DNA from: Candidatus Cloacimonadota bacterium
GTDB taxonomy: Bacteria > Cloacimonadota > Cloacimonadia > JGIOTU-2
Reading direction: 5' to 3'
Assembly: GCA_049903315.1 (NCBI GenBank)
Contig: JBNGBT010000012.1
Coordinates: forward strand, 26,556-90,555
Length of the DNA stretch: 64,000 nucleotides
In this document: positions 1-64,000 of the stretch, one piece after another
How the letters are laid out: the number at the start of each line of letters is the position of its first letter
Position numbering within the stretch: position 1 is the first letter of the stretch
The notes under the pieces: generated by a model
Seen by the model: only the letters and a program-made list of their open reading frames with translations
Told to the model about the DNA's origin: nothing
Database searches by the model: none
Made by a program: the position numbers and the translations under genes

Positions 1-318
1 AAATGTTCCACCTTCAGGATAGAAGGCTTTCATAAGCGTATATTGTTGAAAAGCTGGCGTTTGAGTGCTGTCATAATGCAGTTCGAAGACAACATTTTCA
101 GCATCCTCGAAGCACTGATCGAACCTTTGATCTAGTGGGTAGTCATTGTCTTGTAAAAAGTGGATCGAGCCCATAAGGTATACTGTATTGTTGTCCGATT
201 CGATTTTCCAGATGCAGACATTTTCGCTTTTCTGAACATCTTCTGCAAAAAGAAATCCAGTTATACCGATTATGAGGATAATTAAAAATAGGATGTTTTG
301 AAGGACTTTTTTATTCAT
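1..318 (-). CDS. TraB/GumN family protein, N-terminal part (runs off window start)
   Basis: Manual translation from ATG at 318: signal peptide, then CIWKIESDNNTVYLMGSIHFL...YPLDQRF...AENVVFE, typical of the TraB/GumN N-terminus. Confidence 0.75.
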   Translation of the reverse strand, partial: MNKKVLQNILFLIILIIGITGFLFAEDVQKSENVCIWKIESDNNTVYLMGSIHFLQDNDYPLDQRFDQCFEDAENVVFELHYDSTQTPAFQQYTLMKAFYPEGGTF

Positions 319-412
319 GAGATTCCTTTGTAAAATTTCGGATAAGAAAAAATTATACAGATTCCTATGCAAGAAATTTATTACAAAAAAGTGAGGTGAA
401 AATTTTCCTGGC

Positions 413-1177
413 TTATTTCACTCTGTACCAGTACTGATATTGCTCATCAAAACCGAGTTTCTTGTACAAGTGTAACGCAACCGAATTATCGAGCATGACC
501 TGTAAGTAAGAGGTGATAGCTCCTTTTAATTTTCCCCATTGCATAAGCGCTGTCACGATATAATAACCCAGTCCAACTCCACGATGTTCTTTATCCACAA
601 CAATATCAAAAAGCCCAATATAATCTCCCTGCATCACACCGAGTCCACATCCCACAATCTGGTTGCTGATGCTGTAGCTTGCAAACACTGTTTCGGGAAC
701 AATGTTCTTTAAAATTTTGTAATAGGTTTGTATTTTTGATCTATCATATTCATTAAGTTCGACGAATGACCGTACCCAATCTTCGTGTAGTTCCTCATCG
801 AGAACGATGCCCTGTTTTGTTGCGAAGTGAGCTTGAGTAAGATTACAGGTCTGCACAGATGTTTCCGCCTGCGTATGGTATCCTCTTAGGTCAAGCATTT
901 CATCAAGACCTGGAGGATACACGTGTGAAGTAAGTTTGAAAATAGTCGATAGATTCTTTTTGCGGTATAGCTTTTCACAAAATGAAATTTTCACCTCGGC
1001 ATTAAGCGTGGAACCCAAAATTGGACTTACGCAATTTGAACGTCTTGTCACACCATTTGCAAAACGAAGAATCCAGCCATCATAGAACATGGTTTGAAGC
1101 GAGGGCCACGCATTCATGGTGTGTTGTTCTAAAATTTGAATAGTAATATTATCTTTCATCATCTCATCTGTTGTCAC
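413..1177 (-). CDS. GNAT family N-acetyltransferase (start may be ATG 1162)
   Basis: NAWP...DGWILRFANGVTRRSN N-terminus; acetyl-CoA motif VDKEHRGVGLG; NSVALHLYKKLGF. Confidence 0.85.
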   Translation of the reverse strand: MTTDEMMKDNITIQILEQHTMNAWPSLQTMFYDGWILRFANGVTRRSNCVSPILGSTLNAEVKISFCEKLYRKKNLSTIFKLTSHVYPPGLDEMLDLRGYHTQAETSVQTCNLTQAHFATKQGIVLDEELHEDWVRSFVELNEYDRSKIQTYYKILKNIVPETVFASYSISNQIVGCGLGVMQGDYIGLFDIVVDKEHRGVGLGYYIVTALMQWGKLKGAITSYLQVMLDNSVALHLYKKLGFDEQYQYWYRVK

Positions 1178-1240
1178 TTATAAACTTGGGTGTAAGCAAG
1201 TATTTATAAATACTCTTGTTATCATCGATCTTATACTTAT

Positions 1241-3235
1241 TTATACATTTTTTCTGGCTTCCTTGATGCAGTCCATAAGAAAATTCATGGCTTTTTCATC
1301 TACGAATGGTGACATTACGAATGATTTAATAGCAAAAATTGGCGTGCCATATGCCGTATTGCGATAGCATTCTGTTATTGAAAGGGCAATACCTTCTCCA
1401 TTCTCCATCTGCTTGTGCAGCTCATCAAACACTCTTCGGTTATAGTCGTTATGAACTTTCAATTGATCTGCCAGACCCGGAGTTTTAATCTCCATATTGT
1501 ATGTTGAAGCTGCGTCCATGCCATCAGGATAAAGTCTGAACAGGGTGACAGGTCCATAATTATACGTATTGAGGGGACATGCATAGTGTGTTTCTTCCAA
1601 TTTTGAACGTAAAAATTCCGCCATTGACACAATATGCCCAAGGATTGTTCGGTATCCTTCCTTACCCAATAAAATAAAATTAGCAAGTGCGGATAGGACA
1701 GCGCCACCAGAGCGTGATGTTTCCAGCGTAAAAACTCCTGGATGATAACTCCCGAACTGGAACATGTAGGGCATCTCTGCTAAATTTCGTGTGATAAGAT
1801 TCAGGTCTTCCTTATTTTTACAGAGGAAAAGGCTGGATACATATGGTCCATACCCGGTTTTATGGAAATCCAATCCAAGAGAATCAGCCATTTGAAGAGC
1901 GCGAATATTCACGCATGTATCCCACAGTGAACGCAGGGTACGAGCGGAAAATTCCATAGGATTGCCTTCGAAATCGTAATCATTGAAAACAGCCCATGCC
2001 CACCCGATAACTGCATCTGCATGAATATGCGGCCTGTAGGAAAGTTTGTATTCAGCAGCAAGATTATCCCTTAACCTGACGATGTATTCCAAATTGTCGA
2101 TGCCAAAGGAGTCAGTCGTACCCATTGTTGCGATGATACAAGCGATCTTTTTGCCTTGTTTTAATTGTTTTCTAAGAGTCGATTCCAAAGAGATCAGATC
2201 CATGGAATTATCACTATCTGTAGGGACGGAGACAATGCTGTCAGTCCCGATACCCAACCAACCCGAAACACTCACTTTTGCATAATGACCTGCTTCTGAT
2301 GAGACGATGATTGGTTTTTCACCAACTCCATGTTTGAACGTTCCTGGCATTGCTTTCTCGAGACCGATTTTCAGACCATAGAGTACAGTCCCTGTTCCTC
2401 CAAATGTAAATATGCCAGCACTTTTGCTCTGATCGTAGCCGATAAGCGATGCGCACATGCTTGAAATTTCTACTTCAGCCTGGCTGACTTTATGACTATA
2501 TTCATCCCAGATTATGTTTGGATTATAAATTGAGCCGAATAATTGCCCTACAATCGATGGAATAGTTGTGGGTGGAATAACATTTTCATGAAGATGGGGA
2601 TGCCCCCAGATGACAATGCCCTGCATGTAATCAGCTATAGTTTGGATCGTGTCTTCAAGTGTACACATTTTTTCCGATAACTTTTTGGTTCTAGCTTCAG
2701 TGTAATCCAGAGCAACTCGCTCGCCAAGGTAAGGTTTTTCTGTTTTCAGCCGGTCGATACAATTCAAGCCCTGCGAAATCGACTGAACAAAGTACGCATC
2801 ACGGATGGGATCGGAAACAGGTGCGGGAAAAGAGTCTCGTACTTTTGAGAGCAGCTTCTGATAGGTAACTCCCTGCTCTCCATGCACATCAGATTTTTCT
2901 TCAGCCATCGTTCCGTTTGTGAAGGATTTCTCAAGTCCGATCAATTCCAGCACTCTTCTCACGTTCGGTTGTATGTTCACCAGCCGAATTTTACTTACTG
3001 AGGATATGTTCTTTTTTTGCTCGATCTTCCCTGCTTTTTTGTAAAGGAAGATCAGGATTCGTACACCTGCACTAGAAATGTAATGAACTCCTGCAAAATC
3101 CAAAATGATGGGCAATTTTTCTTTGACAAGTAGTGGCTCTACCTTATCTTCCAGCTCAGGAGCACTTTCAGCATTAAGAGGTCCAACACAATATACTATT
3201 ATTCGATTTGCTCTTTTATCGATACCAATATCCAT
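1241..3235 (-). CDS. STAS (anti-anti-sigma-like) domain fused to group II PLP-dependent decarboxylase
   Basis: N-terminal LDFAGVHYISSAGVR STAS motif; decarboxylase motifs FTFGGT, ATMGTTD, HIHADAVIG, DFHK (PLP lysine). Confidence 0.85.
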   Translation of the reverse strand: MDIGIDKRANRIIVYCVGPLNAESAPELEDKVEPLLVKEKLPIILDFAGVHYISSAGVRILIFLYKKAGKIEQKKNISSVSKIRLVNIQPNVRRVLELIGLEKSFTNGTMAEEKSDVHGEQGVTYQKLLSKVRDSFPAPVSDPIRDAYFVQSISQGLNCIDRLKTEKPYLGERVALDYTEARTKKLSEKMCTLEDTIQTIADYMQGIVIWGHPHLHENVIPPTTIPSIVGQLFGSIYNPNIIWDEYSHKVSQAEVEISSMCASLIGYDQSKSAGIFTFGGTGTVLYGLKIGLEKAMPGTFKHGVGEKPIIVSSEAGHYAKVSVSGWLGIGTDSIVSVPTDSDNSMDLISLESTLRKQLKQGKKIACIIATMGTTDSFGIDNLEYIVRLRDNLAAEYKLSYRPHIHADAVIGWAWAVFNDYDFEGNPMEFSARTLRSLWDTCVNIRALQMADSLGLDFHKTGYGPYVSSLFLCKNKEDLNLITRNLAEMPYMFQFGSYHPGVFTLETSRSGGAVLSALANFILLGKEGYRTILGHIVSMAEFLRSKLEETHYACPLNTYNYGPVTLFRLYPDGMDAASTYNMEIKTPGLADQLKVHNDYNRRVFDELHKQMENGEGIALSITECYRNTAYGTPIFAIKSFVMSPFVDEKAMNFLMDCIKEARKNV

Positions 3236-3286
3236 GTGTGACTCTCCTCCGTATTTTGTAATCTATAAAAATCCAACTAAAAAAAA

Positions 3287-3362
<76 letters not shown>

Positions 3363-3380
3363 ACCTAAAATTTATGTATA

Positions 3381-6300
3381 TTATTTTATTAAGAGGAGTC
3401 TTTTTACTCCGGACTCGTAATTCTCTGTCAATAATTTGTAGAGATAAACGCCATTTGCCAGCGTTCTGCCGCTGTTGTCTTTACCATTCCATTGCACGGA
3501 AAAAGAGCCATTTGCAAATGGAATTTCGCGGACTTTCTGTCCTTTGATATTGAATACAGCAACTTTTGCCTGCTCGAAATGGAATGCTCCAGGATTATAA
3601 GAAATTGATGTAGAATTCTTAAATGGATTCGGGAAATTCTGATAAAGCATAAAATCATTGGACGGCATTTCTGGCTCAACTGCGTATGTCAGATTATCTG
3701 CATAATTGCCTGTTCTCTGTATGTTACCGCGATAAAGTGTCCATGGATGGAATGAGCCGTGAAGCTCCTTGTAATCCCAAACCGATATACCGGAAGTGGA
3801 ACCTGCAATAATCTCGTAGTCACCATCTCCATCAAGATCGTGGATAGCAATTGGTGAAGTAACTGAGGTCGGATTGCAAATTGGAAATTCCGGAAGCAGT
3901 GTCCCGTCATATGCATAACTATAAATATGACCATCCTGAGTTGCTGCAAGGATTTCTACATTCCCGTCGTTATTTATATCAGCTGCAAGGGGGCTTGTCT
4001 TGGACGTATTATTCATGCTTACAGGCCATCCATTTTGTGTCACTCCACTTGCATCTAGTATTCGCACTTCTCCATTCAAAGAAGAATAGCTGATGTTGAA
4101 CGCGCCACCCGGATACTTCGCAAATGCAATAGGAGAAGAGAACAAACTTGCGGATAGATTCTCTTGATGGATAATTGTGCCAGTGTTATCAATTATATAC
4201 AGCTTATTGCTGCTATTTCCAAAGGTGATATAATTCGTATCAAAAATAACTGGTGAAGACCAAATATGGGATTCTGTCTGCACAGGGAATCCAGTGAGTA
4301 CTTCTGCATTGCTGTCTATGGCATACACTTTACCATTTGTTAAGCCGACGATCATATCCATAACACCATCTTCGTTAATGTCCCCGACTGCGACATCAGA
4401 GCACAGAGGTGCATCAAATTCGTAGGGGAAATTCATGAAATCATTTCCTTCATAATCTAGCACATAGAGTTTGCCGTCAATGCTGGAAACTATCGTTTCA
4501 AGGAAACCATTATCATCAAGATCGGCAAGGGCTGGTGTGGTTATTATCTGTCCGCCAGCAGTATAGGAGAAAACCTGTGATCCGTCATAATTAATGGCAT
4601 AGATCGCACCATTTCTTCCGGCTATAACAAGTTCAAGTTCATCATCATTATCTATATCGCCAGCCGCAAGAGATGCCCATACCTCGTCATTAAGCTGGAT
4701 AGGAAAACCAGGTTTTGTCTGTGCATCTGTAGTGATCGCATACACATTACCCATGCGGTCAACTGTGACGATCTCATCCTCACCGTCATTATCAAAATCA
4801 ATCACAATTGGTGAAGATTTCACTTCTGCACCGAGATATGTGGGCCAGTTCGTTTGTAAAAGAGAAATCTGGAATGTGCCATAATACGTCTTATCAAAGG
4901 GATAAGTTGCAGTTTGATTCGAGGTAATATGAAGCTGGAAATGAATATCTTCGTATCCGCAACTGTTGCTGACAGTAAATACAAATGGATTCGAGATATT
5001 ATCAATGCTGTTACCAGCTGAAAGAGATCCGTAGTTATATGTACTGTTCTGAACCAAAATAAAGCTGCTATCGCAAATGAATTCGACTTCTATATTCTCA
5101 GCAGTCTGCCAGTCAGGCATATTTCGGATCTCGACGACCATTTCGATTTGTTCGCCAGGATTGATTATGCCGTCATTGTCTCCAGTTGTATCGAAAAATT
5201 CTATATTCGCGACTTCTAAGTATGGAAATTCTCCATCAGTCATGATAACAGTAGTTCCGGGATCTCCGAACAAGACCAATTCATAGTAACACCAACGCAT
5301 CCATGGATTATCAACTGTCGAAACGAGCGCTACTTTGGAGTAGTTATTGGCTTTGCCAAGTTCTCTGATATTCTCGATAAAAAGTGCATCAAAAAAGGTT
5401 CTGTCAAACTGCTGTGAAGTGCCCTCGATTGAACCGGGAGAATACCAACCGTAACGTGTATTCCCGACAAAAGCCATTGGGCCGTGCTCTGCGATGACAA
5501 GGCGTTCACCCACACATTCTGCGGATCCGCTTGTACCATCATCAAAGGCAGCAGGATAACAGCCTTGAGTATACATGAAGCCATATTCATCATTGATAAA
5601 TGAGTCAGGAGTGTTCGGGCTCATCCCCATAAGGATGCTATAATTCGCATGCCCCATGTGATTTATGATTCCCATTCCTGAATTGATCGCATTTTTTACT
5701 GCAGTTCCGGAATAGGTTCCTTCGCGCTGATATAATGTATAAAAATGATAATTATCTACAGGAATTCGGGTCGCGACATCGTCTTTATAATCACCACCCC
5801 AGGTCACAGGATTCCAGTTGAGATTTTCCCCTACCATGCATGCTTTTTCAAGCGCGGGTTTTGGCTCATCAGTATAACTCTGGATTTTATTGATAGCATT
5901 TACGAAATCCTGCTGAACATCTCCGGGGATTCTTCCAACTGAGACTTCGGGGTAGAAATCAGGATTATCTTCCATTTCACCATATCTGCTGTCACCATCT
6001 CCATTCCAGTTCCCATCCAGCCCTTCATAATAAAGGTCGGAAGGAATGTAGCCGATCGTGCCGCCGGCAGCCACATAAAAACTCACACTTGGGATAATCT
6101 CGTCATCCCCACCAAGCAATACATATTCAAGAGGATTGCTTGAGCCAGCCCAAAAAGTATATGCAATGATAAGAAAATTTCGTATTTTCTCTGCTTCATT
6201 AGCACCGGCATAGTTGTCCAGGATGTCTTCAACTGTATAAATCTCTGCCTGAACGCCACGGTTTATTTTCCAATTCTTAAAACCAGTAAAGGTGGGAAGA

Positions 6301-7001
6301 AAATTTTCAGAAGTAATAATAATATAATCATGAGGATCTGTTGGATCTACAAGATTGTCACGAAAGGATACTTTTGCTTCTTTACCGATATATGAGTGTT
6401 TTTCATAGGAGTTGTCCACCATAGCATCAAGTTTGGAAAGGACTGTATCTGAATTCTGCAGCATTTTTGATTGATAGTCCGCAATCTCCTGATCATACAC
6501 CGTTTCTACTTCCAATGACCAGTTTGAAGCATACTCAACAGTGCCTGTTCCCGGAATATATCTGATTGGAAACACATTGATTAATGCTATGGAATGGCCT
6601 TTATACATCTCTGTACTGATCAGCTTGTATTCAACTGCAGGATAAGGCGCATCTGATTTGTAGAGCACCTCATTTTTGAGTGTAGGAATGATTTCCGTAA
6701 CACTCGTGGGCTGCTGGTTTCTGGCAAAATCAATATATGTATCAGTGGAGACGAGATCCCAATCTGAATGAGAAATCATGATATCGGATATCTTTTCGCC
6801 AAAAGGAAGAAGTATCTTTGCTCCGTAAAAAGGAATAAGAGGTTCGCCTGGAACCTGTTGCACGGTAGCAAGATCTGCAACTATTCGATTTTCAATAATC
6901 GAAGGGCGGTCAAAAGTGAAGTCCACTTGAAGATCTGATGTATAGGCAAGACTTAACGTCAGAAATAATGTACTAACGACTACAAGAAGGTATTTTTTCA
7001 T
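3381..7001 (-). CDS. Secreted C25 (gingipain-like) cysteine peptidase with propeptide, FG-GAP repeats and T9SS-A/FlgD-Ig-like CTD
   Basis: Signal peptide; YVLLGGD, SDLYY, VSVGRIP, catalytic NHMGH and QGC, LFGDP; DxDxDG repeats; C-terminal QNFPNPF...FNIKGQKV...WNGKD...GVYLYK. Confidence 0.88.
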   Translation of the reverse strand: MKKYLLVVVSTLFLTLSLAYTSDLQVDFTFDRPSIIENRIVADLATVQQVPGEPLIPFYGAKILLPFGEKISDIMISHSDWDLVSTDTYIDFARNQQPTSVTEIIPTLKNEVLYKSDAPYPAVEYKLISTEMYKGHSIALINVFPIRYIPGTGTVEYASNWSLEVETVYDQEIADYQSKMLQNSDTVLSKLDAMVDNSYEKHSYIGKEAKVSFRDNLVDPTDPHDYIIITSENFLPTFTGFKNWKINRGVQAEIYTVEDILDNYAGANEAEKIRNFLIIAYTFWAGSSNPLEYVLLGGDDEIIPSVSFYVAAGGTIGYIPSDLYYEGLDGNWNGDGDSRYGEMEDNPDFYPEVSVGRIPGDVQQDFVNAINKIQSYTDEPKPALEKACMVGENLNWNPVTWGGDYKDDVATRIPVDNYHFYTLYQREGTYSGTAVKNAINSGMGIINHMGHANYSILMGMSPNTPDSFINDEYGFMYTQGCYPAAFDDGTSGSAECVGERLVIAEHGPMAFVGNTRYGWYSPGSIEGTSQQFDRTFFDALFIENIRELGKANNYSKVALVSTVDNPWMRWCYYELVLFGDPGTTVIMTDGEFPYLEVANIEFFDTTGDNDGIINPGEQIEMVVEIRNMPDWQTAENIEVEFICDSSFILVQNSTYNYGSLSAGNSIDNISNPFVFTVSNSCGYEDIHFQLHITSNQTATYPFDKTYYGTFQISLLQTNWPTYLGAEVKSSPIVIDFDNDGEDEIVTVDRMGNVYAITTDAQTKPGFPIQLNDEVWASLAAGDIDNDDELELVIAGRNGAIYAINYDGSQVFSYTAGGQIITTPALADLDDNGFLETIVSSIDGKLYVLDYEGNDFMNFPYEFDAPLCSDVAVGDINEDGVMDMIVGLTNGKVYAIDSNAEVLTGFPVQTESHIWSSPVIFDTNYITFGNSSNKLYIIDNTGTIIHQENLSASLFSSPIAFAKYPGGAFNISYSSLNGEVRILDASGVTQNGWPVSMNNTSKTSPLAADINNDGNVEILAATQDGHIYSYAYDGTLLPEFPICNPTSVTSPIAIHDLDGDGDYEIIAGSTSGISVWDYKELHGSFHPWTLYRGNIQRTGNYADNLTYAVEPEMPSNDFMLYQNFPNPFKNSTSISYNPGAFHFEQAKVAVFNIKGQKVREIPFANGSFSVQWNGKDNSGRTLANGVYLYKLLTENYESGVKRLLLIK

Positions 7002-7031
7002 TTATGCTCCTAATAACTTATATTTTTTCAC

Positions 7032-7604
7032 ATTAACCACAAACTTCAGTTTGTGGTAACAGAACATCAATGGGTGAAGTCCTTTCAAGGACTTCCCAAT
7101 AAATCATATTTTTCCATATAATGTTCCCATTCATCCAAAAAGGTTACTTTCTTATGATGCTCTTTTTGATTATTTATATACTGAATTATACTATTAATTT
7201 CACTATTTGAAACAGAAAAAGCCGCATATCTCTTAGACCAACTAAATCTTGTTTTGAAAAGCCCAACTTCATTAATTGAATGTGATGATATACCTTTCAA
7301 ATATTGCAACAATTTTTCGATAGATAAATTAACAGGCAAATCAACAAGTAAGTGTACATGTTCAGGATTTATATAGCCCGTCTTATAATATATTTCGTGT
7401 TGTTTACAAATATCCTTTAATATTATAATCACTTTTTTTGATATGTCGGCATCTACAAAATAAGGATATCTTTCTTTAGTTGACCAGATCAAATGTAACC
7501 AGCACACTTTCATAGAATGTTTAGGCATTATTCATCATCGTAAGCCATTGAAATGGCTGGTCATCTGGTTCGGGTAATCCCACACGCTGAAGCGTGTGGT
7601 TAAT
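7032..7604 (-). mobile_element. IS200-like/RAYT-like element: tnpA flanked by paired hairpins
   Basis: Hairpins at 7036-7057, 7076-7095, 7543-7558 and 7580-7599 with TTCA/TGAA loops, around an HUH transposase gene. Confidence 0.75.
7085..7528 (-). CDS. tnpA: IS200/IS605-family Y1 HUH transposase
   Basis: HLIWSTKER, EHVHLL (HUH), LKGISS, FSWSKRYAAFSVS, YINNQKEHH (catalytic Tyr). Confidence 0.92.
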   Translation of the reverse strand: MPKHSMKVCWLHLIWSTKERYPYFVDADISKKVIIILKDICKQHEIYYKTGYINPEHVHLLVDLPVNLSIEKLLQYLKGISSHSINEVGLFKTRFSWSKRYAAFSVSNSEINSIIQYINNQKEHHKKVTFLDEWEHYMEKYDLLGSP

Positions 7605-7786
7605 AAGATTCTTCTTTTCATATTTTTATATTCAAGCTTATAATATCATTTATTCATTGATTCTATATATTTCTATTAAAATGTAGGAAGGTGATATTTT
7701 TTGTCAAAATTAACGGAAATAAGGAGCTCTGATTTGTGGACTCCAAATTTACATTGTATGAGAGATATTCTATGAATTAAACGAGA

Positions 7787-9112
7787 CTAAACCGACAGAT
7801 CCTTCTGCAATTGTCTTTGATAATAACGGGCTTTTTCAAAGAGTTCATCTTCATTGATTTCAACCAGCTTTCGGTCACGCATGAGGAGTCTGCCATTAAT
7901 AATGACATCCTTCACTGACTCGCTGTGCATCGTGTATACAAGATGGGAATACACATTATACATAGGCATATTTTCAAGTTTGTTACGCTCAAGAAGAATT
8001 ATATCTGCCTTCTTTCCAACTTCGAGAGACCCTAACTCATCTTCTTGATTAAATATCTTTGCGGCTTCTATTGTGACCATACGCACAACTTCTTCAGCGG
8101 GAAGGAATGTTGGATCATTATTGATTGCTTTGTGTACTTTTGCAGTCATGTCCATCTCATCAAGAATACTGAGATTATTATTGCTTGCCACACCGTCAGT
8201 CGCCAATGAGATAGTAACTCCATTATTCTTATAGCCCTTGATCGGTGCAAATCCGGATGAGAGTTTCAGATTACATTCTGTGCATATATTTACACCTACC
8301 TCTTTTTCTGCAAGCAGTCTCTGTTCTTGCTCGTCAATCCATACCCCATGGGCAAGTGATACATCATTCCCAAGAAAACCAATCGAATCCAGATGCTGTA
8401 CAGGACGTACTCCGTACTCTTTCATACAATCAACGACCTCTTTCCTGGCTTCTGAAAGGTGCGTATGAATTAGCATCTTATGAGCACGTGCTTCTTCTGC
8501 TGCTCTTATAAGATTTTCTTTCGAGCATGTATAGATAGAATGGGGCATCATTGCAAAATCAATAAGTTCATTATCTTTGAATTCTTCATGACCTTCAAGA
8601 GCATAATTTATCATACTTTCGGGAGTTTTATGAAATGCCATTGGAAAATCGAGAATGCCTTCTCCAAGGATCGCGCGCATACCTGCTTTTGTCGCGGCAC
8701 GCGCTGTTTCTTTGGAGTAAAAATACATGTCATTTATCATTGTGATTCCGTTTTTTATAAGTTCAGCACATGCATAAAATGAAGAATCATACACGAATTG
8801 AGCTTTGACGAATTTTTCTTCGGCAGGCCAAATGTGATCTTCTAACCACGATTGAAGTAAAAGGTCATCCGCATATCCTCGAAAGAACGACATGGCAATA
8901 TGGCTATGCCCATTTATAAAACCTGGCATTACTATTTTTGATGATGCATCAATGATCTTATCGCCGTTATAGTTGTTCTCAATTTCCTCAGTGGCTCCGA
9001 TCGACACTATTTTTCCTTTATCAATTGCTATTGCCCCATACTCTATTATTTCCATTTCAGAATTGATGGTGACGATGTATCCATTTTTAATTACAATATC
9101 GATATTTTGCAT
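7787..9112 (-). CDS. mtaD: Amidohydrolase, MTA/SAH deaminase family
   Basis: PGFINGHSH, PHSIYTC, HTHLSE, AHGVW, LATDGVASNNNL, GSLEVGKKADI. Confidence 0.78.
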   Translation of the reverse strand: MQNIDIVIKNGYIVTINSEMEIIEYGAIAIDKGKIVSIGATEEIENNYNGDKIIDASSKIVMPGFINGHSHIAMSFFRGYADDLLLQSWLEDHIWPAEEKFVKAQFVYDSSFYACAELIKNGITMINDMYFYSKETARAATKAGMRAILGEGILDFPMAFHKTPESMINYALEGHEEFKDNELIDFAMMPHSIYTCSKENLIRAAEEARAHKMLIHTHLSEARKEVVDCMKEYGVRPVQHLDSIGFLGNDVSLAHGVWIDEQEQRLLAEKEVGVNICTECNLKLSSGFAPIKGYKNNGVTISLATDGVASNNNLSILDEMDMTAKVHKAINNDPTFLPAEEVVRMVTIEAAKIFNQEDELGSLEVGKKADIILLERNKLENMPMYNVYSHLVYTMHSESVKDVIINGRLLMRDRKLVEINEDELFEKARYYQRQLQKDLSV

Positions 9113-9137
9113 ATATGTTCCCTAACCAGAATTTTCT

Positions 9138-9959
9138 TTAAATATTCTTTATGATATGATAGAGCTTATCGCCCATAATGTGAACTTTTTTATTTTTATC
9201 CGAACGCCAGTCTTTAATAGTGTTTTTTGTAAGAAGGACAAAGTCATCATTTTTGTCTTTGGAATTTGAACTTTTCAGACTATTTGCAAGCTTTTTCATG
9301 GAGACCCAGATGGTTTTCACCCTGCGGTCGTCAGCGTCTTTGAGAAGCTCCTGAACATAGGGATATACTTCTGCCGGACGTGAGCGTGCTATTTGAATAA
9401 GTGTATGTGTAATCTTCTTTTGCACTTCAAGACTCTCATCATCAATGATCTTTATAATGAATTCCATGACAAAATGAGGATCTTTTATAGATAAGTTTTC
9501 CAAACCGTGGAAGGATAATGAGCGCTTTCTTTCATCTGTACTTTCTATCCATTTGAGCATATTCTGCTTCATGAGCTGGGGATAATCTTTCCAGAAGAGA
9601 TCCATTATGTTTTCAGCTTCCCATTTGATTGAATCATAATATTCACTCACTATCTCGATCATTGCTTCGGGCTGCTTTTTATAATAATACAAAAAGAAGA
9701 AAAGTGCAGTTGCACGTTTTGTATATATCTTGGAATCCAGCAATCCCCTCATCAGGTCTGCAAGCTTGTCCTTCTCGTCTGAATCAGCAGCAGTTTTCCC
9801 AACGATTTCACGACCGAAATAATTCTTACACGCAGCAAGTTCCTCGATTTTCTTCGTTCCTTTTTTCTCATTTGATTTATATATTTCAAGAGCGGCAATC
9901 GTTTCTTGTTGTAATTCTTTTTCTTCTCTATCTGTTAAACGTCCAATTTTATTTACCAT
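9138..9959 (-). CDS. HEAT/ARM-repeat helical protein (AlkD-like fold possible)
   Basis: Helical repeats such as DDESLEVQKKITHTLIQIARSRP; no catalytic motif recognised. Confidence 0.5.
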   Translation of the reverse strand: MVNKIGRLTDREEKELQQETIAALEIYKSNEKKGTKKIEELAACKNYFGREIVGKTAADSDEKDKLADLMRGLLDSKIYTKRATALFFFLYYYKKQPEAMIEIVSEYYDSIKWEAENIMDLFWKDYPQLMKQNMLKWIESTDERKRSLSFHGLENLSIKDPHFVMEFIIKIIDDESLEVQKKITHTLIQIARSRPAEVYPYVQELLKDADDRRVKTIWVSMKKLANSLKSSNSKDKNDDFVLLTKNTIKDWRSDKNKKVHIMGDKLYHIIKNI

Positions 9960-10349
9960 GATAATCCTTTCGTGGAATTGAATACATTTTGTCTGATGAA
10001 ACTGATGTATAGTATATAAGAAATCCTGTAAATAACAAATTACTTATCCATTCTCCTCATGGGGTATGTGCGATTGCAACTTGTTTTGGTTATGAAAAAA
10101 GAAACCGGGTTTATGTTGTCAAGAATTAAAAAAACAAAACCGGAAAGGATATCAAAACAATCCTCTTTCTACCTTTTCGAATCTACCAAAATCCTTGAGC
10201 ACATCATTCTCATCCCTTCAGTGCTTAAATCGAAAAATAGAGAAGATCAAAAAATTAATTTTGATGAAATAAGACCTTAAGCTTCCCCAAGCCAGTCTCC
10301 ATTATATCACGACTTGATAAACTGGTGCTTGGTAAAGTGCAAATATATA

Positions 10350-10375
10350 AAAAGGGCTGATTGCTTTCAGCCCTT
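10350..10375 (-). terminator. Intrinsic terminator after gcvT
   Basis: Minus strand AAGGGCTGAAAGCAATCAGCCCTT followed by T run. Confidence 0.75.
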
Positions 10376-10413
10376 GAATATTTTCCTGCATTCTGAATGT
10401 ATGCTTCGTCTGT

Positions 10414-11517
10414 TTATTTCTTGATAGTACCTTCTCTATAAAAGGGTGGCTTGATTACTGTAGCAGGATACATTGTTCCACGTATCTCTATGTCGATCTG
10501 GGTGCCTGCTTTCATATAATCGCGATGCACATAACCGGTTCCAATGCCGACTCCCAAACTCGGTGACATTGTACCGCTGCGAACTTCCCCTATTTCTTTA
10601 CCATCTTTAATTATCTTATAATGTGGTCGAGGAATCCCTTTTTCGGTCATGATAAATGGGACAAGCTTTCTTTGTATCTTTTCCTGATTGACTTTTTCAA
10701 GAGCCGTTTTTCCAATAAAATCATCTTTTTCAAACTTCACAGCCCAACGAAGCCCTGCTTCCAGCGGATTGGTTCCTTTATCAATATCATTGCCATAGAG
10801 AGGATATTTCATTTCAAGCCGAAGGGTGTCGCGTGCTCCAAGTCCTATCGGCTCGATACCGAATTCTTTTCCCGCATCTTCGACTTTGTTCCACATTTCT
10901 TCAGCTCGAGCAAGGTTGGTGAAATATATCTCAAATCCGTCTTCACCTGTATAACCTGTTCGGGATACCAAAGCAGGCACACCATCAATTTCCGAATGTA
11001 TAAAATGATAATACTCAAGTGTTGACAAATCATCCTTCACAAGCTTCTGCATGACGGCTTCTGCACGAGGACCCTGCACTCCGATCAGTGCTGTATCATC
11101 ACTCACATTGATTAGCTCGACACCGTCAATAAGATTGCTTTTCAGCCATTCAAAATCTTTCTCAAGGTTTGACGCATTGACCACGAGATAATAAAAATCC
11201 ACATCTCTATACACCAGCAGATCATCGACAATTCCCCCATCAGGATAGCACATGTTGCTGTATTGCACCTGCCCGACAACAAGTCCTGCAACATCATTGA
11301 TTGTTGTATTCTGTAAAAATTCAAGGGCGTTTGTTCCTTTTACTATGAATTCCCCCATGTGACTGAGATCGAACATGCCGACTGATTCACGGACTTTTTT
11401 ATGCTCATGCACAATACCGTACTTGTACTGAATGGGCATTTCATATCCGGCGAATGGTAATATCTTTGCCCCTTTTTCTTTATGAATTGCGTAAAAAGGT
11501 GTCTTCTTAACCATCAT
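10414..11517 (-). CDS. gcvT: Glycine cleavage system aminomethyltransferase T
   Basis: FAGYEMPIQY, FDLSHMGE, SRTGYTGEDGFE, GLGARDTLRLE. Confidence 0.97.
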   Translation of the reverse strand: MMVKKTPFYAIHKEKGAKILPFAGYEMPIQYKYGIVHEHKKVRESVGMFDLSHMGEFIVKGTNALEFLQNTTINDVAGLVVGQVQYSNMCYPDGGIVDDLLVYRDVDFYYLVVNASNLEKDFEWLKSNLIDGVELINVSDDTALIGVQGPRAEAVMQKLVKDDLSTLEYYHFIHSEIDGVPALVSRTGYTGEDGFEIYFTNLARAEEMWNKVEDAGKEFGIEPIGLGARDTLRLEMKYPLYGNDIDKGTNPLEAGLRWAVKFEKDDFIGKTALEKVNQEKIQRKLVPFIMTEKGIPRPHYKIIKDGKEIGEVRSGTMSPSLGVGIGTGYVHRDYMKAGTQIDIEIRGTMYPATVIKPPFYREGTIKK

Positions 11518-11541
11518 TACTCCTTAAATTTAATATTTTTT

Positions 11542-11685
11542 ACCATGAAAAGCACGAAAAGATCCTTTAAGAGAGAACATTCTTTTAACTTTATTTTTAT
11601 TATTTTCGTGCCTGCCTTGACGTATCCGCCACCTGATTGTGCCAATGGTACAATAATAGGCGGAGAAGACTGGTGTTTCGTGGTT
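11542..11685. repeat. Nested inverted-repeat element upstream of gcvT
   Basis: ACCATGAAAAGCACGAAAA versus TTTTCGTG...TTTCGTGGT; inner TCCGCC/GGCGGA and ATTGTGCC-AAT-GGTACAAT. Confidence 0.6.
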
Positions 11686-11767
11686 TAGCATTTTTTCCTT
11701 ATATTTTATCAATATTTGGTTGTAAAAAATTTCATACTAATGTGGATTGTCAAATTTGTTGGAAAAC

Positions 11768-12760
11768 TCACTTGATGCGATTGGAATCTGCTTTTCTTTC
11801 TTCCTTCCGTACATACAAAGAAACATCTGCTTTTTTGATGATCTCGTCCGCAGTTTGGAATTCATTATATTCTGCAAAACCGAAAGTAATACCCATTGCA
11901 AATGTATGACGGTGATCCCCGAATACTGTCTGGGAAATCGTATTTTCAATCTTATACGCAATTGTTTGCGCACCTTCATCATCGGTTTCAGGTAGTAAAA
12001 GCATAAACTCATCCCCACCCCATCGTCCAACAAAATCCTGTTTACGGACTGTCTCCTTTATGGTTTCTGCAAGTTGTATGAGTGCTTTGTCCCCGAGATT
12101 ATGACCATAAGTGTCATTCACTCCTTTAAAATTATCAACATCTCCCATAAGGACGGAAAACGATATCTTGCTTCTTTCAAACTGGCATTTCAGATATTCA
12201 ATTTTCTCCACTAGAAATCGGCGGTTATATAGCTCTGTAACGGGATCTGTTTCTGTGAGATCAAGGAGTTTTTTATTAAGATTATCAAGTTTTTTATGAA
12301 GTTTAGAGTGCATATGATAGCGACTTAAAAACACAATTACCAGCGTGAAAATCAATATGAAAATCAGGATAATAAAATTTCTCTCATCCCTTGATTTCGC
12401 TATTTCTAGTTCGCGAAGATTCTTTTCTTTCCTCAGAAGTTCCAGTTCCTTCTCTTTCTGGGACTCTGTATAATGCCCCTCAAGTTCAGAAATACTTTCA
12501 GTTCTATCCTTGGAAAAGATCAACTCGTGCAGTGTAAGATATTCTTGAAAATAGGATGCTGCATTCTTATAATCACCCTGATTAGCATAGTATTCTGATA
12601 TCAGCTTGTACGCTTCCGATAATTCAGTATCGTTCTGGTTCTGCTGTGCGAGAGTAATCACCTGCAGAAGACTGTCCACCCTTGTATCTGCCTGTACGTA
12701 TAGAGAAAAACATAATAGCAAGAACAAAACTGAAAAAATTCTAACTCGCAATGATACCAT
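11768..12760 (-). CDS. Membrane-anchored diguanylate cyclase (TPR-like periplasmic part)
   Basis: Signal peptide, TM helix, TDPVTELYNRR, DVDNFK, RKQD I-site, GGDEF. Confidence 0.92.
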   Translation of the reverse strand: MVSLRVRIFSVLFLLLCFSLYVQADTRVDSLLQVITLAQQNQNDTELSEAYKLISEYYANQGDYKNAASYFQEYLTLHELIFSKDRTESISELEGHYTESQKEKELELLRKEKNLRELEIAKSRDERNFIILIFILIFTLVIVFLSRYHMHSKLHKKLDNLNKKLLDLTETDPVTELYNRRFLVEKIEYLKCQFERSKISFSVLMGDVDNFKGVNDTYGHNLGDKALIQLAETIKETVRKQDFVGRWGGDEFMLLLPETDDEGAQTIAYKIENTISQTVFGDHRHTFAMGITFGFAEYNEFQTADEIIKKADVSLYVRKEERKADSNRIK

Positions 12761-12763
12761 GTT

Positions 12764-14185
12764 TTAAACCTTATCCAGTTTTATCATATTGACCTCTGTG
12801 CTTGTTTGTAATGGAATGCCTGTAACGAAGACAATGATATTTTCTTTCTCGATAAGTTGTTGTTCAAGTGCGAATTCTTTTACTTTATGGAGTGTCGCGT
12901 CAGTCTCTCCCAAGTTTTCCAAATAATAACAACTCACCCCCCAGACCAGTTGGAGAAAATTCATGGTGCGTTCATTATCTGTGAATGCATAAATTGGCGT
13001 ATTTACCCGAAATTTTGAAAGATGCCGTGCGGTTCTACCGGTTTTTGTAATTGCGAAGATTGCAGCCGCATTTGTATCCTGTGCAATTGCACATGCTGCT
13101 TTGGATAGATCGATTGCAAACTGACTTGTACGGAAGGATGAGCTGAACAGCTCCGGATTGGGGATACACTCACGCTCAGATCTGGAGATGATCTTTTTCA
13201 TCATTGCTACTGCAATGTCCGGATGTCTTCCTATAGAAGTTTCAGCACTCAGCATAACTGCATCTGTACCATCAAATACCGCATTTGCTACATCACTGGC
13301 TTCCGCTCTGGTCGGAAGAGAATTTTCCACCATAGACTCAAGCATCTGGGTAGCCGTAATAACAGGGGTGCTCGCTTTTTTACACTTGGTAATTATTTGT
13401 TTTTGAAGAAGAGGGACTTCCTCTGTAGGCATCTCTACCCCAAGATCGCCGCGAGCGATCATGACCGCATCAGAATGAGAAACGATCTCATCGATATCTT
13501 CTATAGCTTCAGGTTTCTCAATCTTTGCGATGATCGGGTTGTGGGCATTCTTTTTTGACAGGATTTCTCTCAGCATATCTATATCATGAAAAGAGCGCAC
13601 AAAGGAAAGTGCGAAGAAATCAATGCCGTGCTGAAGTGCAAAATCAATATCCTTTATGTCCTTTTCGGTTATAGTCGGAGTGTTGATCCGAACACCCGGC
13701 AGGTTTATGCCTTTGTGGGATTTGATTGTGCCGCCATTTGTCACAACACACTCGACATCACTCCCGATTACGTCTTTTACTTCCAGCGAAATGTAGCCGT
13801 CATCAATGAGAATGATATCCCCTTTTTTCACGTCATGCGGAAGGTTTGCATACGAACTGCTGATCTTTTGACGGTTGCCCATAATATTCTCAGTGGTAAT
13901 TACGAGCATGTCGCCAGGTTCTACCAGAAACTCATTTTCAATATTCCCTATACGCAATTTGGGACCACTGAGGTCTGCAATGATAGGAATATTATATCCA
14001 AGTTTATCCGACACACTTTTTATATTCTTGATATGAATGAAATGTTCTTCATAAGTACCGTGCGTAAAATTCAAGCGCGCGATATTCATTCCGGCTTGGG
14101 CAAGCTTCAATACATGTTCTGCCGAGGAAGATGCAGGTCCGATTGTGCAGATTATTTTTGTTTTGGGTCTTATATTATATTTCAT
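12764..14185 (-). CDS. pyk: Pyruvate kinase
   Basis: TKIICTIGPAS, DLSGPKLR, IAKIEK, MIARGDLGVE, ATQMLESM, PTRAEASDV. Confidence 0.98.
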   Translation of the reverse strand: MKYNIRPKTKIICTIGPASSSAEHVLKLAQAGMNIARLNFTHGTYEEHFIHIKNIKSVSDKLGYNIPIIADLSGPKLRIGNIENEFLVEPGDMLVITTENIMGNRQKISSSYANLPHDVKKGDIILIDDGYISLEVKDVIGSDVECVVTNGGTIKSHKGINLPGVRINTPTITEKDIKDIDFALQHGIDFFALSFVRSFHDIDMLREILSKKNAHNPIIAKIEKPEAIEDIDEIVSHSDAVMIARGDLGVEMPTEEVPLLQKQIITKCKKASTPVITATQMLESMVENSLPTRAEASDVANAVFDGTDAVMLSAETSIGRHPDIAVAMMKKIISRSERECIPNPELFSSSFRTSQFAIDLSKAACAIAQDTNAAAIFAITKTGRTARHLSKFRVNTPIYAFTDNERTMNFLQLVWGVSCYYLENLGETDATLHKVKEFALEQQLIEKENIIVFVTGIPLQTSTEVNMIKLDKV

Positions 14186-16265
14186 TGACCTCCACTTCGA
14201 AATTCATGACACAATTTTTCCCGAGATTCTTTCCATTGTAAAGTGCATGATCTGCCTTCCTGATAAGATCAGTATAGCCCATATCATATCTGTATTCTGC
14301 CACGCCTATTGTGAGAGATGTATTCAAAGTATGGTGACTAAAGTAAAAAGAATTCTTATCAACCTTTGTCCGTATCTTCTCTCCAAGGATCATACCGCCT
14401 TTTATAGGAGTGTCCGGAAGGAGAAGTATTAATTCATCTCCACCCCAACGCCCGACAAAATCCTGTTTACGAATATTATCTTTGATAAGGGTTCCGAGAG
14501 AAATCAAAATGTGGTCACCGGCGTCATGTCCATATGTATCGTTTATTTTTTTGAAATTATCAATATCAGCGATAAGTACAGTAAACGGGCGTCCGTTACG
14601 CTCATAAGCGACCTGCTGATATTCGATCTTCTCAATGATATTTCTGCGATTGCTCAGCCTTGTGAGAGCATCTGTTTTTGAAAGAGCGTCGAGTTGCTGG
14701 TTGCGCTTCTTCAATTCAATATTTGCATGGTGTTTGTAGCGAGAACGATTTCGAATCGCTAATGCAAGAAGAATGACATTAATGATTACAGCTATCAGAA
14801 GCACACTTAACATTTTATACTTCTTGATCTTAAGCTTCCTGATGCCCTGTTCTTTCATCAGGAGACTGAGTTCTCTCTCTTTTTTCTCAATATTATATCT
14901 TGTTTGCAAACCGAGTATTTTATTTTCATTTTCTTTATCGTAGATGTTATTCCACAGGTCTGCATATTTGAGCATGTATACATAAGAACTCTCATATAAT
15001 CCGAGATTCTGTTCAACAGTAAAAAGTCCTCTATAAGCGTCAAGTACAAGCAGTTGATTGTCAGTAGTATGAGCTAATTCCTGGGCTTGTACATACTGCC
15101 TTTTTGCCTGCCCATATTCTCCCTTTTCTGCATACACATCCCCTATGTGCAGGAGAGATCGAACCTGTCCTGCTGTATAACCAAGCTCTAATGACAGGGC
15201 TTGGGCTTTATCGTGATATGATAGTGCAGTTTCAGGATTGCCGGTCTTTAAATACAGCACACCAATATTGTCCAGAGTTTCTGTAAGTCTTTCTTTCTCG
15301 TTTGATTTTTGTTCAAGTTCTTGAGCTTTCAAATAATACTCAAGAGCATTCTCAAAATCACCAAATTGACTTTGTATATCAGCAATATTATGAAGCACTT
15401 GATCCAGTTCCTTTACGGATCCGATCTTTTCCAGAAATCTATAGCTTCGTTTATAGTATATGAGAGCAATTTTTTTATCACCGATTTGATCACTCACCAA
15501 AGCAAGAATGGTCAACTCCCTTGCTGTATCTTTCCCATTATTCATATCCTGATATAACGAGAGTGCTTCCAGATGATAATCGAGAGATTTTTGATAATCG
15601 CCAAAAGAATAATACACATTCCCGAGATTGTATAAGATCCAGGCTGAGAATTTATTATCTTGTATTTGCACGGAATGTTCTTTTGCATGAAGGTAATCTT
15701 GTATTGCTTCAGGATACTCGCCGAGAAGTTCTCTTGTGATTGCAGCGTTGTTTAAGAAATGAACTCTTGCGCTGAGGTCATCAGAATCTTCGAGCAACGC
15801 CAATCCTTTTTCATAATTTACCAGTGCTTCTTGGTGCTCGCCAACGCAAAGGTAGCAATTCCCCATCGCAAATAAAATCCATACTTTCAACCCATCATTT
15901 TTATCACTCTTCTCCAGTGCCTGTGCAAGATATTTGATCGCATTCCCATACTCTTCCTGAGAATAATAGGAAAGAGCTTTTTTATACAAACTAAGGGCAT
16001 CCGTATTGTCAGTTTGAACTGATTGTGTCGGCTGAAAGATTCTTCGTGCCTGTGCAAGATTTTGTGAAGTGGTAAGTTCTATATCCTCTTCCAAAACAAG
16101 GTCATAGATATCACACTGCATTTCCGGCAATTGGTAAGTATGATCTTCTTCCAGCTCATTGCCGACGCTTGCCTGCAGAAAGATACTCTGCATCAGCAGC
16201 AGAAGTAAAATAGGGAATGCTTTATAAACTTTTAATGAATGGATGCTTTGTGTTTTGCGTTTCAT
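14175..16265 (-). CDS. TPR-repeat membrane diguanylate cyclase (GGDEL variant)
   Basis: Signal peptide, multiple TPRs, TM helix, DIDNFK, RKQD I-site, RWGGDEL. Confidence 0.9.
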   Translation of the reverse strand: MKRKTQSIHSLKVYKAFPILLLLLMQSIFLQASVGNELEEDHTYQLPEMQCDIYDLVLEEDIELTTSQNLAQARRIFQPTQSVQTDNTDALSLYKKALSYYSQEEYGNAIKYLAQALEKSDKNDGLKVWILFAMGNCYLCVGEHQEALVNYEKGLALLEDSDDLSARVHFLNNAAITRELLGEYPEAIQDYLHAKEHSVQIQDNKFSAWILYNLGNVYYSFGDYQKSLDYHLEALSLYQDMNNGKDTARELTILALVSDQIGDKKIALIYYKRSYRFLEKIGSVKELDQVLHNIADIQSQFGDFENALEYYLKAQELEQKSNEKERLTETLDNIGVLYLKTGNPETALSYHDKAQALSLELGYTAGQVRSLLHIGDVYAEKGEYGQAKRQYVQAQELAHTTDNQLLVLDAYRGLFTVEQNLGLYESSYVYMLKYADLWNNIYDKENENKILGLQTRYNIEKKERELSLLMKEQGIRKLKIKKYKMLSVLLIAVIINVILLALAIRNRSRYKHHANIELKKRNQQLDALSKTDALTRLSNRRNIIEKIEYQQVAYERNGRPFTVLIADIDNFKKINDTYGHDAGDHILISLGTLIKDNIRKQDFVGRWGGDELILLLPDTPIKGGMILGEKIRTKVDKNSFYFSHHTLNTSLTIGVAEYRYDMGYTDLIRKADHALYNGKNLGKNCVMNFEVEVNEI

Positions 16266-16468
16266 TTATTAACGTAATGCTCATAAGTCAGTATAAATGG
16301 GTAATAAGAATATCAAGGGAAGGAAACAATTGACCAGCATTTTCTTCATAGGCACTACTCCGAAAATAGTATTGATTATTTGGTGGATATGTGTGGGAAC
16401 TTTGTCAATATTTATGGAAATGTTGATGAACAGTCAAAGTTTTAAGTGTGGTGGTATTTCTTTAAATC

Positions 16469-16511
16469 AAACCGTTGCGAAGGTTTCCTGCGTCAACCGT
16501 TCGCAAGGTTT
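16469..16511. repeat. REP-like imperfect palindrome just downstream of the CTD gene
   Basis: AACCGTTGCGAAGGTT...AACCGTTCGCAAGGTT, near reverse complements. Confidence 0.55.
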
Positions 16512-16518
16512 AGGTATA

Positions 16519-18597
16519 TTATCGCAACTTCACGACCTTCCCGAAATGTTCTTCGTCATTATTAATTTTATAGAAATATACACCCGTGCCCACTTCGTTG
16601 CCATTAGCATCCTTTCCATCCCAAACTACTTCGAAAAAGCGAGAAAGCGAAGAAGCGAAGAAGCGCAATTTGCGAACTATTTGACCCTTTATATTATAGA
16701 TATTTATCTGTGATAATTCGTGTAAATTCTTGGTTAACGAAAATGATAACATTGTCGAGGTCGAGAAGGGATTTGGGTAAGCCGAAATGAAAAGATCGTT
16801 CTCTCCATGTTCTTGTCCTGGCTCATCAACATCGTAGGTTTCAGTCATGGGAATATCTATCTGCGTAAATTGACCGTCGATTACCTCAACATTATATTCT
16901 ATCACATCATCGTAAAATACCCGCTCTGCATACACATCATATGCTCCAGCAGGAAGCTTGTATTCAAAATTACCAATGCTGTCGGAAAATGTAAATTCCC
17001 CCGGATCATTATTGATTTTTATAAACAAATAATCAACTCTCTCTCCGCTTATAGGATTATAAGTATATCCCTGAATACCTCCAAACGATGGTGCACCATA
17101 TTCATAAGCTCCTATGTCGATAATTGCATTACCATCCCCGTTGCCGTCCCAGACTCTTGTATGATATTCAATATCAAAGGGATAGTAATAGCCAAGTGTG
17201 TCGAATCCTGCATCGATGGCAATACTGCCCTCGGTTAGATGAAAATCTCCGTTCTCAATATCCACAAAAATCTGCTGTGCCTGCAATGAATCCACAATAA
17301 TATTTCCACCTCCGTCTATCAGAGGATACTCTAATGGAAAATCTATGATGCAGTTGCGGAATATATCTTGCCCATGTGGACATGGGCACCAAATTAAATT
17401 TTCATTTTTTATTATTACGCAATTAGTTAATAAAGTATCACTATGATCATAAAAAAGATCCGTATTATTGCAAAATATATTATTTATATTATGAACCTTA
17501 GATCCTGTGAATGCATTATTAGCACTGTCGAAATTATAAAATATATTTTGGAAACACTCATAGTCTTTAAATATACTAAATTCACCGTCATTAACAATGT
17601 TATTATATACCAAACCACTAGAATGCCCACCTAAATAAACTTCACATCCTTCAAAATAATTATCAACAATTTCAATGTATGCATAATCTACATAAATACC
17701 GTCAGTCCCATCTATGAACCGATTATTCTTAACATAAATGGAATCATACTCACTCCCTCCTTTAATTCCTCTCAGACAATCTATAAAAATATTACCATAA
17801 AAATATGATCTATCACTCAAACTTCCCAAATAATGATCTGTATTGGTTATTGTATTATCAACGAAATGACTATTTTGGGAATGCATTATACAAGAAAAAA
17901 ATGTATTATCAGCTACTAAAGCAGTTTTAAAGTCTGCGGCATTTTTTCTAATATTAAGATCATCCACCCAAAGATTAATTAAAAAGTCGATCAGATTATT
18001 ATCAAACGTGAAGGTATTCCACAATATCTCAACATACTTCACATAAGAATGATAGGTCGCGATAGAAGCTCCATTATTTAAAAAGATGCAATTATGTATT
18101 ATCCCATTCCCATTGTATATCGAAAGAGCTGCTTGCGCTATATTACTCAAAGCCAGTCCTATCCCTGCAGAATATTCAAATCTGCAATGTGTGAAACGAC
18201 ATAACTCAGCTCCCTGTGTAATATATATTGTTCCCCAACAGTAATCAGGATTGTCCTGCAAGCGAGTAAAAACAATGCTGTCCTGCTCCGTGCCCTCTGC
18301 TATGATCCTGCCCTCTACCTGGATAAACTTAGCAACAGACACTCCTCCATATAACCAGAAATTTTGACTTTGCTCCATCCAACTGGTACATGAAGCTCCG
18401 CTTATTTTAATTTCTGTACCCGGCAATACGGTAAGCGTTACTCCTTCATCTATAATAAGCGTTTCCGTAACCTCATACGGTGAATTGCCGGGGGACCATG
18501 TCGTATTTTCAGTGATATGACCACCCACTTCTATGGCATAAGTCGAGGAAATGGAAAGAAAGATGAGGACGACACAAAGCACTATAATTTTTTTCAT
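16519..18597 (-). CDS. Secreted right-handed beta-helix protein with carboxypeptidase-regulatory-like domain and CTD
   Basis: Signal peptide; GHITENTTW...LTVLPGT; Asn-rich beta-helix; DFHLTEGSIAIDAG, DIGAYEY; YPNPF CTD. Confidence 0.75.
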   Translation of the reverse strand: MKKIIVLCVVLIFLSISSTYAIEVGGHITENTTWSPGNSPYEVTETLIIDEGVTLTVLPGTEIKISGASCTSWMEQSQNFWLYGGVSVAKFIQVEGRIIAEGTEQDSIVFTRLQDNPDYCWGTIYITQGAELCRFTHCRFEYSAGIGLALSNIAQAALSIYNGNGIIHNCIFLNNGASIATYHSYVKYVEILWNTFTFDNNLIDFLINLWVDDLNIRKNAADFKTALVADNTFFSCIMHSQNSHFVDNTITNTDHYLGSLSDRSYFYGNIFIDCLRGIKGGSEYDSIYVKNNRFIDGTDGIYVDYAYIEIVDNYFEGCEVYLGGHSSGLVYNNIVNDGEFSIFKDYECFQNIFYNFDSANNAFTGSKVHNINNIFCNNTDLFYDHSDTLLTNCVIIKNENLIWCPCPHGQDIFRNCIIDFPLEYPLIDGGGNIIVDSLQAQQIFVDIENGDFHLTEGSIAIDAGFDTLGYYYPFDIEYHTRVWDGNGDGNAIIDIGAYEYGAPSFGGIQGYTYNPISGERVDYLFIKINNDPGEFTFSDSIGNFEYKLPAGAYDVYAERVFYDDVIEYNVEVIDGQFTQIDIPMTETYDVDEPGQEHGENDLFISAYPNPFSTSTMLSFSLTKNLHELSQINIYNIKGQIVRKLRFFASSLSRFFEVVWDGKDANGNEVGTGVYFYKINNDEEHFGKVVKLR

Positions 18598-18606
18598 ATT
18601 CCTTCT

Positions 18607-20574
18607 TTACCTTAACTTAACTATCTTCCCGATATATTTATCGTTTCCTGCGAATTTATAAAAATATACACCAGTACCGACTTCGATGCTATACTCGTCG
18701 CATCCATCCCAAACAACTTCATACACTCCACTCGTTCCCAAGCCCCTGCTTGGGAATGCTGGTAGTTCTCTGACGAGTTGTCCTTTAACATTATAGATTT
18801 TTATCTCTGATGAATTGAGTGGTTTTGATTTTAATTCAAATAATATCGTAGTCGAATTGGAGAACGGATTAGGATAAACAGAGGATGTAACAGCAACAGG
18901 CATTTCAGAATCGATTGAAATCGAGTCTGTCGTCACTTCAATAATATTTGATGGAGGACTGAATCCCTGCTCATATACAGATTTTATATAATATTCATAG
19001 GTTGTATAGCTTTGCACTATTGAATCACAGTAGCTTGTATAAGGTGTCCGGGCAAGGAATGCATCATCTCTGAATATTGCGTAAGCATAATTTCGTTCAT
19101 TTGCTGGTTGCTCCCATGTAAGATTTACTCCATGAGAATCCACTAAAGCATTAAAATTTATGGGTGGATCAAATGAATATGGTGAATGATATATTCCCGA
19201 CCTTCTGAAATCATATTGATATGTTTTCCATTCAATCTGTAACGGATCATACGGTACATATAGATCGTAGGCATAAATCCATATTGAATCAATAAAGTTT
19301 GTTGAATAGTTTATCAAATCTAATATACCATCCTGATTTATATCACCAAAGACACCCGAATTCCTCATTGTACAACCCTTTGGTCTCAGTGGAAATCCGG
19401 GAATAGTGTCTCCATAACAAGTAAGCCCCTGAATGTATCCAAGGTTATTGCTTGCTTGGACAAGATTCGAATCAAAAATTAGTTCTTTTTCAGGTGTTGA
19501 ATCAATATTTCCTGCAATTATTGGACCAAGTATTTCACCAAAACTATAATAAGGTGAACCTGTGAATGGTTGTCCATCATTATGAAATACATACAAAAAA
19601 TTACCTATGCTATAAGGATCTTTTCTCCCGCATATAATATCTAAAGAACCATTATTATCCAAATCCGCTATAGTTATAGGGCAGTACAGGACGTATTCAA
19701 CGTTTTGTGGCCATCCAGTGAGTATAGATCCATCATATTTATAAACGATTATACCTGAAGGTGTCCGCCCTTGATCCAAGTGTCCTGACGCTGCTACAAT
19801 TATCTCTAAAAATCCATCTCCTGTTAAATCTACCACAACAGGTGAAGTGTTGAAATATTTTGATTCTCCTTCAAAAGGTTGCTGCGGCCAACCATTTATA
19901 ACTTCCCCATTTGTGTTCATTACATAGATCTCTGAATATCCCATACATACAATTTCTACCATTCCATCATTGTTAACATCTGCTATTGTTGGAGTACCAG
20001 CAACACCGGGTTCTACAGTAAATGGGAATCCATCATTAAAGTGTTCACCCTGCAGATTCACAACATATAAATTACTTTCATATATCGTGCTGTAATCACC
20101 CCAAACAATCTCTTTCAGTCCATCTTCATCAAGATCATAAGCTACAGGAGTCGTTATTTTATAACTATACCATGGTGTTTGATTTCCATAATATTTTGGC
20201 CATCCTTCAATATTGTTTCCATACCTATCTAAAATATATATCCAACCAGATCTTGTTGCTTGTAGTATCTCCAAATATCCATCATTATTTACGTCTGCAA
20301 AAGACATCGTACCACGTGCATCACGAGGTGTAAATATGCTCCACATCTTGTTTCCTTGATAATCAATTGCAAAAACAGAGTCTGATAGTGATACAACAAT
20401 CTCAAGATATTCATCATCGTTTAGATTTATCAATCCTACTCCGTCAGATTCGCAAGAGAGTGAAGGTATTGCTTTTGCAAAAGGAAATCCTGGAAGTTGG
20501 GTATAGTCTGCAGAAAGATCAATACTAATGAAAATGAAAATTATTAATAGATTACATATTATCTTTTTTATCAT
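18607..20574 (-). CDS. Secreted FG-GAP repeat protein with Fn3-like domain and CTD
   Basis: RBS AGAGG before ATG 20574; ADVNNDG repeats; PPINF...LTWEQP...YEYYIKSVY; YPNPF CTD. Confidence 0.8.
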   Translation of the reverse strand: MIKKIICNLLIIFIFISIDLSADYTQLPGFPFAKAIPSLSCESDGVGLINLNDDEYLEIVVSLSDSVFAIDYQGNKMWSIFTPRDARGTMSFADVNNDGYLEILQATRSGWIYILDRYGNNIEGWPKYYGNQTPWYSYKITTPVAYDLDEDGLKEIVWGDYSTIYESNLYVVNLQGEHFNDGFPFTVEPGVAGTPTIADVNNDGMVEIVCMGYSEIYVMNTNGEVINGWPQQPFEGESKYFNTSPVVVDLTGDGFLEIIVAASGHLDQGRTPSGIIVYKYDGSILTGWPQNVEYVLYCPITIADLDNNGSLDIICGRKDPYSIGNFLYVFHNDGQPFTGSPYYSFGEILGPIIAGNIDSTPEKELIFDSNLVQASNNLGYIQGLTCYGDTIPGFPLRPKGCTMRNSGVFGDINQDGILDLINYSTNFIDSIWIYAYDLYVPYDPLQIEWKTYQYDFRRSGIYHSPYSFDPPINFNALVDSHGVNLTWEQPANERNYAYAIFRDDAFLARTPYTSYCDSIVQSYTTYEYYIKSVYEQGFSPPSNIIEVTTDSISIDSEMPVAVTSSVYPNPFSNSTTILFELKSKPLNSSEIKIYNVKGQLVRELPAFPSRGLGTSGVYEVVWDGCDEYSIEVGTGVYFYKFAGNDKYIGKIVKLR

Positions 20575-20713
20575 ATTTCTTCCTCTACACATATGTTATT
20601 CATATGTTTAACAAAACACCGTTGCTTCCCTGTTATTTTTTTGAGTAACATAAATAACCTCGCAAGAAAATTCTATCACAGAATTATTTTGTCAATTTTA
20701 AGTAATCCTCATA

Positions 20714-20747
20714 AATAAAAAGCTCTCGAAGTTTCCTTCAAGAGCTC
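20714..20747 (-). terminator. Putative terminator after the saccharopine operon
   Basis: Minus strand GAGCTCTTGAAGGAAACTTCGAGAGCT followed by TTTATTT. Confidence 0.6.
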
Positions 20748-20773
20748 ATAAATTATTTATTAATGAAATTTTT

Positions 20774-22096
20774 TTACATGTCTTCAAACCGCTCTACACA
20801 CTCGATGTTCTGATTCTTCAGTTCATCAAGCACAGGCAGGTAAATTTCAGGATTGACAGGTATTTTCACACCTTTTTCCTGAATCTTTCCTTCAAGAATG
20901 AGTTTCACGGCAATTGCTGCCGGTAACCCAACGGTTCGTGACATCGAGGAGTCACCATTCGGAATACCGTAATCGATCATTGTCGAAGTAATATGTTGTT
21001 TTTTATCCTGAAATTCAGCAATAAATTCGTGATGAAGCACGAGCAGATCACGCTCGCCCGGTTCGTAGGTCAGCTTCTCATTGAGGGCATTGCAGAATAC
21101 ATCCATGGCTGTGCCTTTATCCAAACCAATCACCTTATCGCTGAGGAGCCCAAGCCATTCCACTCTGTACAAAGGATTTGCATCAAATGGAAGATCCCAC
21201 TGTGTGGCAAGATTCTCTTTCAGTGTCTTATGAGTTTTTTCAGTGACCAATTTTTCCATAAAATCAGCGTAGGTTAAATCCTCGAGATCATATTTCTTTT
21301 CATCATCAAGGATGCCAAGGTCAACGATCTTCTTCATCGTCGCACACCAGCCGGGATAGCGAAGCGTACCGCGGAACATCGTGTTTGTATCTTTGATGCT
21401 GTATATATCAACATAAGGAACAGAATTTCTATTTGGATAACCTTCGAGTTTACCAAACCCGGGAATTTCAACTTCCCAGTGATGGGCAAAAAGTTCCGGT
21501 CCCGGCACATCAACGATCTTGCAATTCTCCAGCCATTTCGCTGCATTCTTTCCTGCCATGACCACGCCGCGCGGACTCCAGGAGAATTTGTATCCCCACG
21601 GATTTGTATTCGCTTCCGGTGCAGGAAGTCCTCCGCAGTACGATCTGAAACTCAAAATACGTCCATTATTCTCTTTCACTCCATCGATGACCCTCATTGC
21701 AGACATGTGGTCGATACCGGGATCAACGCCGATCTCATTGAGGATGAGTACATCTGCATCACGGGCATCTTCATCGAGTTCCCGCATTGCATCGCTCACA
21801 TATGATGTCGTGACCATATGCTTGCCGTGTTTGATGCAAAGTTTTGCTACTTTCACATGATACGTATATGGCAACAAACTCACTGAGAGATCGTGCTCGG
21901 AAACAAGTTTCTCCAACATTGCATCATCAGTGACATTCAGTTCAACGGGGGTTCCATTCGGATGATTAGCGACAAGTTTTTCTGCCTTGCTCACAGTTCT
22001 GCTTGCAACAGTTACCATAAAATCTTTTTGAGCAAGGAGATAATTCACATGAGGTCTGGAGACAAGTCCAGCTCCCAAAATCAGTACTTTTTTCAT
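20774..22096 (-). CDS. Saccharopine dehydrogenase/reductase (glutamate-forming, Lys9-like)
   Basis: MKKVLILGAGLV, SLLPY, VTTSY, NEIGVDPGIDHM, SYCGGLPAP, YKFSWSPRG, YPNRNS, RGTLRY, MSRTVGLP. Confidence 0.92.
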   Translation of the reverse strand: MKKVLILGAGLVSRPHVNYLLAQKDFMVTVASRTVSKAEKLVANHPNGTPVELNVTDDAMLEKLVSEHDLSVSLLPYTYHVKVAKLCIKHGKHMVTTSYVSDAMRELDEDARDADVLILNEIGVDPGIDHMSAMRVIDGVKENNGRILSFRSYCGGLPAPEANTNPWGYKFSWSPRGVVMAGKNAAKWLENCKIVDVPGPELFAHHWEVEIPGFGKLEGYPNRNSVPYVDIYSIKDTNTMFRGTLRYPGWCATMKKIVDLGILDDEKKYDLEDLTYADFMEKLVTEKTHKTLKENLATQWDLPFDANPLYRVEWLGLLSDKVIGLDKGTAMDVFCNALNEKLTYEPGERDLLVLHHEFIAEFQDKKQHITSTMIDYGIPNGDSSMSRTVGLPAAIAVKLILEGKIQEKGVKIPVNPEIYLPVLDELKNQNIECVERFEDM

Positions 22097-22109
22097 TGAA
22101 ATATCCTTT

Positions 22110-23420
22110 CTATTCTGATAAAAATTTTTTAATAAATGTATAGTCTGAGGTAAGATTGCCATCATAGAGGATCAGAGCATGGAGAAGTTCTTTTGGAAGT
22201 TCCGTTTTATCAAGACTACCTTTTTTGTGTGCTTCTAAAAGCTGTGGAACAAAATCCACCAATGCTTCACTGAAAGAGCGGGATGCATCCTTTGGAATTT
22301 CACAGGGCAGGTTGTCACGACCCACTACAATAACACCCTTGCCTTCATTCCCGTCGACCACATCGTCTGTCATCGGATCATACATATAGGTCGGATTATC
22401 GGGCTCAGTAATCTTACTTGTGATCTCGATCGAGCCCTCGATATCGCAGCTTACATCCCCTATCACTTTGAGTTTAAACTGTTTCCCATTTTTTACAAAC
22501 TCTTTCAATGCTGCTTTCGTCACGAATTTTGGACTGCCGAGTGACCAGAAGATACAATTCATCAGAATCGTAAGATGCGGTATGTATTGCGTAAATTGAG
22601 ATGTATAATTTTCAGGATGTTTAAAATAATCATGCAATTCAAATTTTTCAGATTCATCTTTTGGTTTCACAATATCCACTTCTTTGAACACAACTTTGTA
22701 GATGTGGTTTTGGGATATTTCTTTTTGTTCTTTTAACGAGAGAAGTTCTTCAGGAGAAATTTCAATAAGCGGGAAACAATCCAGTATTTCCTGCGCACCT
22801 TTGGACACATTTCCATAACCGGTAAAACCTACTACCAGCGGACAGATCTCTTTCGGGAGATCGTTTTCTGAAATTTCTTCACCGATTTTTTTGAGTGCAC
22901 TTTTTATATCGTCGACAGATTCATATTCATATGCTTTTTTGATCTCATTAAAAGGGGTTTTGAAACCCTCATATTCAAGTCGCTGTCCGTACGCCCAGAG
23001 CGAATCGACCATACCAGCAATGCCCGCATGCCGTCCAAAAAATATCAAACGCTGCCCTTTGTCATTCTCGATCTTTTCATAATCGATCAGATTGCATTTT
23101 TGGTCAATCAACCGCTGCAGCATCGGCATGTTGTAGAGCTGCCCTTTTATCACATGGGAGAAAAACACATACGTTTTCCCAGGCAGGAAAAATGTTGCCG
23201 GCATCTCTTTCACGCCGAAAACAACGTGACATTCGGAAAGATCTTCTTGTATGATCGCTCCTGCTTTTTTGTATTCATCATCGGTAAAAACGCGAATATT
23301 GGAAGGTTGTACAAAGGTCTTTATGTCGAATTTCTCTTTCAGATATTGCACATGTTCCGGTGTGAGAGCGACTCGTCGTTCCCATTTGCTTTTATCTTCT
23401 CTTCGGATTCCTATCTTCAT
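22110..23420 (-). CDS. Lysine-ketoglutarate reductase-like protein (AlaDh/PNT fold)
   Basis: GIRREDKSKWERRVALTP, GVKE, FFSHVIKGQ, IDYE, FTGYGNVSKGA, DVSCD, DNLPCE. Confidence 0.88.
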   Translation of the reverse strand: MKIGIRREDKSKWERRVALTPEHVQYLKEKFDIKTFVQPSNIRVFTDDEYKKAGAIIQEDLSECHVVFGVKEMPATFFLPGKTYVFFSHVIKGQLYNMPMLQRLIDQKCNLIDYEKIENDKGQRLIFFGRHAGIAGMVDSLWAYGQRLEYEGFKTPFNEIKKAYEYESVDDIKSALKKIGEEISENDLPKEICPLVVGFTGYGNVSKGAQEILDCFPLIEISPEELLSLKEQKEISQNHIYKVVFKEVDIVKPKDESEKFELHDYFKHPENYTSQFTQYIPHLTILMNCIFWSLGSPKFVTKAALKEFVKNGKQFKLKVIGDVSCDIEGSIEITSKITEPDNPTYMYDPMTDDVVDGNEGKGVIVVGRDNLPCEIPKDASRSFSEALVDFVPQLLEAHKKGSLDKTELPKELLHALILYDGNLTSDYTFIKKFLSE

Positions 23421-23422
23421 AT

Positions 23423-24664
23423 TTATATCTCGTCAAATACTGATTTTATTCGCTTCAGTGCATCTCTGAGTTGATCTTCGGTAATGACCAATGGCGGAGC
23501 AAAACGAATAATATGTTCATGGGTTGGTTTGGCAAGAATGCCTTTTTCTTTCAGCTTAAGGCACACTTTCCATGCATCGATGCCGTCTTTGGGTTTGATG
23601 ACCACTGCATTGAGAAGTCCTTTTCCGCGCACGATTTCTATAAGCGTGGAGTCGATTGCTTCGAGTTCTGCACGGAATATTTTTCCCAGTCTTTCTGCAT
23701 TTTCAGTAAGTTTTTCATCTTTTATAACATTAAGAGCTGCAGTTGCCACGGCACAGGCAAGGGGAAATCCGCCAAATGTCGAACCGTGCTCACCGGGTTT
23801 GATCGTAAGCATAATATCCCTATTGGAAAGTACTGCACTCACCGGAATCACACCACCGGAAATTGCCTTGCCGAGGATCAACACATCGGGTTTAACGTTT
23901 TCATAATCACATGCGAGCAGACGACCTGTTCTACCGATGCCTGATTGTACTTCATCGGCAACGAAAAGTACATTGTATTTTTTACAAATCTCGTAGCATT
24001 TTTTTACATATCCCTCATCTGGCACAAACACGCCGGCTTCACCCTGAATGGGTTCAACAATGAATGCACATACCTCATCACCCTGCTCTTGTAAAACCTT
24101 TTCCAGCGCTTCGGTGTTATTATAGGGTATTTTAATGATGCCGGGCAGATATGGTCCGAAATTTTTTCTGCAATCGGGATCTGTTGATGCGGAGATAACT
24201 GCGAGTGTTCTACCGTGGAAATTATTTTCACAGAAAATGATCTTCGCTTTATTATCCTCGATGCCTTTTTTGACATATCCCCATCTGCGCGCAAGCTTCA
24301 TTGCAGTTTCCACGCCTTCGACACCTGTATTCATGGGCAGAACCATCTCAAATCCGAAATAATCTGTGACAAACTTCTCGTATTCACCAAGCTTATTATT
24401 AAAAAATGCGCGGGAAGTGAGAGTAAGTACTTTTGCCTGCTCGATCAAAGCATTTATGATTTTAGGATGACAATGTCCCTGGTTCACTGCGGAATACGCA
24501 GAGAGAAAATCAAAATATTTATTTCCTTCGGGATCCCACACAAACGGACCTTCACCTTTTGCGATTACGACAGGAAGCGGGTGGTAATTATGTGCTCCGT
24601 AGGTTTCTTCGAGCTCCATTGCTTTTTCGCTTGATATATTTCCGAATTCAAGTTTTGCAGCCAT
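23423..24664 (-). CDS. rocD: Ornithine--oxo-acid aminotransferase
   Basis: [61 protein letters not shown]. Confidence 0.95.
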
Positions 24665-24770
24665 AGTTACTCCGTCTATTTTTTGACTCTTTGTGCTGTC
24701 TGATTATCGAATGTCAAGGATAGTGACTATTGTTGATTGCTGCATATGATTATTATTTTTTCGTATAAGA

Positions 24771-24922
24771 TTAACCACGAAAAGCACGAAAATAATTTAA
24801 ACCACAGATTAACACGGATTGAAACTAATGAGAAGAACCAACTGTCATGGATCATTCCGTGAAGGTATAATAAACTCACGCAAAGTCCGCAAAGAAATAA
24901 ATCACGCGGAGAACGCTGAGAG
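24771..24922. repeat. Cluster of short purine-rich direct-repeat units including a ~78-bp dispersed repeat
   Basis: TTAACCACGAAAAGCACGAAA; ACCACAGATTAACACGGATT; 24845-24922 resembles 37957-38034. Confidence 0.7.
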
Positions 24923-25019
24923 GTAGATAACTTTTTTAATTATTGCTTCATTGATTAGAATTTAATGGAATGACTATTTATCATATAAGATTTAGATTAG
25001 AACTTCGCGACTAATGGTA

Positions 25020-26360
25020 TTAATACTTCAAATTACTTCCACCAATAAATTCACGTAAGACTGAATGTGCAGGAACCGAAGAAGCATCTTCAATAGGAAT
25101 CACTTCCTGCAAAAATTCTCGAACCCGGCTTGCTCTTGTGAAGGCATCCTCTTTTAATGGATCACCTTTGAATTTCTCTGTCCACTCCTCGAACAGATTC
25201 AGCATCCTGCTCGCATACAAAGCGATCTCGTAAGGCATGGCACTGTTTATGATATAATCGGCAGTGTTTATGTAGGGGATTATATTTCGCAACTCACTAC
25301 TGCGCACATAATGCCAGTGCTCGAGGGTTTGCTGAGGATTATATGCCCGATGTGTGGCATCCCGAAGCATTCTGCGGATCAGGCGCAGGTCTGTCCAGCG
25401 GATGTAATGTCCTTTTTCATTCTTCATTTGTAGAAGCGGTTCGAGGTACAGCTTGAATTTTATCTCATTGGCAACATCTTTGGTCATTGCCGGAAAAAGT
25501 CCATGCAGACTGTCTATAAGCAAAATCTGATGATTGTCCAATTTCATTTTTGTCCGATTCAGATAACGAGTACCTGTTTTAAAATCATAAAAGGGAATGA
25601 CGACCTCTTTGCCTTCGCAGAGTGCGGCGATATGCTCATTTATCAAGGGCAGGTCGAGTGCCTGCGGTGTTTCAAAATCATAGTCCCCGAACTCATCTTT
25701 GGGATGCATTTCAAGATTGAAGAAGTAGTGATCAACATTAAGCGTGACAAAGCTCAATTCATGTTTTTTCAGACTCTGTTCCAGCTTGATGGTTGTCGTA
25801 GTTTTCCCTGAAGAAGACGGTCCGCTAATCATCACAAGCTTGATCTTTTCTTCGCGTTCAAGGATGAGATCTGCTGCTATGTTTACTTCATTTTCGTATG
25901 CACTTTCTGACTCATGAACGATGTGCGGGAACTCTCCATTTTCTATACGTGCATTCATTTTTGCTATTGTATTGAGATCATTTTTTGCAGCCCAATCGAG
26001 TACTTTCCAGAGCTTTGCCCAGGGAATATTTTCCGAAGGATGAGAAAGTTTTTGATTCCTCTCTTCCCGCTTCCGGTTCTGCTCGTTGCGATAAAGGATG
26101 TACTCTTTCGCAACTTCGTCGTGCCCGTTCTTAATCAGGACCTGTTCAACAATATCCTGTATATCTTCTACGTGGGGAGGATCATCATTAGAATAGTTCT
26201 TTTTAACAATTTCTACAACCTGTTTGGCGAGACCTTCAGCTGGTTTTCTGTCTCTGCCGCCCACTGCAATTGCAGCTCTATATATAGCGTTCGAAATGCG
26301 GAGAGGATTGAACCTCACCTTTGCACCGCTTCGTTTTATCACATGTGTAATTTCTGCCAT
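25020..26360 (-). CDS. ATP-cone domain fused to uridine kinase/PRK-like P-loop kinase
   Basis: VIKRSG...HVEDIQDIVEQVL...AKEYILYR ATP-cone; SGPSSSGKTT; DLRLIRRMLRD. Confidence 0.85.
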   Translation of the reverse strand: MAEITHVIKRSGAKVRFNPLRISNAIYRAAIAVGGRDRKPAEGLAKQVVEIVKKNYSNDDPPHVEDIQDIVEQVLIKNGHDEVAKEYILYRNEQNRKREERNQKLSHPSENIPWAKLWKVLDWAAKNDLNTIAKMNARIENGEFPHIVHESESAYENEVNIAADLILEREEKIKLVMISGPSSSGKTTTTIKLEQSLKKHELSFVTLNVDHYFFNLEMHPKDEFGDYDFETPQALDLPLINEHIAALCEGKEVVIPFYDFKTGTRYLNRTKMKLDNHQILLIDSLHGLFPAMTKDVANEIKFKLYLEPLLQMKNEKGHYIRWTDLRLIRRMLRDATHRAYNPQQTLEHWHYVRSSELRNIIPYINTADYIINSAMPYEIALYASRMLNLFEEWTEKFKGDPLKEDAFTRASRVREFLQEVIPIEDASSVPAHSVLREFIGGSNLKY

Positions 26361-26932
26361 TGTAACTCCTTTGTTGCGATTTTTGGAAGGTGCATATTTT
26401 TGTCAACTTGTGAATATGAGCGTATTACACGAGTCGGTCGCGAAGGGAACGACTCGGGTTAGTCCAACCCGGCTCATCTTTGCAAGCTGAGTCGTGCTTC
26501 ATTTCTGAGTAGTCAGGGACCATTCCCTGACGAAAATATGGAATGATGATTGAAGAACGCTGATTTGAGATTTTAGATGTGATGCCGTTGGAAAGGGTAG
26601 AGCGTTCTTAAGCTGTTCAAACACCTCCCGGCTAAAGCCGTACTTCTCTTAATCGAGGAGAATTACGTTGTATTTTGATTAAACGATTTATTAAAAACAA
26701 AGGATAATTCCCCTCTCTACTTGTCGCATTGTAATCCCGATGAGTCGGTAAGAAGACGGATTGGATATTCCTCTTTATTTTTCACAAAAGCAAACTCAAT
26801 AAGTTGTAATGTTTCTTCGCATAGCATCTATGATTTTTATATTATTATTGACATAAAATTCCAGTGACATTTTTCAAGCTACAAAATATTGTAAATCATG
26901 AAATTTATCAATCATCATAGTAAGGAGCTTTT

Positions 26933-27310
26933 ATGGTAAAAGATGAACTTTTATATACAGATACCCATGAATGGATCAAAATCGACGGCAAAATTGCCAC
27001 AATGGGAATCACGGATTACGCACAAAAAGAACTTGGTGATATTGTCTATGTGGAGCTTCCTGAAGTTGATAGCGAGCTTTCTGCCGGTGATATTCTGGCA
27101 ACTGTCGAAGCAGTGAAAGCTGTTGAAGAAATATACATTCCTGTGAGCGGCATCATTGTAGATGTGAACGAGCAGCTTGCAGATGCATCCGATCTTATGA
27201 ATGCCAGTCCCTATGATGAGGGCTGGATCGCAAAGTTTGAGATTTCCAGCACGGACGAACTTGAGGGTTTGATGGATGCTGATGAATACAAAAAATTAAT
27301 TGGTGAATAA
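26933..27310 (+). CDS. gcvH: Glycine cleavage system H protein
   Basis: YTDTHEW, GITDYAQKELGDIVYVELP, VEAVKAV (lipoyl Lys), PYDEGWI. Confidence 0.97.
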   Translation: MVKDELLYTDTHEWIKIDGKIATMGITDYAQKELGDIVYVELPEVDSELSAGDILATVEAVKAVEEIYIPVSGIIVDVNEQLADASDLMNASPYDEGWIAKFEISSTDELEGLMDADEYKKLIGE

Positions 27311-27340
27311 AAGAAAATAAGTTTTCCCCCTTACACGTAA

Positions 27341-27377
27341 GAAGATCCTCCGACCCCCTGGAGGGTCTTCTTTTTTT
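27341..27377 (+). terminator. Intrinsic terminator after gcvH
   Basis: GAAGATCCTCC-loop-GGAGGGTCTTC followed by TTTTTTT. Confidence 0.8.
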
Positions 27378-28629
27378 ATTTCTTCTTCTTTTCTGCCACT
27401 TTTACAAATGAATATCCCATCGACACGAGAACTCCTATGAGAATTAATGCTGCGCCCACACCAAAAGTATCAGCAAAAAATCCCATAATTGGAGACAGGA
27501 TTGCGATAAAAAGTGTTTTGAGCTGAGTCTCGACCGAGAGCCCTGTTGCCATGATCTTTGCATCGATATTTTCACTGATAAAGCCAATATTCATAGGTCT
27601 TCGCACATTTTGCAGCGCATATAAAAGGACAAATAACACGATTGCCAAAATCCGTACATCAAAATAGGTTGCAACTCCTGCAATAATAACCGCAGCCAAC
27701 CCAAACATATAACTTCGATTTATTGCTTGAGTGAGATATTTGAATTTTGCTGAGAATGGTTGTGCCTTACGTGAAGAATATGCAGTGATCAGAAAGAGAA
27801 CAAAATAGGTCACTGCGATGATGACGGTACTTCTTTTCTCTCCCCCGATACTTATAAGAAATGGAAGAGATAGCGCAAAGGTTTTCAGAATTGGTTGCAA
27901 ATAGCCCTTAACAGAATTGAATAATCCGTCAAAACTGGCAGAATTAAAAAATGCCCGAAGCAACATTGGATTCTTGAACATCGAGATGAAGTTGTGTATC
28001 GTGCTGTTAAAATTGGTCACCACTCCTTTCAAAAAAGAGGTTCGTTCAATTTTTGAAATATCTCCATTCAAATAATTCGGATAGGTCAGCATCAGAAGTA
28101 ACCCCAATACATACGGTACAACCGATGCAATGAAAACAATCCTGTAACTCTCTGCCAAGAAAACGAGTGCACCTGCGATCAGTGCAGAAATTGCAGATCC
28201 CAGCTGGGATGCTCCACGTGTATGTCCATAATAATCCACCTTGCAATCCAGGATGCAGTTGATCTTCAGATATTCGAGAATCATGGCTTTATGGGTGCCG
28301 GAACGGAATGCTTCTCCGAAAGCAAATAAAATCATTGCCAAAGCATACATTCCAAAGCTCGGAAAATAGTATATTATCAAGAATGAAAAAATATATGAAG
28401 CAAATGCAAGGACCATAGAAAGTTTGCGTCCGTAGCTATCAGCGAAAAACCCGGTAGGAATCTCAAGAATGGCTGTCGATATTTCGCGGATGGAAAAGAG
28501 TGTTCCGATCTGCAGGAAGGAAAATCCCATTTCTCTGAAAAAAAGGATAATAAAAGGGTCAAAAAATCTTAGATTCTTTAGAAATCCATAAGTGCAAAAT
28601 TTGTAATACTGCACATTTTTAGGGATCAT
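27376..28629 (-). CDS. MFS transporter
   Basis: About 12 hydrophobic segments; LEIPTGFFADSYGRK motif A; GEAFRSGT. Confidence 0.88.
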   Translation of the reverse strand: MIPKNVQYYKFCTYGFLKNLRFFDPFIILFFREMGFSFLQIGTLFSIREISTAILEIPTGFFADSYGRKLSMVLAFASYIFSFLIIYYFPSFGMYALAMILFAFGEAFRSGTHKAMILEYLKINCILDCKVDYYGHTRGASQLGSAISALIAGALVFLAESYRIVFIASVVPYVLGLLLMLTYPNYLNGDISKIERTSFLKGVVTNFNSTIHNFISMFKNPMLLRAFFNSASFDGLFNSVKGYLQPILKTFALSLPFLISIGGEKRSTVIIAVTYFVLFLITAYSSRKAQPFSAKFKYLTQAINRSYMFGLAAVIIAGVATYFDVRILAIVLFVLLYALQNVRRPMNIGFISENIDAKIMATGLSVETQLKTLFIAILSPIMGFFADTFGVGAALILIGVLVSMGYSFVKVAEKKKK

Positions 28630-28638
28630 GCTTGTAAT

Positions 28639-29232
28639 TTAGGAAGCTTTACTGGTAATTTGCTCCCAAATGAACTCCATCCGCGTATTCAATTTTTTTA
28701 ACGAACCCTTATTTATAATAACATAATCTGCGTCTTGTTCAGAGAATTCCTTCTGCGAATGTACACGTTCTTCTGCTTCTTCAAAGGAAAGATTAGAATG
28801 ATTCACCAGCCGCTCAATCCTGGTATTCCTCGGTGCAGTTACAAGGATCACATAACCGCAGAGCTCATTCATATTCCATTGTAAAAGCAGCGCTGCATCG
28901 ATCGTAATCATCGGTTCGGTATTATGCTCTATCCTTGCTAAAATTTCTTTAATAAGAGACGGGTGCACAATAGCATTGAGTTCATGGAGTTTCTGCGAGT
29001 CATGAAAAACAATCTTCCCGAGTTTTTTTCTGTCTATTTCCCCATCCTTTAAAATTGAATCTCCAAAACACTTAATTATCTGATTCTTAATTTTCTCATT
29101 CCGCAATATCTCATGCCCAATTTTGTCCGCATTGATAACAGGAACACCTTTATGTATAAAAAACTCCGCAACAATGGATTTACCTGAAGCGATTGGACCT
29201 GTAATTCCGATAATCTTTTTATTCGAATTCAT
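28639..29232 (-). CDS. coaE: Dephospho-CoA kinase
   Basis: IGITGPIASGKS, ADKIGH, IDRKKLG, LNAIVHP. Confidence 0.93.
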   Translation of the reverse strand: MNSNKKIIGITGPIASGKSIVAEFFIHKGVPVINADKIGHEILRNEKIKNQIIKCFGDSILKDGEIDRKKLGKIVFHDSQKLHELNAIVHPSLIKEILARIEHNTEPMITIDAALLLQWNMNELCGYVILVTAPRNTRIERLVNHSNLSFEEAEERVHSQKEFSEQDADYVIINKGSLKKLNTRMEFIWEQITSKAS

Positions 29233-29962
29233 CCATTAAAGTCTGGGTAAGTATATCAATAGAAACATTAGATTTTATAGAGCCGTTTTTGGCAGTTGAG
29301 ATTTTTCCTGTCTCTTCGGAAACAACTATTACGAAGGCATCGGTCTGCTCGGAAATCCCTATCGCTGCCTGGTGGCGGGTACCGTATTTTTGAACATATT
29401 TTGTTTGATTAGTAAGCGGCAGAATAACCTTTGCGGCGACAATTTTATTGTCTTTGATAACCATTGCTCCATCATGAAGTACAGTCCTGGTATTAAAAAT
29501 AGTGAGTATAAGTTTTTCGGATATTTCTGCATTAATAATTTCACCAGTTACAATATAGTCATCCAGACCCACCTTTTCCACGAGCACAAAAATACCGCCT
29601 ATTCTGCTGTATGACATAGCGCGGATTGCATTGAGCAGCTCAGTGAAACGATACTCAGACTTCTGGGGAAACAGTGATCTTATAAATGGTTTCTGCCCGA
29701 ATTTAATAAGCGCAGAACGAATCTCCGGCTGGAAAAGCACGACCAGTGAGATCGCCCAGATATCACGAATAATACGGACTGCAGAACCAAGAAGTGTCAG
29801 GTTAAGAAGCTCGGCGACAAAATAGATGATCACAACAAGAATCAGCCCCCACACGATCTGATATGTCTTAGATCCGTGTACAAGGAGTATTATCCTATAG
29901 ATTATATAGGCGACAATTAAAATGTCTAAAACATCAAGGATATTGGGTACAAGAAAGCTCAT
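29219..29962 (-). CDS. dacA: Diadenylate cyclase (CdaA/DacA type)
   Basis: Three N-terminal TM helices, FQPEIR, LHDGA, GTRHQAA, VSEETG. Confidence 0.92.
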   Translation of the reverse strand: MSFLVPNILDVLDILIVAYIIYRIILLVHGSKTYQIVWGLILVVIIYFVAELLNLTLLGSAVRIIRDIWAISLVVLFQPEIRSALIKFGQKPFIRSLFPQKSEYRFTELLNAIRAMSYSRIGGIFVLVEKVGLDDYIVTGEIINAEISEKLILTIFNTRTVLHDGAMVIKDNKIVAAKVILPLTNQTKYVQKYGTRHQAAIGISEQTDAFVIVVSEETGKISTAKNGSIKSNVSIDILTQTLMDEFE

Positions 29963-31173
29963 GAGTGTATATCTCTTATAGCATCGATGATTTGAGCAAG
30001 TTTTTTATGTGGTCCAACTTCGTGGACTCTGATTATATGTGCCCCCTGCATAATTGCATATGCATGAGCACCAAGTGTTCCTTCGAGACGTTCTTCTTTT
30101 TCAGTTTTCAGGAGCCAGCCGATGAAGCTTTTATTTGAACATCCTATAAGCACGGGCTTATCAAGACATCTGAACTCAACAAGTTTATGTATGATCTCAA
30201 GATTATCTTCAATTCTCTTTCCGAATCCAATTCCGGGATCGATTATGATTTGTGTTGCAGGGATATTTGTCTTCTCAGCAATCGATATGGATTTTGATAA
30301 ATATTGAAGTATCTCCTCTATCACATCATCGTAGGTCGGATCTTTTTGCATGTCTCTGGGTGTACCCTTTATGTGCATAACTACAACCGCGACATCATGA
30401 AACTGTGCAATTATCTCTGCCATGTGAGGATCAAATTGCAATCCGCTGATGTCGTTCACCATTCGGACCCCTTCATCAAGCGCTGCTTTGGCAACTTCGG
30501 CTTTATATGTGTCGATAGAAAGTGGAATATCAAATCTTTGCACTGCTTTTGAAATGATTGGCATAACACGATCTAACTCTTCCTCAATATTTACCTTTTC
30601 AGAAAATGGGCGTGTGGATTCCCCTCCGATATCAATAATATCTGCGCCTTCGTTTACCATTTTTTCAATCTGAAAAAGCGCTGCATCAAGAGAATTATAT
30701 TTTCCGCCATCATAGAAAGAGTCCGGGGTAATATTGAGAACTCCCATAATATGAGTTCTGTTCAGAGTCAAAGTGTGATCTCCTGCTTTTAGCGTGTATG
30801 GTATCTTTCTTTCCTCAATCTCGATAAGTTTTTGTAGACGTTTGATTATTTGAGGTATCTCAAAAATATCCTGAAAAGAGAGCTTCTTCACAAGATTATG
30901 GAGTAGTTTCAGATTGCCAAGAATAATGACATCAGATCTTTCTACTGCACCATTCACTACTCCACGGGATACTGCTGCATCTCCTCCGATACTAAGCATA
31001 TCCTGCTTGATGATATTTGCTGCTCCCAGTTTTAGGTTTTTCAGCTTAATTGCAAGGCAGTGGGATTTTTCATACATTGACTCTACTCCCTGGGAGGTAA
31101 CGCCAATACGTCTGAGCTCGGCAATAGAATCATCAGCTCGTCTCAATGAAAGAATTCTATCCATCTTTCGCAT
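29959..31173 (-). CDS. folP: Dihydropteroate synthase with N-terminal extension (start 31173 or 31164)
   Basis: MGVLNITPDSFYDGG, DIGGESTRP, SIDTYK, NDISG, DPGIGFGK, IIRVHEV. Confidence 0.95.
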   Translation of the reverse strand: MRKMDRILSLRRADDSIAELRRIGVTSQGVESMYEKSHCLAIKLKNLKLGAANIIKQDMLSIGGDAAVSRGVVNGAVERSDVIILGNLKLLHNLVKKLSFQDIFEIPQIIKRLQKLIEIEERKIPYTLKAGDHTLTLNRTHIMGVLNITPDSFYDGGKYNSLDAALFQIEKMVNEGADIIDIGGESTRPFSEKVNIEEELDRVMPIISKAVQRFDIPLSIDTYKAEVAKAALDEGVRMVNDISGLQFDPHMAEIIAQFHDVAVVVMHIKGTPRDMQKDPTYDDVIEEILQYLSKSISIAEKTNIPATQIIIDPGIGFGKRIEDNLEIIHKLVEFRCLDKPVLIGCSNKSFIGWLLKTEKEERLEGTLGAHAYAIMQGAHIIRVHEVGPHKKLAQIIDAIRDIHS

Positions 31174-31228
31174 CCTATAAAGAAAGCCCACAGATGAATG
31201 TGGGCTGTATTTAAAATTATTTCACGGT

Positions 31229-32443
31229 CTATTTTATATGTTCTTTAATAACTGTTGCAAGGCGTTTTACACCTTCGACAATTTGAGCTTCGGTGGCATA
31301 AGAAAAGTTTATTCTCATGGAATCATGCCCGGAGTCATCACAATGAAATGCAGAACCGATCACATAGGCGACATTTTTGTCGACAGCCTTATAAAACAGT
31401 TCGTCAGTATCAATACACATATGCGCAGGGACTCTCAAAAAGAGGAAAAGACCACCTTCTGGCTTCGTCCACGTTACACCTTCGGGCATATACTTTTCAA
31501 ATTCTTCCAGCATAATATCACGCTTTCTGCGATACATATGCTTGATCTTTTCAATATTCTTCTCAAGATATCCTTTTTCCATGAATCTGCCAACTATGCG
31601 TTGCGAGAAAGTTGGCGGGCATAGATCGGTTGATTGTTTTGCAACAACGAGTTTTGTGATCACTTCTGGAGGTGCCAAAATCCAGCCAATTCTAAAACCA
31701 GGAGCAAATATTTTTGAAAACGTACCCAGTAAAATAACTCGTTCTTCTTTATCCAAACTATATATAGTCGGAACAGGTTCACCCTCAAAGCGTAGCTCAC
31801 GATATGGACTATCCTCCAGAATAATAAGATTAAACTCATTTGCAAGATCGAGAATCTCGTATCGTCGCTTTAAGCTCATGGTCATACCTGCAGGATTCTG
31901 AAAATCGGGAACAATATAGATGAACTTTGGTTTATTGCCGCTCTCATTAAGCACTTTCAGTTCTTGTCGAAGTAATATAGAGCTTTTCCCTTCTTCATCT
32001 AATGGAACTCCGATCATCTCAGCACCATAAGCATTGAATGCACCAAGTCCCCCTACGTAGGATGGGAGCTCAACAATTATGGGATCACCCGGATCTATAA
32101 AAATTTTTGCAACAAGATCAAGTCCCTGTTGGGATGATGTTGTCACAAGCAGGTTTTCACTCTTGACATCCATGCCATTTCGGCTTGCGTGTTTTAACAG
32201 TTGTTCTCTGAGTACAGGATCTCCTTCGGTTGCACTATATTGAAGCGCTACTTTTCCTTCATTGTCCATAACTTCATTTACAATCTCCTTCACTTCTTTT
32301 ATGGGAAATGAATCGGGTGAAGGAAGACCTCCGGCAAAAGATATTATTTCTGGCTTTGCAGTTAATTTTAAAAGTTCACGAATGACTGATTTTTTCATTC
32401 TTTTCGAGTTTATGGAAAAGAGTTCCTCGAAATTTAAAGCCAT
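31229..32443 (-). CDS. Class I PLP aminotransferase (LysN/2-aminoadipate aminotransferase-like)
   Basis: RBS GGAG before ATG 32443; ISFAGGLP, PDFQNPAG, EDSPY, TFSKIFAPGFRIGW. Confidence 0.88.
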   Translation of the reverse strand: MALNFEELFSINSKRMKKSVIRELLKLTAKPEIISFAGGLPSPDSFPIKEVKEIVNEVMDNEGKVALQYSATEGDPVLREQLLKHASRNGMDVKSENLLVTTSSQQGLDLVAKIFIDPGDPIIVELPSYVGGLGAFNAYGAEMIGVPLDEEGKSSILLRQELKVLNESGNKPKFIYIVPDFQNPAGMTMSLKRRYEILDLANEFNLIILEDSPYRELRFEGEPVPTIYSLDKEERVILLGTFSKIFAPGFRIGWILAPPEVITKLVVAKQSTDLCPPTFSQRIVGRFMEKGYLEKNIEKIKHMYRRKRDIMLEEFEKYMPEGVTWTKPEGGLFLFLRVPAHMCIDTDELFYKAVDKNVAYVIGSAFHCDDSGHDSMRINFSYATEAQIVEGVKRLATVIKEHIK

Positions 32444-32603
32444 ATTCAACTCCATATTTGTTTTTTTGTATTCATCATATATTTTTTCAATTGCTGTCAA
32501 GTTAAATTCTTTAGATTTTACATTGAATAAATCAAGTAGTAAAATTGTAATTCCAAACCGTCGTTCTGGCAATTATTTTAGGCAGAGATGCATGAGTCTT
32601 TGA

Positions 32604-33377
32604 TTATTTCTTGAATAAAATTTTATAAAGCTCAATCATCCCAAAGATCAGGCATACAAAACCTAGGATCAATTTTGCCGGATCTGCAAGTGGATAATGC
32701 GTGTTATATAAGAAAAGCAGATCGACTGTACAAATCAGGAGAACAATGCCATAAATGATTTGGGAGGTTCGGGAATATCCCCAGCGCGTTTTGTCCGCAA
32801 GTGACACACCAACCCAAGCACTGAACCAGCCAAGAATCGCACCTCCAAGTACATCTGCAGGCCAATGCGCTCCAACGGCAATGCGCGAGATACCTACCAG
32901 AAATGCAAATATAATACTCAAAATATAAATTGAATTCTTGCGAAATGAAAAAGCGATCACTCCCATTAAGGTAAAGATCGTGGTTGTATGCCCCGATGGG
33001 AATGCATGTCTTGTGAGTCGTCTTCCTATGATGTGGAATGTTTCTGGTGTAAGCACCCCAGGAGGACGAGGAATATCCATGATCCTCTTCGTTGTGTGCA
33101 GAATGATCATATATACTATTGATGCAATAAGCACACTCCAGATGATATCCGGTCGCTTCTTTAGAAAAGGGAAAAGAAGCACTGCTGCAAAAAGCCCGTC
33201 ACCAAAGAGTGTGAAAATTGCCCAGAACCTGTCGCCAGAGAATGTGTGAGCCTTATTGAAAATCATAAAAAGTTGTGTATTAATACCCGTGAGATGGATC
33301 ACCGCTAGGAAGATAACAAAAAGAAAAAGGGGCGACCACACCCAGGGATCTTTAAAAGATGGAGCACATTTTTTCAT
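32604..33377 (-). CDS. PAP2 family phosphatase
   Basis: KRIMDIPRP, FPSGH, SRIAVGAHWPADV. Confidence 0.9.
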   Translation of the reverse strand: MKKCAPSFKDPWVWSPLFLFVIFLAVIHLTGINTQLFMIFNKAHTFSGDRFWAIFTLFGDGLFAAVLLFPFLKKRPDIIWSVLIASIVYMIILHTTKRIMDIPRPPGVLTPETFHIIGRRLTRHAFPSGHTTTIFTLMGVIAFSFRKNSIYILSIIFAFLVGISRIAVGAHWPADVLGGAILGWFSAWVGVSLADKTRWGYSRTSQIIYGIVLLICTVDLLFLYNTHYPLADPAKLILGFVCLIFGMIELYKILFKK

Positions 33378-33480
33378 AACTCTAAATATATTATTGAAAA
33401 TTTTTTGGCAACGTTTTCCGAGAATGTTGACATTCTTATAAACAAATAATAAGCAGAATAATAATAAAAAGCAGGTTCTG

Positions 33481-34974
33481 ATGAAAAAAACAGCAGCTTC
33501 AATCTTAGATATTTTCAAAGATAAAACAGCACTACTCATTCTGGGTATTGGCTTCATTATTCGGATTGTTGCAAGTATTTTTGTCTCACCGGGTATCGAC
33601 GAAGCATATTACGGCGTATGTTCATTCTTCCCTGCATGGGGTTTTTTTGACCATCCCCCGGTCGTTGCCGTGACAGCAGGATTAGGAAGGTGGTTGAGTA
33701 GCTCTTTTTCGACATTAAGTTTGCGCTTCGGGGCAATCTTTCTCTTTATCGTATCGGCAATTTTGATGTATTATATTGTTCAAAGTTTGTTCGATCGAAA
33801 AGCTGCAATTTTTTCACTCCTCTTTCTGCATACAATCCCCTATTTTTTTGTTGGCATGGGAGCATTTGTCATTCCGGACAATGCACTCGGTGTCTTCTGG
33901 TTACTCTTTATCCTCAGTATAATGAAAATTCATCAAACTAAAAAGGGAGTGTGGTTCCTTCTTTCCGGAGTGAGTCTCGGATTTGCAATGCTATCCAAAT
34001 ATCATGCAATTTTAATTCTTGCAAGCATTGGTTTTTGCTTGATCGCTTTCAAGGAATGGCGAAGGTTCTGGAAAAGTCCATTTCTGTATTTTGGACTCAT
34101 CATTGCAGGTTTGATATTCCTTCCAAATATACTCTGGAATGCACAGCATGAGTGGGTTTCCTATGTCTATCAGTTTGGCAAAGGAGTGGGTCGGCACAGC
34201 CTGTCTTTTACGAAATTCTACCAGGGAGTGCTTGTTCAGGCAGCCTACCTGTTGCCGTGGATCATGGTCATTCTTATTATGAGTGTGATAAAAACTATCG
34301 AGAAAAATGATCAAAAGTATCGCTGGCTGCTTCCCTTTGCACTTTTCCCGATTGGCATTTTTACACTTATCGGTGCAACCCAGCAGATTCTTCCCCATTG
34401 GCCCATGCCCGGGTACCTTGCTGCGATCATTCTCACCTGCGGATGGATGATCACGTGGAGAAAGCCGGCTGTGAAATGGACGTTCTGGAGTACCGGCATT
34501 GTGACTGTTGTTCTTCTAGTTGTGATCGTGATACATTCCATTACAGGATTTTTAAACCTCGGCGTGAAACTTGACCTCACGCTCGAGGGATACGGCTGGG
34601 GAAAAGTTATTGATGAACTCGAAAATCGTGAGTTATTGAACGAGGACACATTTCTTTTTACTCATAAATACATTACAGGCGGCGAACTTGGTTATGCAGC
34701 TCAAAAGAAGTATCCGGTTGCGGTTTTCGATGAGGGAAGTGCACATCATTTTGCGTACTGGACGCCGATGGATTCTCTCATTGGTCGGGATGCCATTTTT
34801 GTCATGCATCCCCGATATACAACAAATCCTGAAACTCGATATTCGGAATATTTCGAAGAGATACTTCCCCTCAAAGGTGTGATGATTTATCGCAATGGGA
34901 AGTATGAAATGACGTATAATCTGTGGCTTTGTAAAAATTTACAGAAACACTACCCGCTGGAGTACGGACCATAA
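33481..34974 (+). CDS. GT-C glycosyltransferase (ArnT/PMT-like, family 39/83)
   Basis: DEAYY, FDHPP, PDN, LSKY, PNILWN; many TM helices. Confidence 0.88.
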   Translation: MKKTAASILDIFKDKTALLILGIGFIIRIVASIFVSPGIDEAYYGVCSFFPAWGFFDHPPVVAVTAGLGRWLSSSFSTLSLRFGAIFLFIVSAILMYYIVQSLFDRKAAIFSLLFLHTIPYFFVGMGAFVIPDNALGVFWLLFILSIMKIHQTKKGVWFLLSGVSLGFAMLSKYHAILILASIGFCLIAFKEWRRFWKSPFLYFGLIIAGLIFLPNILWNAQHEWVSYVYQFGKGVGRHSLSFTKFYQGVLVQAAYLLPWIMVILIMSVIKTIEKNDQKYRWLLPFALFPIGIFTLIGATQQILPHWPMPGYLAAIILTCGWMITWRKPAVKWTFWSTGIVTVVLLVVIVIHSITGFLNLGVKLDLTLEGYGWGKVIDELENRELLNEDTFLFTHKYITGGELGYAAQKKYPVAVFDEGSAHHFAYWTPMDSLIGRDAIFVMHPRYTTNPETRYSEYFEEILPLKGVMIYRNGKYEMTYNLWLCKNLQKHYPLEYGP

Positions 34975-35077
34975 AAAAATAGCACACAGATCAACACAGA
35001 TTTATGCTGATAGAATTTTATAATTAAATGGTTTTGTGAATTCTTGTAAAGCGTGATTTCATATTAATCACTTATTC

Positions 35078-35148
35078 CTCATTACCAAGCCCCAGCTTGG
35101 TAATGCACGACAAATCAAACCATTCCCAAACTGGGGTTTGGGAACGAG
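35078..35148. repeat. Inverted pair of 29-bp REP-like palindromes (REPIN-like)
   Basis: CTCATTACCAAGCCCCAGCTTGGTAATGC (35078-35106) and reverse complement CTCGTTCCCAAACCCCAGTTTGGGAATG (35121-35148). Confidence 0.8.
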
Positions 35149-35180
35149 ATGTTCTGCTTATGACAGACAATTGATATAGA

Positions 35181-35732
35181 CTATACACCTACTGAAAATT
35201 CCATGCCTTTTAAAAGCCATTTTGTTGTAGATTTATCTAAAGGTTCTCCCCTTCCTTTAAAACCTCTTAAATCCCCAAATGGTTTAAATCCGGCTGTTTT
35301 TTCCATTTCACTATTTAATAGTTTTGCATAATCTAACACCTCAGCGATTGCTTTTCTAATATCAGAATCAGTTACAATTTTTCCATGAATTACTTGGTCA
35401 CGGATTTTTTCTGCGGATTGTATTTTTGATAATGTATCTTCTGACATTTTATGACCAAAAATTTTCTTAAATAGAGCTTGAAAACCGTCTCTAGTTAAAT
35501 GGTGTTTATTTATAACATTCGAAGTAATTTCTGAATTAGCCCTATGAAGTTTCACAACGCCACAATATAATACTTTATTCTGTGCTTGTTCTACCTTGAA
35601 AAACATATATGCGAGTGCTATTTGATTTTGAAATTTCTCGACTAGTGCTGGTAAATCAGAAAAATATTTTTTTATTTCATCTGAACAATTTTCATAATAT
35701 TTTAAAACCGCTTTATAACTAGGCATATTCAT
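35181..35732 (-). CDS. Hypothetical helical protein with HEPN-like Rx4H motif
   Basis: RBS AGGAG; IRDQVIHG motif; AT-rich. Confidence 0.55.
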   Translation of the reverse strand: MNMPSYKAVLKYYENCSDEIKKYFSDLPALVEKFQNQIALAYMFFKVEQAQNKVLYCGVVKLHRANSEITSNVINKHHLTRDGFQALFKKIFGHKMSEDTLSKIQSAEKIRDQVIHGKIVTDSDIRKAIAEVLDYAKLLNSEMEKTAGFKPFGDLRGFKGRGEPLDKSTTKWLLKGMEFSVGV

Positions 35733-35962
35733 TTTTGATGATTCTCCTTATAAAGCATAACATACAATATACTGCTTAAATTCGCAGTATAGTATCAATC
35801 CGAAATTAATTAAAATACTATTCTTATTTTCGATTAATACCACTTTTCTGTTATACTGTTTGAATTCAAATTTGTAAACTTTTTATACTTCGTTCTTTTT
35901 CATTATTAATCTTGTTTTATACTATAATTTATTTTCTTCACTACTCATAAATCTGCACCTGT

Positions 35963-36508
35963 CTAAAATCCCAGTTCCTTCTCAATACCTGCCATTGCCT
36001 GCAAGGTGTGTTCTATGAAATCCTCAAGTGATATACCCAATTCTTCACATGACTGAATCTGCTCCCTGTTTGCACCTGCTGCAAAACGCTTTTCTTTAAA
36101 TCTTCTCATCACAAAATCAGTATCCAATGAAGATATTTTTTTATCAGGATGCATGAGCGTTGCCGCAATGATGAGTCCGGTCAGCGAATCAACTGCATAA
36201 AGCACCTTATCCATATTAGATCTTCGCTCCACATGACCAGGATGCGCTTCGATCGCATAGAGGATTTTCTCGTCGAGTCCTTTGTCTTTGAGTAATTCCA
36301 CGGAATCCTTCCCGTGTCGTGCAAAATTATCAACCGTACTTTCATAATCGAGGTCATGAAGGAGTCCGGCAAGTGCCCACATCTCTTCATCTTCTCCGAA
36401 ATATTCTGCGAAATGTGCCATTGCAGCTTCAACTGCCAGACAGTGCTTTTGCAAATTTCTGTTCTTCAAATGCTGTTTTAGTAATACGTATGCTTCTTCT
36501 CGTGTCAT
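35963..36508 (-). CDS. HDIG/HD-domain phosphohydrolase
   Basis: KHCLAVEAAM, GLLHDLDYE, HG, AIEAH, AVDSLTG, FAAGANR. Confidence 0.88.
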   Translation of the reverse strand: MTREEAYVLLKQHLKNRNLQKHCLAVEAAMAHFAEYFGEDEEMWALAGLLHDLDYESTVDNFARHGKDSVELLKDKGLDEKILYAIEAHPGHVERRSNMDKVLYAVDSLTGLIIAATLMHPDKKISSLDTDFVMRRFKEKRFAAGANREQIQSCEELGISLEDFIEHTLQAMAGIEKELGF

Positions 36509-36521
36509 AAATTATCCTTTT

Positions 36522-37898
36522 CTATAAATATTTTGCAGCCATATCCGCAAGCACTGAACGCTCCCCTTTCACCAGCGTGACATGACCGGAAAGTCTTTCA
36601 TCTTTGAATTTATCCACAACTATGCTCAAGCCATTACTTTCAGAATCCAGGTATGGAATATCAATCTGGTACGGGTCGCCGGTAAGCACCACTTTTGTGC
36701 GGTCTCCGGCTCGCGTGATGATCGTTTTCATTTCGTGAGGAGTAAGATTCTGCGCCTCATCAACTATCATGAACTGGTCCGGCAGACTTCGTCCACGAAT
36801 ATATGTCAAAGGTTCTAGTTCAATAAATCCATACTCAAGAAACTCCTCCAGAGAAGAGGTTCGTTTCCTACCGAATTTCCCTTTTTCCTTTTTGTCTTCC
36901 TCTACTTCTCTACTCTGCAGAAGGATTTCCATATTATCATAAATGGGTTGCATCCAGGGATTGTATTTTTCTTTCTTTGTGCCCGGCAAATATCCAATAT
37001 CTTTGCCAAGTGGAAATATCGGACGGGTCACAATGAGCTTTGTATATTTCTCTTCCTGAATAGTTTTCTGCAAGCCTGCAGCAAGGGCAAGAAGAGTTTT
37101 TCCTGTGCCTGCTATGCCTATAAGCGAAACAATCTTTATCGAGTCATCAAGAAGGATGTCAAACGCAGCTTTCTGTTCGGGATTGAGTGCTTTCACTCCC
37201 CAGATCGGCTCGTTCTTATAAAACTGCAAAGGGCGTACCACATCTTCATCTTTATGATATTTTGCAATCGCATTATGATGAAATTTGTCTTTTTCATACA
37301 GCAGTAAAAATTGGTTGTAGCATGTCAGCCCAAAGGAATTTTTTACTTCGGACTGCTCTTTGAATCTTTCAACCTCAGCACCACTCACTTCTTTTTTTAG
37401 GACACCTGTGTAAAGTTCTTCAAAATTGATCGCTTCAGCTTCATAATTTATTGATTTCAGTCCAATGGCATCTGCTTTGATACGGACATTCGCATCCTTG
37501 GATACCATGATCACATCCTGATCCGGATTATCTTTTTTGAATCTGTAGGCAGTGCCGAGAATAAGGTTATCATTCACATCGCTGATGAGAATATCGTTCA
37601 TGTCCCCATCAACTTTATGAGCGAGTGAGACCTGAAGTGTGCCACCGTTTTTGAGTTTTACTCCTTTTGCCAGAGAATCCTGTTTGCGCAAGCTGTCGAG
37701 GATTCTGCTGAATTGCCGGGCATTTCTGCTCTTCTCATCCAATCCTTTTTTAAATTGATCCATTTCTTCAATAACGGTTATGGGAATAACAATCTTGTCT
37801 TTGGGATATGCATAAATTGCAGAGGGATCGTGAATTATCACATTCGTGTCAAACACGTAAATCTTTTGCATCTTTTCCTTCTTGTTATCTTTCTTCAT
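36522..37898 (-). CDS. PIN-PhoH (PhoH2) protein
   Basis: YVFDTNVIIHDP PIN domain; GIAGTGKT, IGYLPG, YIRGRSL, DEAQN, GDPYQID. Confidence 0.93.
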   Translation of the reverse strand: MKKDNKKEKMQKIYVFDTNVIIHDPSAIYAYPKDKIVIPITVIEEMDQFKKGLDEKSRNARQFSRILDSLRKQDSLAKGVKLKNGGTLQVSLAHKVDGDMNDILISDVNDNLILGTAYRFKKDNPDQDVIMVSKDANVRIKADAIGLKSINYEAEAINFEELYTGVLKKEVSGAEVERFKEQSEVKNSFGLTCYNQFLLLYEKDKFHHNAIAKYHKDEDVVRPLQFYKNEPIWGVKALNPEQKAAFDILLDDSIKIVSLIGIAGTGKTLLALAAGLQKTIQEEKYTKLIVTRPIFPLGKDIGYLPGTKKEKYNPWMQPIYDNMEILLQSREVEEDKKEKGKFGRKRTSSLEEFLEYGFIELEPLTYIRGRSLPDQFMIVDEAQNLTPHEMKTIITRAGDRTKVVLTGDPYQIDIPYLDSESNGLSIVVDKFKDERLSGHVTLVKGERSVLADMAAKYL

Positions 37899-37956
37899 AG
37901 TTCGTTTGAGTGTTGTGATGAGAAAATTTTATGTCAAATTTAATTACTACAAGTCA

Positions 37957-38034
37957 TCATGGACCATTCTGTGTACATAATTATTTCACGCAAAGTCCGC
38001 AGAGGAAATAAATAACGCAAAGAACGCTGAGAAG
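37957..38034. repeat. Second copy of the ~78-bp dispersed repeat
   Basis: TCATGGACCATTC...TCACGCAAAGTCCGCAGAGGAAATAAATAACGCAAAGAACGCTGAGA matches 24845-24922. Confidence 0.7.
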
Positions 38035-38138
38035 TGAACACACAATGCTCAACTCGCCACCCTCTACGATTATACGATGACTGAGTCGTCGACTCCACAT
38101 TTCTCATTTTAAATTTTCTAATTTTTCATTGCGTAGCG

Positions 38139-40352
38139 TCAGCGAAGCAGGGTCATCTTCCTCACCATAGCATGCCCATTATACTCTAACTTATACAAAT
38201 ACGTCCCGGGGGATACTTGCATACCTTGCTCGTCTGTGCCGTCCCACGTAATTCTGGTCTTTACCCAGAAATCGTTGGTTGTTCCATCGAACCGGCGGAT
38301 AAGCTGCCCTTTGGTGTTGTATATGGATAGCGTGTAATCTTCCACTCTGGTGTAGTCCGCAGTGATGAACAATATTTCCGTTTCATTTGTGAAAGGATTC
38401 GGCGTATTTTGAAAGAGATACAAATTATGAATAAAACTCGTATCCGGTTCATCCACGCTTACTGTATCCTGGCATTCATATGCACCTATGTCTATTCTCC
38501 CATTAAATATTCTCGGATTTCCAGCTAAGTCGGTTGCAGGAAGATGCAATCCCGTTGTATCCGGTGTGCCTGCATCGATACAGGGTGAATGAGTTGTGAG
38601 TTCATAACTGAACGGATTTCCTCCAACAAATAATGGATCTTCGTCAATGTTTCCGTCTCCCCAATATAATGTACCGTTATTATTTGTGTTTATTGCATCT
38701 ATCCCCCCTTCTATATTACAGTACTCGATATAAGCAGAATTGGGTTCATGTTGATAATGAAACCATATTTCTGTTACGGATTCGTTTCTAAGGATAGTAT
38801 TTATCATTTTTATATGTCCATCGTCAACTAAACTTATTGTACCTTGCGAACAATTGTCATTATCGCATATCGTGCAGTTAATGAGGTACATGAAATCATT
38901 TGGACTGCACATTTGGCGAATACCACTGGCAACATCACCGTAATTATCCGTTATTTCACAGTTTATCAATATTGGGTAACAATAATAATTTGAAGCTATC
39001 GCGCCGAAATGACTGTTTGCCGGATTTGTTTTATTTCCCCTCATAGTGCAGTTTATAAAAACCGGTTCTTGGAATGCTGAAAGATGAAATAATTTTGCGT
39101 TTACCTGGTCATATTCCGAGATAAAATTAACATTATAAAACATTATATTACTATTGCTAGAAATATAATTTATTGATAAATTATGAAATATATCATTATT
39201 TATAATAATCATATCTTTAAATTTAATATTTGAACAATAGTCCACACCGAGCCCCCCTGCTTGAAATCCATATCCATTTTGTATTGTAAAACCTTCCATA
39301 GAAAAATGATGAATATTGCGTAGTAGAATCATTTGATTTGTCTGTTCAGCATCGAGTATAGTGAATTCTTCACCTGCTCCCCTTAACGATATATGATCTT
39401 TCCCCCCAATAGAGAAGAATTCACTGGTTAGTGATGGTGAATATGTACCACTATTAACATAAATTGTATTTGGATTTGCGCTGTCTGATTTTACCATTAT
39501 TAATGCATGGTAGATATTCTGAAATGAGTTATTCCAATCCAAACCGCTGTTTGTATTATTTCCGTTAACCGAAACATAGACATCATCGTTTATTGGTTCT
39601 ATCTTTTGGTGAAGAATATCCATGGTAATATTGCCATCATTTGCATAAGCATAAAATTTATCTGGTTCCCTTACCGTAAACGTATCAACAAAAACAGTCA
39701 TGTCTTCTTCATAATTATAAATATCACTCCCTATAGGAGAATAATTCATATAAATATTACATAAATCTTGATGAGAGAAAGTAATTTCAGCATCATTTTG
39801 TTTGCATATTCCACCACCTTGAACTGATGAAAAGTTATTATGGATATTTGTACCTTTTAAGTACGTGTTCTGTGAAACACCAACATAAATCCCACCACCT
39901 GCTCCAGCAAAATTGTTTTTAATATTACATTTTTCAATTGTCATTGAAGCGCTATGTATATTAACACCTCCTCCAAAATGAGTATTATTGGTATAATAAC
40001 CGTTCCCGTGTTGAAGTGTCATTCCTACTATATATGCATTATTCTCATCTGAATTAACTAATACGCAACTTCCATTATTATTTCCATCTATTATTGTACT
40101 GTCGATATATGCTTCATCCCCTGTGGTGTAATATTTGCTGGCAACCGTAATATTCTTCCCACCATAATCAATATTCTCAAAATATGTTCCCGGATATACT
40201 AAAACAATATCTCCATCCTGTGTGTTATCAATCCCTTCTTGAATAGTCGTGTAATCTCCTGTGCCGTTTATATCAACAATGATCGTCGATGACCAAATAT
40301 GAAAAAAAGGCAGTATAATTAATATAATAGCTGTGAATAAATATTTCATCAT
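38139..40352 (-). CDS. Secreted beta-helix (pectin-lyase-like/Pmp-like) protein with CTD
   Basis: GDYTTIQEGI, PGTYFENI, GGGI repeats, SPCIDAG, DIGAYE; QNTPNPF CTD. Confidence 0.8.
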   Translation of the reverse strand: MMKYLFTAIILIILPFFHIWSSTIIVDINGTGDYTTIQEGIDNTQDGDIVLVYPGTYFENIDYGGKNITVASKYYTTGDEAYIDSTIIDGNNNGSCVLVNSDENNAYIVGMTLQHGNGYYTNNTHFGGGVNIHSASMTIEKCNIKNNFAGAGGGIYVGVSQNTYLKGTNIHNNFSSVQGGGICKQNDAEITFSHQDLCNIYMNYSPIGSDIYNYEEDMTVFVDTFTVREPDKFYAYANDGNITMDILHQKIEPINDDVYVSVNGNNTNSGLDWNNSFQNIYHALIMVKSDSANPNTIYVNSGTYSPSLTSEFFSIGGKDHISLRGAGEEFTILDAEQTNQMILLRNIHHFSMEGFTIQNGYGFQAGGLGVDYCSNIKFKDMIIINNDIFHNLSINYISSNSNIMFYNVNFISEYDQVNAKLFHLSAFQEPVFINCTMRGNKTNPANSHFGAIASNYYCYPILINCEITDNYGDVASGIRQMCSPNDFMYLINCTICDNDNCSQGTISLVDDGHIKMINTILRNESVTEIWFHYQHEPNSAYIEYCNIEGGIDAINTNNNGTLYWGDGNIDEDPLFVGGNPFSYELTTHSPCIDAGTPDTTGLHLPATDLAGNPRIFNGRIDIGAYECQDTVSVDEPDTSFIHNLYLFQNTPNPFTNETEILFITADYTRVEDYTLSIYNTKGQLIRRFDGTTNDFWVKTRITWDGTDEQGMQVSPGTYLYKLEYNGHAMVRKMTLLR

Positions 40353-40353
40353 T

Positions 40354-40397
40354 ACCTCACCCCCTGTACCCCTCTCCGAAAAATCAGAGAGGGGGTA
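40354..40397. repeat. GC-rich palindromic element between two secreted-protein genes
   Basis: ACCTCACCCCCTGTACCCCTCTCC...GAGAGGGGGTA; TACCCC-TCTC pairs with GAGAGGGGGTA. Confidence 0.65.
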
Positions 40398-40414
40398 GAG
40401 GATTTTATTAATTG

Positions 40415-42694
40415 TTATTTCATGAGTAACATCTTATGAACAGCGTTTTTATCATCTGAGGTGAGTTTATAGAAATAGATGCCGTTCTTTACCGCATTTC
40501 CATACCTGTCTCTACAATCCCACATGACCGAGTAATAGACATTCTTTGTTCCTGAGGAGATAATTTCATCACAATCGATCGATCGCACCAGTTGACCTCG
40601 AATGTTATAGATGTTCAACTCCGTATGTACAGCATTCTGTTCCGGCATGAATCTTATTGTTGTTGTATTCGTTCTCACGGGATTTGGATAATTTTGCAGT
40701 AGGGTAAGTTTGTTGATTACAGGGGTGTCTTTGGTGCTCAACTGAACATTCGCATAACCTTTATGCTCATAATAAAGTGGTTTTACACAAAAAGCTTGTG
40801 TGTCAGCATTCTTATAATCCCCGCAATATATTATAAACTCGAGGTTATTACCTCCGCTTTTCGATACTTCCGGTGTATAGGCAAGGATTTGCACTGGATA
40901 TTCATCGTCATACACTTTCGATGCTCCAAGGCACTCATCATCACAGTATACAGCAACTTCTATAACAGGATCTTCAGAATAAATAGTATCGATATCGATA
41001 GCCATGTAATCGACTGTCTCTGTATAGGTAAAGTATTCGGTTTTTTCCTTGACGTATGCTTCGACGCCTTTACTGCAACTCTCATTCCATACAAGCTGGC
41101 ACAAACTATCGACATAGATGATATATAATTCTCCCGGATTGGCTGTCCAATTCAAACCGGACATTCCTCCCTTGGAGAGATACCAATGTTCCGATCTCAC
41201 AGAAAGCCATTCATCTTCGATCGACTCCAGGGCATCCACTATGTGTATCGGCTCTTCAAGGAAGCAACCGATCCAGTTTGCCTGCTCGGGATACAATTGA
41301 ACTGGTGTACTCGGATCTAGCCATGTGCCTGAGATTCCTTGTGCGGGCATATAGTCACAACTGTCTATGAGCACAAATTTATACCCTTGCTTTGTTTCGA
41401 AATCACCTAAGTCATTTTTCCAATAATCAATATAATAATAAACAACTTGATCATCTTCAAAGAGTACATAATTGAGACTGTCTTCAGTTTGATAATCATC
41501 ATCAATAAGGTATTGCCTTTCAAGTACATCTATTGCATCCATCCATCCTTCGGTTGTTCTGTTCAGTACCGGGAACGAGATCCAGTCTATATTGTCATAT
41601 GAACCATAATCATAATCATCTTTGAAATAGTCATGTTCATTTGCAGGAATAGCTCCCATGTCAGCAGGGGTACCGTCATCATCTTCATACTCTTCATCGG
41701 GGTCACCGGTGTCTATACAAGGACTAAACACTTCTTTATCCCATAGTAACTTAAAATCACCGTTGGGTGCGTCATCGAACAATGGATCATCATCGATATT
41801 ACCCGTTCCGGGATATCCGTCTTCTATACAGGAATAGGTAACAGAAGGTGGTCCAATTATGTTTGAATGTGTATTACCCCATATAATCGAGTTCACTATA
41901 TCTTGATTTTGCCCATATGCAAAACTAACACCTTTATAGTTACCATAAATCGTACAGTTAATTATATCACAGTATCCTGCAATATCATAAATACCATATC
42001 CGCTGTTGCCATCAATATTATCATTAATTACACAATTTCTTATTGTTATTTCATGTCCACCATCTATTGAAATGCCTTTTGATGTGTTATCATTAATATT
42101 ACTATATTCGATTATAAGATCATACGGTGAATATGGATAGTGTTTTATACCAATTGAGTTTTGGTATACGTTGCATTTAGAAATTATAGATGTTGACTCA
42201 TTTTCATCAATATCTGATGTAATTAGAATACCAGTATCATTACCAAATATTTGGCAATTAGATATTTCAATATGATTTTCATTATTATTTACAGCCTTTA
42301 TTCCAATATCCATTCCCGAAATTGAACAATCATAAATTATTGAAGTTCCACTCAATTTATATATTCCATACCCATTCTGGGATGTATTCTCTATAATAAA
42401 ACCATATACATTAGCTCCATAGTAGTTTGTTATATATATAGTTGAATTGCCAGAACTTGTGATAGTCGGATATTGTGTTGCATATTTCATGAGAGTAATA
42501 TTCTTGTTAATTGTTACAACTTCCGTGTAAGTCCCGTATTTTACTTTAACTGAATCACCTGTCGAAGCTGCATTTATACCTGCCTGGATAGTTGTATAAT
42601 CACCACTGCCATTCCAGTCAACAATAATTGTATCAGCTAGTCCAATTGTTGTTATTAACAGCTGGAATGCTGTTATCAAAATTATTTTTTTCAT
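40415..42694 (-). CDS. Secreted beta-helix protein with CTD
   Basis: RBS AGGAG before ATG 42694; GDYTTIQAGI, Asn-rich coils, SPCIDTGDP, DMGA; QNYPNP CTD. Confidence 0.8.
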   Translation of the reverse strand: MKKIILITAFQLLITTIGLADTIIVDWNGSGDYTTIQAGINAASTGDSVKVKYGTYTEVVTINKNITLMKYATQYPTITSSGNSTIYITNYYGANVYGFIIENTSQNGYGIYKLSGTSIIYDCSISGMDIGIKAVNNNENHIEISNCQIFGNDTGILITSDIDENESTSIISKCNVYQNSIGIKHYPYSPYDLIIEYSNINDNTSKGISIDGGHEITIRNCVINDNIDGNSGYGIYDIAGYCDIINCTIYGNYKGVSFAYGQNQDIVNSIIWGNTHSNIIGPPSVTYSCIEDGYPGTGNIDDDPLFDDAPNGDFKLLWDKEVFSPCIDTGDPDEEYEDDDGTPADMGAIPANEHDYFKDDYDYGSYDNIDWISFPVLNRTTEGWMDAIDVLERQYLIDDDYQTEDSLNYVLFEDDQVVYYYIDYWKNDLGDFETKQGYKFVLIDSCDYMPAQGISGTWLDPSTPVQLYPEQANWIGCFLEEPIHIVDALESIEDEWLSVRSEHWYLSKGGMSGLNWTANPGELYIIYVDSLCQLVWNESCSKGVEAYVKEKTEYFTYTETVDYMAIDIDTIYSEDPVIEVAVYCDDECLGASKVYDDEYPVQILAYTPEVSKSGGNNLEFIIYCGDYKNADTQAFCVKPLYYEHKGYANVQLSTKDTPVINKLTLLQNYPNPVRTNTTTIRFMPEQNAVHTELNIYNIRGQLVRSIDCDEIISSGTKNVYYSVMWDCRDRYGNAVKNGIYFYKLTSDDKNAVHKMLLMK

Positions 42695-42795
42695 TTTTCT
42701 CCTTGTTTTCTGTGAATACATTAACTCTTAAAAGAGCAACCCATAATACATATCCCACAACATCATATTCATTCTAATCTTATCCAGTTGAATAC

Positions 42796-43071
42796 TCATA
42801 TTCCTTGCACCCCACTATTCCCGGGAAACGGAATAGTAAGGTAGGAATTAAGGAATTTATTTTTCCCGAGAATTGATAATGTTGTATTTGTGTTGTATTT
42901 TTCATTGTTAAAATATATTTTGTTATAGTAACTTGCATAATATACGTCAGTTACCAAATTCAAATGGGGGGGGGGGGGTAAGTCCTCCCAAAATATTTTT
43001 CCAATTATCTTTTGTTGCCATCATATTTTTTCCTTTGAATAGATTGGTGAGAATTGCAATTTGCTTGTCAA
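42796..43071 (-). promoter_or_regulatory. Leader with TTGACA box, poly-C13 leader ORF and hairpin (copy 1)
   Basis: TTGACA at 43071-43066; RBS AAAGG; ORF MMATKDNWKNILGGLTPPPPFEFGN* at 43024-42947; G13 at 42966-42978; hairpin 42810-42841. Confidence 0.7.
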
Positions 43072-43230
43072 ATTTTTTGCAAAGGAAAATTTAGTATTAA
43101 TAATTCTCTTGCCCAAAAAAAAATAATTTATCCATTTTTTTGTATTAAATGAATATATTTATGCTTCCCTCATTTTTATTGACAACATATCTTCTTGACA
43201 GGGACTTTTCCTTATTTGATAAGGTGAAAT

Positions 43231-43671
43231 ATGAAACGACGAGAAGCAAGAGAAATCGCAGTTCAGATGCTGTACGGACTTTACTTTGAGGAGATACCTG
43301 AAGATCAATCCTCTTTCGGGCACCTTTTGGAACAAAAGTTCAATGAAGCAATATCCGTCAATGAGATTACCTTTACTCTTGACGAAAAGGAATTCTGTAT
43401 CGATCTCGTAAAAAACACATATTTACATCTGCAGGATATTGACGAACTTATAATACAGTTTTCAAAAAAATGGTCATTTGAAAGGATCAATATCATCGAA
43501 AAAAGTATTCTCCGGCTTGCAGTTATGGAAATTGAATATTCTGATATTCCCCAAAAAGTAGCGATCAATGAAGCGGTTGAACTCGCAGAAGATTTCTCGG
43601 GACAAAGATCAAAAAAATTCGTGAACGGCATCCTCGATGCTGTTATGCACAGGGAAAAGAACAATGATTAA
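43231..43671 (+). CDS. nusB: Transcription antitermination factor NusB
   Basis: RREAREIAVQMLY, WSFERI, ILRLA, AINEAVELA, FVNGILD. Confidence 0.95.
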   Translation: MKRREAREIAVQMLYGLYFEEIPEDQSSFGHLLEQKFNEAISVNEITFTLDEKEFCIDLVKNTYLHLQDIDELIIQFSKKWSFERINIIEKSILRLAVMEIEYSDIPQKVAINEAVELAEDFSGQRSKKFVNGILDAVMHREKNND

Positions 43672-44551
43672 TGTAAGTCTTGGCATTTTTGCCTATAATG
43701 AAGAAAAAAATATCGGGCAGCTTCTCAAGGCAGTTGAAGAGCAGGTTTTCAAAACTGTTGAGCTGAAAGAGATAATTGTGGTCTCCAGCGCTTCGAAAGA
43801 CAGAACAGATGAGATCGTGCGCGAATACGAGAAAAAAGACCCGCGCATAAGACTCATTGTACAGGAAGAAAGAAAAGGCAAATCGTCAGCAATCAATCTC
43901 TTTTTGAAAGCTGCAACCGGAGATATTCTCATCATAGAAAGCGCAGATACGATCCCTGCCAAAAATACGATCGAGAAACTCGCATCACCTTATTATGATG
44001 ACACTATCGGCATGACGGGTGGACGCCCCGAACCCATTAATAATCCCAAAAGCTTTATTGGATTTGCTGTGTGCATGATGTGGCGTTTGCATCATAAGAT
44101 GGCAATGATCTCCCCAAAACTTGGAGAGATGGCATCCTTCAGAAATATCGTGAAAGAAATTCCCGAGCACAGCCCGGTTGATGAAGCAAGCATCGAGTCT
44201 ATCATCACGCATAACGGACTGAAACTCAAATACATTCCGGATGCCATCGTGCATAACAAAGGTCCTGAAAATGCATCGGATTTCCTCAAACAGCGCAGGA
44301 GAATTTATACCGGGCATTTGTGGCTGCAGGAAAACCAGGATTATACTGTCGTGTCGCAAAACTCGGGCTTGATAATCGGCTTGACCATGAAGGAATTTTC
44401 CCTCAATCCCATAAAGGATTTGAAGATCATCTATACGATGCTGCTTGAGATATGGGGACGCTTCCTCGGCTGGTATGATTACAAAATATTAAAGAAAGTT
44501 CCCTACAAATGGGAAATCTCTGAATCTACAAAAGATTTGAGCAAGTCATAA
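43664..44551 (+). CDS. Glycosyltransferase family 2
   Basis: AYNEEKNI, SKDRTDEIV, RKGKSSAIN, SAD, QRRR motif. Confidence 0.88.
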   Translation: MINVSLGIFAYNEEKNIGQLLKAVEEQVFKTVELKEIIVVSSASKDRTDEIVREYEKKDPRIRLIVQEERKGKSSAINLFLKAATGDILIIESADTIPAKNTIEKLASPYYDDTIGMTGGRPEPINNPKSFIGFAVCMMWRLHHKMAMISPKLGEMASFRNIVKEIPEHSPVDEASIESIITHNGLKLKYIPDAIVHNKGPENASDFLKQRRRIYTGHLWLQENQDYTVVSQNSGLIIGLTMKEFSLNPIKDLKIIYTMLLEIWGRFLGWYDYKILKKVPYKWEISESTKDLSKS

Positions 44552-44556
44552 ATAAA

Positions 44557-44859
44557 ATGAAAAATAAAAGCAATTTAAGCACAGAAATTGAAAAGCAACT
44601 CATAACTTACCTTGTGAATGCCGGAGCACGAAAGATCGGAGTTTTTGGATCCTATGCTCAAGGTTGTGCTGGTACGTCGAGCGACATTGATCTTCTTGTG
44701 AAATTTGCAGACATTAAAAGCCTGCTTGAACTTGTGAAAATTGAAAGAGAATTAACAGAATTGCTACATATAAAAATAGACCTTCTGACCGAAAATTCTA
44801 TAAGCCCCTTTTTAATTGACAGAATAAAGTCGGAAGAGCAGGTAATTTATGAAAACTAA
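44557..44859 (+). CDS. Minimal nucleotidyltransferase (MNT) antitoxin
   Basis: VFGSYAQG...SDIDLLV (GSx10DxD). Confidence 0.9.
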   Translation: MKNKSNLSTEIEKQLITYLVNAGARKIGVFGSYAQGCAGTSSDIDLLVKFADIKSLLELVKIERELTELLHIKIDLLTENSISPFLIDRIKSEEQVIYEN

Positions 44860-45190
44860 GGATGATTTAGTTTATTTGCAGCACATTTTGGATTCGATCA
44901 AATGGATTGAAAACTATATCTCAGATTTATCTCACGAGCAATTTCTCAATAATCATCTCGTGCAAGACGCAGTAATTAGACAGATTGAAATAATCGGTGA
45001 ATCATCTAAGAAAATACCAGATTCACTTAAACAAAAGTATTTATCAATTCCATGGAAAGACATAGCAGGGCTGAGAGACAAGCTCATACATGGATATTTC
45101 GGAGTAGATATAGAAGCAGTGTGGAAAACAGTGAGTACTGACATCCCATTATTAAAAACACAAATTGATATTATAATTAAAAACCTATGA
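44849..45190 (+). CDS. HEPN/DUF86 RNase toxin (HepT-like)
   Basis: DAVIRQIEIIGE, IPWKDIAGLRDKLIHGYFGVD (Rx4HxY). Confidence 0.92.
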   Translation: MKTKDDLVYLQHILDSIKWIENYISDLSHEQFLNNHLVQDAVIRQIEIIGESSKKIPDSLKQKYLSIPWKDIAGLRDKLIHGYFGVDIEAVWKTVSTDIPLLKTQIDIIIKNL

Positions 45191-46269
45191 AAAGCATAAA
45201 ACTCCTCCTGAAACTTATTTTTCTCCGCCTTTCACGCCAGCTCTATCAGAAGATCATGCTGCCTGTAAACTACACTGTGAGCGTGACCTACCGCTGCAAT
45301 TCCCGTTGCAAAACCTGTAATATTTACAAGATTAAAAGTGACGAACTTACTGTAGATGAATATGATAAAATCTTCCGAACGATCGGCAAAAGCGCTTACT
45401 GGATAACCATCAGCGGCGGTGAACCTTTCCTGAGACCCGATCTTGAAGAGATCATTAATGTCATCTACAAAAGATCTAAACCGAGTATCATCAATATCCC
45501 TACAAACGGACTGCTCTGCAAAGAAATTCCCAAGCGTGTCGAAAGAATAGCTCAAAACTGCCCGAAAAGCAATATCGTGATAAATGTTTCAATAGACGAT
45601 CTTGAGGAACGGGATAATGCAATAAGAGGTGTTTCCGAAGCGTATGAGAAAGCACTGAAAACGTTTGAGGGGATCAAAAAGATAAATATGTGCAATGTGA
45701 ATGTGGGAATTCATACGGTGATCTCGAAGTTCAATGTCGGTCGTTTTCGTGAAATTGCCGGAAGTCTCATGGACCTTCATCCTGACTCCTACATTACTGA
45801 AATCGCCGAGAATAGAGTCGAGCTGGATACGATGAACGAGGACATCACACCCCGTGTCATGGACTATTCACAAGCAATCGATTTTCTGCTCCATAAAATA
45901 AGGAACACTCCATTTAAAGGCATGAATAAGATCACACAAACCTTTCGCATTGAATACTACAAAATGGTAAAAAAGATCCTCAAAGAACAGCATCGTGTGC
46001 TTCCCTGCTATGCCGGAATTCTTTCTGCTCAAATGGTGCCAAATGGCGATGTGTGGCCATGTTGCATTAAATCAATTGTGGTCGGTAACCTCAAAAAGTT
46101 CAACTACAATTTCAAAAAGCTCTGGAAAAAGAGTGCACTTTTAAAGAAGGAACGCACAGCGATCCGCAAAGAAAAATGCTACTGCCCAATGGCAAATGCT
46201 TCTTATACGAATATGCTCATGAGTAATAAAATATTATTTAAAGCAGTGTTGAGACTCCTGAAGAAATGA
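45187..46269 (+). CDS. Radical SAM protein with SPASM/Twitch-type C-terminus
   Basis: CNSRCKTC, SGGEPFLR, CYAG...GDVWPCC...CYC. Confidence 0.9.
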   Translation: MKSIKLLLKLIFLRLSRQLYQKIMLPVNYTVSVTYRCNSRCKTCNIYKIKSDELTVDEYDKIFRTIGKSAYWITISGGEPFLRPDLEEIINVIYKRSKPSIINIPTNGLLCKEIPKRVERIAQNCPKSNIVINVSIDDLEERDNAIRGVSEAYEKALKTFEGIKKINMCNVNVGIHTVISKFNVGRFREIAGSLMDLHPDSYITEIAENRVELDTMNEDITPRVMDYSQAIDFLLHKIRNTPFKGMNKITQTFRIEYYKMVKKILKEQHRVLPCYAGILSAQMVPNGDVWPCCIKSIVVGNLKKFNYNFKKLWKKSALLKKERTAIRKEKCYCPMANASYTNMLMSNKILFKAVLRLLKK

Positions 46270-47639
46270 TCAAAAAACATATCACGATCCAGACAAAATA
46301 TTCCATCAAAGACGGAAATTACATATATACAGATTTTTATGAAAAGTCACAGGAAAAGGTAGCACTCATCCTCAATTCTTATGAGAAAAGCGATAATGCA
46401 GAGAAAGCGATCGGTGTGCTTCTTAATGTATTCAAAGAAAATTTCTATGACAAATCCTATGATGTAAAAACACGATTGCAGAACACTATAAAAGAAATGA
46501 GCTGGCATCTAACTGCTTTCTTCAATCGAGAAAACTGCAAATTTGAAATGTCCGCAGTGATATGCGTTATCAAAAACGGTGTCGCATATTTTGTTCAAAC
46601 AGGTCGGTTGATAATCTACACATACAATGACAAGCTTACACCAGTTGGACTTGATATTCAGAAGAATTTTGAAGAGTCATTTCACATTCCCATACTCGGC
46701 ATAAAGGAAGGCGAGCTCCAGATAAAAGTGCTTACTCTAGAACTAAAACATGACACGAATATTCTCATCCTTCCTTTCCTCTATGCAAAAGAGCTCGACA
46801 CTTCTATTGAAAATGAAAAAGAATTTTTAAAAACCTTTGATAATCTATTCTCGGAAAGTGCAACACCCATAGTACATATAACTGCTGCTGAAATGCATTC
46901 CCATTACAAACCACGCAGGAAATTCCGCATTAATTCCAAAACAACTGGACGTTTCATGCTCATTGTAATTATCGTTGCAACCGCATATGTCGTATTCGGG
47001 CGCAAATGGGGACAGGGAATTCTGAGCAGCGGTAAGGAATTCATAAGTGAGAAGAAGAAAAGTTTGATCGACTATAGGTCGCTTTTACAGAATATGCCCT
47101 ATCCCGGTTTCGAGGTGAAAGAGTGGCAGTGGATCAGCCCGGTTGAGATCACCATGCCCCCTTTCTTCGATGCTGAAAATATTTATATCATCACTGGTAC
47201 TGAACTGACATGTGTAAAGAAGAATACTTTCCAGCTAAGATGGAAGGTCGCATTTGATGGTGAAATCAAAAATGTTGAATCACTCCGCGACGAGAAACTC
47301 CTCATTATAGATGGACGCGGAAATCACTCTCTGCTTGACAAAGCTCACGGAAAGATCGAATGGCAAAAAGCCAAACCCGCGACTCATGAGAAATTTTATA
47401 AACAGTCCCCGCAAGTGATTCCTATCGACTACATACGCGATGGACGGCTCGAGCAGAATTATTATATCCTATCAAATAAAAATGCGGTGAAACTCATCAT
47501 CGCAGGAAAAGGCGATGTGATCGCAGAGGAAACGTTCGATAGCAAGATAGACTATATGTCCGATTACGATTATGTAGAAAAATGTTTTTATGTGTGTATG
47601 GATAGGAAAATCATAAAAGTTGATCTTATAATTCTATAA
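46266..47639 (+). CDS. Hypothetical membrane protein (PP2C-like N-terminus possible; beta-propeller-like C-terminus)
   Basis: One central TM helix; W-containing repeats (LRWKV, GKIEWQ) suggest a PQQ-like propeller. Confidence 0.4.
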   Translation: MIKKHITIQTKYSIKDGNYIYTDFYEKSQEKVALILNSYEKSDNAEKAIGVLLNVFKENFYDKSYDVKTRLQNTIKEMSWHLTAFFNRENCKFEMSAVICVIKNGVAYFVQTGRLIIYTYNDKLTPVGLDIQKNFEESFHIPILGIKEGELQIKVLTLELKHDTNILILPFLYAKELDTSIENEKEFLKTFDNLFSESATPIVHITAAEMHSHYKPRRKFRINSKTTGRFMLIVIIVATAYVVFGRKWGQGILSSGKEFISEKKKSLIDYRSLLQNMPYPGFEVKEWQWISPVEITMPPFFDAENIYIITGTELTCVKKNTFQLRWKVAFDGEIKNVESLRDEKLLIIDGRGNHSLLDKAHGKIEWQKAKPATHEKFYKQSPQVIPIDYIRDGRLEQNYYILSNKNAVKLIIAGKGDVIAEETFDSKIDYMSDYDYVEKCFYVCMDRKIIKVDLIIL

Positions 47640-47729
47640 AATGCAAAAAAAATATTATTGGCTTCCTTCTTATGAACAGATTGTAAAACTGGTCAGGACA
47701 AATATATTTTAAAGGATAATAAGTAATAA

Positions 47730-48650
47730 ATGTCAAAAAAAACAAACGTACGAAATAATATTACCGAATATAATCAAAAAGTTTTTAAAGAATTCAAAAG
47801 CACTTTGAAACACATCATTTTTGATGAAACTTTAACCCTCTATATTCTAAGACCTATCGCATTCATCTTTGTGAAATTGATCTACAAAACACGCATTACA
47901 CCGAACCAGGTTTCATTGATGACTATTATTACAGGCGTGATAAGTGGATTTATTTTTTCAAAAGGGACAGCAACATGCTTTATCATTGCGGGTGGATTAC
48001 ACTTCTTCTGCCTCGTGCTGGATTGTGTGGACGGAATGATCGCACGCTTGAAAAACAGTGGATCGGCAGTCGGGCGTATCATAGACGGATTTGCTGATTA
48101 TTCTGTTGGAGTAGCAGTCTTTATCGGGTATGGCCTCGGTTTAGCTAATGCGGGTTATCAGGTGCCTTTTTCGATTTCCATATCTCACTGGACACTCCTT
48201 GCAATATCGGCTGTGAGCTGGATATTTCATTCTATGATCGTTGATTATTATCGTGTGGAATTCATGGCACATGGTCTCGGTATGATAAAATCTACATGGG
48301 AAGCGAAGAAGCACTTCAAAGAAGAGTTGCGCACTATCAAACATGAAAAAGGCAAACTTCTTGATAAAGTTATGATCGCACTCTATCTGGGATATTCGCA
48401 TCTTCAACTCTTCCGATTAGGCAAACAAGAAGTTTATGACCAGAAAACTTATTACGAAAAAAATAAAGTTTTAATACATCTCTGGTTCTGGATAGGTCCC
48501 ACAGCACAGGCATTCGTGATGATCCTTTCTGCAATTTTGTTCAGACCCATAATTTTCTTCTGCTACATGATCATCATCGCAAATATCTGGATGATCGTTT
48601 TGTGGATAATCCAGACGAAGGTGAATAAGAAAATCCTTATTAAAAGTTAA
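47730..48650 (+). CDS. CDP-alcohol phosphatidyltransferase
   Basis: ITPNQVS; DCVDGMIAR...GRIIDGFAD signature. Confidence 0.9.
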   Translation: MSKKTNVRNNITEYNQKVFKEFKSTLKHIIFDETLTLYILRPIAFIFVKLIYKTRITPNQVSLMTIITGVISGFIFSKGTATCFIIAGGLHFFCLVLDCVDGMIARLKNSGSAVGRIIDGFADYSVGVAVFIGYGLGLANAGYQVPFSISISHWTLLAISAVSWIFHSMIVDYYRVEFMAHGLGMIKSTWEAKKHFKEELRTIKHEKGKLLDKVMIALYLGYSHLQLFRLGKQEVYDQKTYYEKNKVLIHLWFWIGPTAQAFVMILSAILFRPIIFFCYMIIIANIWMIVLWIIQTKVNKKILIKS

Positions 48651-48674
48651 ATTGATTCATAAATAGGAGACAGT

Positions 48675-49859
48675 ATGGCAAAGATCGCATCTGCTGGTAA
48701 TTACGGACCGAAGATCCGCTCCGATTGCATGGTGACAATAGAACTCACTGATAGTGGTGGAGTATGCATTGACTTCATCAGTAAGGTGAAGGATTTCTTT
48801 GGTGATCATATTATTGCACTTGCTCAGGATGAGATGAAATTTTTCGGCATAAAGAACTCCAGGATGAAAATCGAAGATCGGGGAGCGTTGGATTTTGTTA
48901 TCACCGCTCGCATCGAAGCTGCTTTGAAAAGAGCAGACAATACAATTACAAAATCTTATTTACCCGAAATGAGAAAGCACTGTTTGTATAAATCTGCAAA
49001 AGATGCTTTAAGACGTTCGCGTCTCTATCTTCCGGGAGAATCACCAAAACTGATGCTGAATGCCGGTCTGCATGGAGCTGATGCGATAATACTTGATATG
49101 GAGGATTCTGTTCATCCTGACGAAAAGGATTCAGCCAGAATTCTTGTGCGAAATGCACTCAGAACAATCGATTTCAAGGGTGCGGAAAGAATGGTGCGCA
49201 TCAACCAGCTTCCTCTTGGTTTTGAAGATATAAAAGAGGTCATAAACGAAAATGTTCATGTCGTACTCATCCCAAAATGCGAATCAAAACAGCAGGTGAT
49301 AGACGTCGATACCTATATTAAACAGTTGAAAAAAGGCAAAAAACCCGTGTTTCTTATGCCAATAATCGAATCAGCAAAAGGTGTGATGCATGCCTATGAA
49401 ATCGCTTTGGCAAGCAAAAATGTTATTGCCCTTACGCTGGGACTTGAAGACTATACCGCTGATATTGGTGTGACCCGTTCAAAGAGTGAAGATGAATGTT
49501 TCTTTGCAAAAAGTATGGTGATCAATGCGGCAAAAGCTGCAGGTGTACAGGCGATTGATACAGTATTTTCCGACGTGAATGATATGGTCGGGCTCTATGA
49601 AAATGTGAAGCAGGCAAAGGCATTGGGATTTGACGGAAAAGGATGTATTCATCCACGTCAGATACAGGTCATCCATGAAGCATTTCTACCCACACAGGAA
49701 GAGTTAGAAAAAGCGCAGCACATTGTCGAAGCATATACTACTGCCAAGAAAGAAGGCAAAGGAGTGGTATCTCTTGGGAGCAAGATGATCGATGCTCCGG
49801 TCGTCAAACAAGCGCAACAAGTTCTCAAATTGGCAAAGATCGGAGGTATGATCAAATGA
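48675..49859 (+). CDS. citE: Citrate lyase acyl-carrier (CitD-like) plus beta subunit fusion
   Basis: N-terminal AGN...RSDC...DRGALDFVITARIEAA (ACP); RRSRLYLPG, DMEDSV, VRIN, GLEDY, GKGCIHPRQ, MIDAP. Confidence 0.88.
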   Translation: MAKIASAGNYGPKIRSDCMVTIELTDSGGVCIDFISKVKDFFGDHIIALAQDEMKFFGIKNSRMKIEDRGALDFVITARIEAALKRADNTITKSYLPEMRKHCLYKSAKDALRRSRLYLPGESPKLMLNAGLHGADAIILDMEDSVHPDEKDSARILVRNALRTIDFKGAERMVRINQLPLGFEDIKEVINENVHVVLIPKCESKQQVIDVDTYIKQLKKGKKPVFLMPIIESAKGVMHAYEIALASKNVIALTLGLEDYTADIGVTRSKSEDECFFAKSMVINAAKAAGVQAIDTVFSDVNDMVGLYENVKQAKALGFDGKGCIHPRQIQVIHEAFLPTQEELEKAQHIVEAYTTAKKEGKGVVSLGSKMIDAPVVKQAQQVLKLAKIGGMIK

Positions 49860-51418
49860 TAAAAGCTGATAAATTTGTGAAAAATGCTGCAGGTCGTCTT
49901 GTACCTACAATCGTGAACGGAAAGCCGGTCATACCTTTCATGGGAGTAAATAAATACATACCCACACACAGAGGAGCCGCACCTCGCGTACCAACAATAG
50001 TAGATTATCCGCAGGATTGTAATAAGGTCGTCGACTCTTTGAAAGATGCTCTTATAAAATCAGGACTGAAAGACGGCATGACAATCTCAACGCATCATCA
50101 TTATCGAAATGGAGATTATGTTGCGAACTGGATTTTTGATATTGCTGCTGAACTTGGTGTGAAAGACCTTGTATGGTTGCCGAGTGCAGCATTCCCCTGC
50201 CATGCCCCGATCATCAAACATCTCGAATCCGGTGTGGTGCATCATATTGAAGGCAGCTTGAACGGACCTCTTGGTGATTTTTGCAGCCGTGGAAAAATGA
50301 AAGGACTTGGCTACCTGAGAAGTCATGGCGGCAGATACAGGGCAGTCGCAGACGGAGAACTTCATATTGATATTGCAGTTTTAGCTACTTCAGCTTCGGA
50401 CATGATGGGCAATGCGAATGGCGTTTATGGAAAAAATCCATTTGGTCCGATGGCATTCTCGAAAGTTGATTCCAAAAATGCAGATAGAACAATTGTGGTG
50501 ACTGATACGCTTATTGATTTCCCCTGCTATCCATGGGAAATCATGGGCAATGACGTAGATTTTGTTGTCGTGGTCGATGAGGTTGGTGATCCACAGAAGA
50601 TCGTTTCAGGAACAACACATCTGACAAAAAGTCCGGACAGATTATTGATCGCTGAGTACGCTGCAAAATTTGTGGAAGCAGCCGGTATTCTTCATGATGG
50701 CATGAACTTTCAGGCTGGTGCAGGAGGTGCGTCGCTTGCCTTTGTAGATTTTATCCAGCAGATGATGATAGACAAAGGCATCAAAGCGAGGAGTATGATA
50801 GGTGGGAGCACAAAATATCTTGTTGATATGATGAATAATGGTCGTGCGGATTATATTTTTGACGGACAAACCTTTGGACTCGAAGCGATCTCTTCATTGC
50901 GAGATAATCCCAGGCATATACCAATCGATGTTTATGAGAGTTATGATTTTCATGCAAAGAGTAATCTTGTGCAGATGATGGATGTGATCGTGCTTGGCAG
51001 TACAGAAGTTGATGTGAATTTCAATGCTAACTGCGTCACACATAGCGACGGGCGCATGCTGCACGGCATTGGTGGATACCAGAACTGTTTAATGGCAAAA
51101 TGTACGATTATTGCTGTGCCCACATTCAGAGATAGGATTCCTGTCATAAAAGATGAAGTTACCACTCTTGTTGCTCCGGGCGAACTTGTTGATGTCATTG
51201 TTACAGAGCGCGGGATTGCGATCAATCCATTGAGAACAGACCTCATTGAAGCGACCAGGAATTCAGGACTTCCAATCCGAGATATTAATGATATTAAAGC
51301 GGAAGTTGATGATATGTGTGGGGTGCTGGTTAAGCCAAAACTCTCTGATGAAGCAGTAGCGGTCGTTGAATGGGTGGATGGAACCATACTTGATACTATA
51401 CGAAAGATCGAAGAATAA
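49856..51418 (+). CDS. citF: Citrate lyase alpha subunit (citrate CoA-transferase)
   Basis: GLKDGMTISTHHHYRNGD, RSHGGR, FQAGAGGASL, EVDVNFN, VTERGIAINP. Confidence 0.93.
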   Translation: MIKADKFVKNAAGRLVPTIVNGKPVIPFMGVNKYIPTHRGAAPRVPTIVDYPQDCNKVVDSLKDALIKSGLKDGMTISTHHHYRNGDYVANWIFDIAAELGVKDLVWLPSAAFPCHAPIIKHLESGVVHHIEGSLNGPLGDFCSRGKMKGLGYLRSHGGRYRAVADGELHIDIAVLATSASDMMGNANGVYGKNPFGPMAFSKVDSKNADRTIVVTDTLIDFPCYPWEIMGNDVDFVVVVDEVGDPQKIVSGTTHLTKSPDRLLIAEYAAKFVEAAGILHDGMNFQAGAGGASLAFVDFIQQMMIDKGIKARSMIGGSTKYLVDMMNNGRADYIFDGQTFGLEAISSLRDNPRHIPIDVYESYDFHAKSNLVQMMDVIVLGSTEVDVNFNANCVTHSDGRMLHGIGGYQNCLMAKCTIIAVPTFRDRIPVIKDEVTTLVAPGELVDVIVTERGIAINPLRTDLIEATRNSGLPIRDINDIKAEVDDMCGVLVKPKLSDEAVAVVEWVDGTILDTIRKIEE

Positions 51419-51477
51419 TATACGAAAAATAGACAAATACAGAAGGCGATAATACACATTATCGCCTTCATTTTTAT

Positions 51478-51506
51478 AAAAAAAGCCCTTCTTGCAAAGG
51501 GCTTTT
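51478..51506. terminator. Bidirectional terminator between convergent citF and the PDZ gene
   Basis: AAAAAAAGCCCTT-loop-AAGGGCTTTT; second hairpin GAAGGCGATAAT/ATTATCGCCTTC at about 51442-51469. Confidence 0.75.
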
Positions 51507-51535
51507 GGGAGAAACGAGCTTTCTATCGTGTAATC

Positions 51536-52777
51536 TTAGATCGCTCCGCTATCTTCGATGCGTAATACATCGACATTCAATTTTTTAAGTTTTTCCTGAA
51601 GTGAATCCAATTTTGTATCTAGTTTTGAACCCTCTTTATCAAAACCCTGCTGGATCTTCTGCAAGATATTTTCGAAATCAAGGATCTTCTTCTCATCACC
51701 ATCTATATACATCTTCATCAATCCGTTATCGATTGATATCTGCAACTGGTCAGCAAAATCGGATTTTTCTCCAACCTTTGTCGTGACAGCGATAACTTGC
51801 CCATCACGCAGGACATCAACAACGATATCGTTATCAACCTCTACATCATCGAGAATCGTTGAAATATCATTGATATCGTCAACCAGAATACCATTGATCT
51901 CAACAATGACATCTTTTTCCTGTAGCGAAGATTCTGCAGCGGGAGAGCCCTCGTAGATCTTGTTTATAAGTAGCCCTTTGGCGTCATCGAGTTTATCAAC
52001 CTGCAGACCGAGCCATTTGCCATCCTTGTCTTTGTAATTCCACACATATACATTACTTGGTTTATCAAACCATTCATAATTTCCGAAGATTTTTTTGTTG
52101 ATCTCTTTCTTTCCAAGGACCACATTAAATGTCTTGTATTCTCCATCTCTGAAAACATCGACAGTAACGGTCTGTTCCGGTTCCATACCTTGCAGCATTT
52201 TGCTGATCTGGTCTGACGTATAGACATGCTGACCTGCAAGATCGAGCATGATATCTCCCCCGAGTATACCTGCCTCAGCACTGGGTCCGTCTTTAACGAT
52301 ATCAGAAATCAAAACACCATAATTGGTATTGAGTCCCTTTTTCTCGTATTCTTTGTCTTTCATGTCTGAAAGATACACACCAAGGTATGCTTTGTATTCC
52401 GGCTTGGGCTCAAAATCTGCTTTATTTGCAAGGGTAAGTTTTATTGTTTTTTCACCGCCATCGCGATAAATTTTGAACTTTACTTTCTGCCCGGGTTTAT
52501 ACATTTTGAGCATTTTTGTGAACTGGTCATGATTGAAGAGCTTTGTCCCATCCATTTCCAGGATGATGTCCTTACTCATCATTCCAGCTTCTTTTGCAGG
52601 CGTGTCATCTATCACACCATTGACGATGATGCCGTATTCAACTCCGGCATCTTCATAATCCCAGATATCCCCTGGATAGATTCCGACAAATGCCTTTTCC
52701 TCTGCAGCAAGGGGTTGTAGCATTGCAAGCAATAGGATTACGACAGCTAAGATCGGAACGAATTTCTTTTTTTTCAT
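51536..52777 (-). CDS. Secreted protein with three PDZ domains and no protease domain
   Basis: Signal peptide; FVGI...TPAKEAG, YLGV...GPSAEAG, WLGL...SPAAES. Confidence 0.85.
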   Translation of the reverse strand: MKKKKFVPILAVVILLLAMLQPLAAEEKAFVGIYPGDIWDYEDAGVEYGIIVNGVIDDTPAKEAGMMSKDIILEMDGTKLFNHDQFTKMLKMYKPGQKVKFKIYRDGGEKTIKLTLANKADFEPKPEYKAYLGVYLSDMKDKEYEKKGLNTNYGVLISDIVKDGPSAEAGILGGDIMLDLAGQHVYTSDQISKMLQGMEPEQTVTVDVFRDGEYKTFNVVLGKKEINKKIFGNYEWFDKPSNVYVWNYKDKDGKWLGLQVDKLDDAKGLLINKIYEGSPAAESSLQEKDVIVEINGILVDDINDISTILDDVEVDNDIVVDVLRDGQVIAVTTKVGEKSDFADQLQISIDNGLMKMYIDGDEKKILDFENILQKIQQGFDKEGSKLDTKLDSLQEKLKKLNVDVLRIEDSGAI

Positions 52778-52797
52778 GTTTGATACCTCCATGATTT

Positions 52798-53262
52798 TTA
52801 GAATAATGTATTAGATGCAAGCTGAACCGGCTGGGAAGTAAATTCTGAGACGATCAGCAGCGCATCATTTGTTTGTTGTGATCTATATTTTCTTACAACA
52901 TATGCTTTGTCTTGAACATAGTTGTCAGGATTGAACTCTGATCCAATAGACGGATTATGAATTGTAGTATAGCGGAAATAATCATTTAACGGTGTCCATT
53001 CATCTGGCTGAATTGCAGATCCTTCTGATGTACGAAAAGTAAAATTATGTGCTCTCAGCGCAAACTGCGGTTTGATAATGAGCCCGATTGCAACTACAAA
53101 AAAGAGCACAGCAAAACCAACTGCCCATTTTAATTGGGTCTGTGCTTTTCTGGTCGGGCTGAAATAATGTCCCTCCAATTGAGCTTTAAGTTCCTGCTCA
53201 AAAGGATCGCTTTCAAGTTTTGGAATGCTCATGTTATCTAACTTGTCTTCAAACTTTTTCAT
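52798..53262 (-). CDS. Putative single-pass anti-sigma factor
   Basis: Overlaps the ECF sigma stop; short cytoplasmic N-terminus, one TM helix. Confidence 0.55.
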   Translation of the reverse strand: MKKFEDKLDNMSIPKLESDPFEQELKAQLEGHYFSPTRKAQTQLKWAVGFAVLFFVVAIGLIIKPQFALRAHNFTFRTSEGSAIQPDEWTPLNDYFRYTTIHNPSIGSEFNPDNYVQDKAYVVRKYRSQQTNDALLIVSEFTSQPVQLASNTLF

Positions 53263-53809
53263 ATGATAGATCTCCCTGTAAAAAATCTCGTAACTTGCCC
53301 AAAGTACGGTGCATCTGAACTTTGATCGTCCCTTCTTTCTGTTTGAGGATCTCGGCGATTTCCTTATGTTTCATCTTCTCAAAGAAGCGTAATGAGATCA
53401 GATTCTGCTCATAAAGGGGAAGCGCTTGTATGGCTTGCTTCAAAGAGTCATAATCAAGATCGATAAGCATCTCACCTGCATTCATTTTTTTCTCTTTCAG
53501 CATCTCTTTCACTGTTTGATCCCGCTTCTCGTTCCTGAAATATTGATTGGTCTCGTTCACTGCGATACGGAATATCCAGGAGCTGAAGGAACATCTTTCT
53601 TTGTTTACAAACCTGTACTTTGTTAAATTCTTCATAGCTTTAAAAAATATATTTGATACGATCTCGTTTCGTGCTGCGTCATCGTTCACTCTATGATATA
53701 CAAAATTATTGATCTTTGGAAAATATTTCTGATACACCTCTCCAAAAGCGGAGATGTCTTTTTTTGCTTTGAGTATGAGCTTTTTTTCAGACACGTTCAT
53801 CTTTTCCAT
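53249..53809 (-). CDS. ECF sigma-70 factor
   Basis: SAFGEVY, FSSWIFRIAVN, region 4 KEIAEIL...GTIKVQMHR. Confidence 0.92.
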   Translation of the reverse strand: MEKMNVSEKKLILKAKKDISAFGEVYQKYFPKINNFVYHRVNDDAARNEIVSNIFFKAMKNLTKYRFVNKERCSFSSWIFRIAVNETNQYFRNEKRDQTVKEMLKEKKMNAGEMLIDLDYDSLKQAIQALPLYEQNLISLRFFEKMKHKEIAEILKQKEGTIKVQMHRTLGKLRDFLQGDLSYEKV

Positions 53810-53930
53810 GTTTCATATACCTTTATAACGCATTCATTTGCGAATGGTTACAATATTTATTATCAAACCTATTTTCTTGACAAGGACTTTATCCTTTTTA
53901 TAGAGGAATTAACTAATAAGGAGTCATTAA

Positions 53931-55265
53931 ATGAAAAAATTTCTTATCATTACAATTTTTATTTTATTTCTTGCTTCCCTCAGTGCAAAAACCTTTATCC
54001 GAGAATATAACTACCGAGCAGGAGAAGCGGACAGCAAACTCACTGCACGAGCTATTGCTCTGGAGCAGGTAAAACGACTTTTACTTGAAGAAATAGGTGT
54101 GTACATAAGCACATCATTTGAAAATGAGACTATAGAAATTGGGGATGAAGTAAAGGAGCTTACCACAAAAGACATCGAAGTGATATCAGCAGGAATTACT
54201 GAAACCACAATTGTTGAGGAAGATTGGACAGGTGATAACTACTACATCAAAGCTGAGATCGATGTCGATGAAGATGATGTGCTCGAACGCCTTAATGATG
54301 TGGTTCAGGACCAGGAACGGACAGAGGAACTAGAAGAATCCCGCAAAAGAGCTGATGAAGCACTAGCACAGATCGATGAGCTGAACAACAAACTTGCAGC
54401 ACTCCAACAGGAAAACGAAACTCTTAAAACTGAAAAAGAGAAGCTTAATGACAGTAAAATAATTCTCACAGATGAAAAGTATAAGGAAAAGGAATATGAG
54501 ATTGAAGTAAATCAGAGCAAGATCGATCTGCAAAAGAGAGAGTTACAGGAACAATACTTAACAGAGAACAACAAACTTGCAGCCGAACATTGGTTTCAAA
54601 TGGGGGTAACTGCAAAAGACAAAGGCAATTTTAATGAAGCGATAGATAATCTCCAGAAAGCATTGGAATATAATCCGGATGATCCGCGTATTTATGCAGG
54701 ACTTGGGCTTTGCTATCGTATAAAAAGAAATTTTCCAGAAGCAATTGGGTATTATGAAAAATCCCTTAAAATAAAACCGAATTCACCACGAACAATGGTG
54801 GGGCTTGCATTGGTGTATTATAATCAGGGAGACCTGGCAAAAGCAAAAGAGGTTATTATTGAAGCAATTAAACTCCAACCGGATTACATAGATGGCTTAC
54901 TGAATCTTGCAATTATATATAACGAACTTGGTGATTATGATGAAGCACAGGAAATTCTCTTTACTCTCATCAAAACGAAACCGCGATTAGCTGAGGCATT
55001 AAAGTTGCAGCCCAATTACATAAATGGACAACTCAATCTGGCAATTATTTATAACGAGATTGGAAATTATGTGAAAGCGCGGGATATACTTGTACAACTG
55101 ATTAAGAAAGATCCTGAATTAGCTGTCGCTTATTTCCAGCTGAGCGGAGTACAAAAGAATCTCAAAGAAAATGAGAAAGCGCTCATGAATTTGAAAAAAG
55201 CTGCTGAGCTTGGACACGAGAAAGCAATTTTGCTATTGAAGGGAATAAATAAACAGAAGAAATAG
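53931..55265 (+). CDS. Secreted TPR protein (paralog 1)
   Basis: Signal peptide, conserved N-domain, coiled coil, TPRs. Confidence 0.8.
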   Translation: MKKFLIITIFILFLASLSAKTFIREYNYRAGEADSKLTARAIALEQVKRLLLEEIGVYISTSFENETIEIGDEVKELTTKDIEVISAGITETTIVEEDWTGDNYYIKAEIDVDEDDVLERLNDVVQDQERTEELEESRKRADEALAQIDELNNKLAALQQENETLKTEKEKLNDSKIILTDEKYKEKEYEIEVNQSKIDLQKRELQEQYLTENNKLAAEHWFQMGVTAKDKGNFNEAIDNLQKALEYNPDDPRIYAGLGLCYRIKRNFPEAIGYYEKSLKIKPNSPRTMVGLALVYYNQGDLAKAKEVIIEAIKLQPDYIDGLLNLAIIYNELGDYDEAQEILFTLIKTKPRLAEALKLQPNYINGQLNLAIIYNEIGNYVKARDILVQLIKKDPELAVAYFQLSGVQKNLKENEKALMNLKKAAELGHEKAILLLKGINKQKK

Positions 55266-55415
55266 CTGAAATTCAGTATTCACATTAAGTATTCTAAACG
55301 CTATTATTTTATTGCTGCGTCACTAACAATAGGACGAAGAATAAAATAAAATGTAATAACTTTGACAAATCCATAATTACTGATATATTTCTATCAGTTC
55401 ATAAGGAGTTATTCT

Positions 55416-56732
55416 ATGAAAAAAAATCTCATATTTTTAATATTTATCTTTATAGCTGTTTCTCTTTCTGCGAAAACCTTTATACGGGAGTACAGCTATC
55501 AGGCTGGTGAAGCAGACAGCAAACTCTCTGCCCGGGCAATCGCACTTGAACAGGTCAAACGTCTGTTACTTGAAGAAGTAGGTGTGTATATCAGCACTTC
55601 TCTCGAAATTGAAACAATTGAAATCAGTGATGAAGTAAAGGATTTGACAAAACAGGAAATCGAGGTTATCTCTGCCGGTATTACGGAGACGAAGATCGTC
55701 AGTGAGAAATGGAATGGGGAGTCTTATTGGTTGAAAGCTGAAATCCAGCTCGATGAAAATGATGTCTTAAAAAGACTCGAGGACCTTGTAAACAACAAGG
55801 AATATAAGAAAGTTATTGAAGACAATCGTAAAATTACTGACGAAGCACTTGCAGAAATAGAAAGACTGCGCTCCGAACTTGAGCAGGAAAAAGATAAAAA
55901 CAAGCAGGCACAACTGCAGCAAGCTTACATCACAGAAACAGAAAAATTGAGTGCTTTGAATTTATATGAAAAGGGTTCAGAAGCTTTTTATAATGATAAT
56001 CTCGAGCAGGCTGTGACATATTTAGAAGAATCTGTAAAAATTGATCCAACCTCTACAATTGCATGGTTTACTTTAGGTATTGTTCATAAAATAAACAGCG
56101 ACTATGGGCAGGCGATCAAATGTTATAATAAGATATTGGAGTTAGATTCGCTGTATTCTTACGCCATAGTTGGACTCGGCGAAATTTACCACGAAAAACA
56201 TGACTATGACAAAGCCGTTTTTTATTATAAAAAAGCCTTGGAAATAGATCCTCAGGATTTTAGCGCTTACATAAATCTTGGAATGGCTTATGAGAATATG
56301 GAATATTATGATGAAGCTATCACTTGTTATAAAGAAATGCTGGAATTTGATACTGAAACCTCGTATGAGATCGGTTGCCTGGCACGTGTATATGAAAAAA
56401 TGGAAGACTATTACAACGCAATAACCTATTATAATCTTATACTAGAGCAAGATCCTCAAGACCTTTTGAGTTTGATGTATTTAGGAGATATTTACTGCAA
56501 AGTTAAGGATTATTCTCACGCAGTTGACACTTACAAAAAAGCCTTTGTAGTAGAACCGGAAAATATCTGGGTTTTAAATAGTCTTGGATATGCGTATGCA
56601 TACATGGGTGATATAGCGAACAGGGATAAATATTACATCAAATCAGCTCAGCTTGGCGATACAGAAATTCAGGACTGGTGCGATTCAGTCGGCATTGAGT
56701 GGCGTATTGATAAAATTCAACGAAGGCAATAA
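55416..56732 (+). CDS. Secreted TPR protein (paralog 2)
   Basis: Same N-domain (AKTFIREY..AGEADSKL.ARAIALEQVKRLLLEE), TPRs. Confidence 0.8.
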   Translation: MKKNLIFLIFIFIAVSLSAKTFIREYSYQAGEADSKLSARAIALEQVKRLLLEEVGVYISTSLEIETIEISDEVKDLTKQEIEVISAGITETKIVSEKWNGESYWLKAEIQLDENDVLKRLEDLVNNKEYKKVIEDNRKITDEALAEIERLRSELEQEKDKNKQAQLQQAYITETEKLSALNLYEKGSEAFYNDNLEQAVTYLEESVKIDPTSTIAWFTLGIVHKINSDYGQAIKCYNKILELDSLYSYAIVGLGEIYHEKHDYDKAVFYYKKALEIDPQDFSAYINLGMAYENMEYYDEAITCYKEMLEFDTETSYEIGCLARVYEKMEDYYNAITYYNLILEQDPQDLLSLMYLGDIYCKVKDYSHAVDTYKKAFVVEPENIWVLNSLGYAYAYMGDIANRDKYYIKSAQLGDTEIQDWCDSVGIEWRIDKIQRRQ

Positions 56733-56792
56733 TATTTATTGTCATATATAATTAATATATTTCCTCACTAGCTACGGTGTGAAAACCAAATG

Positions 56793-57314
56793 TTACAAAA
56801 TCCTATGAATAACTTCAATCACTTCATCAATAAGTATATCTCTATTGTGCTTCGTTACTTCAAATAACTCAGCATCCTCTCTCTTTTTTAATTCTTTTGT
56901 CAGTTCACAATCTATTATTTTTATAGATGCCAGTAAGGGCTTTTCAGAATCAAATACTTCTCTTAGGGCATCACAAAATTCCAAACTGAACATCTCCATC
57001 CTGCCGATCTCATCAATCACAATAATATCAGCGTTTTGCAAAGCTCTTTCCATCGCAGGAATGCCGATCTTCTCAAAAGCTTCAATATTCACACCATACT
57101 TATTCACACGATATGGTGACCTCGATCTTTCTGATGCCATGACCATCTGATTGCCTTCATAATCTGTGATATAAAAACCGGTTCGCACTCCGTTCTCTTT
57201 CATTTCGTGAGTGTAAAAGCCGCCGACTTCACAAGAGAGTTGCTGTGTAATTTTATTGATAAGTGTGGTTTTCCCAACACCGGGATAACCTGTAATGAGA
57301 ATGTTATTTGGCAT
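56793..57314 (-). CDS. NTPase (THEP1/NTPase_1 family)
   Basis: ILITGYPGVGKTT, GGFYT, RTGF, VIDEIGRME. Confidence 0.9.
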   Translation of the reverse strand: MPNNILITGYPGVGKTTLINKITQQLSCEVGGFYTHEMKENGVRTGFYITDYEGNQMVMASERSRSPYRVNKYGVNIEAFEKIGIPAMERALQNADIIVIDEIGRMEMFSLEFCDALREVFDSEKPLLASIKIIDCELTKELKKREDAELFEVTKHNRDILIDEVIEVIHRIL

Positions 57315-57435
57315 GGTAACAAAAAATGATATGTTAAACATCAAAGCAAGAAATTTATACTTTGAATATATAAAACTTGATTCAATGAGTATGTATGTAC
57401 AATTTTCAATCAAAATATTACATTGTGGAGTAGTA

Positions 57436-57963
57436 ATGTTTAGAACAATTTCTTCATTCGTCACTCTCGCAGCAATTATAGTTATTATTTCAGCATGTAC
57501 CTGCCCCTATTGCGAAAAACTGGAGTATCAGGACACCCAGACAACTATCGAAGCGGAAATACAAAAACAGGCTGAGAATTTAAGCAAAAAATCAAATCTT
57601 CAGGAAGAGGAAATTCTTGCTGCACTCAGTACTCTTCTATCAGGGAATTCACGCATATTTAGCGCTGCGTATGCAACTGCACCGTATGATGAAAACAATG
57701 AACTGATGGAAACCTATTATGTTTTTCATAAGGACAAAGACTTAAAAACACTCCACGATCCGTCATACAATTTTATGACCTCTGCAAACAGCAACTGGAT
57801 AAAAAAACCCTATCTCAACAAAAAAGCCATGTGGAGCCTTCCCTATTATGATATTGACGGTTCAGGAGCAAAAAACTATATGACAACGTACACGTATCCT
57901 GTCTTAGAAAATGGTAACGTAATATTCATACTTTCTGCTGATTATCTTCTTTCTACAGAATAA
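57436..57963 (+). CDS. Stand-alone Cache/PDC-domain lipoprotein
   Basis: RBS GGAG; lipobox-like ISAC; WSLPYYD...MTTYTYPV Cache motif. Confidence 0.65.
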   Translation: MFRTISSFVTLAAIIVIISACTCPYCEKLEYQDTQTTIEAEIQKQAENLSKKSNLQEEEILAALSTLLSGNSRIFSAAYATAPYDENNELMETYYVFHKDKDLKTLHDPSYNFMTSANSNWIKKPYLNKKAMWSLPYYDIDGSGAKNYMTTYTYPVLENGNVIFILSADYLLSTE

Positions 57964-57974
57964 ACTAAGACCAG

Positions 57975-58397
57975 ATGGACAATTTGGAAATCTATTATAC
58001 AAATTCTCTTCCGGAAGTGGAGCAATATTTCACATTATTTGAAAGTTCTGGTTGGAACAAAGATTATAAGGCAAAACCGGAAGAACTTATTTCGACAATA
58101 AAGGAGAGCTGGTTCTCAGTCAGTGCCTATCATAAAGAAAAACTGGTCGGTTTCGGGCGAATGCTCAGTGACGGGCTTCTTCATGCAGTTTTGTTTGATG
58201 TGATCGTGCTGCCGGATTATCAAAGAAATGGTATTGGCACCGAGATCATGAAACGGCTTCTGGACAAGTGCAAAAAACTTCACATAAGAGATATACAGCT
58301 TTTTTGTGCAGCAAACAACCTCTCTTTTTATCAAAGATTAGGTTTCTGTCCCAGACCGGATAATGCTCCCGGCATGGAAATCAAAATAAAGTATTAA
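57975..58397 (+). CDS. GNAT acetyltransferase
   Basis: LVGFGR, DVIVLPDYQRNGIG, FYQRLGF. Confidence 0.9.
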   Translation: MDNLEIYYTNSLPEVEQYFTLFESSGWNKDYKAKPEELISTIKESWFSVSAYHKEKLVGFGRMLSDGLLHAVLFDVIVLPDYQRNGIGTEIMKRLLDKCKKLHIRDIQLFCAANNLSFYQRLGFCPRPDNAPGMEIKIKY

Positions 58398-58534
58398 ACA
58401 TTTCACTTCGAAATGATAATTTCAATAAACTTGACTCATTTGGAAGCTAAATCTACAAGAATATCAAATGATTCGTGGATTTAAATTTTCATATTATCAT
58501 TACAAAATTTATTAATAAAAAAAAGGAGAATTCT

Positions 58535-59977
58535 ATGTTGAAAAAGGGTATGAGTTTTTTGTTAATTTTCCTCCTTGCCTCGTCGATAGTACTTGCTCAG
58601 GAAGAGACAAAGGAAAGAGAGACCTGGACGGTGAAAAACAACACATGGCTTTGCTGGGATACGTATCAATCAAAGGGGGAACCATCCATTGAACTCAAAC
58701 AGGTGTGGGCTGGCACTAAAGTTATTCCCTTTGCTAACCAAGCATTCAGTTTTAAAGTAGAGTTACCTTCTGGAGAATACGGACTTATTGTAGCGGATGA
58801 TCTTGAAGAAGCACATTGGGTAGTAAATGAACAACCAGATTCAATTAAATTCTATCCAAACGCAGAATATGGACAGGGAAAATATGAACTGCTCCCCCCT
58901 GGTACAAGGGCATATCGAATAGCCACTATTCAGAATGGTGGAGTATATACCGTCAGACTCGAAGATGGAAGAACCGGCTCTGTGATTCGTCATTATATGC
59001 GTTCCCCCTACTTCAAAAGCTTACCTGAGGTAGATCAACAATTTCACAGAATTTTTGCTATAGACAAATTGCAAGAGAATTTGATCAACAATAACAATAC
59101 AAAAGAGCAGACACTGGACTATCTTGGTCCTGCAAGTGCCTTTGTATACACTAATAATGATCAAACGTCATCTGAACTCTATTTTGAATATGTGATAGCA
59201 GTACAACAAAAAATGCGTCATAACGGCATTAAAGTGGTGTATGATAATGACCAAGCCAAGGAGATAGTTTTGCTTGGAAAAGCAAAGAAATCTATTGCTG
59301 AAAAGTTACCACTTGCCGGCTTAATACGCAACATCAATTTCAACTGGATGTCGAACAGTAAGAAGAGTTATTATGATAAATCTGGTGAAAATTGGTGGTC
59401 AAAATTTAGAAAGAAGAACTTCTTCACGAAAGTAATTGGTTTTATTGTATCGATTATAGGAATTTTCATTTTCTTCTCGATTCCACAGCTTATTTCCTGG
59501 CCCTTCAGGCGGCTCATTATCGCGATCAAACCAATGGGAAACGGACTGGTAAAAATTTTCAGCTTCATACTCCTTACTGCGTTTATGTATTTCTTCTTTC
59601 TCGTTCTGACTCTGTTTATTATATTGGATCAGTTCCTTATTATCGCGATATTTACTCTTGTTCCATGGTTTATATTCGTGAAAAGAAACAACAGTAACAT
59701 CAACTACAACCGCTGCCCAAGCTGTCATACGATGTGGAGTGCAGAGGATAAAGGATCCACACATACGGGGACTGAAAAATCACGAGCATGGAAAACACGG
59801 GATGTGTATAAAGGTTCGACAACTTCCGGAAATGTGACCACAAAACATTATGACAGGCATCATGATGAAGAGATCACAACGACTGAAAATTATCTCGACC
59901 ACAGAAAATGCCAGAATTGCGGATATGAATGGGATGTCAATCGTGTCGAGACAAGTAAACATACAATAAAACATTAA
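58535..59977 (+). CDS. Hypothetical membrane protein with C-terminal split zinc ribbon
   Basis: Signal peptide, about 3 TM helices, CPSC...CQNC. Confidence 0.6.
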   Translation: MLKKGMSFLLIFLLASSIVLAQEETKERETWTVKNNTWLCWDTYQSKGEPSIELKQVWAGTKVIPFANQAFSFKVELPSGEYGLIVADDLEEAHWVVNEQPDSIKFYPNAEYGQGKYELLPPGTRAYRIATIQNGGVYTVRLEDGRTGSVIRHYMRSPYFKSLPEVDQQFHRIFAIDKLQENLINNNNTKEQTLDYLGPASAFVYTNNDQTSSELYFEYVIAVQQKMRHNGIKVVYDNDQAKEIVLLGKAKKSIAEKLPLAGLIRNINFNWMSNSKKSYYDKSGENWWSKFRKKNFFTKVIGFIVSIIGIFIFFSIPQLISWPFRRLIIAIKPMGNGLVKIFSFILLTAFMYFFFLVLTLFIILDQFLIIAIFTLVPWFIFVKRNNSNINYNRCPSCHTMWSAEDKGSTHTGTEKSRAWKTRDVYKGSTTSGNVTTKHYDRHHDEEITTTENYLDHRKCQNCGYEWDVNRVETSKHTIKH

Positions 59978-59986
59978 AGGAGTAAC

Positions 59987-60184
59987 ATGAAATTCAAAGA
60001 TTTCGTAATTCAGTTTATCATCACATTTGTGGTTGCATTTATTGCAAGTGCTGTTGTAATATTTTTCTACAATTTGATCATACACGGTTCCGGCAGGTTC
60101 ATGTGGAGCATTTCTGTAATGCTGGCATTCACTGTTGGATTTGCCATACCTTTCAGTACTTTGTATACATCAAAGAAAAAATAA
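59987..60184 (+). CDS. Small two-TM membrane protein
   Basis: RBS AGGAG; two hydrophobic helices. Confidence 0.6.
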   Translation: MKFKDFVIQFIITFVVAFIASAVVIFFYNLIIHGSGRFMWSISVMLAFTVGFAIPFSTLYTSKKK

Positions 60185-60205
60185 GGTTATAACTCAGCAA
60201 ATAGA

Positions 60206-60236
60206 AAAAGGGCAATGAGTTGTTTCATTGTCCTTT
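60206..60236 (+). terminator. Putative terminator hairpin
   Basis: AAAGGGCAATGA-loop-TCATTGTCCTTT. Confidence 0.55.
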
Positions 60237-60255
60237 GATATTTAGTGAAAAAAAT

Positions 60256-60512
60256 TTGACATAAATTATTTTATTTATTGCTTTCTACAAAAGGTTTATT
60301 ATGGAAAAGAAAAATAAATTCGGGTTTTTTATACATTACACTATTCTCTTACCCCCCCCCCTATGCCATAAGGTACATATTTGGCGTAAGTTATGAAAAT
60401 TCTAATAGGAATTATAGACCTGAATACAAAGAACATTTTACAACAAATATCGTTTGCAAAAATAAGTTTACATAACCATTCCCTGTCTGTGAAGTTCCCG
60501 AAGCAGGCAGGG
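60256..60512 (+). promoter_or_regulatory. Leader with TTGACA box, poly-C10 leader ORF and hairpin (copy 2)
   Basis: TTGACA 60256-60261; RBS AAAGG; ORF from 60301 MEKKNKFGFFIHYTILLPPPLCHKVHIWRKL*; C10 at 60352-60361; hairpin 60481-60512. Confidence 0.7.
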
Positions 60513-60657
60513 TATTCGTGAGGTTTTTCCTTCTATGATTAAAGCTGTGGGTAGAAAATGAGACGGGGGAACTAACTTCTTATATTGTAGTTTAAAAGAC
60601 TCTAGGATATAAGAAGGACATTCTCACTGGGGTAAATTAAAAGAATTAGGAGATAAA

Positions 60658-60990
60658 ATGATAAAAAAAATTGCAATAATCGCAATATTAGCGACAATTC
60701 TCATTGGTGGAAATTTATTTGCTGGTGATAAAGATCCGCTTATTATACATGTAGTTGCACAACAAGAAGTTGACTGGGAACTTAGGATATGGGATGGAGT
60801 ACAGTTTCCATGGAAAATACCAGGTTATGGAACGATGGATAAAAATGCAGATGGTTGTCAGGGTGATTATTATCAAATGTGGGCTTTAGATGAAACGGTC
60901 TTAGTTGAATCTGGATATCTACCTAATTCAGACTGGTTTGAAATTGTTATACCATTGACTGTACCGGGCGAAGAAGATCCGGAACAATAA
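60658..60990 (+). CDS. Small secreted hypothetical protein
   Basis: RBS AGGAG; signal peptide; followed by hairpin ATGGGTGGAG/CTCCACCCAT. Confidence 0.65.
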   Translation: MIKKIAIIAILATILIGGNLFAGDKDPLIIHVVAQQEVDWELRIWDGVQFPWKIPGYGTMDKNADGCQGDYYQMWALDETVLVESGYLPNSDWFEIVIPLTVPGEEDPEQ

Positions 60991-61051
60991 AAATAAAAAC
61001 ATAATGGGTGGAGGGGATACTCTCCACCCATAAATAATAAAGGAAGATAAA

Positions 61052-63108
61052 ATGAAATATAAATTAACATTAATTTGCATTATAATGCTATTATTTCAAA
61101 TAAGATGTTTTGCACAGAACCCGACACTCGAAAAAATTGTTGAATACCCAACAGGCGGCGTTTATTTGGAAAAGGACAATCTATGTGTACAAGATAACTA
61201 TCTCTTTGCAGCTTCGAGTTATGGACTTGAAATTTACGAGGTTGAAGAGGATGAGCAGGCACAGCTTATAAGCAGATTACCTCTCCGTGATGACGCGAGA
61301 ACGATAGCAATAAAGGATCAGTACGCCTATGTTCAAGCAGTATCTTATTATGAGAATCACACAAATCTATATCAAATCGATATTTCAGATATTAACAATC
61401 CATATATTGCGGATAGTGTCTTTACAAACGATGAAAACGGTTTTGGGCAGGGAGATATTTATAATGATTTTATAATGTTTAGAAATTATGACATAGACTA
61501 TAATTTCTATTACAGTATTTACAGAATACCCGAATTTGAATTTGTTCAAAATTACTATTGTAGTAATCATTTCATACAACTTAATGATAGTCTTGCATTG
61601 TATAGATACAATGGGAACATATTCACTCTTTATGATTTCAGCGACCTGGAAAACATTACTGAAATAGGACAAGTTGACTTAACAGCCGGAGGTATCCCTA
61701 TAGATGAAATTCAAGCTGTTAATGATTCAATAATTGCATGTATTGATTTTGAAGGAATTGCTTTCTGGAATTATTCAGACAATAGAAGCTGGCAATATCT
61801 TTCAACAATTTATTCACCTTCAAATGAAAATTGGTCAGGTAAGATCTATGCAGTAGATGACTTTATATTTGTAAGTTATTCATCTAACAACCCAGGGATG
61901 AAGTGTATAAATATTACAGATATCTACAATCCTTATATAGTAGATTCAATACTTCTAAATCCATATTGGTATTATATGACAGGATCTCCAATTGTTGGAG
62001 CATCAAACTCAGCATTTATAGGAACCTATCAAAAGATACATCAGTTTAATTTTGATAATGGTTATTTTGAAGAACAGTATGATATCTATTCAAACTATCT
62101 TCAAAGAGGAGGGGTAATTTATGAGAATTATTTATTTGTCTCTTATGTATATGGCTTGAAAATATATGATATTTCGACACTCCCTGATATTATCTTCATT
62201 GATTCAATGTATGATGAGGTTGAAACTACTACTCTTTTTTTAAGAGATAATTTATTATTCTTTGTTGATTTTACTAACTATAAAATTATCGTATTAGATA
62301 TATCAACACCAGAAACACCTTTGTTAAGAAATGAAATACCGATACCAATGTCAAATGGTGACTTGTTGATTGATGAAGAATATGAGTCGATATATTATAA
62401 AGAACATTATCCTGGTAACACATTAATAAAATACAGTATACCTGAACCAAACGATTATACAGTAGATTTTCAATATAATTTAGGTTGTACGGGCAATGGT
62501 TTTATTTATAATGATCATTTTTATTATTTAGCAGGGAATAATACAAATGGACCTGACCTACAAATATATGGAGAACTTGAAGAAAATAATCCTGAATTGA
62601 TATATACTATAACAGATTTTGCAGAAGGATATATGGATTATCCAAATGCTTACATAATATCGAAAATGCATCGGGAATGATAGAACCAATCGCTGATTAC
62701 AGTGACTATGGGTTTTCACAATATTGTATAATCAATGAAAGTAACGAGAATAAATATCTCTATCATTTTCAAGGCCCGGGATTTTCTATTTATGAAATAG
62801 AGGGATATGGCACTGATCCCGAACCGGAATTTCCCGAGCAATATTTTACCATCTACCCCAATCCATTTTCTAATACGATAACATTCTCATTTAAAAACAA
62901 AAATTTTTGTGAATTTTCAAAAATAAGAATTTATAATGTAAAAGGACAATTAGTCCGTGCATTGCGCTTTGACGCTTCTTCGCCACTTCACTCTATCAAA
63001 GTAAGTTGGGATGGAAAGGATGAGTATGGCAATGATGTAAAAAGCGGAGTATATTTTTATAAAATTGATAATGATGATGACCATATTGGGAAGGTAGTGA
63101 AGTTATAG
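61052..63108 (+). pseudogene. LVIVD-repeat secreted protein with CTD, split into two frames (61052-62680 and 62677-63108)
   Basis: Signal peptide and (L/I)xIxDIS repeats in ORF1; CTD only in ORF2, which has no signal peptide; frame change near 62655. Confidence 0.65.
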
Positions 63109-63189
63109 CTTGTTAATAAAGAGTCTACTCGATTTTCTTGTAGCATAATATTTTACATTAGGTATAATAAAAACAAAAGGGCAGCAAAA

Positions 63190-63309
63190 TGATTGGCTGC
63201 GACCTACTCTTCCACACAGTTTCCCATGCAGTACCATCAGCGCACGTGTGCTTAACTTCTGTGTTCGGGATGGGAACAGGTGTGACCACACTGCTATAAC
63301 AACCAATCA
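63190..63309 (-). rRNA. rrf: 5S rRNA
   Basis: CACCTGTTCCCATCCCGAACACAGAAGTTAAG...GATGGTACTG...GAGTAGGTCG; terminal helix TGATTGG/CCAATCA. Confidence 0.96.
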
Positions 63310-63364
63310 TTTCACTGCCCATATAAAAATAGGTAGTGATTAAAGTAAGAGATAAAAAGAGAAA

Positions 63365-64000
<636 letters not shown>

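Follow-up and report, generated by a model that had tools for sequence, protein, structure and literature searches.

Homopolymeric G or C tracts situated within genes act as contingency loci. A repeat tract may also be placed in a leader: in the S. gallolyticus loci pil1 and pil3, according to the parts of the report that deal with this leader, the number of repeats decides whether the leader peptide reaches a terminator, and pil1 leaders ending just upstream of the terminator or running through it give high expression (PMC3894217). In a second type of attenuator, represented by E. coli tnaC and speFL, a stalled ribosome shields the leader RNA against Rho, and the portion of the same source available to us gives Rho-linked phase variation only for invertible DNA and for one case involving CsrA (PMC12360218). 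In Neisseria, as far as the consulted part of the account goes, surface genes are controlled by slipped-strand changes in the length of a C/G run, such as the poly-C run of the opc promoter (PMC13742949).

The leader element described here, found in Cloacimonadota and Bacteroidota, shares with pil1/pil3 (in the aspects covered by the accessible sections of PMC3894217) a simple repeat inside a leader ORF that precedes surface-protein genes, a reading frame that decides whether ribosomes arrive at a stem-loop, a long leader ending just before or beyond the hairpin, and a low state that is in the majority. It differs in that its repeat is a run of C instead of GCAGA units, with one ON phase in three where the same sections give two for pil1, in that its leader carries a motif conserved at the amino-acid level and also exists in tract-free versions, in that its hairpin often lacks a U-tail and is accompanied by pairing of the loop with a downstream segment, and in its occurrence at dozens of loci in two other phyla. 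By analogy, we regard the element as one that works like pil1, and not as its homologue. The original prediction had presented it as a candidate undescribed switch, which is too strong a term, because the pil1/pil3 attenuator follows the same logic (PMC3894217). With tnaC and speFL, in so far as they are covered by the available text of PMC12360218, the element shares the presence of Rho, a spacer richer in C than in G and a translating or stalled leader ribosome that is proposed here to shield the RNA and permit read-through; leader residues conserved at the amino-acid level are a further likeness to this type. In those leaders a metabolite causes stalling at the stop codon and there is no repeat tract, whereas in the present element the stop lies 1-25 or more codons past the motif. 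Unlike in-gene tracts, the poly-C run lies outside the regulated gene, and unlike the opc tract it is not placed between the hexamers of a promoter. The literature searched, outside which most subscription papers lie, yielded no paper on this element or on the G-K-N-K-F motif. Compared with the original prediction, the conserved G-K-N-K-F motif, the predicted loop-downstream pairing and the spread into Bacteroidota are new.

The window, i.e. the whole stretch of DNA analysed, comprises 64,000 nucleotides of a Candidatus Cloacimonadota genome. The layout proposed earlier for the first copy of the element (TTGACA, AAAGG, ATG, C13, frames and hairpin) was recovered in full on its minus strand, ahead of two large secreted-protein genes:

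43071-43066 (-): putative -35 hexamer TTGACA, about 40 nt upstream of the leader ATG
43036-43032 (-): Shine-Dalgarno-like AAAGG of the leader
43024-42947 (-): leader ORF as assembled (C13), ATG at 43024, stop at 42949-42947, 25 aa; short leader, predicted OFF
42978-42966 (-): C13 tract, the frame switch; 6-13 nucleotides long in homologues
42874..42965 (-): spacer with one stop-free frame, an unconserved peptide and more C than G
42853..42873 (-): codons for I-L-G-K-N-K-F, conserved at the amino-acid level; candidate ribosome pause or arrest motif
42842-42809 (-): hairpin P1, 13 bp including the closing A-U pair, loop GUUUCCCG, ending UUUCCCG; no U-tail
42798-42796 (-): stop codon of the long frame, overlapping the ATG of the second small ORF
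42799-42728 (-): second small ORF, 23 aa
42750..42758 (-): UGGGA segment, predicted partner of the P1 loop (pseudoknot; alignment column pair 46-112)
40415..42721 (-): secreted beta-helix protein with a FlgD/Por-type C-terminal domain, likely start at 42694 behind AGGAG
38139..40352 (-): second secreted protein with a FlgD/CHU_C-type C-terminal domain, after a 62-nt gap

TTGACA is found at a similar distance from the leader ATG in most copies of both subfamilies (A and B, see below); in copy 1 the -10 hexamer is non-consensus, and a promoter scan made no call at this site. With one extra C the copy 1 frame meets a stop after one codon, while with one C fewer it has 56 open codons and runs through the hairpin. 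The C13 leader of 25 aa thus represents the short-leader state that had been expected of the assembly. The two large downstream genes, likewise foreseen, encode beta-helix proteins with FlgD/Por-type C-terminal sorting domains and are probably co-transcribed. A G/C-rich hairpin lies between them (40353-40414, minus strand), adjoining the ribosome-binding site of the second gene, and a similar one is located between paralogues at another locus (L274). Two other features near copy 1 were rejected as relevant: a divergent nusB gene, which is absent beside the other four copies, and the segment TGCTCTTT, presumably boxA-like, which varies among copies.

The C13 tract is the longest G/C homopolymer of the 2.96-Mb genome, in which 7 G/C runs of at least 10 are observed against 0.49 expected (0.004 for runs of at least 13); genome-wide, the cassette holds 4 of these 7 and 5 of the 18 runs of at least 8. 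The genome contains five tract-bearing copies, with 13, 10, 11, 8 and 10 C, all of them assembled in short-leader states. A sixth copy (G000 C33:266.9k) is tract-free with an in-frame leader of 47 residues, and of a seventh only the promoter and leader remain. These copies are 70-84% alike and accompany paralogous genes. Copy 2 represents subfamily B, which aligns with subfamily A (copy 1) across the motif, the hairpin and the downstream GGGA:

60256..60660 (+): copy 2, subfamily B, with TTGACA at 60256 and ATG at 60301
60352-60361 (+): C10 tract, short-leader state
60452-60475 (+): codons for V-C-K-N-K-F-T and the stop
60481-60512 (+): hairpin, with the loop partner at 60566-60573
60576-60633 (+): second pseudoknot, followed by a 110-aa gene with a signal peptide

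The gene that follows this small ORF (61052-63108, plus strand) is seemingly split into a 542-aa ORF and an overlapping 143-aa ORF, the latter carrying the C-terminal sorting domain, with no long homopolymer at the junction. Similarly, the gene behind the C8 copy (L223, G000 C66:174237-176068) occupies two overlapping frames of 346 and 286 aa, and its homologue at L057 is a single 625-aa ORF. The genome encodes Rho, EF-P, MutS, RNase E/G and RNase Y; an RNase J C-terminal domain was not found in it. It was also noted that a second NusG-family gene (181 aa, L102:1183-1728, minus strand), which we take to resemble UpxY/RfaH-type antiterminators, is the first gene of a polysaccharide cluster; as it has no tract in its vicinity and no link was shown, it was rejected as a partner of the element.

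The original prediction held that relatives keep one frame open up to the hairpin. Profiles scored 69 loci, of which 58 were parsed into 36 distinct elements (seven loci were dropped as parsing failures and four for lack of a hairpin). Between the tract and the motif, the K-N-K-F frame stays open in 17 of 18 elements of subfamily A and 17 of 18 of subfamily B, the other frames in 0-1 of 18; in an exceptional element (L088) an indel has shifted the open frame, which still reaches the hairpin. A wider count covered 75 tract-bearing elements from Cloacimonadota and Bacteroidota and left out nine closed-frame hits (eight of gut-type Bacteroidales/Lentimicrobiaceae and one of Patescibacteria), the related gut-type loci L411, L413, L414 and L418, loci L324 and L405, and nine pattern hits from other phyla. 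Within this scope the frame is open in 65 of 66 lineages at 90% identity and in 34 of 34 at 70% (6.5 and 3.4 expected from shuffles), and the claim also holds among lineages of less than 60% identity, with 22 of 22 open against 2.3 expected, a second frame being open as well in 7 of these 22. The nine closed-frame hits come from a search with 29 hits, and the frame is open in no more than the other 20. Of the eight gut-type hits with a closed frame, seven still have a shorter internal leader whose last residues, I-L-G-K-N-K-F, precede a T-run hairpin. Several gut-type Bacteroidales leaders (L398, L404, L413, L414 and L418) combine the C run with variable A/T runs and a possible internal Bacteroidota-type promoter; one of them (L413) comes from a bin labelled Faecalimonas and has perhaps been mis-binned.

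The open frame ends in two hydrophobic residues followed by G/C-K-N-K-F, and it is the amino-acid sequence that is conserved. The last six codons have a pN/pS of 0.20 in subfamily A and 0.10 in B, compared with 0.75 and 0.86 for the spacer, in a set partly found with patterns that favour synonymous variants. Among 24 copies found without the motif, minor alleles in K-N-K-F number 0, 1 and 17 at codon positions 1, 2 and 3. Five distant copies, also found without it, read G-K-N-K-F, G-N-W-K-L, G-I-W-K-L, G-R-Y-K-F and G-K-C-K-F; since they vary outside K-F/L, the latter is considered the core of the motif. The distance from the F codon to the start of the hairpin is 10-13 nt in all 67 family-level elements (search window 10-14) and 9-13 nt in 16 of 18 more distant copies from Cloacimonadota. 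The stop follows one codon past the motif in subfamily B and 13-20 codons past it in A. Genome-wide, N-K-F codons followed by any hairpin are not enriched (17/866, with controls of 11/530 and 16/1245). Macrolide-dependent stalling occurs at R/K-x-R/K; a motif of this type fits K-N-K, but not the copies in which N-K-F is preceded by T, E, M, V or I. Also discarded was a -1 slippery heptamer, either at the motif or upstream of the second pseudoknot, which is unconserved and wrongly spaced. Four loci of distant Cloacimonadota (L063, L064, L065 and L073) have tract leaders that end in N-R-F-T-stop or pass E-F before a hairpin, and are possible diverged members of the family.

The copy 1 hairpin folds with -28.5 kcal/mol (z -3.8) on the minus strand and -20.9 kcal/mol (z -2.4) on the other, in agreement with the proposed preference for the minus strand; the structure of the whole 341-nt copy 1 leader is not unusual (z -1.6). 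P1 is paired in 98.8% of alignment cells in both subfamilies, although this control and those below are flattering, because the structures were derived from the same alignments. The changes are mostly one-sided and G-U-compatible, with one doubly changed pair per subfamily; more diverged copies alter both arms of the stem. The P1 loop pairs with a GGGA located 52-66 alignment columns past the stem (92.5% paired in B, 80.3% in A). At column pair 46-112, between the P1 loop and UGGGA, UA occurs 8 times, GU 6 and GC 3, with 2 unpaired, and one loop-GGGA pair of subfamily B is G-C in 8 copies and U-A in 7. Subfamily B has a second pseudoknot upstream of the ribosome-binding site of the gene. The 8-nt tail has at least 5 T in 12 of the 45 copies with a tract and in 9 of the 22 whose tract is short or missing; P1 is followed by a U-run in L230, L231, L256, L272 and the gut-type Bacteroidales leaders, and several homologous hairpins are canonical terminators, whereas copy 1 lacks the U-tail. 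C exceeds G in the spacer of 64 of 75 elements, and the region past P1 is C-poor. No Rfam family reached its gathering score in the window, and 12 loci gave four sub-threshold hits only, to unrelated families (E up to 5). One locus (L204) joins a subfamily B leader to a subfamily A hairpin, a chimera that suggests exchange of modules.

Several loci differ in tract length. Between L126 (C9) and L136 (C10), and between L197 (C11) and L268 (C12), there are no mismatches in the 500-nt flanks, and between L050 (C11) and L163 (C10) there is one; L140 has 10 C and L270 has 6, with six upstream mismatches. By frame arithmetic, the change flips the leader between long and short in three of these four pairs, where homopolymer errors possibly lie behind the differences, since the sequences are assemblies. 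For this strain, contigs of two sequencing runs (X1, which may be the window's own source, and X5) span both window tracts with unchanged lengths, and those of a third (X12) break at both, through heterogeneity or sequencing error; run X14 represents a diverged relative and is uninformative about the strain's tract lengths, and the fraction of sequence words present in the one RNA run is 0.06. A start could be assigned in 66 elements, of which 11 are in frame, 27 are displaced by one base and 28 by two, so that no fixed ribosomal shift could serve all of them; in-frame states are under-represented (binomial p 0.002, kin being not independent). Since lengths differ at identical flanks and all three phases occur, the data argue for phase variation and against a fixed frameshift. 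The phase-variation reading of the original prediction is therefore supported, at the level of sequence comparison, by the open frame, by tract differences at identical flanks and by the short-leader assembled state. Where the run has eroded to C3-C5, three of four copies are in the short-leader state, two of them before an intact-looking gene. Among the 16 tract-free copies, an ATG in frame with the motif is present in 15 (0 and 2 for the other frames), and their shortest leaders have 9-10 residues; because they keep this ATG, the long frame appears to be the default and the tract an added gate. At another locus (L072, G174:C508) a C18 run in a leader-like ORF is followed by an assembly gap, a second long C run and a secreted gene, perhaps a mis-scaffolded variable tract.

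The tract plus motif pattern was found in 17 of 232 Cloacimonadota genomes, from five families, and its reversed control in none. Two patterns, run against 185,579 species genomes, matched 39 and 32 loci, those of the second nearly all in Cloacimonadota or Bacteroidota; nine of the 39, in other phyla, have no frame or hairpin and were treated as chance. Twelve Bacteroidota elements have the ATG, tract, open frame and motif, with a clear hairpin in ten and a weak one in two Draconibacterium copies. The spread within Bacteroidia is patchy, because only one of 401 sampled genomes of the class, the centre genome, gave a match. In 151 genomes a covariance model gave no hit beyond the home family, although motif patterns did. 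Close homologues occur in records of Ca. Cloacimonadota, including Ca. Celaenobacter antarcticus, whose record matches a locus of a genome from the genus of the window organism; the part of PMC8542988 that describes such organisms presents them as anaerobes with secreted hydrolases and mentions no such leader. An identical element and downstream gene start is shared by genomes of two families (L051 in G213, L071 in G174), through either binning contamination or recent transfer. A metagenome scan gave 118 matches, of which 29 were scored by the family profiles; the rest were put down to chance or to an unrelated repeat. A short repeat unrelated to the element, which has inverted ends and a C run of variable length with an A run behind it (L105, L106, L108 and others), recurs in many metagenome contigs, and a CRISPR-like array with a C7 run in its repeat was seen at L027.

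A next ORF was found for 83 elements, and in 82 of them its start resembles a signal peptide; for 14 more elements no such ORF was found. Pfam searches of 50 such genes gave beta-helix, C10, C25 and S8 peptidase, FG-GAP and beta-barrel families, and 22 had no family. The main gene starts 82-264 nt past the motif, behind its own ribosome-binding site.

We consider it somewhat more probable than not, from sequence comparison, that the element is a phase-variable, ribosome-dependent attenuator upstream of secreted-protein genes, with the long leader as ON and the short one as OFF. Replication slippage would alter the length of the poly-C run, as the differences between assemblies suggest. In two of the three phases the leader would stop soon past the tract, leaving the downstream RNA free of ribosomes, and P1 would form. 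Transcription would then end ahead of the genes, by intrinsic termination where there is a U-tail and probably with the assistance of Rho, whose involvement is possible, in copies without one, such as copy 1. In the third phase the ribosome would reach G-K-N-K-F, 10-13 nt before P1, probably dwell there, and then stop on the base of P1 (subfamily B) or traverse it (subfamily A). A ribosome at or in P1 would block termination, turning the genes ON; the frame and the geometry are observed features of the elements, and antitermination is their proposed consequence. Copies 1 (C13) and 2 (C10) are assembled in what would be the OFF state. Several observations speak against this model, among them the missing U-tail of copy 1, the three eroded-tract copies in the short-leader state, the unchanged tracts of the strain in two runs, the closed frames of some gut-type hits and the lack of enrichment of N-K-F codons with a hairpin. 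More tentatively, and with rather less than even confidence, we propose that the two hydrophobic residues and G-K-N-K-F form a new peptide that arrests or pauses the ribosome and lies at a constant distance from the hairpin behind it, defining an attenuator family that crosses phyla (Cloacimonadota and Bacteroidota), in which the poly-C run would be a stochastic gate in series.

Other explanations deserve attention. The polarity of the same switch may be reversed or conditional: a ribosome stalled at K-N-K-F short of P1 would let the hairpin form (OFF), and the long frame would be a signal-dependent state. The spacing of 10-13 nt would place the ribosome edge at the base of P1, where one or two codons could flip the outcome, and some eroded-tract copies are in the short-leader state before intact genes. 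This is nevertheless unlikely, given that 15 of 16 tract-free copies keep the long frame, ahead of intact secreted genes, and that pil1 leaders ending just upstream of the stem-loop or passing through it give high expression in the part of PMC3894217 concerned. Next in probability, and unlikely too, is an effect on RNA stability, in which the ribosome would shield an A/U-rich endonuclease site before P1, and P1 with its pseudoknot would stabilise the RNA instead of terminating it. In favour of it are the genes for RNase E/G and RNase Y, the richness of the motif codons in A and U, the loop-downstream pairing, which is possible only in read-through RNA, and the missing U-tail of copy 1; the codon-like variation of the motif, however, is not what a nuclease site predicts, the RNase J C-terminal domain was not found, and several homologous hairpins are canonical terminators. 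We regard as still less probable a translational coupling, by which the long leader would melt P1, make a G-rich ribosome-binding site on the 3' side of the stem accessible and pass ribosomes via the second small ORF to the main gene. This would account for the frequent overlap of the long stop with an ATG in subfamily A and for the GUGAGG/GUGGGG of the 3' arm, but subfamily B stops before P1 without such an overlap, indels break the second ORF among A copies, and the main gene, 82-264 nt past the motif, has its own ribosome-binding site.

The original prediction had also allowed for a programmed +1 frameshift and for polyproline translation dependent on EF-P. A ribosomal shift of this kind, transcriptional slippage or EF-P/polyproline sensing at a tract of fixed length would agree with a tract of 2-4 proline codons, with the encoded EF-P, with the dominance of out-of-frame states (55 of 66) and with the equal tract lengths of the strain in two studies. 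Neither branch is supported, and we judge this explanation quite improbable: all three phases are present, the two out-of-frame classes (27 and 28 elements) could not both be rescued by the same shift, identical loci have tracts of unequal length, and a proline run is absent from tract-free copies. Low-level slippage may still be a source of basal expression. Finally, that the promoter and leader are a passively copied cassette with no regulatory role is hardly credible; copies within the genome are indeed 70-84% alike and travel with paralogous genes, but the open frame, motif and hairpin spacing persist in unalignable lineages of two phyla, and the survey of open-frame lineages and the tract and selection comparison have already largely refuted it.

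Returning to the attenuator with a long-leader ON state, in the literature found leader-peptide phase variation has experimental proof only for the S. gallolyticus pili, and the same logic would operate here at dozens of loci of uncultured bacteria from marine, lake and gut habitats. If the arrest-peptide reading is true, phase variation would be placed in series with a nascent-peptide sensor, and each gene would require a suitable tract length together with a suitable stalling condition; since leaders may be as short as 9-10 residues, the seven-residue motif offers a cheap and direct test of arrest. Annotation pipelines do not see such switches, which would mislead any prediction of the secreted enzymes that these organisms express. 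The family would let a cell toggle several secreted proteins independently of one another, without mutating them.

What the first reader, a model, noticed from the sequence alone, without database searches (positions are those of the whole stretch)
60256..60512. Second, diverged copy of the same poly-C leader with conserved spacing and frame logic
Seen on the plus strand: AAAAAATTTGACA, RBS AAAGG, ATG at 60301, CTTA-C10. Frame 0 stops about 11 codons after the tract and frame -1 stops at CCA TAA. Frame +1 is open for 37 codons ending CKNKFT*, 5 nt before a 10-bp hairpin (CCCTGTCTGT/GCAGGCAGGG, loop GAAGTTCCCGAA). Spacings match copy 1 despite low sequence identity: -35 to ATG 45 vs 47 nt, ATG to KNKF 157 vs 160, ATG to hairpin about 180 vs 183. 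Stem sequences differ while the loop core and KNKF are kept, which suggests selection on architecture. It again precedes secreted-protein genes. Neither hairpin has a U-tract, so these are not plain intrinsic terminators; the loop could be a protein-binding site (inference).
Basis: partly seen in the sequence, partly recalled or inferred. Interest (0 to 1): 0.8.

Follow-up and report, generated by a model that had tools for sequence, protein, structure and literature searches.

The report
Slippage-gated leader before secreted-protein genes
A run of ten C bases inside a tiny upstream gene probably flips at random whether ribosomes reach a conserved five-residue motif and RNA hairpin, a control module repeated in front of many secreted-protein genes of uncultivated Cloacimonadota bacteria that seems to switch those genes on or off.

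Summary
Window 60256-60660 is one of five poly-C leaders in this Cloacimonadota genome and the only one of subfamily B. In 24 B copies with a start codon the tract sets the three phases 8/8/8. Five of seven near-identical locus pairs differ by one C and no other indel. The long frame stays open far beyond neutral expectation (20/21 vs 4.4) although its spacer residues evolve neutrally, so translation acts in cis. New here: the core is not the tract but a translated (G/C)KNKF(I/T) motif 21-24 nt before a covarying hairpin. It occurs in 27 of 150 phylum genomes, often without a tract, before secreted proteins or RiPP-like peptides. The hairpin loop can pair with a downstream GGGA box; B adds a second pseudoknot. 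It works like the Streptococcus gallolyticus pil1 leader but lacks a canonical U-tract terminator. Best mechanism: off-phase early stops bare a C>G spacer for Rho. No expression data exist, and four runs showed no switching at this tract. The scan noted a subfamily-A copy before (e1-358437); the tract-free core was not found in earlier notes. New variant of a known kind.

The parts
60207..60236 (+). Terminator-like hairpin of the upstream operon; insulates the element
60256..60261 (+). -35-like TTGACA with upstream A-tract; -10 not identified, promoter inferred
60290..60294 (+). Shine-Dalgarno-like AAAGG of the leader ORF
60301..60396 (+). Leader ORF as assembled (C10, off phase): 31 aa, stop TGA 60394-96
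60352..60361 (+). Poly-C tract (C10); pure runs of C3-C12 in subfamily-B copies; sets the reading phase
60369..60371 (+). Early stop of the other off frame; conserved in B
60362..60457 (+). 96-nt spacer: open only in the KNKF frame, amino acids neutral, C>G, unstructured; candidate Rho loading site
60455..60475 (+). Codons for C-K-N-K-F-T and stop, reached only in the on phase (57-aa peptide with C9 or C12); conserved as amino acids
60481..60512 (+). Hairpin P2, 10 bp, covarying; loop 60493-99 can pair with the downstream box; no canonical U tail
60567..60573 (+). GGGAA box complementary to the P2 loop (predicted pseudoknot 1)
60576..60616 (+). Hairpin P3 (B subfamily); all cells paired, but one-sided changes only
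60599..60633 (+). Predicted pseudoknot 2: P3 loop 60599-605 with 60627-633
60647..60652 (+). Shine-Dalgarno of the first downstream gene
60658..60990 (+). 110-aa protein with a signal-peptide-like N-terminus, no Pfam hit; similar small ORFs follow most B copies
61052..63108 (+). Large secreted-protein gene, here split in two ORFs (542 and 143 aa; Por_Secre_tail/FlgD_ig in the second); about 67 residues of the intact 747-aa relative are missing at the break
42796..43071 (-). Copy 1, subfamily A (C13 at 42966-78, off phase; long frame runs through the hairpin), before a beta-helix/Por_Secre_tail gene

Best explanation
A phase-variable, cis-acting leader attenuator. Step 1 (shown as length variation; slippage in vivo inferred): the C tract gains or loses single bases, so one phase in three is 'on'. 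Step 2 (shown by evolutionary signature): in the on phase a ribosome translates the whole ~96-nt spacer and arrives at the (G/C)KNKF(I/T) codons just before hairpin P2; in both off phases it stops within about 45 nt of the tract. Step 3 (inferred): in off phases the bare, C-rich, unstructured spacer loads Rho and transcription ends around the hairpin, which serves as a pause site, so the secreted-protein genes are silent; in the on phase the coupled ribosome shields it. Step 4 (inferred): because the KNKF-hairpin core also works in tract-free leaders as short as 10 codons, the core is itself a ribosome-operated switch, and the tract only decides which cells can use it. Odds: about 0.85 that tract phase gates ribosome access in cis; about 0.55 that the output is premature transcription termination mainly by Rho.
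For: Phases 0/+1/+2 are 8/8/8 among 24 B copies with a start codon and 4/11/4 among 19 A copies. Five of 7 locus pairs with at most 1 mismatch over 1.38-1.6 kb differ by one C in the tract and have no other indel (4 loci). The KNKF frame is open over 31 codons in 27/29 B and 18/19 A copies, other frames in 0-1. Neutral tree simulation gives 4.4 of 21 open vs 20 observed (B) and 2.7 of 15 vs 15 (A), 0/1000 simulations each. Spacer pN/pS is 1.0 (B) and 1.3 (A); motif pN/pS is 0.01-0.13. In 110 non-redundant cores, the frame is open from tract to motif in 45/46 tract copies (other frames 3 and 1); 48/63 tract-free copies have an in-frame ATG (other frames 10 and 12). Off-frame stops are earlier than a codon-shuffle null in 13/14 A and 11/12 B copies. 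Spacer C/G is 1.8-2.1 and unfolded vs 0.89 in ORFs; 1.52 in tract copies vs 0.86 in tract-free copies. Tract-to-motif distance is 69-118 nt; PMC12360218 passages give Rut sites as C>G, weakly structured, 60-90 nt. Rho is in this genome and in 148/150 phylum genomes. Only 6% of 165 U-tract terminators lie within 12 nt of a stop codon, the pattern I recall for coupled transcription-translation.
Against: No RNA data: no transcript ends, ribosome footprints or expression by phase. Contigs of four runs span this C10 tract without an indel; contigs drop rare alleles and the runs may be the assembly source. Many duplicate records keep the same tract length. One-C differences between assemblies could be homopolymer errors. 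Some copies have short or interrupted tracts (C3-C6) that would rarely slip. All five tract copies of this genome are off phase, and A is skewed to +1 (11/19). The early-stop signal is absent outside A and B (11/20). Tract-free 10-codon leaders have no spacer, so Rho loading on the spacer cannot explain the core. Copies are related, so counts overstate independence. The motif statistics are partly circular because copies were picked by motif patterns; the BLAST-derived sets are not. The gene behind this copy is split.
Confidence: 0.55

Rival explanations
1. Same slippage gate, but the output is pil1-type: P2 is itself a weak, perhaps NusA/NusG-assisted intrinsic terminator that the on-phase ribosome prevents from folding.
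For: The geometry matches pil1, where on-phase peptides end 4 bp before or within the hairpin (PMC3894217). All 19 non-redundant B copies stop just before P2 and all 15 A copies stop within or after it. B tails average 4.8 U in 9 nt and 53% have 5 or more. It also covers short tract-free leaders.
Against: A tails average 2.5-2.9 U in 9 nt. The consensus scan does not call P2, while the genome has canonical terminators. It does not explain the conserved peptide, the loop-box pairing 55-70 nt downstream, or the C>G skew specific to tract copies.
Confidence: 0.2
2. Post-transcriptional switch: ribosome arrival remodels P2 and the pseudoknots and so changes access to the downstream ribosome-binding site or to RNase E/G or Y.
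For: Both pseudoknots are supported: cognate duplexes beat permuted ones (11/5000 and 1/5000); helices are 91% and 90% paired with some two-sided changes. Loop TCC and the GGGA box co-occur in 70/78 vs 13/32. Pseudoknot 2 ends 14 nt before the SD. RNase E/G and Y are present.
Against: Masking the ribosome-covered bases changes predicted SD accessibility little and in both directions (mean +0.03 to +0.07 over 93 copies; pseudoknots not modelled). Pseudoknot 2 is B-specific. A shows the pairing but no covariation (2347/5000). No RNase J match in this 96%-complete genome.
Confidence: 0.12
3. Fixed tract read by programmed or conditional +1 ribosomal frameshifting at CCC-C, or a polyproline/EF-P sensor, rather than DNA phase variation.
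For: Four of 5 copies in this genome and 11/19 A copies need +1. A copies carry GGAGG just upstream of the tract. EF-P is present. C10 was constant in four runs. +1 slippage at CCC-C is recalled knowledge.
Against: B phases are even (8/8/8) and include in-frame copies. Near-identical loci differ in tract length. B has no upstream GGAGG. It may add leakiness to the +1 phase.
Confidence: 0.08
4. The on-phase peptide is a small protein acting in trans (for example a toxin or regulator).
For: The KNKF motif is conserved as amino acids.
Against: The spacer evolves neutrally, leader length ranges from 10 to over 70 codons with unrelated N-termini, and the motif is fixed relative to the hairpin (21-24 nt in 102/109), which points to action in cis.
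Confidence: 0.03
5. Not regulatory: copies are hitch-hiking leaders of duplicated surface-protein genes and the tract differences are sequencing errors.
For: All data are metagenomic assemblies; homopolymers are error-prone; downstream genes include paralog groups.
Against: Stop depletion, synonymous-only motif changes, stem covariation and spread over five families before unrelated genes require selection.
Confidence: 0.02

Closest known systems
Streptococcus gallolyticus pil1/pil3 leader (GCAGA-repeat leader peptide plus terminator; PMC3894217)
   Same: Repeat inside a dedicated leader ORF; the frame decides whether the ribosome stops early or just before/within a hairpin; surface-protein genes downstream.
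   Different: Mononucleotide C tract; one on phase of three (pil1: two of three); no 6-U terminator tail; conserved KNKF peptide motif; predicted pseudoknots; many dispersed copies before unrelated genes; the core also exists without any repeat.
uORF-controlled Rho attenuators TnaC, SpeFL, CruR (PMC12360218, table and text passages)
   Same: A leader ribosome shields a candidate Rut site; a conserved C-terminal peptide motif next to the stop; long spacer to the first gene.
   Different: Here access is set by DNA slippage; no ligand or stall is known; about half of the copies read on past the motif; the candidate Rut site lies inside the leader ORF.
Rho-linked phase variation by invertible DNA (E. 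coli fim, C. difficile flgB; PMC12360218 passages)
   Same: Stochastic on/off of surface structures through leader-encoded premature termination.
   Different: Those use recombinase inversion, not tract slippage and leader translation.
Homopolymer phase variation in 5' UTRs (M. tuberculosis espR, PMC11898584 passages; H. pylori tlpB/RepG and H. influenzae, search listing only)
   Same: A simple repeat upstream of the regulated gene changes expression.
   Different: No uORF term was found in the espR paper; here the tract acts through a leader reading frame.
NusG-paralog loading sites (RfaH ops, Bacteroides UpxY opsX; PMC11213015 passages)
   Same: Conserved leader sequence with a hairpin ahead of surface-related operons; this genome has a second NusG-family gene.
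   Different: That gene precedes a polysaccharide-type gene and is also common in family f6, where the core was found in 0 of 68 genomes; the motif here is conserved as codons in frame.

Membership tests
pil1-type phase-variable leader-peptide attenuator | Simple sequence repeat inside a dedicated upstream leader ORF | tested here: met
   (C tract rather than GCAGA)
pil1-type phase-variable leader-peptide attenuator | Repeat length varies and shifts the frame | tested here: inconclusive
   Varies between near-identical assemblies (5 of 7 pairs) and phases are even in B; no within-sample variation in four runs' contigs
pil1-type phase-variable leader-peptide attenuator | On-phase stop next to, within or past the hairpin; off-phase stops far upstream | tested here: met
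pil1-type phase-variable leader-peptide attenuator | Hairpin is an intrinsic terminator with a U run | tested here: not met
   Mean 2.9 (A), 4.8 (B), 4.1 (other) U in 9 nt; not called by the scan
pil1-type phase-variable leader-peptide attenuator | Translation-dependent rise of downstream transcription | not testable with these tools
   no RNA holder listed
Arrest-peptide/Rho attenuators (TnaC, SpeFL type) | Conserved peptide motif acting in cis near the end of the leader | tested here: met
Arrest-peptide/Rho attenuators (TnaC, SpeFL type) | Ligand-dependent ribosome stall | not testable with these tools
   needs toeprinting or profiling
Arrest-peptide/Rho attenuators (TnaC, SpeFL type) | Rho present and a C>G unstructured Rut-like stretch in the leader | tested here: inconclusive
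   Rho present and composition fits in tract copies; absent from short tract-free leaders; no functional test
Any Rfam family (riboswitch, ribozyme, leader) | Match at the family gathering score | tested here: not met
   none for the window stretch, 8 A/B loci or 12 further loci
NusG-paralog (ops-type) loading element | Co-distribution with a specialised NusG paralog | tested here: not met
   second NusG-family gene is common in families without the core

The most novel reading that the evidence does not exclude
(G/C)KNKF(I/T) is an undescribed ribosome-arrest or sensing motif. Coupled to a hairpin and pseudoknot placed at the ribosome's mRNA entry, it forms a portable switch that puts dozens of secreted proteins and RiPP-like clusters of Cloacimonadota under one translational signal. 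Poly-C tracts were added upstream in several families as a stochastic AND gate: phase variation controlling access to a conditional nascent-peptide attenuator.
Probability: 0.3. Interest if true: 0.85.

Novelty: new variant of a known kind. Interest (0 to 1): 0.68.

Why it matters
Phase variation through a dedicated leader peptide was described for two pilus loci of one streptococcus (PMC3894217); my searches found no other case. Here the same logic appears as a reusable cassette in an environmental, uncultivated phylum, with up to 21 core hits per genome, so single cells could display different combinations of secreted proteins. The cassette also exposes a short peptide motif under amino-acid selection at a fixed distance from a structured RNA. 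That is a compact, directly testable candidate for a new arrest peptide. Gene callers miss these leaders, and the on/off state can be read from tract length in metagenomes.

Tried and rejected
Rfam scans: nothing at gathering score. Sequencing runs: no RNA holder listed. Laying contigs of four DNA runs showed no indel at either tract; one run's contig begins 2 nt beyond the copy-1 tract, which is uninformative. A subfamily-A nucleotide profile barely detects this copy. A -10 consensus could not be derived. The apparent small hairpin after the tract is better explained by conserved off-frame stop codons. A second uORF starting before the GGGA box is not conserved in frame (read from the alignment). 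The stretch between P2 and the box folds no better than shuffles in most copies. SD-accessibility modelling gave no consistent switch. An exonuclease-blocking role is unlikely, as no RNase J was found. A NusG-paralog link is unsupported. A diversity-generating retroelement was considered and dropped: differences between copies are not adenine-specific (alignments, read by eye). Rows dropped before counts: L084 and L121 (chance pattern hits) from the 50 rows; L018, L085 and L019 (spacer indels) from the A set; core hits with E above 1e-3 and copies over 90% alike (137 to 110). Not all core hits listed were fetched. Literature searches found no paper on this element: 0 papers held both 'Cloacimonadota' and 'leader peptide', and none of the 25 listed (of 42) held 'KNKF'. 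The library lacks most subscription papers, and no supplements were read.

Full report
Observation. TTGACA lies at 60256-61, AAAGG at 60290-94, ATG at 60301 and C10 at 60352-61. As assembled the leader ends after 31 codons at 60396. The -1 frame stops at 60371. The +1 frame is open for 37 codons to CKNKFT and TAA at 60473-75, five bases before a 10-bp hairpin (60481-60512). All spacings against copy 1 are right. Runs of eight C match 9 times in the window against 0.29 expected. Four of the seven genome-wide runs of ten or more C lie upstream of the same motif.

Family. The genome holds five tract-bearing copies, all off phase. Four form subfamily A, with GGAGG before the tract and a long frame running through the hairpin. 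The finding is the only subfamily-B copy. Searches of related genomes, metagenome contigs and genome contigs gave 48 distinct copies, 19 A and 29 B, after dropping two chance rows. Titled records carrying them are Candidatus Cloacimonadota, including Ca. Celaenobacter antarcticus. An A profile finds the B copy only weakly (E 0.68), but a B model hits an A copy and one core model covers both. Downstream genes begin with signal-peptide-like stretches (read by eye); 20 of 31 scanned carry Por_Secre_tail and/or FlgD_ig domains. Behind this copy the large gene is split and lacks about 67 residues of its intact 747-aa relative, so this particular operon may be damaged.

The tract varies. Phases are 8/8/8 among 24 B copies with a start codon and 4/11/4 among 19 A copies. 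Of seven locus pairs with at most one mismatch over 1.38-1.6 kb, five differ by one C in the tract and have no other indel; they represent four loci. Against this, contigs of four runs span the C10 tract without an indel, many duplicate records share a tract length, and assembly error cannot be excluded. Slippage in vivo is inferred, not shown.

Translation matters in cis. Over the 31 codons before the motif the KNKF frame is open in 27/29 B and 18/19 A copies; the other frames in 0-1; shuffles give 8-10%. Neutral simulation on the copies' tree yields 4.4 of 21 (B) and 2.7 of 15 (A) open, against 20 and 15 observed, with 0/1000 reaching the observed value. Spacer pN/pS is 1.0 in B and 1.3 in A, so the residues are free. 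The motif changes almost only at synonymous sites, also in the BLAST-derived sets that were not picked by the motif; the figures are partly circular. Both off frames stop early in 13/14 A and 11/12 B copies relative to a codon-shuffle null, but in only 11/20 other tract copies.

The core is wider than the tract. A model of the B downstream region found leaders without poly-C, some only 10 codons long, ending in the same motif before the same hairpin. A core model from 25 copies (stem 94.8% paired, 7 of 10 pairs with two-sided changes) hits 9 places in this genome, 17 of 21 family genomes and 27 of 150 phylum genomes in five families, with none in the 68 genomes of family f6. Among 110 non-redundant cores, 46 have a tract of seven or more C 69-118 nt upstream, and in 45 of them the motif frame is open from the tract (other frames 3 and 1). 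Of 63 tract-free copies with enough upstream DNA, 48 have an in-frame ATG (other frames 10 and 12); 24 have one with an SD (0 and 2). In 17 tract-free copies that read on past the motif, 11 have an in-frame ATG (3 and 2), so the frame is not set by the stop alone. The hairpin starts 21-24 nt after the first lysine codon in 102 of 109, and a stop follows the fifth residue in 56 of 110. Some cores precede small acidic, Cys-containing peptides that look like RiPP precursors (my reading, not scanned).

RNA structure. The loop can pair with a GGGA box 55-70 nt downstream. In B, cognate duplexes beat permuted ones (11/5000); in A they do not (2347/5000). Loop and box co-occur in 70/78 against 13/32 (Fisher p 2e-7, kin not independent). 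B adds hairpin P3 and a second predicted pseudoknot ending 14 nt before the SD (1/5000). On 13 B copies the four helices are 95.7% paired against 37-56% for slid controls. No Rfam family matches.

Mechanism. The closest tested system is the S. gallolyticus pil1/pil3 leader (PMC3894217; I read the abstract, introduction, matched passages and the whole Discussion). There a repeat shifts a leader ORF so that it ends 4 bp before or inside a terminator that needs its 6-U tail. The geometry here is the same, but P2 lacks that tail: 2.9, 4.8 and 4.1 U in 9 nt in A, B and other copies. The genome does use canonical terminators, and only 6% of 165 lie within 12 nt of a stop codon, which I recall as the mark of coupled transcription and translation. 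Rho is in 148/150 phylum genomes. The spacer is unstructured with C/G 1.8-2.1 against 0.89 in ORFs, and the skew is specific to tract copies (1.52 vs 0.86; 1.3 vs 0.75 without A and B). Passages of PMC12360218 describe Rut sites as C>G, weakly structured and 60-90 nt long. I therefore favour off-phase polarity by Rho with P2 as a pause site (0.55), then a weak factor-assisted terminator (0.2), a post-transcriptional switch (0.12), programmed +1 frameshifting (0.08), a trans-acting peptide (0.03) and no function (0.02). Rho loading on the spacer cannot explain the 10-codon tract-free leaders; what KNKF senses or does is unexplained. Its position would put the hairpin near the ribosome's mRNA entry when the fifth residue's codon is in the P site (geometry recalled, not tested).

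Comparison and novelty. It works like pil1 but fails the terminator test, so I do not file it as a member. It shares a cis-acting terminal motif with TnaC/SpeFL-type leaders, but stalling is untested. A NusG-paralog link is unsupported (PMC11213015 passages). The espR paper gave no uORF passage, and PMC8542988 passages gave nothing on phase variation. Nine searches found no description of the element, within a library that lacks most subscription papers. Verdict: a real, selected, repeated regulatory cassette; new variant of a known kind, with a possibly new peptide-RNA core; interest 0.68.

Noticed in passing
window 61052-63108 (+): The large secreted-protein gene behind the element is split; about 67 residues of the intact relative (L103) are missing and the sorting domain lies in a separate ORF.
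   Followed up: partly
window 61004-61031: Strong hairpin between the small and the large gene; called terminator-like only on the minus strand. It may set the ratio of the two genes.
   Followed up: no
window 63190-64000 (-): Sequence looks like 5S and 23S rRNA genes facing the operon (read by eye); the ORF 63494-63853 is probably spurious.
   Followed up: no
G000:C11:347695-347762, C4:35782-35849, C55:50289-50356, C33:266907-266974: Four tract-free KNKF-type cores in this genome besides the five tract copies.
   Followed up: partly
L139, L141, L151, L193, L210, L223, L243, L244: The core precedes 46-56-aa acidic, mostly Cys-containing ORFs that look like RiPP precursors; some are followed by radical-SAM-like genes (by eye).
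   Followed up: no
L006, L044, L057: Copies with no downstream gene found have interrupted or short tracts yet keep the open frame and the motif.
   Followed up: no
G000:C33:29752-29894; L005, L007, L013, L016: Truncated subfamily-A leaders that keep the promoter and leader start but lost the tract or the core; in L005 the leader stop overlaps the next start codon.
   Followed up: no
L128 (G000:C9:1183-1728, -): Second NusG-family gene before a protein that looks like a sugar aminotransferase; UpxY/LoaP-like paralogs are common in the phylum.
   Followed up: partly
window 60301-60324: Subfamily-B leaders also begin with a K-N-(K/E)-F-like stretch that echoes the terminal motif; meaning unknown.
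   Followed up: no
G000:C44:11005 (-, C12) and C71:40330 (+, C11): Two long C/G runs outside this family, apparently intergenic; possible separate contingency loci.
   Followed up: no
window 44557-45190 (+): Nucleotidyltransferase plus HepT-like gene pair, toxin-antitoxin-like.
   Followed up: no
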